A stretch of 62,375 nt of DNA, the filler included, from Globobulimina sp. (Eukaryota), in assembly GCA_003354225.1 (NCBI GenBank). It is 38 parts of 38 records of this genome, joined end to end, with 100 filler letters (N's around TTAATTAATTAA, not from the genome) between each part and the next. Parts side by side here need not be neighbours in the genome. Positions count along the whole stretch, not along the records: positions 3,291 to 4,835 come from PIVH01015017.1; 37 more parts are not named here. One strand, given 5' to 3'. Position 1 is the stretch's first letter; each line of letters begins with the position of its first letter. Made by a program: the position numbers and the translations under genes. Of the stretch, positions 1 to 62,375 are shown in pieces. The notes beneath the pieces are model-generated. The model saw only the letters and a program-made list of their open reading frames with translations, ran no database searches and was not told the DNA's origin.

Positions 1-420
1 AAAAAATTGTTTACTCACAGCACATTTGTGAAAGCACAAAAAAAAATTTGGGACCCTCTATTGTCTCCATATTGTATGTCTTCAAAACACTAAGAAATCA
101 ATTCCCCCCCTTAACGTCTAACGTGGAGGCTAAGATATTACTTTCTTGTTTTATTCTATTCCTTGTATATAACTGCTGCTGCCTCAAAAGGTAGTACTTC
201 GTTCCTCGAACCTGCATATGCAGAAGAGAACGAAAATGCATACTTAAAAGTCATAAATAATTATATTAAAACTAAACATAAATCTATATTGATCACCATT
301 AGAATTTTCCACATATTGATAACTAAAACTACCCTATATTCTATTTATAAAATTATGTATATACTAATTAATATTAATTTATATAAACTGTATACAGAAT
401 TAACGCATTCCCGCATCATT

Positions 421-858
421 ATGTTGCCGACAGACTATGATAATAAGCCGAAAGTGGATCATATTAAGAATAATATCCAATCAAAACCGCAACCAATCCA
501 AAGCGATAAGATTATTGATGTAATTGTTACATTACAACAAATCCATTATCAAGGAAGATTAGTCCCGCCTGAAAGGCAAAGAGTATATCATATGATGGAT
601 AAATTAATTATTTCCAAGAAAGGCACTATAACTGCCTCCTTCACAGAAGAGGTCACTGCACCAAATGAACAGCCAAGATGGTTAAATCCGGTCGCAACGT
701 ATCAGATTAATACAATTTGTATGAATAATGTGAATTTTTATGCACCAGACTGGAAGCTATGCCCTGAGGAAAAGAATGATGACTCAGATAATTCGTCGTC
801 TTTTGCCCCAGCTACTCCTCCTTCGCCGTTTAATGCCTTTACAAGCGGATCAGATTAG
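421..858 (+). CDS. Hypothetical protein (~145 aa), intronless
   Basis: ATG at 421 inside ORF 163..858, after an AT-rich non-coding-looking stretch. No recognisable domain. Confidence 0.45.
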   Translation: MLPTDYDNKPKVDHIKNNIQSKPQPIQSDKIIDVIVTLQQIHYQGRLVPPERQRVYHMMDKLIISKKGTITASFTEEVTAPNEQPRWLNPVATYQINTICMNNVNFYAPDWKLCPEEKNDDSDNSSSFAPATPPSPFNAFTSGSD

Positions 859-862
859 AAAT

Positions 863-915
863 ATTAAAAAAACTGGTGCCTGCGTAAAATATGTAATTAA
901 AAAAACTGGTGCCTG
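863..915. repeat. 20-bp direct repeat ATTAAAAAAACTGGTGCCTG x2
   Basis: Exact copies at 863-882 and 896-915, between two ORFs. Confidence 0.9.
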
Positions 916-963
916 GGATTTTCGATATGATAAAATTAATTTAAAACAGATTGCGATCGATTT

Positions 964-1545
964 AATGGACTATAGAGAGGTCTGGAAATTAGAGAATTTA
1001 AGCAGTATCAGCAACGTTTATGTCACAGCAAATTCATTAAATATATACTGCCCGGTCAGCGTATTTATGAATGTAATCATTGGAAAACATCCAAATTATG
1101 CAAAAGCGATTAAAATTGTATATAAAAACACCAATACAGATCACCCAATTCATCGTTTAGTCATTCATGAGTTAATTCCGTCGACGGTGGTAATTAAAAA
1201 TAAAACAATGTTGCATTTGGATCCTATTATTGGCTCCAATACAGAGTCAACATTAATGGATTTAAAATGGGATATCCCTTTTCCGCGATATCTACATAAT
1301 GAGATTGAGATTTATTACATTAAGAAACAATTAAAATGGAGACCTTTCAATATGTGCATGTTTAATGTCCCTCTAAGTATCTTAAATAATAATTCATTAA
1401 ATGATATATTAACAAATAAAATCAAAGCAAATGTGCAATCGACATTTATTTTGTATACAATTGAAAAAGCGATGCAATTCGAATATGATGTGACCAAAAT
1501 CGACTATAAACCACTGTTGATTTATTTAATTAAGCCGTATGAGAT
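964..1545 (+). CDS. Hypothetical protein, 3'-partial
   Basis: MDYREVWKLE... open to contig end. No recognised domain. Confidence 0.5.
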
Positions 1546-1645
1546 NNNNNNNNNNNNNNNNNNNNNNNNNNNNNNNNNNNNNNNNNNNNTTAATTAATTA
1601 ANNNNNNNNNNNNNNNNNNNNNNNNNNNNNNNNNNNNNNNNNNNN
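1546..1645. other. Artificial contig spacer N44-TTAATTAATTAA-N44 (first of 37 identical spacers)
   Basis: Identical 100-bp block every ~1644 bp. The 12-mer has TAA in all six frames. Contig lengths fall monotonically 1545>1544>1543. Confidence 0.98.
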
Positions 1646-3190
1646 GCTATTAAATTTAAATGCTGATCCAACCATAAGAACACGCCGCGGTGAAACAGCA
1701 GAAAATCTTGCAAAAAAACGTGGGTTTCCAGCAATTGAACAATTGTTGCAATTCGCAAAAATGGGAGCCGGCGCATCGGAGCAAGTTAAAAGCGCAGTAA
1801 AACGTATCTCCACTCAAGATGGCATCATTGGTAATATTGCCGACATATTAAAGCAAAAGAAATATAAAAAAAGCTTAAGCTTAAGCTTAAGCAAAAAACA
1901 ATCACTATTTGTGATATTGGCAGATATTATGTTGCAATTAATTGAAAAGAAAGTAGCATTTAGTGATGATTTATTAAGTTTAGTATGGAAATTAGGTGAC
2001 GAAAAAGACAAAGACAGATTGTGGGAAGCCATTAAGAAGCAATGTGAAGATATATTGCGGCATAAGAATGACAAAGATTGGTATTGGTTACGAGAATATA
2101 TGCTAAAATCATCAATTTGGAATAGAGAAAGGGATGATTCCGTTAAGAAAGTCGTTAAGACGAAGGAAAAGCAGTCAGGTTTGTTGTTTACGAAAGCACA
2201 TCGCACATCGCACAGAGCACTTTAATATTGTTCTGAAAACAGACAATAAAGACAATGCTGGTGGAGATAACCCACCGGTACCTAAACTCCCCCAAAGCGC
2301 TTCGCAGTCAGTTGATGATGATCAAAACAACGCAGCACCGGAGGAAAGCGACGATGATGAAAAAGCAGCTGAAGAAGAGGGTAAATATGGTGTTAAAGAC
2401 ATACTGTATTATGAATTAGATGATTTATGCACTGCTGCGGAGAGTGCTGTCATTGGCAATACAGCTGAAGAAAAGAAAGATGCTGTGGATGACGATGATG
2501 AGAGTAAAACAGAATCGTTTGCCAAATTATTTGCAGACGTTAAGACTAATATAAAAAGTATAAGAAATGCGACCAAAGTGATGGAATCTGACAAATTGCG
2601 TCAAGATGATCCTCGTTATGAAGGATTACAACCAAAATACACGCATTCAGACTTAACAACGCAAGTACATCCAACTGTTGATTTTAGCGCGCATTTTCAT
2701 TATGATATAAATGAATATTTAGCTACATTGGTATTAGCGGCACATAACGTAAACCATAAATTCCAGCATGAAATGAAAGATAAATTTTTAATTAATCCAT
2801 TGACATTTCGTAATGAGGACGAAGGCGTTCGTTTTATGGAAGGTATATATATATATATATTGTATGCGCATATTGTGTTATATTTCAATGTACATACTGT
2901 GTTATTTCAATATATTGTATGTACATACTGTGTTATTTCAATATATTGTATGTACACACTGTGTGTGCTTTTTTTATTTTAGGTCCGGTAAAGAAATTTA
3001 ATCGCTGTCAGGCAAAAGCTGAAACCAAATATCTCGGCGCAAAATATCCGACAAGTGCGCGTGTCATAGATATTGTACGTTGCTCGTTGGTATTTGATAC
3101 AATCGATGGTTTAATAGCTGGCATTCGTAAATTTGATACAACGGTGGCCGCATCACAAATCATTTTGAAGGTTGTTCGAATTAAGAATAT
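1646..3190 (+). CDS. Ankyrin-repeat protein with C-terminal RelA/SpoT-like nucleotidyltransferase domain; partial at both ends; introns 2179-2242 and 2843-2982
   Basis: LLNLNADPTIRTRRGETAENLA is an ankyrin repeat end. Both GT-AG introns join ORFs 1743/2134/2919 in frame (QS-DNK; FME-GPVKK). GPVKKxxRCxAK...ARVIDIVRCSLVF...VVRIKN resembles RelA_SpoT-type motifs. Confidence 0.75.
2889..2973. repeat. 31-bp tandem repeat (~2.5 copies) in intron
   Basis: TGTACATACTGTGTTATTTCAATATATTGTA repeated. Confidence 0.85.
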
Positions 3191-3290
3191 NNNNNNNNNN
3201 NNNNNNNNNNNNNNNNNNNNNNNNNNNNNNNNNNTTAATTAATTAANNNNNNNNNNNNNNNNNNNNNNNNNNNNNNNNNNNNNNNNNNNN

Positions 3291-4132
3291 AACTGTATAT
3301 TCCTAAAAGCAATTCCGTGATCACTCCCATTTACTGAATAGCCCATTTCTTGTTTTTCAAAATCAACTCTCATTTCAATTACATCACCGGCACCCCATTT
3401 AATTCCATATTCTTCACATTCACCTAAATTGTATTTGTGACCATTACCACCATTATATCCATAATCTATCTCATTCCACTCAGCATCAACATTCCTATTT
3501 GATTGGATACCAATGAACATGTACCGGTAACCAATCCTTTCCTTACATGTCAACTTCCATTTATATTTATTTTTATTTTTGCTGCTTGCCTCAATTCCTA
3601 TACTTCCAAATGCATCGCCCCAATAACCATAACCATCGCCTTTGCTTGTAACAGTTTTCCCATTGTTTGAGATTGTAATCAATTTATTCGCGGTTTTGAA
3701 TGTGTCTACAACATTTCTATAGTAATCGCCATAATAATTATAACAAATTTGAATAATGGATATTGGAATGATTTTCTGTTTAATTGTTTTTTCAACTTTT
3801 CGTATGTAGCCAGTAACAATTAAACATTTTTGTTCATAACCCATCAAAGTATGCGATTTAATTATAAGCGATGTATTTATATTTGTATCAGGCATAGTTT
3901 CCTCTTTGTCTTTGTCATTTGCACTGATAACTTGGTCTGATTTTATTGTTTCTTCCTCAGATTGGTTTGCTTGAATTGCTTCGTACTTTTGAGCATCTGG
4001 GATTTGTATATTATTGGTCTCAATGCTATCATCCCTGGCGCATGAACAGCCGACTACAAATGTATCAAAATGTTGAATTATTTCATATGCAAACATACAC
4101 AACACGCATTATATAAAAAACATACTTCCCAT
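3291..4132 (-). CDS. SPRY/B30.2-like protein with N-terminal MGIGCSC acylation motif; intron 4054-4125; 3'-partial
   Basis: ATG GGA A|gtatgt...tttgtag|TC GGC TGT gives MGIGCSC. SPRY-type motifs YKWKL, MFIGI, WGAGDVIEMRVDF, YSVNGSDHGIAF. Confidence 0.8.
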
Positions 4133-4206
4133 GGACAGAAAGAGGTTTTCCGACAAGAATTAAATAAAAAAAAAACTAAAAACAAACTTAAAACATACTT
4201 AAAATA

Positions 4207-4764
4207 ATGGATGCTGAACAGGAATGGATCGCTAGAATAGTCAATTTGGAGAAAAATTTGGACATTCACGATAGAAAGCATCGTCTTAAAAAGTATAAAC
4301 AATGCTTTGTTGGAAGTGCAGCAATTTATGTTATGATTAATCTGAAATTTGCCACAAACTCTGTTGAAGCTGTAAAGTTCGGGAATAAATTGATTGAGTT
4401 AAAAATAATAAAACATGTCTGTGGAAAACATAAATTTAAAAACCAAGATTTATTTTATGAATTCATTCCTGGCTACAATAAACCTAATAAACCTATGAAT
4501 ATCTACGGAGCAATGGATTTATTTAAAGCTTCAAAACAAATCTCTGGTTTAAACATTGATGCTGATGCTGATGAAAAAAGTGAATCGGAACAAAATAAGG
4601 TCAAACAAGACCATTTTGCATTAATTGCAATTGATGAAAACGATGATGTGAAAACTGGTCAAAAAGCAATGAAATCTGTAAAATCAATATCAAAATTGTG
4701 TGGTTCGGAGCATGATGCATTGCATTTATTTCTCTGCAATTGTAAAAATTTTGAGATATGTTGA
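4207..4764 (+). CDS. DEP-domain protein (C-terminus probably chimeric or frameshifted)
   Basis: IHDRKHRLKKYKQCFVGSAAI...EAVKFGNKL...IIKHVCGKHKFKNQDLFYEF is a classic DEP domain. Confidence 0.85.
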   Translation: MDAEQEWIARIVNLEKNLDIHDRKHRLKKYKQCFVGSAAIYVMINLKFATNSVEAVKFGNKLIELKIIKHVCGKHKFKNQDLFYEFIPGYNKPNKPMNIYGAMDLFKASKQISGLNIDADADEKSESEQNKVKQDHFALIAIDENDDVKTGQKAMKSVKSISKLCGSEHDALHLFLCNCKNFEIC

Positions 4765-5592
4765 TATTCCAATTCGCGGCATACAAAATCCCACATTATG
4801 TCCACCCTTTTATACCGCTCTGGTTTTGCGGTCAGNNNNNNNNNNNNNNNNNNNNNNNNNNNNNNNNNNNNNNNNNNNNTTAATTAATTAANNNNNNNNN
4901 NNNNNNNNNNNNNNNNNNNNNNNNNNNNNNNNNNNTGTAGAAAAAATTGTCAGATCAGATGTGTAGAATTTAAATGCGATTTGTAGAATTTCTTTTTTTT
5001 CTTGATCTGATCTGACACCATCGTCGCATTGAAAGAACGCGTTTATGTATAGTTTAGAGAAAAAATTGTCTGGCATCACGAATGACGTAGAACTGAGCAC
5101 GTTCTTTTACAATATGTATTTATGGAAATTAATAAGTTAATAAATAATAATTATTGGTCATGTAATTCACAATTAAACAATAAATGTATTGACAATACAA
5201 TTGGCTCCAAATGAATACTGTGTCACGAAACCTTTTAATATGAAAATAGTATAAAAGTCAGTGTTGTGCAAAAAATAATGATTCGCACTTATATTTTTCA
5301 TCAAATACTTAGGTTTGTCCAACATATATAACTGCATGAAATTGTTTTTGTATTGTTTTTGTTTTCAAATGCATGGAGTTATATAACTTGACGACAAAAA
5401 CAATAAGTACGAACCGCTAATGAAACACAAATGTTTGGCTGTTTATAATATGTTTGTTAAACAGTGGATTGTACATCTTTTGAAATTTTGATGCATGCAC
5501 ATATTCTAAAAACGTACTTAAGCCACATATTTTAAAAACGCATTTGTACCTGAATCGAATACAACAACGGACATAATAATTTTATTTATAAT

Positions 5593-5886
5593 TTATTTAT
5601 CATCTTTTTGTTCTTTTTTTTTTGGTTTTTTTTGCTGTTCTTGTTCGTCATCACTGTCTGGCAAAGAATCTACAGTTTGTTGTAGAAACTTCTCAAGATC
5701 GTCCCACATTTCATCAGGAATCCTGATCGCATGTGCAGTTTCTTCAGCAGCGTCATAATCTGCACAGAAGGCACACCAAAATAATCTGTGTTCTGCTGCT
5801 TGAACACCTTTGTTCCATAAATCACCTCTCCCACGGGAATGTAGCCAGTCTTTTAATTTATCTTTAACAAAAGCAGAGAAATCCAT
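5593..5886 (-). CDS. Hypothetical protein or last exon, acidic/basic tail
   Basis: Protein-like ORF. A TGTAG acceptor-like site lies just upstream. Confidence 0.5.
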   Translation of the reverse strand: MDFSAFVKDKLKDWLHSRGRGDLWNKGVQAAEHRLFWCAFCADYDAAEETAHAIRIPDEMWDDLEKFLQQTVDSLPDSDDEQEQQKKPKKKEQKDDK

Positions 5887-6084
5887 TTGGCACTACAGGG
5901 GGTTATGTATCGGGATCACTTGAAGGAAGTTTTTGGGATTTATAAATGTCCACAAGTCTCAATGGTTGAATACAAACATGCTGATATACTCCCTTACACA
6001 GAAACATTGCACACTCAAAGAGATATCCGGTTAACGTAGAAAATGTTTACAAAAAATAATCAACACAAAACAATATTCATTTTT

Positions 6085-6480
6085 TTACATTTCAAATGTC
6101 ATAATATCTTGTCCATTTTGATTTAGTTTAAATGTTAACTTCATTTTGATGGAATCTGGGACGAATTGACTTGTACTTGCACTTAAATCCAATATCCAGC
6201 TCCGTCCAGATTTATTTCGCTCAGCAATAATTTTATATTTTACGTGATGGTTCATATTCATATTCAATTCAATATTATTAAATAATGATTTCATTCCAAT
6301 TGAATATGATTTATATTTTTGCTTAGGACGCGACGTTGTATATATCGTAATATTTCGCACATTTCGGAACATTCTAAGGATCTGAAAATTGGGTACATTT
6401 GCATCACTTTCAGCTTTCCATACCATCTCATTTGATTTATAATTATCTTTCTTCAATGATAACATCACAATCTTTGCCAT
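6085..6480 (-). CDS. C-terminal fragment of hypothetical protein
   Basis: Open from contig edge to TAA. Confidence 0.55.
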   Translation of the reverse strand: MAKIVMLSLKKDNYKSNEMVWKAESDANVPNFQILRMFRNVRNITIYTTSRPKQKYKSYSIGMKSLFNNIELNMNMNHHVKYKIIAERNKSGRSWILDLSASTSQFVPDSIKMKLTFKLNQNGQDIMTFEM

Positions 6481-6580
6481 NNNNNNNNNNNNNNNNNNNN
6501 NNNNNNNNNNNNNNNNNNNNNNNNTTAATTAATTAANNNNNNNNNNNNNNNNNNNNNNNNNNNNNNNNNNNNNNNNNNNN

Positions 6581-6698
6581 CGGCAATTTGCCCTAATTCT
6601 TTAGTTACAAATTCTTTAAGAGTCGGTTTGTTGGAAGATGACGCTCCTTCATTCTCACCAACTGTTTGATCCGCACCGGTACTGATGTGGAACGCCAT
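6581..6698 (-). CDS. N-terminal fragment of hypothetical protein (MAFHISTGADQ...)
   Basis: ATG at 6698, open to contig edge, divergent from 6944. Confidence 0.35.
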
Positions 6699-6943
6699 CA
6701 ACTATATTTAAAACGACAAAACTTAAAAAAAAACTTTCCACTCAAAAACTCACAAAGTAATGAATTAGAGAATGTACAAAAGAGTTAACAGTTTGAACGT
6801 GGAGATATTTATGTCTTTATTAGCAGATAACACAGTTCGTTATAATTTGAAGCAAACACTGAACTGATATGGAATCATATACATAGATAATAATTGATAA
6901 TGTGACCGATTGTGACGTCTTTATTAATTTGCACAATTAACAA

Positions 6944-8125
6944 ATGGCTGATGAAATGAAAAAAGTTGATACGGAAATTTTATCCGAATCACAAGCGGAT
7001 ACTCTTGAAAATGCAGAAATAAATAAGCATGAAATAGAAAACGAAAATGAACAAGTTATTGTAAATACTGATAGCAATCAACTGATTCAATCTGATCATG
7101 AGTCAAATGAATTAAATCAAGAAAATGTAAATATTCAAAATGAATCAGTGTCGCAAAGCAATAATCAAGAACAAGACACCAACAGTCAAACTAACGAAAA
7201 TGTAGAAAATAGCAATAATCAATTTGAACAACGTGACACTGAACAATCACCACAACCACACAAAGAAAGTGACGACACACAACCAGATGGCGAGAAAAAT
7301 GATGATAATGTTGAACAAAATGAAGATATAATGGATGAAGAAATAATTCCAAATACATTTGATGATCTGCAAAATACAAACGATGCGCAAGAAAATCAAA
7401 TAACTGAACCTCAAAACATTATTGACGATGAACCAAAAGAAATAGCTCCAAACGCAATAAATGAAGAAGAAAACATTAACGACATAGAGAATACAGTGAA
7501 TACTGATCACATTCAACAAAATGAAAACGTAATAATCGATACAGAGATAAATGCAACTCCGATAATTCCGATTGAAGAAAAACAAGAGATGATAAATGAT
7601 AGCAATCAAGAAATAATTCCAAATACAATGGATGACATAGAAAATATTGATGGCATAGAAATAATTCCAAATCCTATTGAAGAAAAACAAGAAATAATTC
7701 CAAATCCGGTTGAAGAACAACAAGAAACCATTGATGACACAGAAAATATTGATGACATAGAACATATTGATGACATTGAACAAAATGAAAATATAATTGA
7801 TGAACAAGAAAGCGTTGATAATATACAACAGAATGAAAACGTAATAACGGATCAAGAAATAAACTGTAATCCGATGGAAGAACCAAAAGAAATTATAAAT
7901 GATATCGAAGAGAATGAATTAGAACAACACGAAATCATTGATAATATTCCACACAATGAACACGAAATAATTGAACAAGAAACCAATTCAAATCCGATCC
8001 AACTACAACAACAAAACGAAAACATTGATCAGCAAATAGACAATGACCGCATTGAAACAATTGAAGCAAATCAAGAGCAATATTCATTAAATGATAATGA
8101 AATCGACGCTGTGCAATTTGAAACA
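6944..8125 (+). CDS. Acidic E/N/D/I-rich low-complexity protein with EIIPN repeats, 3'-partial
   Basis: 394 open codons. Repeated EIIPN and EEKQE motifs. Confidence 0.75.
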
Positions 8126-8225
8126 NNNNNNNNNNNNNNNNNNNNNNNNNNNNNNNNNNNNNNNNNNNNTTAATTAATTAANNNNNNNNNNNNNNNNNNN
8201 NNNNNNNNNNNNNNNNNNNNNNNNN

Positions 8226-9661
8226 TCAAACATTGCATTAGGCACTGAAAATGAGGAAATATTTGCTGTTGAATTGGTACGTTAAATACTGTTTACTTTA
8301 GAATAGGACGTGTTTAGAATACCGCGTGTTTAAACAATTTAAAATCCTATGGAGCTTTACATACAGTGCTAGGATAAAGTATACAATTTCAAAAGAAAAG
8401 TGTTCTAAACACGTCCTATTCTAAAGTATTTATATATCATATGTTATATTAATTTATGATTATTTATTAACAGCACAATCATTTATTTGGTGCAGTGGCA
8501 CCTCAAATAATCTACGATGCAGCCAAAAGGAAAGGTGAGTTGCCAGTCAATGTAAAATCATTAAAAGATTTCTTGCCAAAGGTAACAGCACCAGCACAAT
8601 GTGAAGATTTATTAGGTTTTATCTCCATCATTTGGTATTACCTCCCGATAATCGGCGGTGATCGCGTAGCATTAAAAGAATTAGCAATCGATTTTTGTCG
8701 ACAGCAATATGAAAATAAAATCTTTTATTCAGAATCCCGATACACTCCGTTTGAAGTGCTTGGCAAAGCAAATACAAATTTCTCATTGACCTACGACTCT
8801 GTCATGCAAACAATATTAAGTGGATTGGAGGAAGGTTGCGCCAAATATGGCATTCAAATTCGTTCCATATTGTCCGTTTTATGCGAATGGAATGGCGACG
8901 ACGATCAGCGATGCCTAAAAACATTGGAGTTGATGGAAAAATATAAATATGATTGCCAGACCAATCCATGCGGCGTTGTTGGAATTGATATTGCTGGGAA
9001 TGAGGCAGCGCGAGTTAAGAATAATATTATTTTTGATAAAACATTCCAGAATGCTAAAAAAATGGGATTTCATTGTACTGTGCATGCGGGCGAAGCTGCG
9101 GGAGCTGACTCGGTGAGATATGCCATCGATAATATGTGTGCTGAACGCATTGGCCATGGATATAGAACTGTGGAAAATGGTGATATATTATCATTTGTTA
9201 AAGCGAAAATGGTTCATTTTGAATGTTGTCCAACGAGTTCAGTGTGCACCAATGCTGTGAAACAATATAAAAGAAGTGATAAGCAATGGTTTACTCATCC
9301 AATACGGACGTTTATTAAAGAGGGCCTACATTTTTCTGTATCGACTGATGATCCGATGGTGTTTCAAACAGATATGACTGAGGAGATTCAGGTTTGTCGG
9401 AATAAATTGGGAATGAGTTGGAAACAGATTGGACAATGTAATATTATGGGTGCTCAAGCTGCTTTTATTGATGATGTGAAGGAGAAAAAGGAGTTGGTTG
9501 ATACTATTACACGAAGGGTTGATTTATGGGTACAAAAGCAACAGAAAATTACTGATGAGATAGCTGTGCAAAGGGCCAGAAATGGTAACTTTCGAAATGT
9601 TGTTGTTGGAATTGCCTCGCTTGTATCAAGTTATATTTGCTATCGTAGTATGACAATATGA
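8226..9661 (+). CDS. ADA: Adenosine deaminase family protein with hydrophobic C-terminal tail; intron 8277-8473; 5'-partial
   Basis: Splicing gives AVEL|HNHLFG. VVGIDIAGNE, TVHAGE, RIGHG, FECCPTSS and STDDP motifs are intact. Confidence 0.92.
8294..8428. mobile_element. MITE-like element in ADA intron
   Basis: Perfect 26-bp inverted repeats TACTTTAGAATAGGACGTGTTTAGAA at 8294-8319 and 8403-8428, with TA at both ends. Confidence 0.75.
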
Positions 9662-9912
9662 AACTATACAACATTTTGAGAACTATTAATCACAGACAGT
9701 GACAAGACGTATCTGCATCGTATACTTATTTTAATAATTTTAGTAGTCCTACAAACAGAAATTTGCTTACNNNNNNNNNNNNNNNNNNNNNNNNNNNNNN
9801 NNNNNNNNNNNNNNTTAATTAATTAANNNNNNNNNNNNNNNNNNNNNNNNNNNNNNNNNNNNNNNNNNNNACTCAATTGTTACTGTTGAGAATAACGACT
9901 TGATTAGACATC

Positions 9913-11415
9913 ATGGTAATCTCACTTCTGGGAAATGGTCTATTAGTTTTCAAATGTATATTCCATCTGGAAAATCAGGTTACTTCAATTCAATGTCGGG
10001 CTTCACACCAAATCCATTCCAATCACCATTCCTTTAAATTCAGCACAGAAAATACGCCGACCTATGTTTTCGTTGGCGTCCCATTTGATGATTTAACAGA
10101 TGAAAACAAGCCGTATACAAATCTAATATTAGCATGCAACACATTGGTCATTAATGGTATGATCGCAAACGTATTGGAAACGTACTTCGAGGATGTCGTC
10201 GAGCAAGAAGCAATGCGTACAAATCGAACATCGAATTGCTATTATTGCCCATCGATGTATTGTCAAACACCCGGTAAATGCGCGCGATATGACAGTAAAT
10301 TGGCCGACGAGAAACAACATAGACGTTACCAGATGGTCCAGAATCACAAAGATGCCGCCTTCATCGACAAAGTATTAAAGAACATAAATAAAGCCAATAT
10401 CAAAGCAAAATGTGGTCATTTGACGTCGAAATGTGACGGATGCAGCCTTTCAAGACCTCAATACGAAGATGGGTACAAAGGAGCACCTTTTAATGGAAAT
10501 CCCCCAAATGAACAAACCCTCACATTATTTTACCACTCATTCGGAATTGCCTCAATTAAAGGTCTCACCGTCAATAATTTAGAAGTGAAATGGGAAGAAA
10601 TGTCGACAATGAATCAATTGGCGTTCACTTTCCATAAAGCGATCAAACAGAAATTCCATGATAATGATTTGGGCCATTTGCTATTTAATAAAGTCGTATT
10701 CATTAATGATGAGAATACCACCACAATATAATTCGCTTACTAATATTAATGGAAACACGGATGGCATTTTGCAATATATTGGCCCCATCCATGGCGATGC
10801 CAGCAAAACCAGCGCCGGATATTATTTTGAATCGACCAACTCGCAGCTGCTTGATTATATTACTGATGTTGTTGGGAAAAAAATTGACATTGCAGTATAA
10901 TGTGCAGATCAATGGCAAACCATTACGTATTAGAATTGAGAATAATATGCCACGTTATCATAAAGCAGCGTACGTTGCGTCGTCCAATGGCATCAACGCA
11001 TTGACATTTGGCACAAAGAAGACAGGCACTCATATGTGGATAAGAAATAAGTTTTGTATCTATTTAAATATGTCAGTATTTGAGCAGATGGACATCAATA
11101 ACCGCTATGCTGTCAACACCATCAATCTCGCGTATCTTTGGGATCGCTTAGGTTTCCTTGTTAAGGATCCGCAGTTAATTACCCTGAATTTGCGCAAACC
11201 GAGTCTGGAAGCAATCCGATCCTGGTTTTGTACCGTGCAAAATTCGTTGGTTACTGGCAACTTATTATCGTGCCATATATTATCGCCATATTTGTACAAA
11301 AAAGAGGTGGATTACGTGTTGGGACAGCTTTGCCCGGCAATCACGGATTTACACATCATCGGATATCCGCATCCACACAACATCCATTCCAATCACCATT
11401 CCTTTAAATTCAGCA
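9913..11415 (+). pseudogene. Fragmented or frameshifted hypothetical gene(s)
   Basis: Three overlapping protein-like + ORFs (9913, 10658, 10749) in different frames. A 34-bp exact repeat lies at 10012-10045 and 11382-11415. Confidence 0.4.
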
Positions 11416-11842
11416 NNNNNNNNNNNNNNNNNNNNNNNNNNNNNNNNNNNNNNNNNNNNTTAATTAATTAANNNNNNNNNNNNNNNNNNNNNNNNNNNNN
11501 NNNNNNNNNNNNNNNTGGAAACGATTTCCCCAACTATTTATGCTGTTTTCGGCTGTTCACTGGCCGAATTGTGTTTGACACTTAAAATTTCTTCGCCACG
11601 AGTACGGACTACAATTTTACGACTACAAATAATTATTTTATTTCATTATTATTCATTTCATTATTTCGAGAGTTGTACTGTAGGGCTGATAGGAAATGTT
11701 TGCTACAAAATAGCCGTAAAATTGTCCATTTTTAGTCATGACTACTGGTTTCGCGGGCGGTACTGTAAGCCAGGGGACACATAACCTTTGCTTTAGTAAG
11801 GTTGTTGTATAACATTTGATTACCATTTCTTTTCAGACAATT

Positions 11843-11995
11843 ATGTCGGATGAAATAAAGTTGGTTTGTGAACAAGTTACGGACAAATTGTTAGCTGATG
11901 TGGAAAATAAGGTACCAGAACCATTACCAGAGATCACTCCAGAGGAATACCAAAAGTATGAGGAAATCACCTCATCCGAGGACGAAGACGAAGAG
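11843..11995 (+). CDS. First coding exon of acidic hypothetical protein
   Basis: TTTTCAG acceptor at ~11830-11836, ATG at 11843, ...EDEDEE followed by gtacg donor. Confidence 0.45.
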
Positions 11996-12052
11996 GTACG
12001 ATTTATTGTACGAAATTTATGATTTTCCTAACGGTACTATACCAATATAATA

Positions 12053-13060
12053 TGAATGAATGAATTTATTCGTCATTGTTTAGGAGCCAAACAGCACATA
12101 GTTGCGCCTTTTAGGCAGACGTACAATAAAGCATAAATAAATTTGAAGTCAGAAAACTACTACACAAAGACAATAACAGACTAACATTCACATGTATGAC
12201 CAGCTGAGACAACAATTTGCTTAAAACCGTCAGACTGCAAGAAATTAACAAAATTTGAGTAGGTATATAGTGGTACATTCAAAGGTAACAAATTCCAATA
12301 TTTAATACTTTCACATAAAAACAAGCAATCAAAATTTGCAGAGAATCTAATTTGTTCAACATAGGCAGAGTGCTTATTGCGAGTACTACGACGACAAAGA
12401 CTAACATCAAATATTTCTGGTGTTGCAAAATATCTACGTTTATGGTAATATGAATAAAATAACAAAACTTTCATCTTTGCTGCTAGTAACCAGAGAGGAG
12501 GAAACCAGCTACCACTCACATTTTCAAAACGATCTAATAACTCAATATATGGTGACATATAATCATTGAAATAAACACGAATAAAGTAACGTTGTATGCG
12601 CTCAAATTTGCTCATAGAGCTCTTAAACTTTGGGTAACATATCTCCCATGCATAGACTAGTTGAGGAATAATACATACATTATATATTTTAGATAAGACA
12701 GTTTTAGGTGCACCACCACGATAGAGTCGAATAATCGCACCCAGAGCCATTTTAGCTCGCGAAACAACACGATCGGTGTGCTGGGAGAAAGATAAACGAT
12801 TGTCAACTATAACTCCTAAGTATTTATAACACGTTACACGCTCCAGACAATCATTTCTCAAGAAGATATCACTTTGTAAGGTATGTTGGGAGGAGTGGGA
12901 GCCAAAAACGGTATATTTAGTTTTACTTGGGTTTAGTTTTAGTAGTAGGGAGGAAGTTTTTAAATAGAAAAGGTTGATATCGTCCTGGAGATCTGATAAG
13001 TCTGTAGCATTTGAAATAGGTTTGACAAGGGCAGCATCATCTGCATAAAGAAACAATTTC
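12053..13060 (-). mobile_element. 3' end of non-LTR retrotransposon (CR1/L2/Jockey-group), RT C-terminus 12181-13060
   Basis: LYADD, LKLNPSKTK, YKYLGVIVDNRLSFSQH, ERIQR and WNLLP motifs. The 3' UTR has a GCCT/AGGC hairpin, AATAAA and an (ATTC)n tail. Confidence 0.9.
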
Positions 13061-13170
13061 NNNNNNNNNNNNNNNNNNNNNNNNNNNNNNNNNNNNNNNN
13101 NNNNTTAATTAATTAANNNNNNNNNNNNNNNNNNNNNNNNNNNNNNNNNNNNNNNNNNNNTTCAACGTTT

Positions 13171-13322
13171 AACGATGAGTTTTGATACATATCGATCAAT
13201 ATAAAGTTTGCATTGGGTTTGCAAAAAAACAATTGCAAATGTACAGTTTGTATTCACTTTGCAAACCCAATGCAAATTTTCTTTGCATATTAAAATCGTA
13301 TACAAAATATCGACTCGTCGTT
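13171..13322. repeat. Nested inverted repeat / fold-back element
   Basis: Perfect 19-bp IR TTTGCATTGGGTTTGCAAA (13207-13225 / 13258-13276). Outer 10-bp IR with 1 mismatch (13171-13180 / 13313-13322). Confidence 0.65.
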
Positions 13323-13412
13323 TAGTTATTTTTTCTCAGTTTAGGTTTTGTATTTTTTCTTGATAATCAATATAATCATCATGGATGGTTTTAAATATAA
13401 TGCAAGATTCAC

Positions 13413-13525
13413 TTAACTTTTTTGGCTTAACGATATATTCAAATAGATAACCCCGCTGTATACCGAATATTTCCCTTACGTTTCCAACAAACGTGAACCG
13501 AGAGTAAGTAAGCCAAAAAAGTTAA
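13413..13525. mobile_element. TTAA-flanked MITE (piggyBac-like)
   Basis: TTAA-CTTTTTTGGCTTA...TAAGCCAAAAAAG-TTAA, a perfect 17-bp IR including TTAA. Confidence 0.6.
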
Positions 13526-13600
13526 TTTTGCTTTAACGTTCAGCTTAATATAATTAAAAATATTGCTTAAAATTAAAAAGTCTGCTTTATTTGACAATGA

Positions 13601-14326
13601 TTAGTCATATTCCCAAACTGTGTTATTGGAGACAATAGTGACTGATGTTTGATTCCAAAATATGCATAATGCCAATCTATATTTAATATGCTGTCCATCT
13701 CCATCTTTATGTTTTATATTTCTGTATAATATGGTTTTATTATTTGAATTATGATTTCTATAACATTCCAATTGCAAATCTTTTAAATTCACTATAAATG
13801 TAAATATATCACCCTCTTTGGATGCATCTCCGACGTTGTTTTCAATTCCTCCATCAATGGACAGTGTACAGCCTGCTTCAGCTTCATCATTATTGACACG
13901 AATCCAATACGAATGCTGCGCACAAAAATCTTTGTTCATGTCTTGATGATGATGGTTGGAAACAATACCAATCGAAACACCATTATTATTATCAACATTG
14001 CATTGATTCAATTTTATATCCCATGAAAATATATTTTTATACTTAGTATCCATCCGTTGTTTGCCATACACTGAATTCTCCCAAAACGACCCAACTTTAG
14101 TGAATGTATCATTGTATGAACCAGATACTTTTAAACAAGTTGGTGAATCCTCAAAAATGTCAGCGATGAAGTAAAATAATAGACATTTATATGCGATTAA
14201 ATCTGGAATCACGTAATTTACGTTCGTTTCCTTGTTCAGATCATCTTGCGATTCACGGATAAATGCAAATATTAGCTTCTTCGTTTCAACATCAATTTGC
14301 CTGATGAGCTCGAAATTCAATGACAT
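13601..14326 (-). CDS. SPRY-like beta-sandwich protein with conserved N-terminal helical motif
   Basis: LIFAFIRE...IPDLIAYKCLLFY, FSWDIKL, VSIGIV, EGDIFTFIVNL, KYRLAL. Complete 241 aa. Confidence 0.7.
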   Translation of the reverse strand: MSLNFELIRQIDVETKKLIFAFIRESQDDLNKETNVNYVIPDLIAYKCLLFYFIADIFEDSPTCLKVSGSYNDTFTKVGSFWENSVYGKQRMDTKYKNIFSWDIKLNQCNVDNNNGVSIGIVSNHHHQDMNKDFCAQHSYWIRVNNDEAEAGCTLSIDGGIENNVGDASKEGDIFTFIVNLKDLQLECYRNHNSNNKTILYRNIKHKDGDGQHIKYRLALCIFWNQTSVTIVSNNTVWEYD

Positions 14327-14404
14327 GTTTTATTAAAAAAACAGTGTGTCTGTGAAAACCTTTTAATTATACATTTGTTATAACTTTGGTTCAAAATTCG
14401 CCAA

Positions 14405-14705
14405 TTAAACATTCATATTTATGAAACCCGTCATATGCAAATATAATTTAGGTTTCAGTATTTGTTTACATAACATCACCAATGCTTGATGGCTAGTTGA
14501 TGCACATTTATAACTGTCTCTATATCTATTCGTTGGCACATATTTATTTATCTCATTCTTCCAAAAACTGATATTTTTAATGGATTCATTATTTGTAACA
14601 TCATACACCAACATCACTCCATGCACATTACGATAATACGCACTCGTTATCGTTCTGAATGGACTGAAATATGCGTCTGGTATTCCCAAATATGCAGTCT
14701 TATTT
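14405..14705 (-). pseudogene. Rab-family small GTPase pseudogene
   Basis: FRTITSAYYRNVHGVMLVYDVTNNES is Rab-like. The LHIW (G3 region) is in another frame and the NKxD motif is lost. Confidence 0.75.
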
Positions 14706-14805
14706 NNNNNNNNNNNNNNNNNNNNNNNNNNNNNNNNNNNNNNNNNNNNTTAATTAATTAANNNNNNNNNNNNNNNNNNNNNNNNNNNNNNNNNNNNNNN
14801 NNNNN

Positions 14806-16350
14806 GAGGAACTCAGCAAACAAATACAGATATCATCAGCAGAACGAAGAAATACAGATAATGTATTACATAATAATGTAAAGTCTTTATTTGAAGTAGG
14901 ACAACGAGTGGAAGCTTCTGATTTGGATCGTGGTCAATGGAGATGGTATAAAGCAATAATTAAAGAAATTGATCAACGGAGAAATATGGTTAAAATTGTA
15001 TGGTTAAATGACAAATGGGCGCCCGCTGCAAAACGGGATAAATGGTTCGGAGGTTATGATATCAAGAAAAGAATTCGAAATCCAAACACTAAACAACCAT
15101 ATACAAACACATCAGACACAGAAATAACAGAAACAAATCGTAAGCACAGAAGTGCAGATTTTTTAGATCCATATGCATTTATTACGACGGGATGTATTAC
15201 ATATTATCCAACGCATGCAAATGATGTGTCAACGTGGGACATGAAAATTGTAATCAGATGGATCCAAATATTACGAAAAACCATTGAAGGTACAAACAAG
15301 ACGCAGACAAACAACATGCTCAAAGTTATTCGACAAAAGAGAATCACCGGCAAACACTTAGCAAAAGCTACCAATTTCATACAATTATTATCATTATTCA
15401 ACGACCAAATTACTGAGCGCACAGCAAAGATTTTACGAAAATATTTGACTGCGGAAAAGAATGCATTTGCACAAAAACAATGGTCAGAAAAGTACATTGA
15501 AACTGGCAAATGGACGCCCAAAACAGGTGAGAAAATTAAATGTGTCGATGCAAATCCAAAAATAGTTGCAAAATCATACGACGCCATCATACAACAGACC
15601 AAACCACAGGCAATACAGATACAATATGATGGTTATAAAAATGTTGAATGGGTTAAAAAATCAGAATGGGCCAAACGGATTACAATCATCGACGTTGGAA
15701 ATGAACCAAAAACATTTTGTGACACAAAAGTGATCACAGAAGAAGCAAATCACAGAAGTGCAAAAGTAACATTAGCATCGCATCAGAAGAATTCCGGCCC
15801 ATTTCATGTGTCGACATGGACAACAAATATGATTATCCATTGGATCGAGTCCATGCAACAAGATACGAAAGAGTGGCAAGGCATGGTTCAGACAGATTGT
15901 ATGATAAAAGTAATCAAACAAAATAAAATTAGTGGTAAAGCATTGAGTGAATGTGCTACTTTGTCCCGAATATTACAATTATTTGGCAGTCAGATTTCTG
16001 GTCAAACTGCGCTGTTTTTGCTAAAGATATTAAATATTGAAAAAAGCGCATGGTGTGGACGAGAAATAAGTGGATGGGAACCAAGAGTAGGTGAGAAAAT
16101 AAGATGTGTTGATACTAGATTTGAACCTGAATCATATGAAGCGACAATAGCACAAGTTCGACAATATAAAATTTTGGTTCATTATGATGGCTATCCAGAG
16201 AGTAATGATCAATGGGTACCAATCGATGAATGGGTATATCGGATTAGTGTATATATGGCACCGTTTGCAAATAAATTATTGTGTTTATGGAGTGCTGAAG
16301 ATGTGACGAATAGGATTGACGCGATGCAAATCAATGTTGATCCAAAATAT
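14806..16350 (+). CDS. Protein with alternating Tudor/chromo-barrel-like and SAM-like domains, partial
   Basis: Open across the whole contig. VGQRVEA..WYKAII, IQIQYDGY..EWV, ILVHYDGYPESNDQWVP alternate with VSTW..VIRWI..IRQKRITGKHL-type units. Confidence 0.7.
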
Positions 16351-16450
16351 NNNNNNNNNNNNNNNNNNNNNNNNNNNNNNNNNNNNNNNNNNNNTTAATT
16401 AATTAANNNNNNNNNNNNNNNNNNNNNNNNNNNNNNNNNNNNNNNNNNNN

Positions 16451-16585
16451 TTTGTTGAGATATTTATTAAATGGACAATCAAACCCTGCCCCGCATTCTA
16501 TATCACTATCTGGAGTGGCCTTTCCTCCTTGGCGACAATATGTGCTACAAAAATAGGTTATATCGTGGACAATTGCTTCAATCAT
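16451..16585 (-). CDS. Small Cys-rich phage hypothetical protein, 3'-partial
   Basis: Start overlaps the ligase stop by 8 bp. GGAG upstream. CxxxC...CxxxxxC. Confidence 0.55.
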
Positions 16586-17477
16586 CTATATTCTCCCTTA
16601 GCAGTTTGGCCTTATACCATTCGGCTAATCCCTTGACAATGCCAGATTGAAAGGTTTTTCCAAAGTGGCTCCACATCTTTTTAGTAATTTCTTCGTAGCA
16701 TTCGTCTTTAACATCTCGCTTGACTTCTTTGATTAGATTTCCTATATCTCTTGGGCTTCCTTCTAGGCAACCACTCTCTTTGAGGTGCTGCACCGCCTTA
16801 GCCCAGCGTGCTTGTGTTTTATATTCGCTAATTAATAGCCCTATGAAATCTTTTCCGCTTGGGTTTCTATCCTTCCAATCCTTTCCATGTATTTCTTTGA
16901 ATTTTTCGCTAACATATTTAGCAATAAGGATTTTAGAATCTCTTCCAAAAAGGGAGTAATTTTTTAATACTACTCCTTCGATTTTGCTACCACCTAGAAA
17001 AGATTCTTTATCCAAATAACCTAATATTTCTTCGGCAGTTAATCTATCTCCTAGTGCTATTACAGGAACACAATCTATTCCTAATCTTAAGGCCTCTACT
17101 AGTTTTTCTCCAGGTGCAACAAATTTTTGAATACCATATTCAATGTCAAATAATGCCAAGGTCTTTAGTGGAACCCTAGAATAGCATATTGTGTTATGTT
17201 TAGGTTTTCTCAAGTATTCACACCTATAAGTCCATCCTAAATTTAGCCTTTCCTTGAGGCTTTTGGCAGTGTTAACGGCTTCAATAAACATCTTATCAGG
17301 GTTGTCTATATCAATCATTTGACCCTTAGAGCGGCAATGTAGATTACCATCAGCATCATTCATCATAGAAAATTGGGAACCGTCAACCTTTTCTTCTATT
17401 AGCACTAAACCACTGGCAAATATATTACTAACCAGTGGATGCCCAAATTGTTTAATGCTGGGATATGAATTAATCAT
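16578..17477 (-). CDS. ATP-dependent RNA ligase, Rnl2-like (phage)
   Basis: Motifs I EEKVDGSQFS, III RCEYL, IIIa LFDI, IV IEGVVLK, V AKYVSEKFKE. C-terminal ARWAKAVQHL..PRDIGNLIKEVKRDVKDE resembles the Rnl2 C-domain. SD GGGAGG. Confidence 0.85.
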   Translation of the reverse strand: MINSYPSIKQFGHPLVSNIFASGLVLIEEKVDGSQFSMMNDADGNLHCRSKGQMIDIDNPDKMFIEAVNTAKSLKERLNLGWTYRCEYLRKPKHNTICYSRVPLKTLALFDIEYGIQKFVAPGEKLVEALRLGIDCVPVIALGDRLTAEEILGYLDKESFLGGSKIEGVVLKNYSLFGRDSKILIAKYVSEKFKEIHGKDWKDRNPSGKDFIGLLISEYKTQARWAKAVQHLKESGCLEGSPRDIGNLIKEVKRDVKDECYEEITKKMWSHFGKTFQSGIVKGLAEWYKAKLLRENIDD

Positions 17478-17480
17478 TAA

Positions 17481-17490
17481 TAACCTCCCT
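17481..17490 (-). promoter_or_regulatory. Shine-Dalgarno site for RNA ligase
   Basis: AGGGAGGTTATTA-ATG on the minus strand. Confidence 0.8.
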
Positions 17491-17499
17491 TATTGTCTA

Positions 17500-17913
17500 C
17501 TAAAATGGTATACTATCGTCGTCTAGATTTTCCATCTCATTATCTTGTGGTGGCTCTTGTTGCGATTCATAGGTACCTTGCCCCTTTCCACCCAGGAATT
17601 GTACTCTTTCGGCTACTATCTCAGTAGTCCAACGCTTATTACCGTCCTTATCATCCCATTGCCTTGTTTGTAGCCTTCCTTCGATGTAGCATTGCCTACC
17701 CTTTGCAAGATACTCCTTGCAGCTCTCACCCTGTTTACCCCATACGACAACTCTATGCCACTGAGTATCCTCTCCGCTGGTACCATCTGCTTTCTTGAAT
17801 TTTCGGCTGGTAGCTATTCGCAATTCGCAAACTGCGTTGCCAGAGTTGGTATATTTTAATTCTGGGTCTGCTCCAAGGTTTCCAATTAGTATTGCTTTAT
17901 TTACACCTGACAT
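17500..17913 (-). CDS. ssb: Single-stranded DNA-binding protein
   Basis: MSGVNKAILIGNLGADPE...WHRVVVWG...IEGRLQTRQW...DDDSIPF. SD AGGAG at 17920-17924. TAATG overlap with upstream ORF. Confidence 0.97.
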   Translation of the reverse strand: MSGVNKAILIGNLGADPELKYTNSGNAVCELRIATSRKFKKADGTSGEDTQWHRVVVWGKQGESCKEYLAKGRQCYIEGRLQTRQWDDKDGNKRWTTEIVAERVQFLGGKGQGTYESQQEPPQDNEMENLDDDSIPF

Positions 17914-17995
17914 TATTTTCTCCTTATTCTTAATCTTTGTGAACATGTACCATCGCCAGAGCCATAGCCAGAGCCATCGCCATAGCCATAGCCAG
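17913..17995 (-). CDS. C-terminus of Gly-X (GYGYGDGSG) repeat protein
   Basis: GYGYGDGSGYGSGDGTCSQRLRIRRK*. Its TAA shares a base with the ssb ATG. Confidence 0.7.
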
Positions 17996-18208
17996 NNNNN
18001 NNNNNNNNNNNNNNNNNNNNNNNNNNNNNNNNNNNNNNNTTAATTAATTAANNNNNNNNNNNNNNNNNNNNNNNNNNNNNNNNNNNNNNNNNNNNTTCCA
18101 CCACCGTTCAATATTTTCATTCCTGCATTAGATGCCATCGTTTTAGCGTATATATGAGAAAAAAAACCAAAGTGACAATGCGTGACCGTTTTGTTCGTGA
18201 CTTTATAA

Positions 18209-19501
18209 AAATGCAAATTAATAAAACTTGTACGGGAAATAATCGAGAAAAAAAAAATAGATTCGATTCTCAAAAAAGGATTTGCGAATGGCCCAAACCA
18301 CCAAAGGTATCTCGATATTATCGCATCGATTGAGAGAGTGATAAACGACCATAATTTGCCAATGTTTGTGCATATATTCCAACCTTTGCGCACACAAAAA
18401 GCATTTTTGAATAAAATGAGTGCGTATTTGAGTGAGGAATTGATTGACAATTTGGAATCGAACAATCACAAATGCAATTTGGCTGCCATTTTTCAGGATT
18501 TGAGCAAGGTTTTTGTCAAAGTACCACAGCGCGTCAATGTCGACGATATTATCAGCGAGTTTTTGCTTTATTTTGTGCCCTCTCAGTTTATACATTCTTT
18601 TCATAAAAGTACACAGTGCATCTTAGCACAACGATACGATAATAATAATCAAAAAATCCGAAAATGTCCAAAGGAAATACAAAAACAGATATGCATAGCC
18701 AAAACCAAAGAATTGACAGACGACTCAGCCCAAAAAGATATCAAAGAATTGAAAGAAGTAACGCACAGAGACCAAAAGACGCTGAAGGAATCTGTCTATT
18801 CTCAATTGCAAAAACAGTCTAATCAAACTCAGAGAATCGAAGAGAAAATCGATGATTTTGTGCAGAATATTAATAATAATAAAATGAATGTAAAGAATAG
18901 CAGAATAAAAAGCGAAGAAAAGATAGTCCAAACCAAAATAGAAAATGAAAATGAAAAAAATAAAAATATTATTTCCGACGATCCATATTTGACATTCATC
19001 AATGATTGTTTCGATAAATTTGAGGCGAACAACACAGACAAAATATCCTTGGATTCGATTCCTAAAATCTTAGAAATGTTAGATATGACAGGCAACAAAA
19101 GAGAGACAATAATGCGTGCGTTCGCTGATATGTGTCAGTTTACTGAGTCTGAGATCTATCGCCAGCAATATTTGAGTGTATTATTGCACACCAAAGGGAA
19201 AGATTTCGGAGAAGAGACACTAAAGCCATTGCCTCCCACTCCTCCTCACTCATCACAGACTAATAATAAAAAGACTGAAAATGAAAATTCAAAGCAAATA
19301 ATGCCGACCATTTCGGAATTATTCCAAAACAAAGACAGTATCCATGCGTGGGCAATGAAGAAAGGCGACACATTTTTCAAAGCAAATAAGAAAAGATTGA
19401 TTATATTATGTGAGAATGTCCTGTATTGGTGTGTGAGTGAGACTAATAAATACCCAAATGCGGCAGAATATGTCGCATCATTCAATGCCGAAAAATATTG
19501 A
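18209..19501 (+). CDS. Protein with coiled coil, EF-hand-like and truncated PH domain; no ATG at 5' end, likely chimeric at ~19460
   Basis: CFDKFEANNTDKISLDSI is EF-like. IHAWAMKKGDTFFKANKKRLIILCENVLYW matches PH strands 1-3, then the frame switches. Confidence 0.65.
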   Translation, partial: KCKLIKLVREIIEKKKIDSILKKGFANGPNHQRYLDIIASIERVINDHNLPMFVHIFQPLRTQKAFLNKMSAYLSEELIDNLESNNHKCNLAAIFQDLSKVFVKVPQRVNVDDIISEFLLYFVPSQFIHSFHKSTQCILAQRYDNNNQKIRKCPKEIQKQICIAKTKELTDDSAQKDIKELKEVTHRDQKTLKESVYSQLQKQSNQTQRIEEKIDDFVQNINNNKMNVKNSRIKSEEKIVQTKIENENEKNKNIISDDPYLTFINDCFDKFEANNTDKISLDSIPKILEMLDMTGNKRETIMRAFADMCQFTESEIYRQQYLSVLLHTKGKDFGEETLKPLPPTPPHSSQTNNKKTENENSKQIMPTISELFQNKDSIHAWAMKKGDTFFKANKKRLIILCENVLYWCVSETNKYPNAAEYVASFNAEKY

Positions 19502-19740
19502 GACAAAGGTTGACGACGATGAGAAAAAGAGCAAAGCAAAACCGAAGTGTTTTTTTGTTGGTTCAGTGTTGGTGTTTAATGAAAGCAAATACGAGGAATT
19601 ACCTGCCATTCCAACCTGGCAACCACACGTTGTAATGAGTNNNNNNNNNNNNNNNNNNNNNNNNNNNNNNNNNNNNNNNNNNNNTTAATTAATTAANNNN
19701 NNNNNNNNNNNNNNNNNNNNNNNNNNNNNNNNNNNNNNNN

Positions 19741-21284
19741 AGAAAATAACACCGGTTCCTGCGGGATAATGGATAGCGATTTACGCAAATCCTGCAAACC
19801 CAAATTCAAACAGTTAATGTCATCTATTTCGATAATAGATTGCGGTGCGGGTTCGACCAAACGGAACAAAGTTAACAACAAACTACTTTTTCCAGCACCG
19901 GTTCTGCCACAAACTCCTACTTTTTCCCCACTGTTAATCGTCAATGACAAGCCACGTAATACATAATCCAAATCCTTCCTATATCTCATTTTTAAATTTT
20001 TAATCACAATTTTGCCAAAAACTGGCCATTTTTTGGGTGCCCGATACGAATAATTTAGCTCTTGTGCTTCTGCGGTTATTTCCGAAACTTCTTTTTGTTC
20101 TTCTTCTGGTTTTATATCTGTATCCGACTGTTTTTTATGATGTTTATTTAGCGCAGTTTCATAAAATAATAACCTCTCAACCGCAGTAAAAGCCTTTTCA
20201 ACATCTACCGATGTCCGAATTGCCCATTGCAGCATTCCCAACATTGCATATCCATAAACTACAGACAATGACAACAACGCTGCTTCGAAATCATTGCGGA
20301 AAAACGTACAAAACAAAGTCAAACACAATAAAAATATAACAATGAGCAAATCCATATAAGTGCCAAACCACCGCACTCCCATATGTTCAGCCAAAAATAT
20401 CTTATGATTGATGCGAACTTTTCGACGCATATTTTTCAAAAAAATAACTTCCGAAGTCTTATACGCTCGAATTGTGTCCAAACCGATCAATGTTTCGCTA
20501 AATTGTGCGATTACCGGAGTAGTGGTGACCTGATCCAATCTCTTTATGTCTGACGATGATAAACGAAAATATTTCTGTAAGTAATATAAAAGCGGTATGA
20601 CCACAACCATTAAAAATATACTCCACGGCATAGATATCATAATAACAATCAAATAACCAATTACTTGCAATCCCTGCTGCGAAAAGTTAGTAAAATGCAT
20701 TACCAAATCACTGTCCATCTCGTTCGTATCCTTACTAAATCTGTTCAAAATTCTGCCCGTTGGCGTACTATCAAAATACGACATTGGTGCTCGAAGCACA
20801 CAAAATAAAGTTTTCTGATGCAATGACTGTGCCGCACGGTTCGATAACCAACCAAATAAATATGACGACGTAAAAGTTAATATAGTCAACGCGCCGATAA
20901 ATAGGCTCCAGATCGCGAGCCACATTTCGCTGTTCAAGGCAGGGAATCTATGGACGTCAGCCTCTTCGGCCCAGAATGCCAACCATATATCGCTTCCACT
21001 CACCAATGTTTGCGATAAAAGCAACAGAAATATCTCCAAAATCATCAACAAAACGCCTGGACTGCACACGCCTGATTTGGTGCTCATATCGTCATTGATT
21101 ACTTGGTTATGGTCGAATACATTGACTGCGTTGCTGAAATAACGTGTGTACACATTCCATTTCACCATTCCAGATTTGCGATCTTCTGCAGATGTCAACT
21201 TACCACGTTTTGCTGCATCATCGTCGATGGTACCATACCCTTTTATGGCTGATTTGATTTTGGTTGCTATTTTGGGTTTATTTT
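19741..21284 (-). CDS. ABCC/MRP-family ABC transporter, TMD2-NBD2 fragment
   Basis: APMSYFDSTPTGRILNRFSKD, AVERL, EKVGVCGRTGAGKSS, LRKSLSIIPQEPVLFS. Confidence 0.96.
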
Positions 21285-21384
21285 NNNNNNNNNNNNNNNN
21301 NNNNNNNNNNNNNNNNNNNNNNNNNNNNTTAATTAATTAANNNNNNNNNNNNNNNNNNNNNNNNNNNNNNNNNNNNNNNNNNNN

Positions 21385-21553
21385 TTATTTCTTTTGCAAG
21401 CTGTTCAAGTTTATCTTTATTTCGTCGAATTAATGCAATATTATAGCCTGATTTGGCAAAGCGTAATGTCAATGAACGACCCATTCCAGGCCCTACACCA
21501 ACTACAATTGCGCATCCGTTGGGAGAATCCGTTTTGGACTCATCACTGGCCAT
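21385..21553 (-). CDS. Short-chain dehydrogenase/reductase, N-terminus
   Basis: AIVVGVGPGMGRSLTLRFAKSGYNIALIRR Rossmann motif. Confidence 0.85.
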
Positions 21554-21615
21554 TTTGAAGTAGTATTGTCAATGGGTTTTTTGCTTTGGAAATCAACGAA
21601 AAGATTTATAGCATA

Positions 21616-22518
21616 ATGTGTGAATGTGATCCCAGTTCACAAGATCCGATGGCAGTGGTCAATGCCATTAAAAATAGTAAAAATGTATCAATTGGGAAGG
21701 TTAAGGATCATAAATTATTTGTAATTGGAGCAGGTTTGGGTCGAACAGGAACCGCCACCATTTCAAAGGTTTTGAATGATTTAGGTTTTAACACGCATAA
21801 TTGTCATCAACTTATGCATGGACATCATTACAATGAATGGTATTATATATCATTAATGACACCATCATTGAGAGCATGCCTGGGTGTTTGGGATCATTTA
21901 TATTCAAATCCGATTGGATATGACGCCGCCGTTGATTTTCCGACAAGCATTTATTGCGAGGAAATATATAATTATTATAAATCAAAAGGACAATGCCCCA
22001 AAGTGATCCTTACCATAAAGGCTGATGAGAATGAATGGTATCAATCTACGAAAGAAACAATTTATGATTTGTATAAAGTGAGAAAACGTTTTTATTGGAA
22101 TTATGTGAAAAAGATGAAAAAAGGAAATACCTTTTTAAGTGTACAATGGAATGGTTTATTTAATGGTTTATTTGAAAATAAAAGTGATGCCATTTATATT
22201 TATCGTAAACATAATGAATATATAAAGAAAGTTATCCCAAAAAGTGATTTATTAGTTGTAGATTTTGAGAATAAACAGGGCTATAAAGCTATTATGGAAT
22301 TCTTAGATATTAAGGATAAAACATTAAGAGAAAAATATGAAAATGAACCATTGCCACATTGCAATAAAAGGGAAAGAATAAAAAATTTGGTGCTAATACA
22401 TGAGCAAAAAGCAGATAGATTTAATGCAGTTTGTTTAACAATGACAATGTTAACGATTTCAATTTTAGGCTATATTGGATACACCGCATTATTTAAAAAT
22501 GATAACAAAAAAAAATAA
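21616..22518 (+). CDS. Sulfotransferase-family (Sulfotransfer_4-like) P-loop protein with C-terminal TM
   Basis: VIGAGLGRTGT, YDAAVDFP, PKVILT, WYQS, HNEYIKKVIP, PLPHCN. Hydrophobic tail. Confidence 0.88.
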   Translation: MCECDPSSQDPMAVVNAIKNSKNVSIGKVKDHKLFVIGAGLGRTGTATISKVLNDLGFNTHNCHQLMHGHHYNEWYYISLMTPSLRACLGVWDHLYSNPIGYDAAVDFPTSIYCEEIYNYYKSKGQCPKVILTIKADENEWYQSTKETIYDLYKVRKRFYWNYVKKMKKGNTFLSVQWNGLFNGLFENKSDAIYIYRKHNEYIKKVIPKSDLLVVDFENKQGYKAIMEFLDIKDKTLREKYENEPLPHCNKRERIKNLVLIHEQKADRFNAVCLTMTMLTISILGYIGYTALFKNDNKKK

Positions 22519-22577
22519 CCATTTCACAACAGTTTTTTTTAAATTATATATTTTAAACCTATTTTCCTTCAGACTGT

Positions 22578-22928
22578 ATGTCATTAATAAGGTCAACAGA
22601 AGCAAAAATACAAAGTTTAGATCAAGACGATAATGAAGATGAGTTTAAAGAATCCAAAACAACCTCAATGATTTATTGTGAACAAATAAGATTAAATGTT
22701 GGAGGAACCAAATATCGAACTGCATTATCAACGTTATGCAAGTTTAAAAATAGTGTCTTGGGCAAAATGTTTGAAGGTAAATTCTCACTGAAACCGAGTG
22801 AAGATGGTTCATATTTTATTGATAGAAATGGCAAGTATTTTGAATACATTTTGGATTATTTAAGAGATGGCTATTTGATTATTCCCAACACAGATCGTGA
22901 ATTTGTGTTAAATAAATTATTGGCTGAA
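22578..22928 (+). CDS. KCTD-type BTB/POZ protein, 3'-partial
   Basis: IRLNVGGTKYRTALSTL...YFIDRNGKYFEYILDYLRDG. Confidence 0.93.
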
Positions 22929-23028
22929 NNNNNNNNNNNNNNNNNNNNNNNNNNNNNNNNNNNNNNNNNNNNTTAATTAATTAANNNNNNNNNNNNNNNN
23001 NNNNNNNNNNNNNNNNNNNNNNNNNNNN

Positions 23029-23551
23029 ATTCAATGTCTCCATCGTCGCATTCCTGTTTTTCATCCAATATACTGCCGAATGACGGATTAAGGTTCTTTA
23101 TTGAAGCAAATCGCGCTAAATTTATTGATGAATAATCGTTAATGGCACATAAATCCAATGTCTTTAACATATTCGGTGAATTACAGGCAATGAAAACATA
23201 TCTATTTGTTTTTTCAAATTGAAAATATTCGTTTTGCTCAAGAAATGATGAAATAAATCCAATTAATGCTTTTGGTAATTCCTCTAATTTAGTATTTATT
23301 GTTGATACTTGTCTTGGTTTTGTTTTTCTTGCTTGTATAATTTGTGATAATTCTGAATTAATATTATTTAAATCATCAACATTAGGATTTGTTATTGATG
23401 GGGGATCCATAAAATAATTAAACAATGCGGTTGAAATTAAGTCTGACTGATTGGAATCAAATATTTTACCCATTAATGATAGAAATTCAGGTTTCGATAA
23501 TTGTTCTATTAGGAATTTGAATGTTATTCCTTTTACAAGTTGCGTAGTCAT
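23029..23551 (-). CDS. F-box-like protein, 3'-partial
   Basis: LEELPKALIGFISSFL...EKTNR F-box-like motif. Confidence 0.6.
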
Positions 23552-23904
23552 AGCTTTTTTTTTTAGGAGTTTAAAAACTGCTAAATTAAGGGAAATACAT
23601 TCAACTTATTTTATACTTTTTTTCTGTGAATTTGTATTGGATTTTGATTCCTTTTCATAATAATTGCGAAAATTCAATAAATCTAAAAATAATACCCGCA
23701 AACAAAAACTTGCAGCACGCTATTTATAAAAATACGTGCAATGCAAACAAGAAAAAAAAAAAGAAATAATAACAATCATAAAATTATAAATATATAGAAA
23801 TGCCAGAGAGGAAAAACAGAGAAAAAAAAATTTTAAACATTATAAGTTATAACATTTTATATAACTCGTATGGTAATATAAATAATATGTACATAAATAA
23901 TTGA

Positions 23905-24572
23905 TTAACGTAAATGTTGTGAATGTATTAAATAACAATGAATTAAATCCATAAAATCGATACAAAATGCTGTGTCATCACATTTTGACAAATCCTTTGT
24001 TGATAAAGTTAAAAATCGTTGGAATCCAATACAAGTGTTGATATTACATGGTTCGATATGCTCTCTTATTTCTTGTCGAATTAATGTAAATTCAAACAAA
24101 TGATCACTTAAAATATGCTGATAATCATTCATTATGAATTTATAATATTGGCTCTCCATAATTTTCGCTGCGACAATTGCACGTTTTCCGTCATAGAAAC
24201 TTAATGAATGCCATTTTAAGGCCTTAATGATACGTTTTATCGCTTTACAACCTCCAATGTTTTGGCATTTATCACCAATATGAAATTGATTGTCGTTTTG
24301 GAATGTTGCAGCTCTTTGCATTTGTTGTGGAATAATAAGTGTACTGTTTGTTGTCGATGTATTATTTGATGACGATAAATGTGGACAACTTTTACTTTCA
24401 GTTTCTGATGTTGACGATGAATATGATTTACTTTTTGTGTTGTTCGATGTTGAGGTAAAATGTGAGCCATAATTGGAAATAAATTCCCGATTTTCACATT
24501 GTTTACATTGTGATTTTTTTTCAATTGGAAATATTTCTGTATTTTTTATAGATTTATTCAAATTTAGCGCAC
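23905..24572 (-). CDS. Hypothetical protein with Cys/His-patterned C-terminal domain, 5'-partial
   Basis: C..IGGC..IKRI...NDYQHIL..H...CNINTC...DLIHCYLIHS. Possibly metal-binding. Confidence 0.6.
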
Positions 24573-24672
24573 NNNNNNNNNNNNNNNNNNNNNNNNNNNN
24601 NNNNNNNNNNNNNNNNTTAATTAATTAANNNNNNNNNNNNNNNNNNNNNNNNNNNNNNNNNNNNNNNNNNNN

Positions 24673-24896
24673 ATTTCTTTTTTATATTTTGATATTTCTT
24701 TTTCATATTCTGATTCTTTTTTGCCGTGTGGTGGTATTTTTTTATTATGGTGTTGTTGTTCAACACGTGTATTTAATGCATCATTCGTTGGTTCTAAATA
24801 TCTTTCTTGTGTATCGTTGCTATTACTCTCGACCCCATTTGTTTTTAGATCGTCACATCTATCATTTTCATTTCCCGCTTGCTTTGGGTTAGACAT
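24673..24896 (-). CDS. Hypothetical protein N-terminus
   Basis: ATG at 24896, open to contig edge. Confidence 0.45.
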
Positions 24897-25048
24897 TAGA
24901 AAAAAATAAAAAATGTGTTGTTGGTTGTTAAAAAATACTCCAAAGAGCTAGTGCGTAAACAATAATTATGCGTCTTCCCATTATGTATGGATGATATTTA
25001 GAAAAAAAAACAAAAACAAAACAATTTAGTCTAAATTGACAATGAACA

Positions 25049-26010
25049 TTATTCCGCTTTCAATGCTTTCTTTAGTAAAGTAAATGATTTGGGATACCAT
25101 GAAATCATTTCTTGTTTCAATTTCTTCACATTTTGTATTGAACCATGTTCTGCATTTTCAATGTGAGTAATGATTTTATATCGTTTTACCTCACCATATT
25201 TTTCATTTGTTGTTGCTTCCACGGTAGCAATGCCATTCTCATCCACAACAAATGAAAATTGAACGTTATCACATGTTTCCACCTGACGTGGCTTAATATC
25301 TTCAATCGTAATTTTACCCAAAAAATGATTATCTTTTACATAATGATGGCCGCCTTCATATAATCCTAAATCTAATGTTGTATCATCTGCCATTACCTGA
25401 CACACTGAGATTGGTTTTTGCTGCATTCCAAAAGGACTATCTTTGGGCAAAATTACTCTCATTACACCACAATCAATATAGTCTCCATCGCCATCTCTGT
25501 CCTCTGTGTCGGCAACACATGATTCAAAACCTAACGACAACGGAATAACATCAGTGAGTACCACATCTTTGTATTTATCCTCAGATTGTCCATTATTGAA
25601 TGCTAGCGCACCGCCAACAATTCCGCATCCCGTCACAACCATTAATTGAGCATCGATATCGGGGAAAACCAATATATCACCAAACGTATCTCGTAGTGAT
25701 GTTTGTATTATGGGTATTTTACTGGAACCCCCAATCATTAAAATCATTCGAATGTTGCCTTGTTTTGTACCAATTGCATCATTCACAGAATCAATGGTGA
25801 GTTGAACTAATTTTTTTGTTTTTGGATGCTGCTCGAATTCATCTCTTGTGATAGTCACCGATTTTGCTTCGCCGTCATCATTTTCTAAGATTAATTCATA
25901 TTCAATCAAATGAGTTAAATCAATTTTAATCTCCTCCGATATTTTTACTATTTTTGAATACATATTATTGGACATTTCAGTCAATGCATGTTGTTTTTTA
26001 AACAGAACAT
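25049..26010 (-). CDS. Divergent Hsp70-family protein, C-terminal part
   Basis: ITRDEFE, ILMIGGSSKIPIIQ, DVIPLSLG, LYEG..YVKDNHFLG, FVVDENGI. The 5' part of ORF 25049..26107 is not Hsp70-like. Confidence 0.85.
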
Positions 26011-26317
26011 TGTAGGTGTGCGTGAGAGTGTGACCCACCAAAAAAAAATTGAGGGGGGCCCTGGATGGCCCATCAAGGTTGCATGGTTGCATAGACAGGT
26101 AAAACAAGTTTTGTCTCGCTATTCGGGCTGTCTATCCAGTAGATAGGCATGTGGTTAGGTCGTCTCCCCAACATTGCCAAATCTTCTTTTTTATTGATTG
26201 CTGTAGAAGTCCCATANNNNNNNNNNNNNNNNNNNNNNNNNNNNNNNNNNNNNNNNNNNNTTAATTAATTAANNNNNNNNNNNNNNNNNNNNNNNNNNNN
26301 NNNNNNNNNNNNNNNNT

Positions 26318-27662
26318 TTACGACAAAAAATTGAAATATCAAATATATTGGCAGGCAGGGATGTGTATATTGTGGAATGTGTTCGATCTCCATTGGGTCG
26401 TGGAAAGAAAACTGGATCACTCCATGGAATAAGACCCGTCGATTTATTGGCAAGAGCATTGCGTGAAGTGGTGCGTCGAGCAAATGTAGATAGCAAATAT
26501 ATAGAAGATGTGGTAACAGGTTGTGTGATACCAACAGGAGAACAAGGTGGGAATATTGCTCGCTTAGCACTATTACAAGCCGGCTTTCCTTGCACTGTGC
26601 CTGGTGTTCAAATAGATCGCCAATGTGGTTCGTCACAACAAGCAGTGCACTTTATAGCACAGGCCATTTCTTGCGGTGATATGGAGTTAGGCATCGCATC
26701 CGGCATTGAAATGTTGTCTGTAAATCCAATGGGAAAGAACGCGGAAACAGCCGCAGCGCAACAAAAATTATTATCTGATTTCCCATTTAGATTAACCACA
26801 CAACACGAATCTGCAGAAGCTGTTGGTATAAAATATAATGTAACACGTGATGAGTGTGACCAATTTGCATTTGATTCTCATACAAAAGCAGGCATTGCCA
26901 CAAAGAACGGATGGTATAAAAGCCAAATATTCACAATAAAGAATCCTCGAACTGGTTTAATTGTTGATGGTGATGAAGGTATGTCGATCAATAAAAGTTT
27001 TGTTTTTGATGGGTTCGATGCAATGAGAGGTTGCATACTGTACACAATTCAAATATATACAAAAAACACGTATATACGTTTGATATTAATTAGGCATTCG
27101 ATATCCAGCTCAAATGTCAAAAATAAAAAAATAAAAAAGTTTATTTAAAAAAAGTACTAATAATGGGGTAGTATCTGCAGGTACAGCCTCACAAATAACT
27201 GATGGTTCAGCAGCAATTTTGTTGGCATCGGCCTCCGCTGTAAAGAAATATGGTTTAAAAGTAAGAGCAAAAGTCATTTCTCGAGTTGTTGTGGGAAGTG
27301 ATCCAATATTAATGTTAGACGGCGTGATTGAAGCAACTCGGAAAGCTGTACAAAAAGTGAACATGTCATTGGATGACATTGATTTGTTTGAAGTGAATGA
27401 AGCATTTGCAGTGGTTCCAATAACATGGTTGAAAACATTAAAGATTGATGCAAACAAATTAAATGTTTGTGGTGGTGCTGTAGCTCATGGACATCCATTA
27501 GGTGCCACTGGATGTATATTAATGACAAAACTGGTGAATGATTTGGAACGGACAAACAAATCATATGGATTGCAAACAATGTGTGAAGGCGGCGGCATGG
27601 CAAATGCAACTATTATACAAAGATGTAATTCCGTTGATAACCAAATAACATCCAAATTATAA
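26318..27662 (+). pseudogene. Acetyl-CoA acyltransferase (thiolase), bacterial-type, intron 26979-27093, in-frame TAA at 27132-27134
   Basis: IDRQCGSSQQA, FEVNEAFA, HGHPLGATG, TMCEGGGMA motifs. Spliced frame DE-GIRYP..KIKK*KSLF..VVSAGTASQITDG. Confidence 0.8.
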
Positions 27663-27960
27663 ATATATATTACATGCAAGTTTTTAACCAATATTACAAT
27701 GGCGGTCAGTTTTTATTTTACAAAAGTTCATAATTTGTGATTTCTATCTCCTGATTCTGTCTACACATACAAATCGCAAAAGTAAATTTTTTACAATTAT
27801 CCAATAATGTTCTTGTTTCTGCTTTTCTTTCATTATAATAAATTATTAACTCATTCTTTANNNNNNNNNNNNNNNNNNNNNNNNNNNNNNNNNNNNNNNN
27901 NNNNTTAATTAATTAANNNNNNNNNNNNNNNNNNNNNNNNNNNNNNNNNNNNNNNNNNNN

Positions 27961-28202
27961 GACCATATTCCAGTTTGAATTTGCATGAAACGTATCTTGT
28001 AAATTCCATCTTCATCATAAAAACCTGGAACATGAAACGTTTCATCATTTTAGAGAAATCTGCAAATAATTCACATCGACGAATGAATTTCCATCTGGTG
28101 GCCGCTTTAATTGCAACTCAAATAGATCCCATTTTCCACTGAAAATTCCACCTGAGACAGCAAATAGATATAACGGAAGCACTGCGAAATGGTTTCGGTC
28201 AT
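27961..28202 (-). pseudogene. DUF5060-like (glycoside hydrolase-associated N-terminal domain) pseudogene
   Basis: Frameshifted pieces SVE/WDLFELQLKRPPDGNSFVDV/FHVPGFYDEDGIYKIRFM..QTGIW. Confidence 0.6.
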
Positions 28203-28273
28203 GTTTTTTACTAAGATATTATTTATACACTTGCTTATAAAATTTTTGAGCTTAATATTTTTCACAATTGATA

Positions 28274-29098
28274 ATGGCGGATCCAGCCACTAAACGAAGG
28301 AAATTGAATAATGACCAACGATGTGATGAAGATTGTGTGCCTGCATTGGAAGAGTGTGTATCGACGAATAGTCGTTTGAATTCCAAGAAACGTGGATTTT
28401 TTAAGAAAACAAGAACATGCAAACCAAATAATGATAACAACGAAAATAGAAACATGGCACCGGTTTATAACAATAATAAGAAGGAGAAAATCAGTGATAA
28501 TTATTATAATGATCAGGATTATAAACAAGAATTAGAGTTAGCAGAGAATGATGGTTATGATGATGTATATGTTTCCGATGAAGACCAAATGAGAGATATT
28601 TGTAAAAAATTAAAGATTGCCAAAGGAATGCATATTGGAATAAAATTGTATGGTTTTGTCAATCATTTGCATGTTTACCAAGAAATATTTCGATTGACTA
28701 AGATTGATAATGATAAGCAAAGAAATTTTACGGTTCGAGCATTCAATTCGAATAAATTGAGGGATATTAAAAGTAAAATACAGAGCGAAGGAAAAACTGG
28801 AAAAAAGGATGAAATGATACAGGGAATTTGTAAGAAATTAATAGAATTTAAAAAATATTATCAACCAAATATTGAAAATAATAATCATAATGATAATATT
28901 CATCATAATGATGAAGGATATGAGGCTCGAAAATGTGATGGATGTGGTTTAACGAATGAATTGTTAATAAATATATGTCCAGACTGTCAATATGGAGTTT
29001 GTGAAACTTGTGAAGTTGATCGATTACGAGGAACATGTTTTTGTCAAGATTTTAATTTTGGCAGTCGGTATCCTCCAAGTATTATTAATCCGAATTAA
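28274..29098 (+). CDS. Hypothetical protein with NLS and C-terminal Cys cluster
   Basis: PATKRRKL. CDGC..CPDC..CETC..GTCFC zinc-finger-like. Confidence 0.65.
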   Translation: MADPATKRRKLNNDQRCDEDCVPALEECVSTNSRLNSKKRGFFKKTRTCKPNNDNNENRNMAPVYNNNKKEKISDNYYNDQDYKQELELAENDGYDDVYVSDEDQMRDICKKLKIAKGMHIGIKLYGFVNHLHVYQEIFRLTKIDNDKQRNFTVRAFNSNKLRDIKSKIQSEGKTGKKDEMIQGICKKLIEFKKYYQPNIENNNHNDNIHHNDEGYEARKCDGCGLTNELLINICPDCQYGVCETCEVDRLRGTCFCQDFNFGSRYPPSIINPN

Positions 29099-29205
29099 AG
29101 TTTCAAATCAATCAACATATTTAAATCATGCGTCTCGATTTTTATTGTTTACAAATAATATTAATTTGTTGTTAAAGATTTAGTCTTTCTTTTTTCAACG
29201 TAACA

Positions 29206-29504
29206 ATGACAACTCTGCGTTATAAAGAAAAGTTGAATGAACTCGTCATGTCATCGCAAATCGTGAATGATGTTGTTGCGTTGCTTCAATTTGTTCCAAT
29301 GAATAAAATCCAAGTCTTCCTTCAAGATCAAATATCGACATTTGACCGCAAAACGTTGCGATCAGCATATTGCAGAGCAACATCAATTATGGATCTGTTG
29401 CCTGACGATATCATGCAATTTATTGAATCATTCACCCAAAATCCATTACATTCGACAATAAGCAAACCATGGAAACAATTTCATGAAACTAATAATAAAA
29501 ATCG
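29206..29504 (+). CDS. F-box-like protein N-terminus
   Basis: SIMDLLPDDIMQFIESF...ISKPW. Confidence 0.55.
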
Positions 29505-29604
29505 NNNNNNNNNNNNNNNNNNNNNNNNNNNNNNNNNNNNNNNNNNNNTTAATTAATTAANNNNNNNNNNNNNNNNNNNNNNNNNNNNNNNNNNNNNNNN
29601 NNNN

Positions 29605-30433
29605 TGAGATAAATAAAAAACATTTTACTGCGGATTCCATTAAACATGAAATAAAAATTAATGTTGAAAATGAACCGGAAAAATGGATAAATTTTGTTGC
29701 AAAACAATTATCGCCATTTTGCACACCAAATAAATCAAATAAATCAAATAATAATACAATTAATGAGAATGATACATATATTGTACTTGGAACGCAAATG
29801 ATGAGCGAAATAAAGACAGATTCAGCCATTACATCGTATATATTATCACTGCCAAATATAAATTTAAAAATTAGCACTGCTTATTTTAATTTAGCACAAA
29901 AATATAATGAAATCTTATTAAACACATATTGTAATACCTATCGACAACAAAATGGCAGTTTAGAGATATTGACTGCAGCACAGAAATGCAATTCTTTTTA
30001 TAACGCAAATGGTTTGGCCGGATACGTTACGCCTTTATATCAACATTTTGCGCAACAGTTTGAATATCAAATTCAAAATATCCATAATACCTACAAACAA
30101 ACTAATAATTTATTTAAATTACATCGCTATAATCGAGAAAATTGGACATTTCATGGGAAAGGAATATGGATTAATGATTTGAATAATAATTTTTCTTTGA
30201 CTATGATAGGCTCTTCAAACTATGGCGAAAGATCTGTTCATAGAGATTCCGAATTAAATTTTACAATTTTAACTAAAAATAAAGTGTTAAGATCAAGGTT
30301 AAAACAAGAATGGCTAACTTTAACTAAATATACTGATCAACAAAATAATTATGCACAAAGTCCAAATAAGTCCGATGAATCGCCTTCGTTTTTTGTAGGT
30401 TTAATGAGTGGTTTGGTTCAACATTTTATGTAA
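29605..30433 (+). CDS. PGS1: CDP-diacylglycerol-glycerol-3-phosphate 3-phosphatidyltransferase (PLD superfamily), 5'-partial
   Basis: STAYFNL, LTAAQKCNSFY, WTFHGKGIW, TMIGSSNYGERSVHRDSE. Confidence 0.9.
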
Positions 30434-30641
30434 TCTTAAAAACACAGACTCGGTGATGACTGTGTTGTTTCTTATCTTAGCTCAAGAACCAAACAGTTAA
30501 TTAAGGGTTCAATATTCCTCTATTTCAAAAAAAATAAAAAAAAAATGAACAGACACACTAATAAAACACATGGTTATTGCAGATAAATACGATTTTGGTA
30601 AGGCAAAAAATGTTTTATTTATTTATTCATTCATTTGATGA

Positions 30642-30807
30642 TTACAACTCGTCGAATTTTTGGAATTCCCATTCTTTGTTGTCTGTGTTTGCGAATATGC
30701 GTAGATATTAGATATTAGATATTATAGATAATGGATAAATGCCATACCCATAGGACATGTTCCTCGCGTTTTAAGCCATCTTGAAATGCAATGAAAATGG
30801 AATTGAT
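30642..30807 (-). CDS. RBX1: RING-box protein 1, 3' part only; intron 30683-30747; truncated at junction
   Basis: Not in the ORF track. [32 protein letters not shown] after splicing a GT-AG intron. Confidence 0.92.
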
Positions 30808-31038
30808 CTGCAACTAACCTATGATAAGACTTTTGGCAAGGATAAACCCTTTGAGCTCAACCGGAAGAACTATATGAACGCATCCTATGTGCTGTTTCAG
30901 TTACTAAGGAACAGAGAGCACCCTTGTAAGAGAGAAAACTTTTCTATCCTGAAGACGATTGAGAAGAGAAGGTTCCATGACAAGATTTGCTCTGAGCTAT
31001 TTAAACAGCTTGGTTGGAGGTTTACCTCAACCTTTTAG
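30805..31038 (+). CDS. NCLDV late transcription factor VLTF3, C-terminal fragment (iridovirus/Pimascovirales-like)
   Basis: RKNYMNASYVLFQLL...HPCKRENFSILKT.EKRRFHDKICSELFKQLGW matches the VLTF3 C-terminal pattern. Confidence 0.8.
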   Translation, partial: DLQLTYDKTFGKDKPFELNRKNYMNASYVLFQLLRNREHPCKRENFSILKTIEKRRFHDKICSELFKQLGWRFTSTF

Positions 31039-31853
31039 CCTGAGAGTGCAGGCTCCTAAGAGTTTAAGAGTTAGAGAACCAGGAAATCCATAGCTTCTTT
31101 GTAAGGTTTGTTTTTAGATAACCTTGACACACCCGCATATAAGCACCTNNNNNNNNNNNNNNNNNNNNNNNNNNNNNNNNNNNNNNNNNNNNTTAATTAA
31201 TTAANNNNNNNNNNNNNNNNNNNNNNNNNNNNNNNNNNNNNNNNNNNNAAGACGGCGCTTTTTGCAGAATCTTCACTCATTGCTGTTGGCGACTGTTCGG
31301 TTTGCATTCTTCGGCTTAATTTGCAAGATACAAAGAAAAGTGTTTTAGAAAAAGTTAAAAGTAAAAAGTAAGTAAGTAAGTAAGTTTGTTTTGGGTTTTA
31401 AATGTTACCGCTAAAAATATGGATAAATTAAATGCAACTAATTTGAAAACAGTAGGAACGATAATATTGGATGATTTGGATCGATGTAATTGATATTTTA
31501 AGACAAAAATGACAAATATCCAGACTAAAAAAATAATATTTGTTCAATCGATAATATTTGTTAAATTCGCTGCAGAGAATAACAGATTATGATGAACGAC
31601 ACAATTAATATATCGTTAATGCAAAGGATCGAAACAGAGTTATGACAATTAAAGAAAATAAGTACGTACTATGTACGAAACCAAGTCAGATGTCATTGAC
31701 AACAAAAATCATTAAAAAAAATCATTAAAAAAAAAATCTCAACAAAAAAATTAAAACATCTGTTCAAAGCAAATTATATATAGAATATAATTAATAATAT
31801 AATAATATAAAAAACAATAATTGTAACTAATTACAATTAAAAAAAAAACCAAG

Positions 31854-32792
31854 TCATTGTATTTTTGATTTTAAAGAATTGACATCATCCATCAATTTAA
31901 AAACAAATCTTCTGCACTTAACGCCACCAATTTTATATTCATCAATTCTCAATTTACATTTTCTTTTACTCGGTAACTGTACAAATACGATTTGTTGTAA
32001 CAACAACGAAGGATCGAATTTGATGGGCAAATAACAATAAACCCGTTGTAACTTCAAACAATTCGCAAATAATAATTGCAACGCATTGCCCAATTCTTTA
32101 GTAAACACGACATAGGAATCTCTGTCATCGCTTTCATTCTCACATTGCGTATGCTGAGATATATAATGATCTAAATTAATATGCAAATGCACAAATTGTA
32201 TTTGATGGCAATGTTTAGCCAACACATAAATGGTATTTATGGACACGGACGGTATGTATTTATTATTTACAATAAAAAAATCAAAATATTTTAGATTCCT
32301 GAGGTTTGAGAGGCAATTTTCGACCCACAGTTCAGGCAAAGCGTGGTGTCCGGGCAGGAAAAAGATCTCTAAGTTGGATGGCAAACATTGCGGTATTTTC
32401 CAAAACCATTCGTTTTCGCCGTCACTCCAATCCCTTCTATACCGGACAGAGGCTTTCAACACCACCAAATATGGCTGTTTTTGCAGAAACGAGCACAAGT
32501 TTTTGGGCCGAATCACACAATTTGTTTTTAATTGATTCAAAGATAATTTACAAAACGGTTCCAATATGTTGACATTGATCGAATTCGAATTCGATTGCAT
32601 CCGATTTAGATTTGGTTGCATATTATTATTAGCTGCGATTATTTCGGGCTGCAACTCGTTTCGTTGATATTTTAATATTTGATGCGAAAATGCAAAAAAA
32701 GTGTTCATATTTACTGCTGTATTCATGTAAAAAAACGGATTTAATGTAACATTATTTGTATACATTTGTTTCCCATTAAATAATATATTAAT
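31854..32792 (-). CDS. LRR-like (F-box/LRR-type) protein C-terminal part
   Basis: CLSNLRNLKYF, LAKHCHQIQFVHL, LFANCLKLQRV repeats. Confidence 0.55.
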   Translation of the reverse strand: MNILFNGKQMYTNNVTLNPFFYMNTAVNMNTFFAFSHQILKYQRNELQPEIIAANNNMQPNLNRMQSNSNSINVNILEPFCKLSLNQLKTNCVIRPKNLCSFLQKQPYLVVLKASVRYRRDWSDGENEWFWKIPQCLPSNLEIFFLPGHHALPELWVENCLSNLRNLKYFDFFIVNNKYIPSVSINTIYVLAKHCHQIQFVHLHINLDHYISQHTQCENESDDRDSYVVFTKELGNALQLLFANCLKLQRVYCYLPIKFDPSLLLQQIVFVQLPSKRKCKLRIDEYKIGGVKCRRFVFKLMDDVNSLKSKIQ

Positions 32793-33461
32793 NNNNNNNN
32801 NNNNNNNNNNNNNNNNNNNNNNNNNNNNNNNNNNNNTTAATTAATTAANNNNNNNNNNNNNNNNNNNNNNNNNNNNNNNNNNNNNNNNNNNNAACGCCAA
32901 AAGACGCAACGCCGCAGTACGCGGTTTAAAACAGCGCCCAAGTGGTACGGTATCTGGTATACGGTAAAAGTATAAAAATATGAAATTTTGTGACAAATTT
33001 TTTTATTTTGAAACACACGAAGTCGAGATACGTATATTAACTAAATGTTCGCATTATAATTCATCTAAAACATATTTAACGCAATACGTGAAAAATGCAG
33101 AGCAAAAAGTTCAAAAATGATTATAATGGGATAATGTACACACATATGTGTACGTATATTACAAAATAAAATGCGCGAGTTATAATTCGTATAAAACATA
33201 TTTAACGGGACGAATTAACAACTGCTAAATGCGAAAATACAGATGTAATGGCTGTCCATTTTGTACATTTGTAAACTTGGCATGGTTATACTAGTAGGTA
33301 GTATAACCGTCTAGGTTGATTGACTGACAGGTTATGTTTCGTACAGGGCCCTGAGTTTCATTACTGAAGGATCCGAAGGATCAAACAAGCTAACACCTGC
33401 TTCAGCATCACTCATTAGCATATCGCCTCTCTCCCTTCCTCATTAGCATACGACGGCATCT

Positions 33462-33560
33462 GGGCCACGATTTATGGCCGACAGGCGTGCTCGGTCGGCG
33501 AAGGTTGCCCGAGGGTTCGACCCCGGCTCTGAGAAGAATTTGTTTGTTTAATTTTTTACC
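33462..33560 (+). other. Possible tRNA-derived SINE-like Pol III element
   Basis: A-box-like TGGCCGACAGG at 33475, B-box GGTTCGACCCC at 33514, T-rich run after. No full cloverleaf. Confidence 0.3.
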
Positions 33561-34135
33561 TTTTATAATTTTACTTTTTATCATCCCCGACCTATATAAA
33601 GTGTGTTTCGATACTGTATGACTCATTCTAAGTGTTATAACTCAATTTGATCAGTTGTTTCATCATGTTGCTCGAAAAATATCTTGTAATTGTTGTACTT
33701 AAAGTCTTGATCGAATTCTGGATTTCTATCCCTAATAAAGGCGATCCTTTTCACGAGTCTAATGTTTACATGAAACAGTCTGGCAGACCAATGCGAGATA
33801 TGATGAGTGACAATACATGCATACAGTTTCCTTCAGGTCCGACTAGGGTTGGGGGTTAATCGGTTGGTTGATCTGTTACCTCATCAAATCTATTGTCCTG
33901 TGGTTTCATTACACGTTGAGGACTATAATAGTTTCTGACATTAGGAATGAATGATGAACTCCCTTTAGCAATGTGTGTCGTAAATTAATTTTAAAAATAG
34001 TTATTTTGAGTGTGATACAATCATAAATTTTAGTACACGTCGTCCGTAATCTGTTTTGAAATGAAAGCAATCGAAATTTTGCAGCTAAACATTTATAAAA
34101 ATAAAAAATAAAAAAATTTAAAAATAAAAAAAATT

Positions 34136-34436
34136 ACAGCTAAGTTGGAATGTCTAAAGTTGCACCGTACTGTCGTACAGGCTATCTAACTGTCAACAAT
34201 GTGGTGCAGTACAGGACAACTAACTGTAAACAATAATTGGACCTCACTTTGTCTTGGTGAGGTGAGGAGGTGGATATCTGTTGTGAGAATATTATTATTA
34301 TTGAAGATTGAAAGATAACTGTTTGTTTCTGGAGATCATTTCAACTTAGCTGTCTAAAGTTGCACCATACTGTCGTACAGGCTATCTAACTGTCGACAAT
34401 GTGGTGCAGTACAGGACAACTAACTGTAAACAATAA
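34136..34436. repeat. 86-bp direct repeat (34151-34236 / 34351-34436) overlapping a 17-bp inverted repeat (34136-34152 / 34337-34353)
   Basis: Direct copies differ at 2 positions. IR ACAGCTAAGTTGGAATG has 1 mismatch. Confidence 0.8.
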
Positions 34437-34536
34437 NNNNNNNNNNNNNNNNNNNNNNNNNNNNNNNNNNNNNNNNNNNNTTAATTAATTAANNNNNNNN
34501 NNNNNNNNNNNNNNNNNNNNNNNNNNNNNNNNNNNN

Positions 34537-35514
34537 AACATTATAATTACATTGGATTTCATTGCTAGTATTATGATACCGCATGGTTACAATAACAGCA
34601 TTATGATCAGTCGGAGCACCACCTGCTTGCTTTGGATTTGCTGCTTGTAATACTTTAATATAATGGTTCGGAAATATTATCTGTCCGTTATGTGGCGGTT
34701 TGACATAAATCCAATCCGGAACATTTATGGCACCACTTTTGTATCCATAAAATGCAGTGTTTCCAACTGCACCTTCATTGTATGCAGGAATGTACTTTAA
34801 TTTTCTTAACAATTCATGTGGAGAACGGAAGAAAAATCTAAATTGTTGTTGATGATCATCACTTGCTATTTGACGGAATGTTGGATATGTACTTAAGACA
34901 CGTTGTGTAGTGTCAATATCATGCATCCCATTAAAATCACCACCGATAATTGTAACATAACCGAATTCTTTAAATATTTCATTAATTGCACGCTCCTTTG
35001 CACCTGCTATCAATTCTATTTTTGGTGTGTTTTGCGTTGTAAATTCTTTATCATCGTTGCATCCGCCACATAAATGAGTATTCACCACACTTAATCCATG
35101 TGCAAATTGAACATAATTCGCACATCTTTTGGTTGTACATGTCTCTGTTGTGTCGATTGAACGATGTGATGTTACTGCATTATGTTTCAAATACTCATTT
35201 TTTACTAAGATGCTATTTCCAATGGATACATGCTGCATTGGTTTTGTTTTGCAGCTTTCCATCAATGTGTAACCTTTAACATTTTGTGTTGGCGACGCAG
35301 TGCCTTTAAACAGGTCTTCTTGAATCAACACAATGTCCGCATCTGCTTCAATAATTTTGTTCATTAAGATTTGAGGACCACCAGGTTTGCCATCACACCA
35401 TTCATAATATCTGAGATTGAATGTCATCACTTTCATCTCATGGTATCCTGACACCAAAGCGACTAAGACTGTAACTGTCACAATGAATACTACTTTCTGA
35501 AAGGTTGTGTACAT
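34537..35514 (-). CDS. Secreted endonuclease/exonuclease/phosphatase (EEP) family protein, 3'-partial
   Basis: Signal peptide. KVMTFNL, ADIVLIQE, VNTHL, IIGGDFN, DWIY, TDHNAV. Confidence 0.9.
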
Positions 35515-35588
35515 TGTTAACAAACAGGAAATTAAACAAAAACCTCAAGAGTTCAGCTGGTTAAAAAAACCTCTCTTTGAGGTCTATC

Positions 35589-36080
35589 ATGTCTTCAGAA
35601 CTAAGCGAAGAGAAAAGAGGCATAAAACGAACATTGGATGATGTTGAAAGCAGTACAATAACTACGATTGAACCGAATCCAAAACGAAGAAAGCTATCCA
35701 CTGAGAATTCGAACCATATTATTCTGTCAAAAAATGATGACAATGAAAAGAATGAAAACAACAATAAAATTGAAAGCAATTCCAATCAAACCAACAATCC
35801 AATGCCCACCACAAATAACAACAATAATAACATGCAGTCCAACACCAAAATAAATAAGAAAAGCACACAAATACCGAATGCAACAAATTTAAACACAAAT
35901 AATAAAAACAACAATGCTGAACCACAAAAACCCAAACCACCACCGATACAATTAATTGACCTAAACACTCCCAGCCACAGTCCACCAACAAACCACACAG
36001 CGCCAGACATCGCAATGAAACCGCTCGAAAACACGCCGTCAAACACACTCAGTCAGTCCAACCAATCCAACTTCGTTTCA
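35589..36080 (+). CDS. N-rich low-complexity nuclear protein N-terminus
   Basis: MSSELSEEKRGIKR...PNPKRRKL NLS. Confidence 0.6.
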
Positions 36081-36198
36081 NNNNNNNNNNNNNNNNNNNN
36101 NNNNNNNNNNNNNNNNNNNNNNNNTTAATTAATTAANNNNNNNNNNNNNNNNNNNNNNNNNNNNNNNNNNNNNNNNNNNNCATAATTCATATGTTGAA

Positions 36199-36879
36199 TT
36201 ATGTATTGATATTTTCAGATTTCGGCACCCAAATCTTGAAAATATCACTGATATTTTGGTCTGATATTTTGTCATTTAGGCGACAATCGGAGATATCATA
36301 CATTTGTAATGAATAAAAAATTTGATTGTGTGTAATTCCGCCAATGCCAAAAATATGCGAAATATTATTTGTTACACAAATACCGCGTAACCATTGGTAT
36401 GAAGTGGATGAATATGTTGTATTTAATTTATATTCAAGCGAATCTAAATCAAATATAACTAAAAAAATGCTGAATGGGAATACGTTGCTACGCGCATTTA
36501 AGATGTAAACCATATTATTTATGGATGTTGAAACTTGTGATTCTGACATAATTGATCGTGAATACATATCACCAAAAGATAATGGTAATGTATTTGTTTT
36601 TTGTGTTTCCCATTTAATAGAATTATCTCTTATAATCGCTATGCCTCCGGATTCTGCAATGTTCATTGCTGATAAATCTAATGATGATACATTGATGTAG
36701 TAATGTTTAGGATCATTTGTAATGCCCCCAAAATAATACAATTTGCCATTATATGTCGCGCAAAATCCTTTGCTCCATTTGTATGGCGTTTTGACTGCAA
36801 AATCATCGATGTAGATTGTATTGAACACATTAATATTAACATTCAGGATAAACAATATAAACAAAATGGTTGGTACCAT
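36199..36879 (-). CDS. Secreted Kelch-like repeat protein (probably truncated or chimeric 3')
   Basis: Signal peptide. KLYYFGG, NMVYIL, HIFGIGG..LQMYDI. Confidence 0.65.
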   Translation of the reverse strand: MVPTILFILFILNVNINVFNTIYIDDFAVKTPYKWSKGFCATYNGKLYYFGGITNDPKHYYINVSSLDLSAMNIAESGGIAIIRDNSIKWETQKTNTLPLSFGDMYSRSIMSESQVSTSINNMVYILNARSNVFPFSIFLVIFDLDSLEYKLNTTYSSTSYQWLRGICVTNNISHIFGIGGITHNQIFYSLQMYDISDCRLNDKISDQNISDIFKIWVPKSENINT

Positions 36880-36948
36880 TTTCCAGGTCGTGAGAATTGA
36901 AAAACACAGTTTTTAAATCAAAATTGAAAACAAAAACAGTGTTTGGTC

Positions 36949-37311
36949 ATGTCGTTGTTCCGTCGTTGTCAAAGATTTCAACCATTAATAGCAAATGCAT
37001 ACAAATCACATCTTAACCCGCAACTTGCCTCAATATCATGGATAATACAAACAAGAAATGCAGGCGGAGGACATGGTCATGGATTTCCTCGCGCTGCCTT
37101 TGATCAATCACTTGTGGAAGATGCAGATTTGGCAAAATTCCCACCATCAGAAATACCAAATGCCAATGAACCGACTAGATTCCCATTATTTATTCGAACT
37201 AATTTATCTGGACAGCGACCATCAGAAACTATATATTTAATGTGGTTTTTATTGGTTTGTTGGGGTTATGGCTTATGGTATAATTCAAAATGGAATCCAA
37301 AGGGTCATTAA
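36949..37311 (+). CDS. Small mitochondrial membrane protein, possibly complex I NDUFB2/AGGG-like
   Basis: Basic presequence, RNAGGGHGH, single TM with LMWF. Confidence 0.45.
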   Translation: MSLFRRCQRFQPLIANAYKSHLNPQLASISWIIQTRNAGGGHGHGFPRAAFDQSLVEDADLAKFPPSEIPNANEPTRFPLFIRTNLSGQRPSETIYLMWFLLVCWGYGLWYNSKWNPKGH

Positions 37312-37478
37312 TCATATTTTTTGTTGACGCCTTTTTTTGACTAAGTACTCGTTCCAATGTACCATCACTCATAAATGGTAATTCTCATAATTTCTCATTG
37401 CAATATAAAAAAAACATAAAATGCATTTAAATTAAAAATCACTTTCACAGAAAAAAAACTTGCCGCATTTAAATTAAT

Positions 37479-37724
37479 TTAGATGTTATTGTTATATGGA
37501 TTCGTAATAAAAAACTCATCCACAGTCTCTGTAGTATTCGCATTTACAAATTTCCCATTAAGCACCATCTCATTATACACAGTTAAATGGACAAATCCAT
37601 AAACCGTATTATTTTGAAACACCATAAACTCCGCAGGTTGTATAGTTCTCGACAACTCATATCCTGCCATCCCGACAACTAAATGCACGGCGGCAGCCCC
37701 GTCCTCTTTACATTCTCCATTATA
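37479..37724 (-). CDS. Purple acid phosphatase C-terminus
   Basis: VHLVVGMAG...YGFVHLTV...VDEFFI. Confidence 0.8.
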   Translation of the reverse strand, partial: YNGECKEDGAAAVHLVVGMAGYELSRTIQPAEFMVFQNNTVYGFVHLTVYNEMVLNGKFVNANTTETVDEFFITNPYNNNI

Positions 37725-37824
37725 NNNNNNNNNNNNNNNNNNNNNNNNNNNNNNNNNNNNNNNNNNNNTTAATTAATTAANNNNNNNNNNNNNNNNNNNN
37801 NNNNNNNNNNNNNNNNNNNNNNNN

Positions 37825-37986
37825 TTATTACATTTATTGACAAAAGAAATATCAACAATGAATAAAGGAATTAATATATTAAAAAATAATGATGAAGAGA
37901 AAAGGAAATATGTCACCATCAGAAAATCGCGAAAAATAAAAAATATTAATTCAATGGTGATAGATGAATCGGATTATGAGGATTAA
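37825..37986 (+). CDS. C-terminus of hypothetical protein
   Basis: LLHLLTKE...VIDESDYED* open from contig edge. Confidence 0.4.
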   Translation, partial: LLHLLTKEISTMNKGINILKNNDEEKRKYVTIRKSRKIKNINSMVIDESDYED

Positions 37987-38265
37987 TAATTGAAATTAAA
38001 TAGCCTATGAATGATAAACTGGCAATTTTTGAATTATATTTTTTTTTAGAAGGTGGAGGGAATATATTGTTCGTTTAAATTAGGAAGGGCTGTCAAGAAG
38101 AAAAGTGACAGACAATAAATAAAAGCCAGCATAACCCAGACAATAAATAAATAAAAGCCAGTATAGAATGTCAGCGATAGAATGTCAAAAAAAGTAATAA
38201 ACAAAATATTTGTATACACAAATCTGATTTTTTCAAAATCCTTTTATTCCGTAGGTTAGAATCTT

Positions 38266-39088
38266 TTATTCCGTAGGACTTAAATTTTGCTGAGTATTAA
38301 TCACGACATCTGTTGGCGACTCCTCGGATGGTGACATATCTAACAATGCATCAAGAAAACTCCTATATTCGATAGCCCGATTGCTTTCTACACTCACAAA
38401 ATTGCGGGATTGTTGATATAGTAGCCACCCAATATCGATGTTTTGCATTGGATAAATCAAATCTCGCGGACAATCGCGATCTAATCTAGATATTGCATCA
38501 AATAATGAATCTCGTTGGCGAATCTCGCGATCTAATCTAGATATTGCATCAAATTCCGGATCGTTATTATGCTCTTCGTCTGTTGATATAGGCTCAAATC
38601 TCGGGTCAAGTGTCCAATCATATGTTGATGCTTCATCAAATCGCTCGTCTGACGCTGAAACATCAAATGCGGCAAATGCTCCATCAAATCGCTCCGCCAA
38701 ATCGCAATCCGCTGAGAGAGATTCTGAACCAGAAGATGACTCATCATCTCGCTCTCGCTCTCTCTTTTACTGCTATCCTTGTTGCAGTTGATGCTGAGAG
38801 GGATTCAGAACACGAGGACGAGGATGTTGAGAAAATACAGGACGAGGTTGAGGACGAGGTTGAGGATGATGACGAAGATGAAGATGATGATGAGTAGTTG
38901 TAGCGCGGATCTTCGAGTTCGACGTATTCTATATTCTCTTCCTCGGACGAATACAAACATAATGTGTAATATCCAGTGTAAATATTGAAGCGAACAGCAC
39001 CATCCAAATGTGTGTGTCTCATATAGGATGCAACAACACTAACACATAGGCTATGTACTTCATTTTTTACATAGGCCAAATGGGTCAT
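38266..39088 (-). CDS. Acidic/Ser-rich hypothetical protein(s), possibly one frameshifted gene
   Basis: ORFs 38744..39088 and 38266..38700 meet at a (GA)-rich tract. Internal repeats SESLSA x2 and FDAISRLDR x2. Confidence 0.4.
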
Positions 39089-39136
39089 AACCGGTTTCAG
39101 GGGTATTTAGGGGTATTTAGTAGAAACACTAATTAG

Positions 39137-39368
39137 TGTGATTGTGTGATTTGTGTGATTTGTGTGACTGGTGGGATTGGTGGGATTGGTGTGACTGGTG
39201 TGATTTGTGTGACTGGTGTGATTGGTGTGACTGGTGTGATTTGTGTGATTTGTGTGACTGGTGGGATTGGTGGGATTTGTGTGACTGGTGTGATTTGTGT
39301 GATTTGTGTGACTGGTGTGATTTGTGTGACTGGTGTGATTTGTGTGACTGGTGTGATTGGTGTGATTT
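39137..39368. repeat. 9-bp minisatellite (consensus TGTGAYTKG), ~25 units, runs to contig end
   Basis: Variants GTGATTTGT / GTGACTGGT / GGGATTGGT / GTGATTGGT. Confidence 0.95.
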
Positions 39369-39672
39369 NNNNNNNNNNNNNNNNNNNNNNNNNNNNNNNN
39401 NNNNNNNNNNNNTTAATTAATTAANNNNNNNNNNNNNNNNNNNNNNNNNNNNNNNNNNNNNNNNNNNNAAAAAAAGGGAAAATTAACATTTTTATCAAAA
39501 ACATTTAAACGATTAATAAATAATAAAATGGGATATCATACAAAATGAAATAACTACAAAACAAAAAAGAAAATCAAAATTTAAATGGTACCATACAATG
39601 CCATATTAAATGTTGAAACAAAACATATATATTCAGAATTTTATTTATTTATTTATCGATTTATTTATTTAT

Positions 39673-40638
39673 TTATTTATCATCAGTTTGATTTGCGAAG
39701 GAGGCTAATGGTGGTAAATTGGGAATATTTACATTATTATTATTTGCTGCAATGGAATTGAGCAATGACTTAAATTGTAATAACTGAGTCTGAGTCTGAG
39801 TTGAATTCATATTTACATTTCCGGATCGGATAAATAAGTGATTATTGCAATTGTGATTAATGGATGGCATGGATGGCAAAACCGGAACAAATGCATATTG
39901 TACAGGTTGCATTGACATTGCCATTGCCATTGGATATATTGGTAACATATATAATATATTATTCTTATCATTATTCAATTTCCTTTTCTTTGGAGGTGGT
40001 GGAGGCATTTTAGCGGCCCTCAAATCAGTCAATATCTGAGCAACAATTTGTTCGTCTTCGGCAGTTGCAATTGCACTCTGTCTCTGTCTCTGATTAATAT
40101 TATTATTAATTGGCGCAGTGGCTTTGAGATGATTTAATAAGTGACAGTATTTGTTTTTTATTTTGTTGCCCAGTGGAGGTGCTGTTTTATTAAAATTCCA
40201 TTTTGATTTTGCAAATGCACGATCATTTGAGTGATGTTGGTTTTTTTTATGATATTTTTGTGCTCTGTGCCTTGAACAAAAGCCTTCAGTGTCGCGAATA
40301 ACTAATTCTTTGCACTTGTCAATTTTACACAAATGTAATCTCATTTCAATGTTACAATCATTGGGCAATTGATTGATTTGATTATAAACAATGTCGACTG
40401 CCGACTCAATCGATGATTTTGCAAAATGGATTGCTTTTGCATTTTGGAAAACATTTCTTACCATAAAATTAGCAATAATTAATCCCGATGCTTTTCTTTG
40501 ACGAATGGCAACATCGACATTTGTTATTTTTTTTGATTGCAACATTTTTTTTATCCCACCATCATATAAACAAGTTTTTCGTGATATTTTCTTCCAGTTT
40601 TCTGATTCAGCAATAACTAAAACAAAACGCGACTTTAC
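39673..40638 (-). CDS. Hypothetical nuclear protein, last exon (upstream intron and exon present)
   Basis: PPPPKKRKL NLS, N/Q-rich tail. TTTCAG acceptor near 40640. Confidence 0.6.
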   Translation of the reverse strand, partial: VKSRFVLVIAESENWKKISRKTCLYDGGIKKMLQSKKITNVDVAIRQRKASGLIIANFMVRNVFQNAKAIHFAKSSIESAVDIVYNQINQLPNDCNIEMRLHLCKIDKCKELVIRDTEGFCSRHRAQKYHKKNQHHSNDRAFAKSKWNFNKTAPPLGNKIKNKYCHLLNHLKATAPINNNINQRQRQSAIATAEDEQIVAQILTDLRAAKMPPPPPKKRKLNNDKNNILYMLPIYPMAMAMSMQPVQYAFVPVLPSMPSINHNCNNHLFIRSGNVNMNSTQTQTQLLQFKSLLNSIAANNNNVNIPNLPPLASFANQTDDK

Positions 40639-41522
40639 CTGAAATATTATATATTATTTATTTAATTTCAAATATACTGAGAGACAGAGCAGATTACCTC
40701 TAATTTTTGCTTGCTTTGTTTCTCCAAAAACGCATATTTATAACCTTCAGTCTGGGAAAAGTGTCATTCATCGAATCGAATCGAATCGAAGTGGTTGATT
40801 TTAATATGTACAAAGTACAAAACCTGAATTAAGTGACGAATAACGGCCTTCCCCTCTCGACATATTCGGGAATGTTGACCAACTATTTAAATAATTTCAT
40901 TTATGGAGTTTAGTCGATCGAATTCAATTAAAACAGAATTAAAAAGTTGATACATTGAGCTTGTCTATGGAACGAACGAAAGCATGCGCCACATTGAATT
41001 AATTTGGGTGGANNNNNNNNNNNNNNNNNNNNNNNNNNNNNNNNNNNNNNNNNNNNTTAATTAATTAANNNNNNNNNNNNNNNNNNNNNNNNNNNNNNNN
41101 NNNNNNNNNNNNCGAATTCAGTTTGTGGCATCAAATTCAATTTTTAAATCCATTTTAATTCAATTTTGATTACAGCGCTGTGCTTTTGTATAATTAATTA
41201 TCATTACATTATATAGACGGATTTGTAATACAGCACCGAATTAAACCGATATTTCTGGGTAATTCAAACCATCGTTCTTAGTATTAAATGATTTGCATTT
41301 TTCATCGTCAAAGTTTTTGAATAGCAAAAAGATTCAGTGTCACTTGCCAAGATGGGCAATTCTTGTTGCAGCAGTACTGATATGTCCACCACAAAAACAG
41401 ACGTCAATGTTGATTACAAAAAGAGAATCCATTTGCAGAACAGTTAATAATTATATACAGTACCGTATATATACCGCCCTATATAATTAATATAAATGTA
41501 GCCACGTGCACATTAGCTACAG

Positions 41523-42427
41523 ATGAGAATTATGCAGATGCAGAGCCAGACAGCGCAGAGCCAGACAGCGCCGATGACTCAGAAGTTGAGAGCACCAAAA
41601 AGAAAAAACGTTTCTTTAAAAAGAAACCCAAACGAATTCCCTCGGAAAGGGATGAATCGTTCATAGAGCATTCACCAGAAATTACATCTACATTTATACA
41701 GAATGATGAGATGCATTCTATAGACCTTGGAGATGAAATAAGCGCTAATACAGATTCAGAATTTGAGTATAAGCCACTCGAAGATCAAAAACAATCGCAA
41801 CATGATCGGATATTAAGTGAGAAGGAAGAATCATTAATATTAGGATTCCAAATGTACACTGAAATGGATATAAAAGATAGAAGATGGAACTTAACGACCT
41901 ATAAATCGTGTTTTTTAGGCAATGAATGTGTGGATTGGTTGATTGAAAATAATATTGTAATGACCAGGAACGAAGCGACAAATATAGGAAAACGATTAAT
42001 GCGCGAAAAAATAATATGTCATGTTGCGAAAGCAAATGATTTTAAAGATTTGCCATATTATTATAAATTTATTAAACCATTGCAACTGTTTCAAGATGTT
42101 TCGACGAGCTATGGAGCGGTTATACGAAAGAGACGAATTATACGTACAAAGTCAAAGGCGCTAAAGGCCAAAGTAGAGGTTGTTAAGGAGTTGGAAGTGA
42201 AATGTAAGAAAGGATTTAATATAAAAGATAGGAAAAAACGATTTAAAACCTATGAATCCTGCTTTGTTGGCGAGGATGCGGTGACCTGGATGCTTAAAAA
42301 TAAAGTGGCGCACTCAAGGAACGAAGCTGTTGAAATGGTGCAATTATTGATGGATTATAGTATCGTGCAACATGTCACGCAAAAACATCAATTTAAGGAT
42401 GGTAAGAAATTTTATCAGTTCATATAG
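41523..42427 (+). CDS. Tandem DEP-domain protein, last exon
   Basis: Two DEP domains (IKDRRWNLTTYKSCFLGNECVDWL; IKDRKKRFKTYESCFVGEDAVTWM). Frame open from CTACAG acceptor at 41522. Confidence 0.92.
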
Positions 42428-42756
42428 ATGACACTTAACTACTTGTGCAAGGATTATGTGATTGTTTTGATTCATTGTAATTGTATTCATAAAGATGGAC
42501 ACTCAGTGACTGTTTATAATCGATCTGAAATGGACATTATGATATAACTGATGTGCGATGAACAGCCTTGCAGCATTTTCGTAGTAACAAAAACAATTTG
42601 TTGACACTCCGCATCCAAGAACAAACTCTAGGACTGATTAAATAAAAAAATTATGTNNNNNNNNNNNNNNNNNNNNNNNNNNNNNNNNNNNNNNNNNNNN
42701 TTAATTAATTAANNNNNNNNNNNNNNNNNNNNNNNNNNNNNNNNNNNNNNNNNNNN

Positions 42757-43148
42757 GCACAGATACTTTTACCACACTCTTTACATCGATAATTTGATCC
42801 ATCCTCACATGATTGCAAATATTCACATTTTTTCACAACAACAACTCTATAATTTCCATCTTGTCCCTTTATTAAATTGCTTGCTAAATGATATTAAATA
42901 TGTGTATGTGTATATGCGCGGGAGCAGTATACCTGATTTTGAATGGCTTCAACTCCTTCTTCAACCATTTGCGAAGGCAATATTGCACCACCTTTGTTTG
43001 CATTGTATGTGTTATAATTAACTGAATTTGCAATCAATGGTTGTGTAAATCCTTCACTATTTCCTTTTTTGCACAGTTTCTTTCCACAGCCGTTGCAAAA
43101 CATGGCCCCAATTGATTCATTATGAAATCCACACTGCTGACAGTCCAT
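42757..43148 (-). CDS. Zinc-ribbon protein N-terminus with intron
   Basis: CQQCGFHN....FCNGCG. CAG|GTATAC donor near 42932. Confidence 0.6.
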
Positions 43149-43826
43149 TGTAAAAGTTGTTCACTAATCCAGTATGTTTCAAATAACTACAAGTTCTGCA
43201 CAGTGACTAGTTATATATATATATTAAATTAGAAAAGAAGAAAAAAAAAGGAAAAATAGATAAAATAAAAATAAAACAATAATATTAAAAAAATCAGATA
43301 TGTTCGGAGTCAGATTGACTGAATAATTTAGCCATTGTGTATAATATATGTGGATCAATATCATCCGTATTTGTATTTTGTTTTGATTGTTGATCTCAAG
43401 TATTATTGGAACTTTTCATCGATTCCCTATCAAATTTTTACATTCACATTCTTTTTTAATTTGATTAAATGGAAATATATCGTCGTCTGGTAATTCTTCA
43501 TGTGCTATCGTGCTAATAATCCCTTTTAATTTCATGATTGACATAGCATTATGTTGCATTTGTATATCATTAATATTCTGATAATCAATAAACAAATTAT
43601 AGAAATAACCCATAATAAGCCACAAAAATACATATCCATTCTATCAACACTTGAATTGCATCATTATTAAAATCCATTTCATTCTCATTCATCAATAATA
43701 ATTATTACAGATACATCCATTTCATTATCACCATCAAACACAAAACTTAAAAATGCCAAACCATCGGAATTATCACAAATTGCTGCATTTCGCATATTAA
43801 ATCTGCGATTTGTACATTATTTATTT

Positions 43827-44300
43827 TTAGCTGGTGGAATATTGCCCATTGTCGCCGGTGAACGTGTTAATAATCTCCACCATTCCGTGCGTTTTATAGG
43901 TGAACGACTCTTCCTTCTTCTCCTCGCAACACACGATCTCGCCTTTGAATCCGCGATAAAACGGATGCATCACAAACCATTCCTCGCCAGACAACTTTTT
44001 GCGGATATTCTTGATGATGTCGTTGGGATTATAGTTTGGTATCGATGTGCTCCAACCGGTGCCGATGCCTTTGCAGCCATTGATTAACACCATGGGGATA
44101 ATGGGCACATAATTCACAGGCTCCACGGGATAGCCATCATCTTCCTGGTAATCTAGGATCATATCATCGTTCTCGTGAAACAGTTTCCGTGTAATGGGCG
44201 CCAACATCGTATGGATGTATCTCGGGGATGCCGCGTCTTTGCCGCCTTTAATGCGACTGCCAAACATACCATTTGGCTGCAATAAGTTTATATTATTGCT
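43827..44300 (-). CDS. TOP2: DNA topoisomerase II fragment, abruptly truncated
   Basis: NNINLLQPNGMFGSRIKGGKDAASPRYI (catalytic Tyr), VPIIPMVLINGCKGIGTGWST. Confidence 0.93.
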   Translation of the reverse strand, partial: SNNINLLQPNGMFGSRIKGGKDAASPRYIHTMLAPITRKLFHENDDMILDYQEDDGYPVEPVNYVPIIPMVLINGCKGIGTGWSTSIPNYNPNDIIKNIRKKLSGEEWFVMHPFYRGFKGEIVCCEEKKEESFTYKTHGMVEIINTFTGDNGQYSTS

Positions 44301-44400
44301 NNNNNNNNNNNNNNNNNNNNNNNNNNNNNNNNNNNNNNNNNNNNTTAATTAATTAANNNNNNNNNNNNNNNNNNNNNNNNNNNNNNNNNNNNNNNNNNNN

Positions 44401-45256
44401 GAGCATTATGGGAAAAAATTCATGACCAATATCCTGCTTTTTTTTCTTAGCAATCTGCTTTTTTCTCTCGTTCTGCAATTTTTCTACACTGGGGCCATTC
44501 AACAATTTTGTAAGTTTTCGTAATGGCAAATAAAACAGCAATAAACACACACAACTCCATATTGCATCGAATGTTGCTCCGCTCCATATTATAATTTGTG
44601 TATACTGCGACGCCTTAAATTTCTGACAATCTGCTGGTGAATTAATTGCCGCAACAGATGCAAAATCAAAATATATTGAAGTCATATAAAATCCGCCAAT
44701 AATACACCTGTTTTGTATTTGTAACGCAAATAATTGTATGCTTAATTATGTAGACAACAATTAAAAACATACATTAATAAAAAGAATACAATGGCAGTCG
44801 AGACAATGATTTTTGCGGAATAGGCCAAGAATGAACCTTTGAACGCATAATATACCAAAGACATGAAGAATAAGTACATTGCTAATTTACCCTGAATATA
44901 AAATATAAAGTAGCAGAAATCAGAAATGTTATTTGTCGGAAATTAAAATTAACAGAGTGCGCACAAACCATCATGAAAAAAGCTATGTTAAATGTTTGAA
45001 GTTGGCAAAAAACAGAGGTGTAATGAATATTAAGATATGGTGCGTGCCATAATAATTGAATGCAATATAATAAAAATGAAATAAATACAAAGGTTGTATA
45101 TCCGAATAACGATACGATGGCGAATGTTTTAACTAAGCGTGTAATGGTTTCTCCAGATCTTTTTTGTGCTATTATAAAATGAATAAATGAAATAAACAAT
45201 ATGGTAGTGCAAAAACCGGAGACTAATGTGAAAATCAGAGTCTCTTCTCTAGACAT
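44401..45256 (-). CDS. 7TM/GPCR-like membrane protein with two introns, 3'-partial
   Basis: Serial hydrophobic helices, Cys at top of TM3 (VFCQ), FDAIWSCVCLLLFYLPL. GT-AG introns link ORFs. Confidence 0.65.
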
Positions 45257-45485
45257 GATTTAAATGTTTAGTAAACTGAAAAAAAAAGGTAAAATGAAAA
45301 CTCTTTGTGAACACAGAATTAAAAACTCTGAACAGTGTAAATTGATATTTAAGCTGGTTTTCAGTTACATGTTGATCTCTTCTTCTTGTTCCTCTTAACT
45401 TTCCTCCTCTTCTCTATTATTATTATCTTCTGTTTTTTTTGTTACTCCAGGTTTATTTAAGGATTTGACGTGTTTTCATTTCAAA

Positions 45486-45944
45486 ATGATGTGGTGGATA
45501 TGTTTGGCAGTAATTATGGTTGTCATTGTTTATTTTTACTATTTTTACATATTGGATCAAAAATGGATGATGACATCAGGTGTTCAATGGCTTCATATGA
45601 CTGATGATCTAAATATCACCGATTACAAACATAATTTAATTGCATTGTGGGCAAAAAGCGTTGCAAATTCATTGGGTTATACACAATTCTATGATAGATA
45701 TATCATTGATTTCTTGCCAAATTACACAAGAATTTTTGCGAGATGGCCATTTTGCTTAATATGGTGCGCCAACATGAAAAAAACAGACCCGACTGTTACA
45801 AGATTAGATTTAATGGACTTACACTTGTTACGGATATTCAAATTGTGTCAAACAGAATATCATTACACCGATTTACAAATTGTAATTATTGGCGCAGGAT
45901 TTGATAATAAATTTGTTAAATATAAGAATGAAACAAACAGACAA
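45486..45944 (+). CDS. SAM-dependent methyltransferase (LCM-like) with N-terminal TM, 3'-partial
   Basis: QIVIIGAGFD motif I. Confidence 0.65.
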
Positions 45945-46190
45945 NNNNNNNNNNNNNNNNNNNNNNNNNNNNNNNNNNNNNNNNNNNNTTAATTAATTAA
46001 NNNNNNNNNNNNNNNNNNNNNNNNNNNNNNNNNNNNNNNNNNNNATGAGTATGTAAATCAGTATTTATAATAGTGTTTATGTAGAGATGTTTACAATATT
46101 TACGGACTTCATCATTCACCAAAGTTCCAAGTCCCACTATTCAAGTCATTCATTTTGGAACACAGTTTTCAGCAAAAAAATCTTTTGACA

Positions 46191-47588
46191 ATGTCGTCTG
46201 AAGGAAATGCCGCAACCGATACATATCAATCATTAAATATTGGTGGTAGATCTTCATCCGATCTTACCAACATTGCCATACCTCACCAGGTCGAGGAAGC
46301 AAAGGACAACGATAACGATGAAGATTCGGATGATCTTCTAATGACATTTAATGCGCCAACACCTCGCTCGCCAGATGATGACATCGCTTTAGCATTGCAA
46401 GAAAGCACAGATAACAGCTTTCTCACTAAATGTTTGAATAAAATGATTGAGTCAAGCTGTGGCTGTTGTTGTTGTTGCGTATATACCGCATCAACTGCTC
46501 ATTCCTCTTCATTCCATTTCCAATCTGCATCTAAAAGTGATACAAATTATATATCCCAATCCTCAGCCTTATATTGGATAAAATATCCATTTATGAGAGC
46601 AGCACATAGCATGTGGAGAATATTCCTTTTCTGCTATTTTATGCTGGCAATACCATACATATACATATCATATATAATATTTTCAACATCCTGTTCGAAT
46701 TCAGATATTACGCATGCTTTAGGCGATGTTATTGATTTAAATGATACATCCTCCAATTTCTGTAATTTATATTACTGGATTTATATATGGCTGACACCGC
46801 TCTTATTTTTGATTGTAACCTATATTACAAAACGCGTCACGTTGCATAACGACATGAGAGGCGATCGATTAATATGTTTATTAAACATTATCTGTTTGGC
46901 GATTATTATTTATTTCTATGTCTTCTTTAATTATATCAATAAGTTATTAATGGAGAATGTGTGTATTAATTATCAAACATCGCACAGCATTCTACTTAAA
47001 AATGGCTGTGAAAATCAGATAAATATGTTTCCAGTTTGGCTGCTATGCAACACCATATATCTCATATTTATATCTATCAATATTATCCATGAACGGGTCA
47101 TATCGTTATGCTTGGTATGTTTTTTTCTTTTGTTTTGTTTTATAAATTAATTATCGATATATGTTCTATGCAAATGCAATGCAGACATTATATGACTTTA
47201 AGCCTAAAATAATCCGTCACCGCGTGTCTCACTCATACAATAAACGGAAGCGATCAGCTTCGAAATTCAAACGAAAATCAAAAAATATTGTCAGGAAACA
47301 ATATTGGAAGTTCCATCTCATTGAACCCACAAAAAGCGCCATAAACCATGTCATATTTAACATTTTCCATTTAGATCGACATAATATGAAATTGGGATTA
47401 GTTTATGTTTGGAGTGAAATAAAACGAAACAATTTCTCATTTTTTATTGGCTTATTTACTGTATTTATCAGTTGTTTTGTCGGCGCATTTTTACCCGCTG
47501 TCAATGATAAATCACCCGTTGTCTTTGTCAAATTGGCTGAAAATTCAGTTGGCGAAAATGATATGTTATTAACTGCTGCATTTTCGAC
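46191..47588 (+). CDS. Multi-TM protein with eukaryotic FtsX/MacB-like permease region; intron 47115-47184; 3'-partial
   Basis: SFFIGLFTVFI...KSPVVFVKLAENSVGENDMLLT resembles the N-terminus of protist FtsX-like permeases. Confidence 0.6.
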
Positions 47589-47688
47589 NNNNNNNNNNNN
47601 NNNNNNNNNNNNNNNNNNNNNNNNNNNNNNNNTTAATTAATTAANNNNNNNNNNNNNNNNNNNNNNNNNNNNNNNNNNNNNNNNNNNN

Positions 47689-48668
47689 TTAAACCAGAAA
47701 TAATATTCACTGTGAATGAGGTGAAGAAATTACAAAGCGATGACCCATTATATTCACAAAAGAATTGGGATAAGCAGTTATCGGTGGTATTATTATCATT
47801 GTTGTTTTGCGATAAATTTATTAAATTATTTGCAAACAAACAATTTATAACATCGGGCATATTAATTGAGGTAAAATCAGATATTCCGATCGGTGCTGGT
47901 TTGGGGTCATCGGCGGCGTGGTCCACGGCATTAAGTGGTGCCATTTATTGTTATTATCGATATATTGTCGCACATGAAAGACGCGAGAAAGTCTATGCAA
48001 TGGACAGCAAATCAATGGGGGAAATATGGAGTTTGTCGTATGATTTGGAAAGAATTCATCATGGAACGCCTTCGGGCATTGATAATACCACAGCAATGTA
48101 TGGCGGATATATCACATTTAAAAAGAAAGCAAATTTTAAAGTGATTGACGCCAAAAAAGAATTTATTCATCAAATGCCATTATTGGTAATAAATACGAAC
48201 ATTGTCGGAAATACAAAATTATTGGTTCAAAATGTGAGGGAATTACATAGCAAATATGCAGTAATTCTGGATGGTATTTTTGAATCCATCCAACAAATCG
48301 GAGTGAATGTTATGGAGAATTTGGTGGATAAAAATATTGACAAAAAAGTGCTGGCTCTGAATATAAATGAATTGTTTGCGTTGAACCACGGATTGTTGTT
48401 AGCTGTCGGTGTGGGACATGATGTTATCAATCGAGTACAACATATTTGTGACCAGTATGGCTTTAACAATGGATTTAAGATCACCGGAGCAGGCGGCGGT
48501 GGCTGTGTTATTATTCCCTTATTATCAAAATATTGTAATGGCAATGTGCAAAATGTCAAAGATGTTGATAAAGAAATTGAAAACTTCAGACATTCATTGT
48601 TGAAGAAAGGTTATCCATCATATCTGGTTCAAACTGGACAAACTGGACTTGAGTTTTCTTATAATTAA
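47689..48668 (+). CDS. MVK: Mevalonate kinase, 5'-partial
   Basis: SDIPIGAGLGSSAA, ERIHHGTPSGIDN, NHGLL..VGVGH, KITGAGGGGC. Confidence 0.95.
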
Positions 48669-48677
48669 AATTTAAGT

Positions 48678-49231
48678 ATGAATTATCCCAAATTCGAGTT
48701 AGGGCCATTGCAAGTTTGCTTGGATAGTGTAAAGCCAGTGTTGCAATGTTTAATTCATTCGATAATGTCCCACCGTACATTGGGCGTAGTGAGTCCACGC
48801 GAAATATCATCCGATGTATTTAGCAATATCTCATATATGAGCTGCAAGAATCAGACTGTTTACAATGAGATTGAAGAGAAGATCTCAATAATTATGCAGT
48901 CCATCAATAGTCAGCGAAATGTGGCAGAGAATAATAATAATAATAATAAATGTGGCAAGACTGAGATTGATCGCATATTGCTCTTATTTTATGAGTCAAA
49001 GCAAAAGGATCATTGGTTTGGCCAATCTCAAACAAAACAATATTGGGAACGATGGGACATTAAATTAAATATTATTCAATCAAAAAAAGATATGGATTTC
49101 TATAAATTGGAGAAAGAGATGAAAACAAATATCATTCAAATTATTGAATTTGTCAACAAAAATTACAATCATTTGCCAAAATTACCAAAAGAGAAAGAAT
49201 TATCATCGCCAATCTCATTTCCGTTTGAAAT
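48678..49231 (+). CDS. ATG101: Autophagy-related protein 101, nearly complete
   Basis: LQCLIHSIMSHRTLGVVSPRE, LLFYE...WF finger (DHWFG), YWERW, HLP, FPFE. Confidence 0.85.
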
Positions 49232-49331
49232 NNNNNNNNNNNNNNNNNNNNNNNNNNNNNNNNNNNNNNNNNNNNTTAATTAATTAANNNNNNNNNNNNN
49301 NNNNNNNNNNNNNNNNNNNNNNNNNNNNNNN

Positions 49332-49854
49332 CGTCTTTTTCAATTATAACATTTGTTGACAATAACAACTGCTCCATTTTCTGGGGAGTTATAATAAAAT
49401 CTTTGTTAAATGCACTTTTTTGTGTTGCAATTGATGGGTATTCAATATGTGCAAAACTCAAACATTCCACTACTTTTGATCCAGTTTTTTTGGAAATGTG
49501 TAATGACACTTTATTTGAACTGGTCGTGGTTGCTCTAATTCTCTGTATGTTTGGATGTAATTTTGAAACCAATGCATCGCTCCAATATGTAAATGGAACA
49601 AATAATTTTTTCCCTCTGTGTTTTGGATGCGTTCTTTCACCAAAAGCAAATGCGGTGATACCACCATCCATCACTTTCAATACTCTCGTTGCTATAATTC
49701 TGGATTCTGGTTTATATTCAACACCAACAAATATGCTTTTATCATCGTCTAAAATTCGATCAAAACTTCTATGCAGATAATCATGCCCTCTATATATTGA
49801 TTCACAAATGGCATTCACTGCGGAATGATCAGATTTCTTCACAAAACGACACAT
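49332..49854 (-). CDS. GNAT acetyltransferase (NAT16-like), partial
   Basis: IYRGHDYL, DGGITAFAFGERTHPKHRGK, NKVSLHI. Confidence 0.75.
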
Positions 49855-50974
49855 ATAATCACATGGACCTTGTTTTGAGATTTGTCATTATAAAATACTA
49901 ATATCACCATTTTTCTATCTTTGTCGATATTGATGCTATGTATTTGTAACTTTCAAAAAATCATAAATACTATATTTGTTGTACCTGACTAGCGTTGAAA
50001 GGTTCTAAAACCTTCAGGAAGCTGGTATACGATATCCATGATAAAATCACTTACCTCAAGTATACCCTAAGTTTTTGTCATTTTTTTTGTCAAATAAAAT
50101 TCAAAAGTCAATGCTAAGTCGTCGTAAAAAATTAGCTGGCAACATTACGGTCTGTGGTGTAGTGCTTTGCCGATTCAAACGACCGGCAAAAGATGCAGAT
50201 GGCGATCATTTAAAATACATATTACAACGAGTGCCGAAGAAAATACACTCAACGTATTATTTACAAGCTGGTTGGTGGGGAGCCGAACATGATGCACACA
50301 TTTTATTTTCTAGCAAAACAACAGTTAAATCCCGCGAATGCTTCGCCACATTATAGTTTCCATTGCAATCCACCGATGTTGATTTCTGCAATAATTTCAT
50401 AGACACATCTTCGTTCACTGTATAGTGAAAAAACGACAATTCCATTCCCACACTATTTTGTTCAAATAATAATTGTTTTCGCGCATCAAAATCTCGATAC
50501 GCAGAGCCTAAATCACTCGCAGAGGGCGACGAATCGATATCCATGGGATTAGGCTGTAAATAATGATCAATATTAATATCGCCAAGATCTAAATCATCAT
50601 CGTTTTCATCCACGCCATCTGCACCGCACTCAACTGCTTCCTCGGCATCTCCACCACCGTCAAAATCACCTAATAAATTCCTGCGACATCGCATTCGGGT
50701 CATTCTCATTATTTGCATCTTCCTCACGTATTGATGGCAATGTTGATCGCCTTCTTTTTTTATTTTTCTTCTTTCTTTGTGACGTCCTCAACGACGGCAC
50801 GTGTTTTGCCCATTTTCCACCTGCTTGAAATCGCCCATCTAATCTTGCTGTTAAATCAATAAATATGGCTTCTTNNNNNNNNNNNNNNNNNNNNNNNNNN
50901 NNNNNNNNNNNNNNNNNNTTAATTAATTAANNNNNNNNNNNNNNNNNNNNNNNNNNNNNNNNNNNNNNNNNNNN

Positions 50975-52251
50975 TTAAGATCAAAATTCGTATTTTCTTT
51001 AAAAAATATTTCAATTTCATAAATATGCTCATATCCAATATTTTTCATATTAATATCAATTGTTTCTTTATCTAAATTGAGGTTCTTTGCACCAAATAAA
51101 TTATTCCATTCAAAATAAACAAACAAAGCATTATTGCAAATAATGTCATTTGATAATCCTTTAACATTCACTGAAACTGTTGTAAATTTTACAAAATCGG
51201 AAAATTTATTGTCCTTATTTGCATTTATCACATTTACCATATACTTCAAACTTTTATCAATTAAATGATTAAATTGTCCAAATTGAATAAAATCCTTCAA
51301 CTTTAAAATAGGAATAAAACAAAAAACATCCTTCAATTTATTTGGTACACTTTCTGCTTGAATGCAAGACGAAGAATAAGAACAATAAACTAATATTCGT
51401 CTTTTATAACCATTCCCAAACGTTTTTGTATTACATCCAAATCTTTCAGCAATTTTATCAATTAATAACCTAAAATAATTGTTACATTCTGGAAATAATA
51501 AAACAAATTCATTTGACTCATGTCGTCCTTTCATACAATGTTTAATAAACCTTTCCATTTCATATTCAATCAATAGCACAATTCCGCGCAATTTAAACTT
51601 ACTCAAAGCCTCAAACAATTGTTGACCACCAAAACCTGCATTTAAATTCTCTTTTTTTTTGTTATTTTCAAAGGATTTATCAACTGCAAGTTTCATATCA
51701 ATCCAACATTGATCAGATTTACATCTTTTATGCAATTTCTTCAATAATTCATACATATTATTCATAGGAACCTGTTTGTTTGGATCGTACTTACAATTTT
51801 CTGATAAAATAGAAATCAATTTATCTCTCCAAATATTTGATAGCTGAGACATAAAAATGTCGTAATTAGCAGCAGCAGATTGATATGCTTTTGTTGATGA
51901 TATTCCTGACGCTTTCGAGTATATATAAATACAAAGGTTATTATTATTATCTGCTACGTATTGTTTTGGATTATAAATATTCATTTCTGTTGATACTGCG
52001 TCTAATGTTCCAACCAATTTGTCTCCAATACCTGCAACGTTTAACATCACGGAGAACGAATCAGTTGTTGCGATTGATAAGTTATTTACAGGCGCTATGT
52101 TTATGTTTGTGATTGTTGATAAATTTGGTAAATGAGTTTGCCATCGAGCGCATAATTTGTACGTTCGATCCAATGTAAAATAGGATTTGGACTGGTTCAT
52201 TGTGGATGTAACAGTTAATTTCCATCGCTCATTGTTGTTAACAAATGTCAT
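50975..52251 (-). CDS. Hypothetical protein with R3H-like domain, 3'-partial; frameshifted RS-rich region upstream
   Basis: LLFPECNNYFRLLIDKIAERFGCNTKTFG..KRRILVY. Confidence 0.55.
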
Positions 52252-52617
52252 GAGATTTATTGGTACGTTGTAATTCCAATTATGGCAAGAATGATTCCTT
52301 TCTATTTTGACATGTTTTGCACTTCGGATTTATAACGTTTTTCGAAGCTATATTTTTATTAGTAGAGAATGTCTATTTTACATTTGTTTTTTTTCGCATT
52401 CATTTAATTCTACGTTTTGTTCGTGACCTAGACCTTGAACGCGACCGCGACAATGATTTATTTTTATTTCTATCCCGTTTATAATCTCTACGATCTCTAT
52501 ACTTATCTGCATCTCTTNNNNNNNNNNNNNNNNNNNNNNNNNNNNNNNNNNNNNNNNNNNNTTAATTAATTAANNNNNNNNNNNNNNNNNNNNNNNNNNN
52601 NNNNNNNNNNNNNNNNN

Positions 52618-52954
52618 TATTCAATCAAACAGGAATGTTGATGCTAAGTGGAAGCAGATAGATTATGGATATGATGGATGGAGTGGTAATAAATGCTATT
52701 TAGGAAAAGGTGAAGAATATGGAATTAGATGGGGTGCCGGTGATGTAATTGAAATGAGAGTTGATTTTGAAAAACAAGAAATGGGATATTCAGTAAATGG
52801 GAGTGATCAAGGAATTGCTTTTAGGAATATACAGTTGGAAAAAACATATTATTTGGTTGTTCATCTACGTTGTGAAGGATCGAGCATTGTTTTAACTGAA
52901 AGTGAATTTGAAGAGCAAGAAAATAAAGCACAATGTCCATGTATAATTATGTAA
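52618..52954 (+). CDS. SPRY-like protein C-terminus ending in CaaX (CPCIIM); close paralogue of 3291-4132
   Basis: Near-identical nucleotide match to the reverse complement of 3291-3508. Confidence 0.88.
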
Positions 52955-53023
52955 TCTAATCTGTAACTGAATAATAATTGTTTTCTTAGTGTTTTGAAGT
53001 CTTTGTGTATTAATATTAAAGTA

Positions 53024-54160
53024 ATGGCAGACGTTTTAAACACCAGTCCGTCGATGAACAGTGTGAGTGTGTCGTACGACACCTCCTTCGACTCCCCATC
53101 CAATTACACAATGGGCCGCGCCGACTACGAAGAAGAAGGGCTAAAAAGAGCGTTTCTCGACTTATTGAAACTGACAATCCCCATCACCATCACCTCGCTC
53201 TTTGTGTCCTTGCTGTTGGCGGCAAACCTGATATGGATCGGTCACCATTCGAATGAAAAGGAGTTTGCCGGCGCAGCGTTGGGAAACATGATGGTCAACG
53301 TCATGGGCAATTCGATAATCATTGGCATGACCTCCGGCCTCGACACTCAATGCGGCCAAGCTTTCGGTGCTCGGCTCTACAAAATGATGGGTATATTGGT
53401 GCAGCGCTCGCTGTTGATGTCGCACATCGTTATCTGTGTAATAGCGGTAATATTTTGGTTCGCAGACGACATCCTCAGCGCACTCGGACAAAATGCAAAC
53501 GCAGCACACGAAGCTGCCCTCTTTATACGCATCTCGATAGCCTCATTGTGGCCCATTGCAATGTTCGGCAATTTGCGGAGATATTTGCAGGCGCAGAGAC
53601 AGGTCATTTTTATCCCCATCGCAGTGTTAATTGGCCTCATCGTCCAAATTGCTGCTCTCATTTTGCTGGTAAACGTGGCTGGCTTCGGCTACATCGGTTG
53701 TTGCATCGCGTTGCCCTCTTCGTATTGGTCCATGACTTTGTCGTTGTACGCCTTCACGAAATGCAGTGTGCCGTTAAGCAGAGCAGTGGACGCAACGTGG
53801 CCGGGTTGGGGCAAATGGGCATGGCGCGATTGGCGCGCTTTTTTGTCATTGTCTGTGGCGGGAACCTTCCAATTATGCGCAGAGTGGTGGGCGCTGGAAA
53901 TAATGGCACTGTTTGCCGGCCATTTTGGGTGCAAATACGTGGCGGCTTTGACGGTGACATTGAATATAATCGGAGTGGCGGCCAGATTGCCATTGGGGAT
54001 CTCTTTCAGTGCGGCGGTTTTGGTGGGAAATAAGTTGGGAGCACAGAGGGCAATGTCGGCCAAAATTATTTATGATTGCAGTATTGCGCTGTCTGTGGCC
54101 TCCGGCCTCCTGTTTGCTGCTTGCTTGTTTTTGTTGGCGGGGCCATTGTCGCATAGTTTG
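53024..54160 (+). CDS. MATE-family transporter, 3'-partial
   Basis: GLDTQCGQAFGA, LRRYLQAQ, CAEWWALE, VGNKLGA. Confidence 0.95.
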
Positions 54161-54402
54161 NNNNNNNNNNNNNNNNNNNNNNNNNNNNNNNNNNNNNNNN
54201 NNNNTTAATTAATTAANNNNNNNNNNNNNNNNNNNNNNNNNNNNNNNNNNNNNNNNNNNNAGTTTATCGGATTTTAATTTCAATATTCTAAATCAGATGG
54301 AACACGCGTTGTGAATGTATGAAACCTACAAAAAATATTGCAAAACATTTGATGCTTTGTTTGAGTTTTTAGAATGATGAAACTAATTTTTTATTCAAAA
54401 TA

Positions 54403-55074
54403 TTACCAAATAAAAGGAATATATTTATATTTCACTTTGCGACAAAATTCAACATGTTTTTCACCAAAATGCTTCCTTAATATTTCTTCTTCAGCATTTA
54501 TTCGAAATGGAAGACCAAACAGCATCAATGCACCCATTGGAAAATACCATGGTTCGGCCATATCATATACCAAAATACCAACTACCCATAATGCGTAACC
54601 AAAATAAGCAGGGTGTCTTACAATCGAATAAGGTCCATAATCTATCAATTTATGATCATCCATAATTTGAACATTTCCGGTATACTGTTTCCCCATAATA
54701 TGCGTTGCAGAGTGAAATAATGAAACTCCACAGACACTCAATATAAGTCCAATAACTTCATTTTTGATAATTTTTAATCTTTCAGAATCTTCCAGTTTTG
54801 ATAGCTTTTTATAATAAATTGATAACATTACAAGTGGTGATACCATGAACAGCGGGACGAGTATTTTAAGACCAAGCCATCGAACCAGTGCGATATCCTT
54901 TTTATTAGTATGACCACCGAGTCCCTCCATTTTCTTCCATTTTCCCTGATGAAGTGAAGCTGCGACCATAATGATAGGCATTCCAATGGAGGTAACACTT
55001 GCTGCTATGAATCGTGGGGAAATTAAAACTGGATACGCTGAAGATAATGTTTGTGTTACTTGAAGATACGCCAT
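54403..55074 (-). CDS. ICMT/PEMT-family membrane methyltransferase
   Basis: HKLIDYGPYSIVRHPAYFG, RINAEEEILRKHFG, KYIPFIW. Confidence 0.88.
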   Translation of the reverse strand: MAYLQVTQTLSSAYPVLISPRFIAASVTSIGMPIIMVAASLHQGKWKKMEGLGGHTNKKDIALVRWLGLKILVPLFMVSPLVMLSIYYKKLSKLEDSERLKIIKNEVIGLILSVCGVSLFHSATHIMGKQYTGNVQIMDDHKLIDYGPYSIVRHPAYFGYALWVVGILVYDMAEPWYFPMGALMLFGLPFRINAEEEILRKHFGEKHVEFCRKVKYKYIPFIW

Positions 55075-55091
55075 GGCCACTCGTTTACATG

Positions 55092-55325
55092 TCAAAACGC
55101 TTTGACTTCAGTGAAATTTGTCACATTTTTAAGTATATTTGTGATAGATTGTATAATAGTATCCATATGAATTTTCCAATGAGTACAGTTTGAATATTGA
55201 ATCAAATGTATCCATTCATTACACACCCATTTATTGATCAATTTCATAATATAATATGGCAATGGCTGCACATTTTCAAATTCTTTGCACAAAAAAGATT
55301 GATTAATAAAACTAAAGACCAGCAA
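55092..55325 (-). CDS. C-terminal fragment of a Kelch-associated hypothetical family
   Basis: LPYYIMKLINKW...EWIHLI...HWKIHMDTII. No 5' part present. Confidence 0.4.
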   Translation of the reverse strand: MLVFSFINQSFLCKEFENVQPLPYYIMKLINKWVCNEWIHLIQYSNCTHWKIHMDTIIQSITNILKNVTNFTEVKAF

Positions 55326-55379
55326 CTCATCTTAAATAAAGGCAATTAAAATAAATTAATTAACTCATCCAACATAAAT

Positions 55380-55803
55380 AAGATACAATGCAACATCCAT
55401 AATTCATGAGAAGCATTGGACTGTCGGATGGAACTGATGACAGAGTCAAGCAACCTTAAAAAACAGAGTATGTATATATATATATTCAGTGTCATATAAA
55501 TTAACATAAGAAACGTAACTGTGATGATAATAAACCCGCTGCGGCACAAATAATAGGTCTTATTACTTTTTTTAATAAATCTGCATCGTGTAAAGATAGC
55601 ATTTTTTTTAGAAAGACGGCTAATAAAATAATCGAGAACACTAAATTGGTGATTTGATACAATATCCGGGCGGTAAGACCCCACTCCTCCCACTTTTCCG
55701 GGGGAGCAAAGGTCAAAACCAATATAAATGCGGTACCAAACACTGATATCAATATAAAACCAATGAAAAATCGCATTTGTATAAGATTTGAGACTTGTTG
55801 CAA
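55380..55803 (-). CDS. 7TM-like protein C-terminal exons (degenerate)
   Basis: TM helices, LLDSVISSI after an intron. Confidence 0.4.
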
Positions 55804-55903
55804 NNNNNNNNNNNNNNNNNNNNNNNNNNNNNNNNNNNNNNNNNNNNTTAATTAATTAANNNNNNNNNNNNNNNNNNNNNNNNNNNNNNNNNNNNNNNNN
55901 NNN

Positions 55904-57446
55904 CAGAGGCGCCTCTTGTTTCTGGCTTTGTCGGTGGTTTCAACCAATCGGAGAAATCTTCATACAATGTTTCATTTTTTAGAAACACTCTTACAATTTC
56001 ATTATGTAATGATATATTAATTGAATATTTCTCCCTAAATGTTTTCTTATTTGCTTTAAATGAATTAAATATCTTTGCTGATTCCACCAAATAAAGTAAC
56101 TCCGCTTTGAATAATTTGTATCCTCTCAATCCTTTATCAATTGCAGCTATATCATCGGGGAAACATTTATTATGATGCTCAAAAATTAATTTTTGTTCAT
56201 CATATGCATACTCATTAATATATTTTGATAATTCTGTTTTCTTTTTTGCATCATTACGAATTCTCAGAATATCTTTAATTATATCAACATGCTGCTTAAA
56301 ATGATATACTTTACCACATAATATATCAATTTTATCCCATTTTATTGTTTCATGTAATGAATCTCTAAATGTTTGTAATAAATATAAACAATTTTCTTTC
56401 TCATATTCAATAAATTCTTCTCTCTTTACATGCTTAGCAATCAATGCTTTTCTTTCACCGAAATGAGGCAATCTGACCGTGATATCGTTATTTATATATG
56501 GTCCCATTGGATGATCACAACCATTGGTTTTACAATGAAACGGAACACCACCAAACATATATTCCTCTGCTTTCTGACTATCACCAATGATTTCACACTG
56601 TTTAACCGCTCGTTCATTATCATAATGATACCATGTTTTACATCTATCACATTGTATCATATTCCGCCATAAATACTGGTCACATCCACACACACCACAA
56701 TGTTCACTGTTTTTAGATAATAGCACTGAATAATTTAATGTGTGCGTATCAGCTTTCTCTTTCAATGCATTCCATTCTGCTGTTTTATTCCTTACTTTCT
56801 CATCTTTAAAAATATAATGTTTTTTAATTTTTTGTTTAGTTTCTAAATCAATAAATTTTGTAATTGAATGTTCTTCAAATTGGATGGATGCAGTCGCAAA
56901 GAAGTCTGATTTTAATTGAGCTGGTATTACATGATCAGTGTTGCCTGATTTTATATCTTCTGTAAATACATTAATATATTTATCCAGTTTAACTTTGATT
57001 GTCTCAAATTTCTGAGGGAATAAATACAATGCAATTAAATCTGACTGAGCTTGTTTAGATATTGGAATAACTGTTGCATTCAATAAATCAGTAATAAATG
57101 ATTCAGCAACATATAAATCACCACAGGTTGCTATTGATTTGGTATGTTGATTGAGTCTGCCTTTTATTCGCGTTGTTGATAAATCCTTATCACAATGATG
57201 AATAATACCAGCCCAATTGGCAAAATATGCTCCAAATGAATTTGATAAATGTGCCACAAACTTTGTATCTGAAAATGATTTAAATGTAATATACAACCAA
57301 CCTAAATAACGTTCTAATTCATATTTCCGCTGTTTTGATCCAATGAATATATTCTGAATTAGCGACTGTCCTTGCAATACACGGAGATACCATAAACAAT
57401 TAGCTGCTGTCTGTCGTAAAATACAGTCAATCATAGTATTTTGTAA
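55904..57446 (-). CDS. PHD-finger-containing protein, partial
   Basis: CGVC...MIQCDRCKTWYH...C...FHCKTNGC. Open across the contig. Confidence 0.75.
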
Positions 57447-57546
57447 NNNNNNNNNNNNNNNNNNNNNNNNNNNNNNNNNNNNNNNNNNNNTTAATTAATT
57501 AANNNNNNNNNNNNNNNNNNNNNNNNNNNNNNNNNNNNNNNNNNNN

Positions 57547-57901
57547 TGGCGGCCTTGTTCAATATCAAATGAGGCTCTGATTTTCCTCTGAAGGTCAAAC
57601 AAGTGCCTGCGAACAAACATATGTCGAACATGTTGAGCTGGGTTCGCGGCATTGGAATATTACATGTTGTGTGGAGAAGGAGTTTGTGAACAATAAACGA
57701 TCGTTCCTTCCATATCTTATTTTTGCATTATCCATCCTTATATCGACCACATTTAATGTGTTGAAGTTTATTGTAAAAAAATTATTGTTAAAAGTAGAGG
57801 AAAAAATTGAAGAAGTTAAAGGTAATACAATAGTTCAAAGCACAAATCAGTCATTGGAAGATTTGGAATTAGATCCAGATATTCATATATCTGAACAATA
57901 A
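57547..57901 (+). CDS. Membrane protein C-terminus
   Basis: TM segment FLPYLIFALSILIST, acidic tail. Confidence 0.45.
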
Positions 57902-58072
57902 TGAATCAGCTAAAAACGTCTTCTTTGTTTCTTTCTCTCTCTTTCTTTCTTCTTCAACGTATCCTTTCTTTGCTGTCAGGTAAATCAAGTGTTGTTTTCA
58001 ATTAAATTTGAATTTGTATCGTTTCAAACCCACACAAAAAAACCGTCGTCTCCCAAGTCCCAAGTGCTTTTA

Positions 58073-59089
58073 ATGGCACCTCTACGTTCATTGTTTCCCA
58101 GCAACTTCTGCCTTTTTTTGCTCTGTATCTCACACATTAATGCCCAATCTGAACAACCAGTAATACCCAATTATCCATTTTCAACAACAGGAGGATGGGC
58201 AAAAACAGGCACTATCACAGCATCAACATATGCTGGGTATTGTGTAACCGGCGCATGCTGGAGAATGAGTGGTGTTGCAAGAGCAACAGCCACAATATCT
58301 ACCGTTGGATACCATGACATAAAAATAACGATAGGTATTGAGTGGCAAATAATTTCATTTAAATTCACAAGTCACACGCAATTAACATCTGATAAAAATA
58401 TACACATACAGATCTTGCTGAAAATGGTCTTAAACAAAATGATAAATGTTTTCTTGCATTCAGACCAAGTTCCAGCGCATCACCCATTCAGTCCCCCTGT
58501 GTAGTCACCAAAGATTCGGGTGCACGGACAAACTGCCACATAGTACTACCAGATAATAGTAATTATAATGACAATGCACAATTTCAAATAATATTAGAAA
58601 ACGACAACAACAATGAATGTTATTGGGATAATTTACGTGTAGCTGGTATACCATACACAACAGCACCAACAAAAAAACCTACGCCTTGGCCAACCCCTCC
58701 ACCCACACCATCACCCACTCCCTCACCCACTCCATCGCCTACACCTTGGCCCACACCTTCGCCCACACCGTCACCCACTCCAACTCCTACAGCAGGTACC
58801 AGTGCCCCAACACCAGCACCAACACGATACCCTACTCCGTCACCCACACCTTCGCCCACACCGTCACCCACTCCCTCACCCACACCATCGCCTACACCTT
58901 CACCGACACCAAGTCCTACTCCAGCACCTACACAGAGCCCAACACCATCACCGACTCCCGCACCAACAAAATATCCCACACCGGCACCGACCAATGACCC
59001 TACGCCCGCTCCCACTAATAATCCAACGCCAGCACCCACACAAATACCCACTGCAGTAACGCAGTCACCAACGACATCACCCACCAATC
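58073..59089 (+). CDS. Secreted/surface protein with Cys-containing globular domain and Pro/Thr (TPSP) stalk; intron 58335-58411
   Basis: Signal peptide [20 protein letters not shown]. Spliced ITI-DLAENG...[10 protein letters not shown] then PTPSPTPSP repeats. Confidence 0.85.
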
Positions 59090-59189
59090 NNNNNNNNNNN
59101 NNNNNNNNNNNNNNNNNNNNNNNNNNNNNNNNNTTAATTAATTAANNNNNNNNNNNNNNNNNNNNNNNNNNNNNNNNNNNNNNNNNNNN

Positions 59190-59500
59190 ATAATTTGGCT
59201 GTAAATGCTGGGAATTTAATGGCCAAAATTTGGAATACATCGCGTTTAGTGTCAAATGATGATAATATTGGAAATATGGCAAATATTGGAATGCCAACAC
59301 AAAATGAAAGAGAGGCTTATATTATAAGAAAGGTTTTGTTTCATCAAGCCACCAAAAATGAAAAGTATGCATTTTTAGTGGTTGGTGAATGGAATGGCGT
59401 TTTTTATGCAAGAGTGAGTGCGCAAATATATAATCAATTGGAAGATTTTGAATGGTTAGCAAACAGTGTTATTGATATTCTTGCAAACCTACAGAAATAG
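59190..59500 (+). CDS. PLP-dependent class V aminotransferase (Egt2/isopenicillin epimerase-like) C-terminus
   Basis: MANIGMP...YARVSAQIYNQLEDFEWLA. Confidence 0.75.
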
Positions 59501-59582
59501 TGAAAATACAGAAAGATTTTCGGGATGTTTTGTACAGTATTTTTTTAGTGTCAGAACTCAGAACAGTTTTTGAAGTTTGATC

Positions 59583-60732
59583 ATGGCTTCAAAAGATTCA
59601 GGCATTGATCATTCCTCTTTTGGATTTGCCAATAATCCATTTTTGCAGAAAATGGGGAAAAAACAAAAATCCAAAACCCGGGTACGAGGATTCACAGCGC
59701 CATCAAAATCAACTAAACCGCAAACAACGCAATTACCAAAACAATGGCCACCAAAACAAGAATCAAAATCGAAACTAAAATATGTAAGCCACAAAACTAT
59801 AACAACACCAAAATCACAACCAAAATCATTTGATAAACCAACACGTAAAAAAGCAGAGATAATTCGCGATGTAGATGACGATAAAAAAGAAACGGAAACA
59901 TTACAAAAAGAAATAGAAACATTAAAAACATCAAAAAATAACGAAATAAATCAATTAAAAAATACAATTGAACAACATGATAAATTACAAAATGCGCTAA
60001 ACGCTGATATTCAAAATAAAGATAAACAAATAACAAATTTGAAAATAAAAACACAAACTCTTCAAAAAGAGAGGTATGGAATTTATGCCATATACTAACA
60101 TCACATCAATGTTGCAGAATAGTGATAAAACAAATTATAAAGTGATAAAGTTGCAGAATTGCAAAATACCATTAAAGAGAATGCAAAAATGAATAATGAG
60201 TTAACCGATGAAATTAAAAAGAAAGAAATCCAAATTAAAGATTTAAAAACAAAGACAGAAACACAACAAAATTACAATAATAAAATACATGAATTACAAA
60301 ATGAAATTACGGTATATATTCACAGCTGGTTTCTATGATTAGAACCCATTTAAATACCCATTTCTTTGTCGAGTATATGGCGGCAATTTGGTTTGGACAC
60401 AATGTGCGTTCTGATCATAGAAACTCGTTATTGTACATGTAAAAACCTACAGATATTTGAAGAATCGCTTAAAGAAAAGGAGACTGTAAATAATACATTG
60501 AGACAAGAAATGGTTGCATTAAAAGCTAAACTTAAAAGCAAAGATTCAGAAATCACAGATTTAGCAAATAAACAAAATATTAATGACAGCAAATTAGAAA
60601 ATGAAATTGAAGCAAACAAGCAAGAAATTCATGAATTAAATGAAAAACATAACACTTTAAATGCAAAATATAATAAAATATTGACAGAAAATAAGTCATT
60701 AAACACTCAAATCGATGAATTCAACGAAAACG
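59583..60732 (+). CDS. Long coiled-coil protein with two introns, 3'-partial
   Basis: Heptad-rich exons. GAG|gtatgg..cag and ACG|gtatat..cag introns. Confidence 0.7.
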
Positions 60733-60832
60733 NNNNNNNNNNNNNNNNNNNNNNNNNNNNNNNNNNNNNNNNNNNNTTAATTAATTAANNNNNNNNNNNN
60801 NNNNNNNNNNNNNNNNNNNNNNNNNNNNNNNN

Positions 60833-61969
60833 GTAAAAAAAACTTGTTTTTAAAGTCTACAAAGTACCAAGTCATCCTGTTTATGGAAGGACGCGTAGAA
60901 GCAATATTTGAGACTGGTACATATTGTTTTATTGAAGATGATAAAGAGGATTTATATTGCATGATCATAGCGGAATTGTCACACGCAAAATACAAAATTA
61001 TTGATTTCTCAGAAATGCGACAACGTATTGTTGTGAAATCAAGTTTGACAACAATTGAAAATGAAGAAGATTTTGCAGCAGCAAAACAAAAACACGAACA
61101 ATATAAAATAAAAAAAAGGCAACACAAAACAAAGAGAAACCTACCCACCGTCAATGAAATAAAGTTAAAAACATTAAATATTCATCATTTAACAGCGCCA
61201 GAGCCAGAAACGCTTTTTGATTCATCCGAGAAGGAATTACAAAATGTAACCACTGATGGAAGTGACAACAGATATATTGTCTGTACTATTTGTTGCAATA
61301 TACGTTGTGTAGCCTGTATGATAGTTGTCTTTGGTACGTTGATGGCAGTATTTCTAGCTTTGGGTTATACGAAATGCCCCGATGGAACACATGTAGTTGA
61401 CGCAAATGCAAAAACAAATGATAATCCAAACAATTGTCTGAATGGATGTATTGTTAATGACACTTTTGAATGCGTGCCTTGGATAACCATGTCAGAATAC
61501 ATAATCACTGGCTATATTTGTGCGGCTTTATTCGTTTTGTACTGTTTTCTTTTAGCTTTTCAATGTACAAAGCATTGGACAGATGCGTGTAGCGAAATGA
61601 ATGGAGAATGTTGTACGTCTGCTTGGGTGAAGGCTGTTGTGGTCATTGTATTGTTTGGTGTATTGGGGGCTGGTATTATGATGATTGTAATGGGTAAGAA
61701 TATATATAATTATATAAATGTTTATAGAAATGCATGTTTTTGTATTTGTGTTATATATAAAAGGTTCATTAAAGTGTCCAGATGGCACATATATGCAAGA
61801 TGAGGATTCTTCAAAGTATAATCCAAATGAATGTATGGAATGTATTGATAAAGAAGACCAGTCGTGTCATTCAGTGATATTAAAGCCTGTTTTGGTTGTA
61901 TTTGGTAGCATTTTGACAATTTTAGGTTGTGGTGGAACGATATATATGGTATCTAGAAGCAATGGTTAG
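60833..61969 (+). CDS. 4-TM Cys-rich membrane protein with duplicated TM-KCPDGT-TM unit; intron 61694-61763; 5' part may be a chimeric join
   Basis: TKCPDGT and LKCPDGT loops, each between hydrophobic helices. Confidence 0.55.
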
Positions 61970-62375
61970 TGTTTCAAATCATTTTAAAATAATTGATTGT
62001 TATTGTACTGCACAATAAATTTAAGCTTGTAATAGAGAAATCTCTAACATCTATGCTATTGATTTCTGAGTAATTACAAACCACCAAAATATATCATATT
62101 AGAGTACTAGTTACTAAGTGACTTTATATTGTACAGGAAAATCAAAACGATTGTTTTTATACAAAAACGCTGTTCACAAATATTCTGCAATTCAGATTTG
62201 TGTACCAATATCATCTCCCACTACGATGAATTCATCATCCTCCATATTATTGATATTGTTTGTCAGCGCATCATTCCCTTCATCCGATTCACCATAAATT
62301 AGAAACTCATCGTCATTCCCATCACTTGTAAGAATTCCAATAGCCTGCGTTTCTTTATTCCGATTCAAATTATTT

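Follow-up and report, generated by a model that had tools for sequence, protein, structure and literature searches.

Do two short SPRY-coding stretches from a foraminiferal draft genome belong to a diversified recognition family, and if so, what diversifies it? The question was raised by a 62,375-nt stretch of Globobulimina sp. DNA (assembly GCA_003354225.1; hereafter the window), which comprises 38 unrelated contigs of 1543–1545 nt each with N/TTAATTAATTAA spacers between them. Here, the first-pass annotation had recognized two near-identical SPRY paralogues, copies A and B, that differ mainly in one 22-codon block, and had proposed from them a large protist family with an innate-immune or self-recognition role, under diversifying selection or segmental gene conversion.

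Two SPRY gene fragments cut by contig ends

Both stretches were verified to be SPRY domains truncated by contig ends, with Pfam SPRY (PF00622) scores of 36.2 bits for copy A and 44.9 bits for copy B at a curated gathering cut-off of 26.3; P0002, a full-length relative from Globobulimina turgida that is used for residue numbering below, scored 42.4 bits. The two coding regions are located as follows:

3293–3844, minus strand: copy A coding sequence, 184 codons from a probable start Met (MGYEQK...), running into the contig end
52619–52954, plus strand: copy B, a paralogous coding sequence of which the 3′ part is present (111 codons and the stop, 52952–52954)

Copy A lies on the contig 3291–4835, where its reading frame is open across 3293–4108 with the probable start at 3844; homology with the public locus L001 (see below) begins from codon ∼7, and the read-contig cover drops above ∼3830. 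As this contig ends at 3291, the gene lacks its 3′ end. Copy B starts at the first base of the contig 52618–54160 and so lacks its 5′ part, since the contig begins at 52618. The 72-codon length of the A/B overlap is therefore set by assembly fragmentation, namely by contig ends on both sides, and not by biology. No third copy was found in the window by tblastn, the remaining matches having E >3. The genes neighbouring copies A and B differ (DEP versus MatE), and the MatE gene was searched for close relatives in prokaryotes, with none found.

The reverse complement of 3291–3508 aligned with 52619–52836 over 218 nt without gaps and with 20 mismatches (90.8% identity; 90.9% over 219 nt by blastn). 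At 91% nucleotide and 82% amino-acid identity, ‘near-identical’ was an overstatement, but the codon counts on which the earlier claim was built were reproduced exactly upon recounting, as were the peptides quoted for the block. Thirteen of the 72 codons carry amino acid replacements (codons 10, 12, 13, 19, 21, 22, 24, 26, 27, 30, 31, 37 and 64), 11 of which fall within the 22-codon block (3416–3481 in copy A and 52646–52711 in copy B) and only 2 in the 41 codons after it, and five codons differ silently (1, 4, 20, 29 and 56). This clustering of replacements is far above chance, as determined by the replaced codons inside versus outside the block (11/22 versus 2/50, Fisher p = 1.3e-5), by a scan statistic for the best 22-codon window (p = 2.9e-4, 100,000 permutations) and by the nucleotide mismatches (15/66 in the block versus 5/150 outside, p = 2.2e-5).

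Family members and predicted architecture

A word-indexed search yielded seven close protein relatives, five of them among 151 near-length candidates and two among three shorter-length ones, i.e. P0002 and P0005 of Globobulimina turgida, P0004 and P0006 of Bolivina argentea, and three ORFs on small NCBI contigs; the EukProt sets of the two named species are presumably transcriptome-derived. An exhaustive HMM profile search gave 1004 cluster representatives at a threshold of E ≤1e-3, of which 107 reached E ≤1e-10, and among ten representatives that were looked up, six were foraminiferal (Bolivina, Nonionella) and four were ENA records. By querying an exact 38-nt framework pattern, two public genomic loci were retrieved, namely L001, which is a complete gene matching P0003 exactly, and L002, which is partial; a scan of prokaryote genome contigs with a 38-nt framework stretch gave 0 matches. 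Copy A and L001 have the coding region alone in common, with different upstream flanks; because of this, and of the differing neighbours of copies A and B, the copies are taken as dispersed paralogues. All four genomic copies (A, B, L001 and L002) are open over their entire visible sequence. Two other members look broken, namely P0008, an internal-deletion form, and P0007, which leaves the frame; some read-contigs carry frameshifting indels of 1–2 nt and a 238-nt skip.

Logan contigs from four public runs, two of which are tentatively taken to be RNA, were placed on copy A (818 nt) at an identity of ≥80%, yielding 255, 192, 106 and 304 contigs, mostly 100–200 nt in length; no RNA run carrying copy A was listed among the sequencing runs. 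At one block position, the alternative letter was present in up to 35 distinct read-contigs. The summed read-contig word depth reached ∼1500–5200 in the framework versus ∼5–90 in the unique upstream part, but as summed depth is not a copy number, the claim on copy number is limited to counts of distinct contigs, by which ‘dozens or more’ distinct variants exist. Thus, a large family, which had been deduced from only two copies, is borne out by the seven protein relatives, the two public loci and the 106–304 matching read-contigs per run, and its proposed protist nature also holds, in that all relatives that bear names are foraminifera.

Members are predicted to be proteins of ∼200 aa, in which a 40-residue two-helix N-terminal module precedes a single SPRY domain. 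The AF2 model of full-length P0002 (209 aa, 94-row alignment; pLDDT 94.8, pTM 0.85) comprises helices at residues 2–16 and 24–39 followed by a 14-strand sandwich, of which three short strands (45–63) come before the Pfam SPRY core. Foldseek matched this model with a probability of 1.00 and TM scores of 0.60–0.69 to solved SPRY domains, including those of RanBP10/9, Ash2L, DDX1, TRIM9/67, SPSB1/3, GUSTAVUS and HERC1; by sequence profile, the nearest solved chains were HERC1 (1.8e-16), SPSB3, RanBP9/10 and TRIM9, and the nematode SPRYSEC-15 stood lower among the PDB profile matches (8bv0, E = 6e-9).

The N-terminus (MEVLIVNGYIRKVQK...) is predicted to be helical in the AF2 model, and the motif G[YFW][ILV]R...IP..I..C..YY recurs in 32 of 153 gathered family proteins. 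In copy A, the putative module was located by this motif and the P0002 model:

3731–3826, minus strand: copy A N-terminal module (CLIVTGYIRK...IP..I..ICYNYY), two predicted helices

It gave no consistent Pfam match at E ≤10 in the eight members scanned, no usable match in an Atlas search with the N-terminal part alone, and only P0002 and P0003 in a word search with residues 1–44. L002 misses the ∼110 nt that encode the module, although 230 nt upstream of it are homologous to L001, so forms with and without the N-terminal handle exist. At the other end, P0002 and P0003 terminate ∼3–10 residues after the last strand. No PRY, RING, B-box, zinc-finger, SOCS box or F-box was detected in the same eight members (Pfam, E ≤10). 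The relatives P0004, P0005 and P0009 have C-terminal coiled-coil-like tails. The proteins are probably cytosolic, a localisation that we infer.

Variable loops, probable selection and possible exchange between copies

Alignment of the seven close members demonstrated that the block is hypervariable family-wide and not only between copies A and B, and that it is one of four such segments instead of the single variable block first described. These segments, at residues ∼64–73, 98–104, 114–143 and 188–196 in P0002 numbering, have up to five residues per column together with indels, and all four occupy loops or loop-edge positions in the P0002 model; 114–143 corresponds to the 22-codon block plus the variable position in YGI[KRLE]W. 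In the window, the segments and the framework between them are mapped as follows:

3614–3640, minus strand: copy A segment 1 (GDGYGYWGD), the loop before the fourth strand; variable with indels in five aligned members; P0002 loop 64–71
3515–3538, minus strand: copy A segment 2 (RIGYRYMF); at most five residues per column plus indels; P0002 loop 98–102
3416–3481, minus strand: copy A segment 3, the 22-codon block (EWNEIDYGYNGGNGHKYNLGEC), from the alignment and site models
52646–52711, plus strand: copy B segment 3 (KWKQIDYGYDGWSGNKCYLGKG), from the alignment to copy A
52862–52882, plus strand: copy B segment 4 (HLRCEGS), in the loop that precedes the last strand; 3–4 residues per column plus indels in five members; P0002 loop 191–196
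3326–3394, minus strand: invariant framework of copy A (GAGDVIEMRVDFEKQEMGYSVNG), shared unchanged by copy B

The framework at 3326–3394 displayed three single-residue differences across the other four covering members and had the highest summed read-contig depth. Likewise, a 33-residue framework stretch, GAGDV...AFRN (GAGDVIEMRVDFEKQEMGYSVNGIDQGIAFRN), had five single-residue differences in five columns among six covering members, and the near-invariant framework around segments 2–4 includes ...IGIQSNRNV... and ...VIEMRVDFEKQEMGY... as well. Even between genera, the sandwich framework of the close subfamily hardly changes. The read-contigs follow the same pattern, in that they fray at 3415–3429, 3470 and 3520–3521, i.e. 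at the borders of hypervariable segments, and their depth dips in segment 3, with loose ends at 3415, 3423, 3429 and 3470.

SPRY domains are known to contact their ligands by loops, and a 2024 Nature paper on SPSB3 (PMC10972748) lists the loop residues through which SPSB3 contacts cGAS as Ser132, Thr162, Tyr197, Arg213, Thr259 and Arg262; once an offset of 82 is applied, each of the six agrees in identity with chain 8okx_B. By a profile alignment that was read by hand and is accurate to about ±2 residues, these reported contacts fall at P0002 A75 (the edge of segment 1), in the loop 98–102 (segment 2), at G127 and L143 (segment 3), and at ∼D190 and ∼192–195 (segment 4). As all six contacts map on or beside the segments, the variable sites are, in sequence terms, neither buried nor scattered, and the hypervariable segments are the putative equivalents of the canonical SPRY binding loops.

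Whether the loops have been diversified by selection was assessed on the four genomic copies A, B, L001 and L002, which may stem from more than one organism. The A/B pair itself, from which diversifying selection or segmental gene conversion had been proposed, provides no evidence of positive selection, the Nei–Gojobori ratio in the block being 0.58 (dN 0.244, dS 0.423). Across the six pairs of the four copies, the block dN/dS values were 0.58, 1.18, 2.87, 3.14, 1.12 and 1.80, and those of the flanks ∼0.15–0.94. In a four-taxon Goldman–Yang codon likelihood analysis with our own code (29–72 codons), M2a was superior to M1a on the 72 ungapped codons under all three topologies (LRT 12.3–13.8, w2 4.4–5.3, p2 0.21–0.22) and on the 29-codon block with its own tree and branch lengths (LRT 11.3–13.6, w2 7.5–11, 45% of codons). 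Parametric bootstraps were run under the fitted M1a. For the 72 codons, none of 54 simulations reached 12.33 and none exceeded 2.7; for the block, 0/89 reached 13.58 and 1/89 reached 11.29, with numerical overflow warnings in the second block batch. The 95% point of the block null was 6.6–8.4 and not 5.99, so the chi-square is anti-conservative here and its p-values are too optimistic.

Taken as a whole on its own tree, however, the block had w = 1.1–1.8, which is not different from 1 (p = 0.31–0.84), compared with strong purifying selection in the flanks (w = 0.14–0.17, p ≤4e-4 versus neutrality). At pre-chosen hypervariable codons, which were selected from other members and hence not phylogenetically independently of the test set, dN was 2.3–11.3 times the gene-wide dS in five pairs, the L001/L002 pair being saturated; B versus L001, with dS = 0.047, showed one silent-only codon versus ∼28 replaced codons. 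These data favour an excess of replacements over silent changes at ∼13–15 codons of the four genomic copies, with dN/dS of ∼4–11. The proposed diversifying selection thus gains moderate support from the site models once the two further genomic copies are added, but neither from the A/B pair nor from the block-wide ratio, which is indistinguishable from 1.

Silent variation at amino-acid-invariant codons was alike in block and flanks (2/9 versus 7/43, p = 0.65), so the block's divergence is not just a matter of age. An older mosaic segment, suggested by the block dS of 0.42 between A and B, was rejected with that dS traced to hypervariable codons hit multiple times; a site-model LRT of 25.3 on all 201 columns was discarded for including doubtfully aligned gapped columns; and a DGR-like, A-specific pattern of mutation was considered for the block but dismissed, since all kinds of base change are present.

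For the block, the best topology is (A,L002|B,L001), by 2.7 lnL; for the flanks it is (A,B|L001,L002), by 1.3–2.1 lnL. This conflict hints at exchange between copies or at convergence, which inflates site tests, and contigs assembled from a multi-copy family could themselves be chimeras made in silico. Loop variants may have been exchanged between copies without a silent footprint, because the framework codons are identical family-wide.

We favour, with a probability of about 0.6, the reading that these genes encode a repertoire of small recognition adaptors, each combining a constant helical handle with four variable SPRY loops under diversifying selection. In this picture, the N-terminal module, constant among members, would dock either to one shared partner or to its own kind, and each paralogue would use its variable SPRY face to bind a protein or peptide target of its own. 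The diversity would come from amino acid replacements favoured by diversifying selection, with exchange between copies probably reshuffling them. Ligand binding by the loops, docking by the handle and any role in non-self recognition are what we infer.

A rival explanation would be relaxed constraint, by which the loops just tolerate change (dN/dS ∼1) on a framework under strong purifying selection, with neither selection for diversity nor a repertoire. It agrees with the block-wide w of 1.1–1.8, not significantly above 1, and with the 0.58 of the A/B pair, and the same loop positions reach an entropy of 3.2–3.9 bits in 88 distant relatives, loops being the most variable parts SPRY-wide. Yet M2a outperforms M1a, which itself includes a neutral class (LRT 11.3–13.8, matched by 0/54 and 0–1/89 null simulations), and the dN of 2.3–11 times the gene-wide dS at the pre-chosen codons and the ∼28 replaced codons between B and L001 at a dS of 0.047 also speak against it, so that we regard this explanation as unlikely. 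About equally unlikely as a full account is concerted evolution, in which conversion would homogenise the framework, short tracts would shuffle old loop variants, and the replacement excess would be an artefact of fitting one tree to mosaic copies. The framework codons of all four copies are indeed identical or nearly so, even at silent sites, many read-contigs are 95–99% alike across runs labelled with different organisms, the internal-deletion forms imply that copies rearrange, and block and flanks favour different topologies. The test nevertheless remains significant under all three topologies and with the block's own branch lengths, invariant codons show no more silent variation in the block than in the flanks, and the shuffling of loop variants leaves many replacements with few silent changes unexplained. 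Concerted evolution is, moreover, compatible with a recognition repertoire as an added mechanism.

We consider it highly improbable that copies A and B represent alleles or assembly errors and that the family consists mostly of dead repeat copies. The contigs of ∼1.5 kb do end inside the gene, and frameshift indels and deletion forms do occur; but A and B differ at 9% of bases, the flanks (A/L001) and neighbours (DEP versus MatE) are different, the four genomic copies are all open, full-length or long open proteins are found in the Globobulimina and Bolivina protein sets, and the purifying selection on the framework (w = 0.14–0.17, p ≤4e-4) would not be expected for dead copies.

Parallels with known SPRY systems and biological meaning

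Large SPRY families whose binding loops evolve fast are typical of host–parasite conflict, as seen with TRIM5 and the finTRIMs of vertebrates and with the SPRYSEC proteins of plant-parasitic nematodes. TRIM5α and the finTRIMs bear hypervariable SPRY surface loops with an excess of replacements, and finTRIMs are multi-copy. The foraminiferal proteins resemble them in the SPRY sandwich, the hypervariable surface loops, the multiple copies (finTRIM) and a probably intracellular location. On the other side, no PRY, RING, B-box or N-terminal coiled coil was detected in the eight scanned members; the proteins are only ∼200 aa long, begin with a two-helix N-terminus and belong to a rhizarian protist, and their nearest solved SPRYs by profile are HERC1, SPSB3 and RanBP9/10 rather than TRIM5. 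A TRIM-type B30.2 reading, which the comparison with TRIM5 and finTRIM had invited, is therefore abandoned, the two-helix N-terminus standing where PRY, RING and B-box are lacking.

SPSB1–4 and GUSTAVUS, which combine SPRY with a SOCS box as substrate receptors of CRL5 ligases, share with the foraminiferal family the logic of a domain plus a handle, and the SPSB3 contacts map on or beside the four foraminiferal segments. In SPSB1/2/4 and GUSTAVUS, five variable loops (A–E) on one face bind the substrate, and a key contact is made by Tyr129, which follows 125-HSVG-128 (PMC2923778). Judging from the aligned motifs, the foraminiferal ...DYGY... may have its invariant Tyr at the motif position of this SPSB1 Tyr129. 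The foraminiferal proteins differ in having no SOCS box, ending ∼10 residues past the last strand and carrying the handle at the N-terminus, and the SPSB proteins are few and conserved, with no hypervariable repertoire. The Fbxo45 type is alike in having a short helical N-terminal module and then SPRY, ranking among the nearest language-model neighbours with a score of 0.90, and the foraminiferal IP..I..IC..YY loosely resembles, by eye, the start of an F-box; unlike in Fbxo45, however, no F-box or F-box-like match was obtained at E ≤10 in eight members, and two helices are predicted, not three.

The SPRYSEC proteins of potato cyst nematodes are described in PMC5071358, which also cites TRIM5, as having hypervariable ‘surface A’ loops on a stable scaffold with positively selected sites. 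They too form a greatly expanded family of small single-SPRY proteins with variable loops on a scaffold. They differ in being secreted into the host by a signal peptide and in having a nematode-specific N-terminal region, whereas the foraminiferal proteins begin with the helical module and show no obvious signal peptide, as judged by eye from the sequence. The likeness to SPRYSEC is SPRY-wide and implies no specific relationship; the foraminiferal family works like TRIM5α/finTRIM and SPRYSEC but is a member of neither. In Creative Commons PMC and bioRxiv texts, no published foraminiferal or rhizarian SPRY family of this kind was found. The foraminiferal design comes with a handle of another, unannotated type, and its copies appear to be very numerous.

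A bolder version of the adaptor reading, which we put forward only tentatively and hold to be possible rather than probable, is that Foraminifera have tens to hundreds of intracellular ‘mini-receptors’ encoded in the germline, each with a constant two-helix docking module and a SPRY domain bearing four CDR-like hypervariable loops, which together serve non-self recognition. The targets would be viruses, endobionts, prey or other individuals upon cytoplasmic contact; the receptors would diversify by positive selection together with exchange between copies, and in the N-terminal module they would have a new kind of adaptor handle, through which targets might be passed on to a ubiquitin ligase. 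If so, it would be an independent rhizarian invention of the strategy of TRIM5, finTRIM and SPRYSEC.

To our knowledge, almost nothing is known about how giant rhizarians tell self from non-self. As a near-invariant framework flanks each variable segment, the family is easy to amplify and to survey across individuals and species. If fast-evolving SPRY binding loops hold true in Foraminifera, such a design of recognition repertoire has arisen repeatedly among eukaryotes, and the family would offer the first molecular entry into how giant single-celled rhizarians handle self and non-self, viruses, endobionts and prey.

Genes beside the two SPRY copies

Both SPRY-domain copies in the window, copy A and its paralogue copy B, are accompanied on their contigs by a further ORF:

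4192-4764, + strand, DEP-domain ORF upstream of copy A (Pfam, 61.6 bits)
53024-54160, + strand, MatE-family transporter ORF on the copy B contig (Pfam, 115.7 bits)

The DEP-domain ORF and copy A are divergently transcribed, and the presence of this ORF shows that the copy A contig is eukaryotic and that copy A lies in a neighbourhood of its own. On the copy B contig, the MatE ORF starts 69 nt after the SPRY stop codon, both within a single 1.5-kb contig, and a very sharp switch in base composition was observed at the boundary, from the AT-rich SPRY gene (GC3 19%) to the MatE ORF (GC 51%, GC3 63%). Possible causes of this jump are a transferred gene, strongly biased codon usage or a contig that is a chimera; a search of the GTDB species genomes for close prokaryotic relatives of the MatE ORF found none.

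Repeats and an intron-like stretch on other contigs

Self-BLAST identified direct or tandem repeats, with units 86-98% identical, at the ends of three contigs other than those of copies A and B, and these are unrelated to the SPRY genes:

34151-34436, contig end, direct or tandem repeat
39132-39368, contig end, direct or tandem repeat
58657-59039, contig end, direct or tandem repeat

One further feature was read from the sequence:

2846-2982, contig 1646-3190, AT-rich stretch starting with GT and ending with AG

Flanked by apparent coding segments, this stretch holds a (TA)n run and an approximately 33-nt unit in about three repeats, and resembles an intron by its GT...AG ends.

Rearranged copies and forms of the N-terminal module

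Rearranged or broken SPRY-family copies were observed in P0007 and P0008, two proteins from small NCBI contigs, and in one read-contig of the public sequencing run X2, which skips 238 nt of copy A (window 3412-3651). In P0008, the N-terminal module is fused directly to the C-terminal framework by an internal deletion of ~115 codons, while P0007 loses the family reading frame after GAGDV, the framework start, owing to either an intron or a frameshift.

The upstream regions of two public genomic loci of the family were compared:

L001 1268-1563, - strand, gene
L002 427-905, - strand, gene

They share ~230 nt of upstream sequence at 79% identity, and L002 lacks the ~110 nt that code for the N-terminal two-helix module (the handle) and begins at MDTF..., as does Bolivina P0004. 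In P0006 (Bolivina argentea, 411 aa), a member with two SPRY domains, a G-Y-L-R...I..L.LIYY copy of the module sits between the domains, and therefore the module is also found internally, as a linker. Handle-bearing and handle-less subfamilies or isoforms both seem to be present in the SPRY family.
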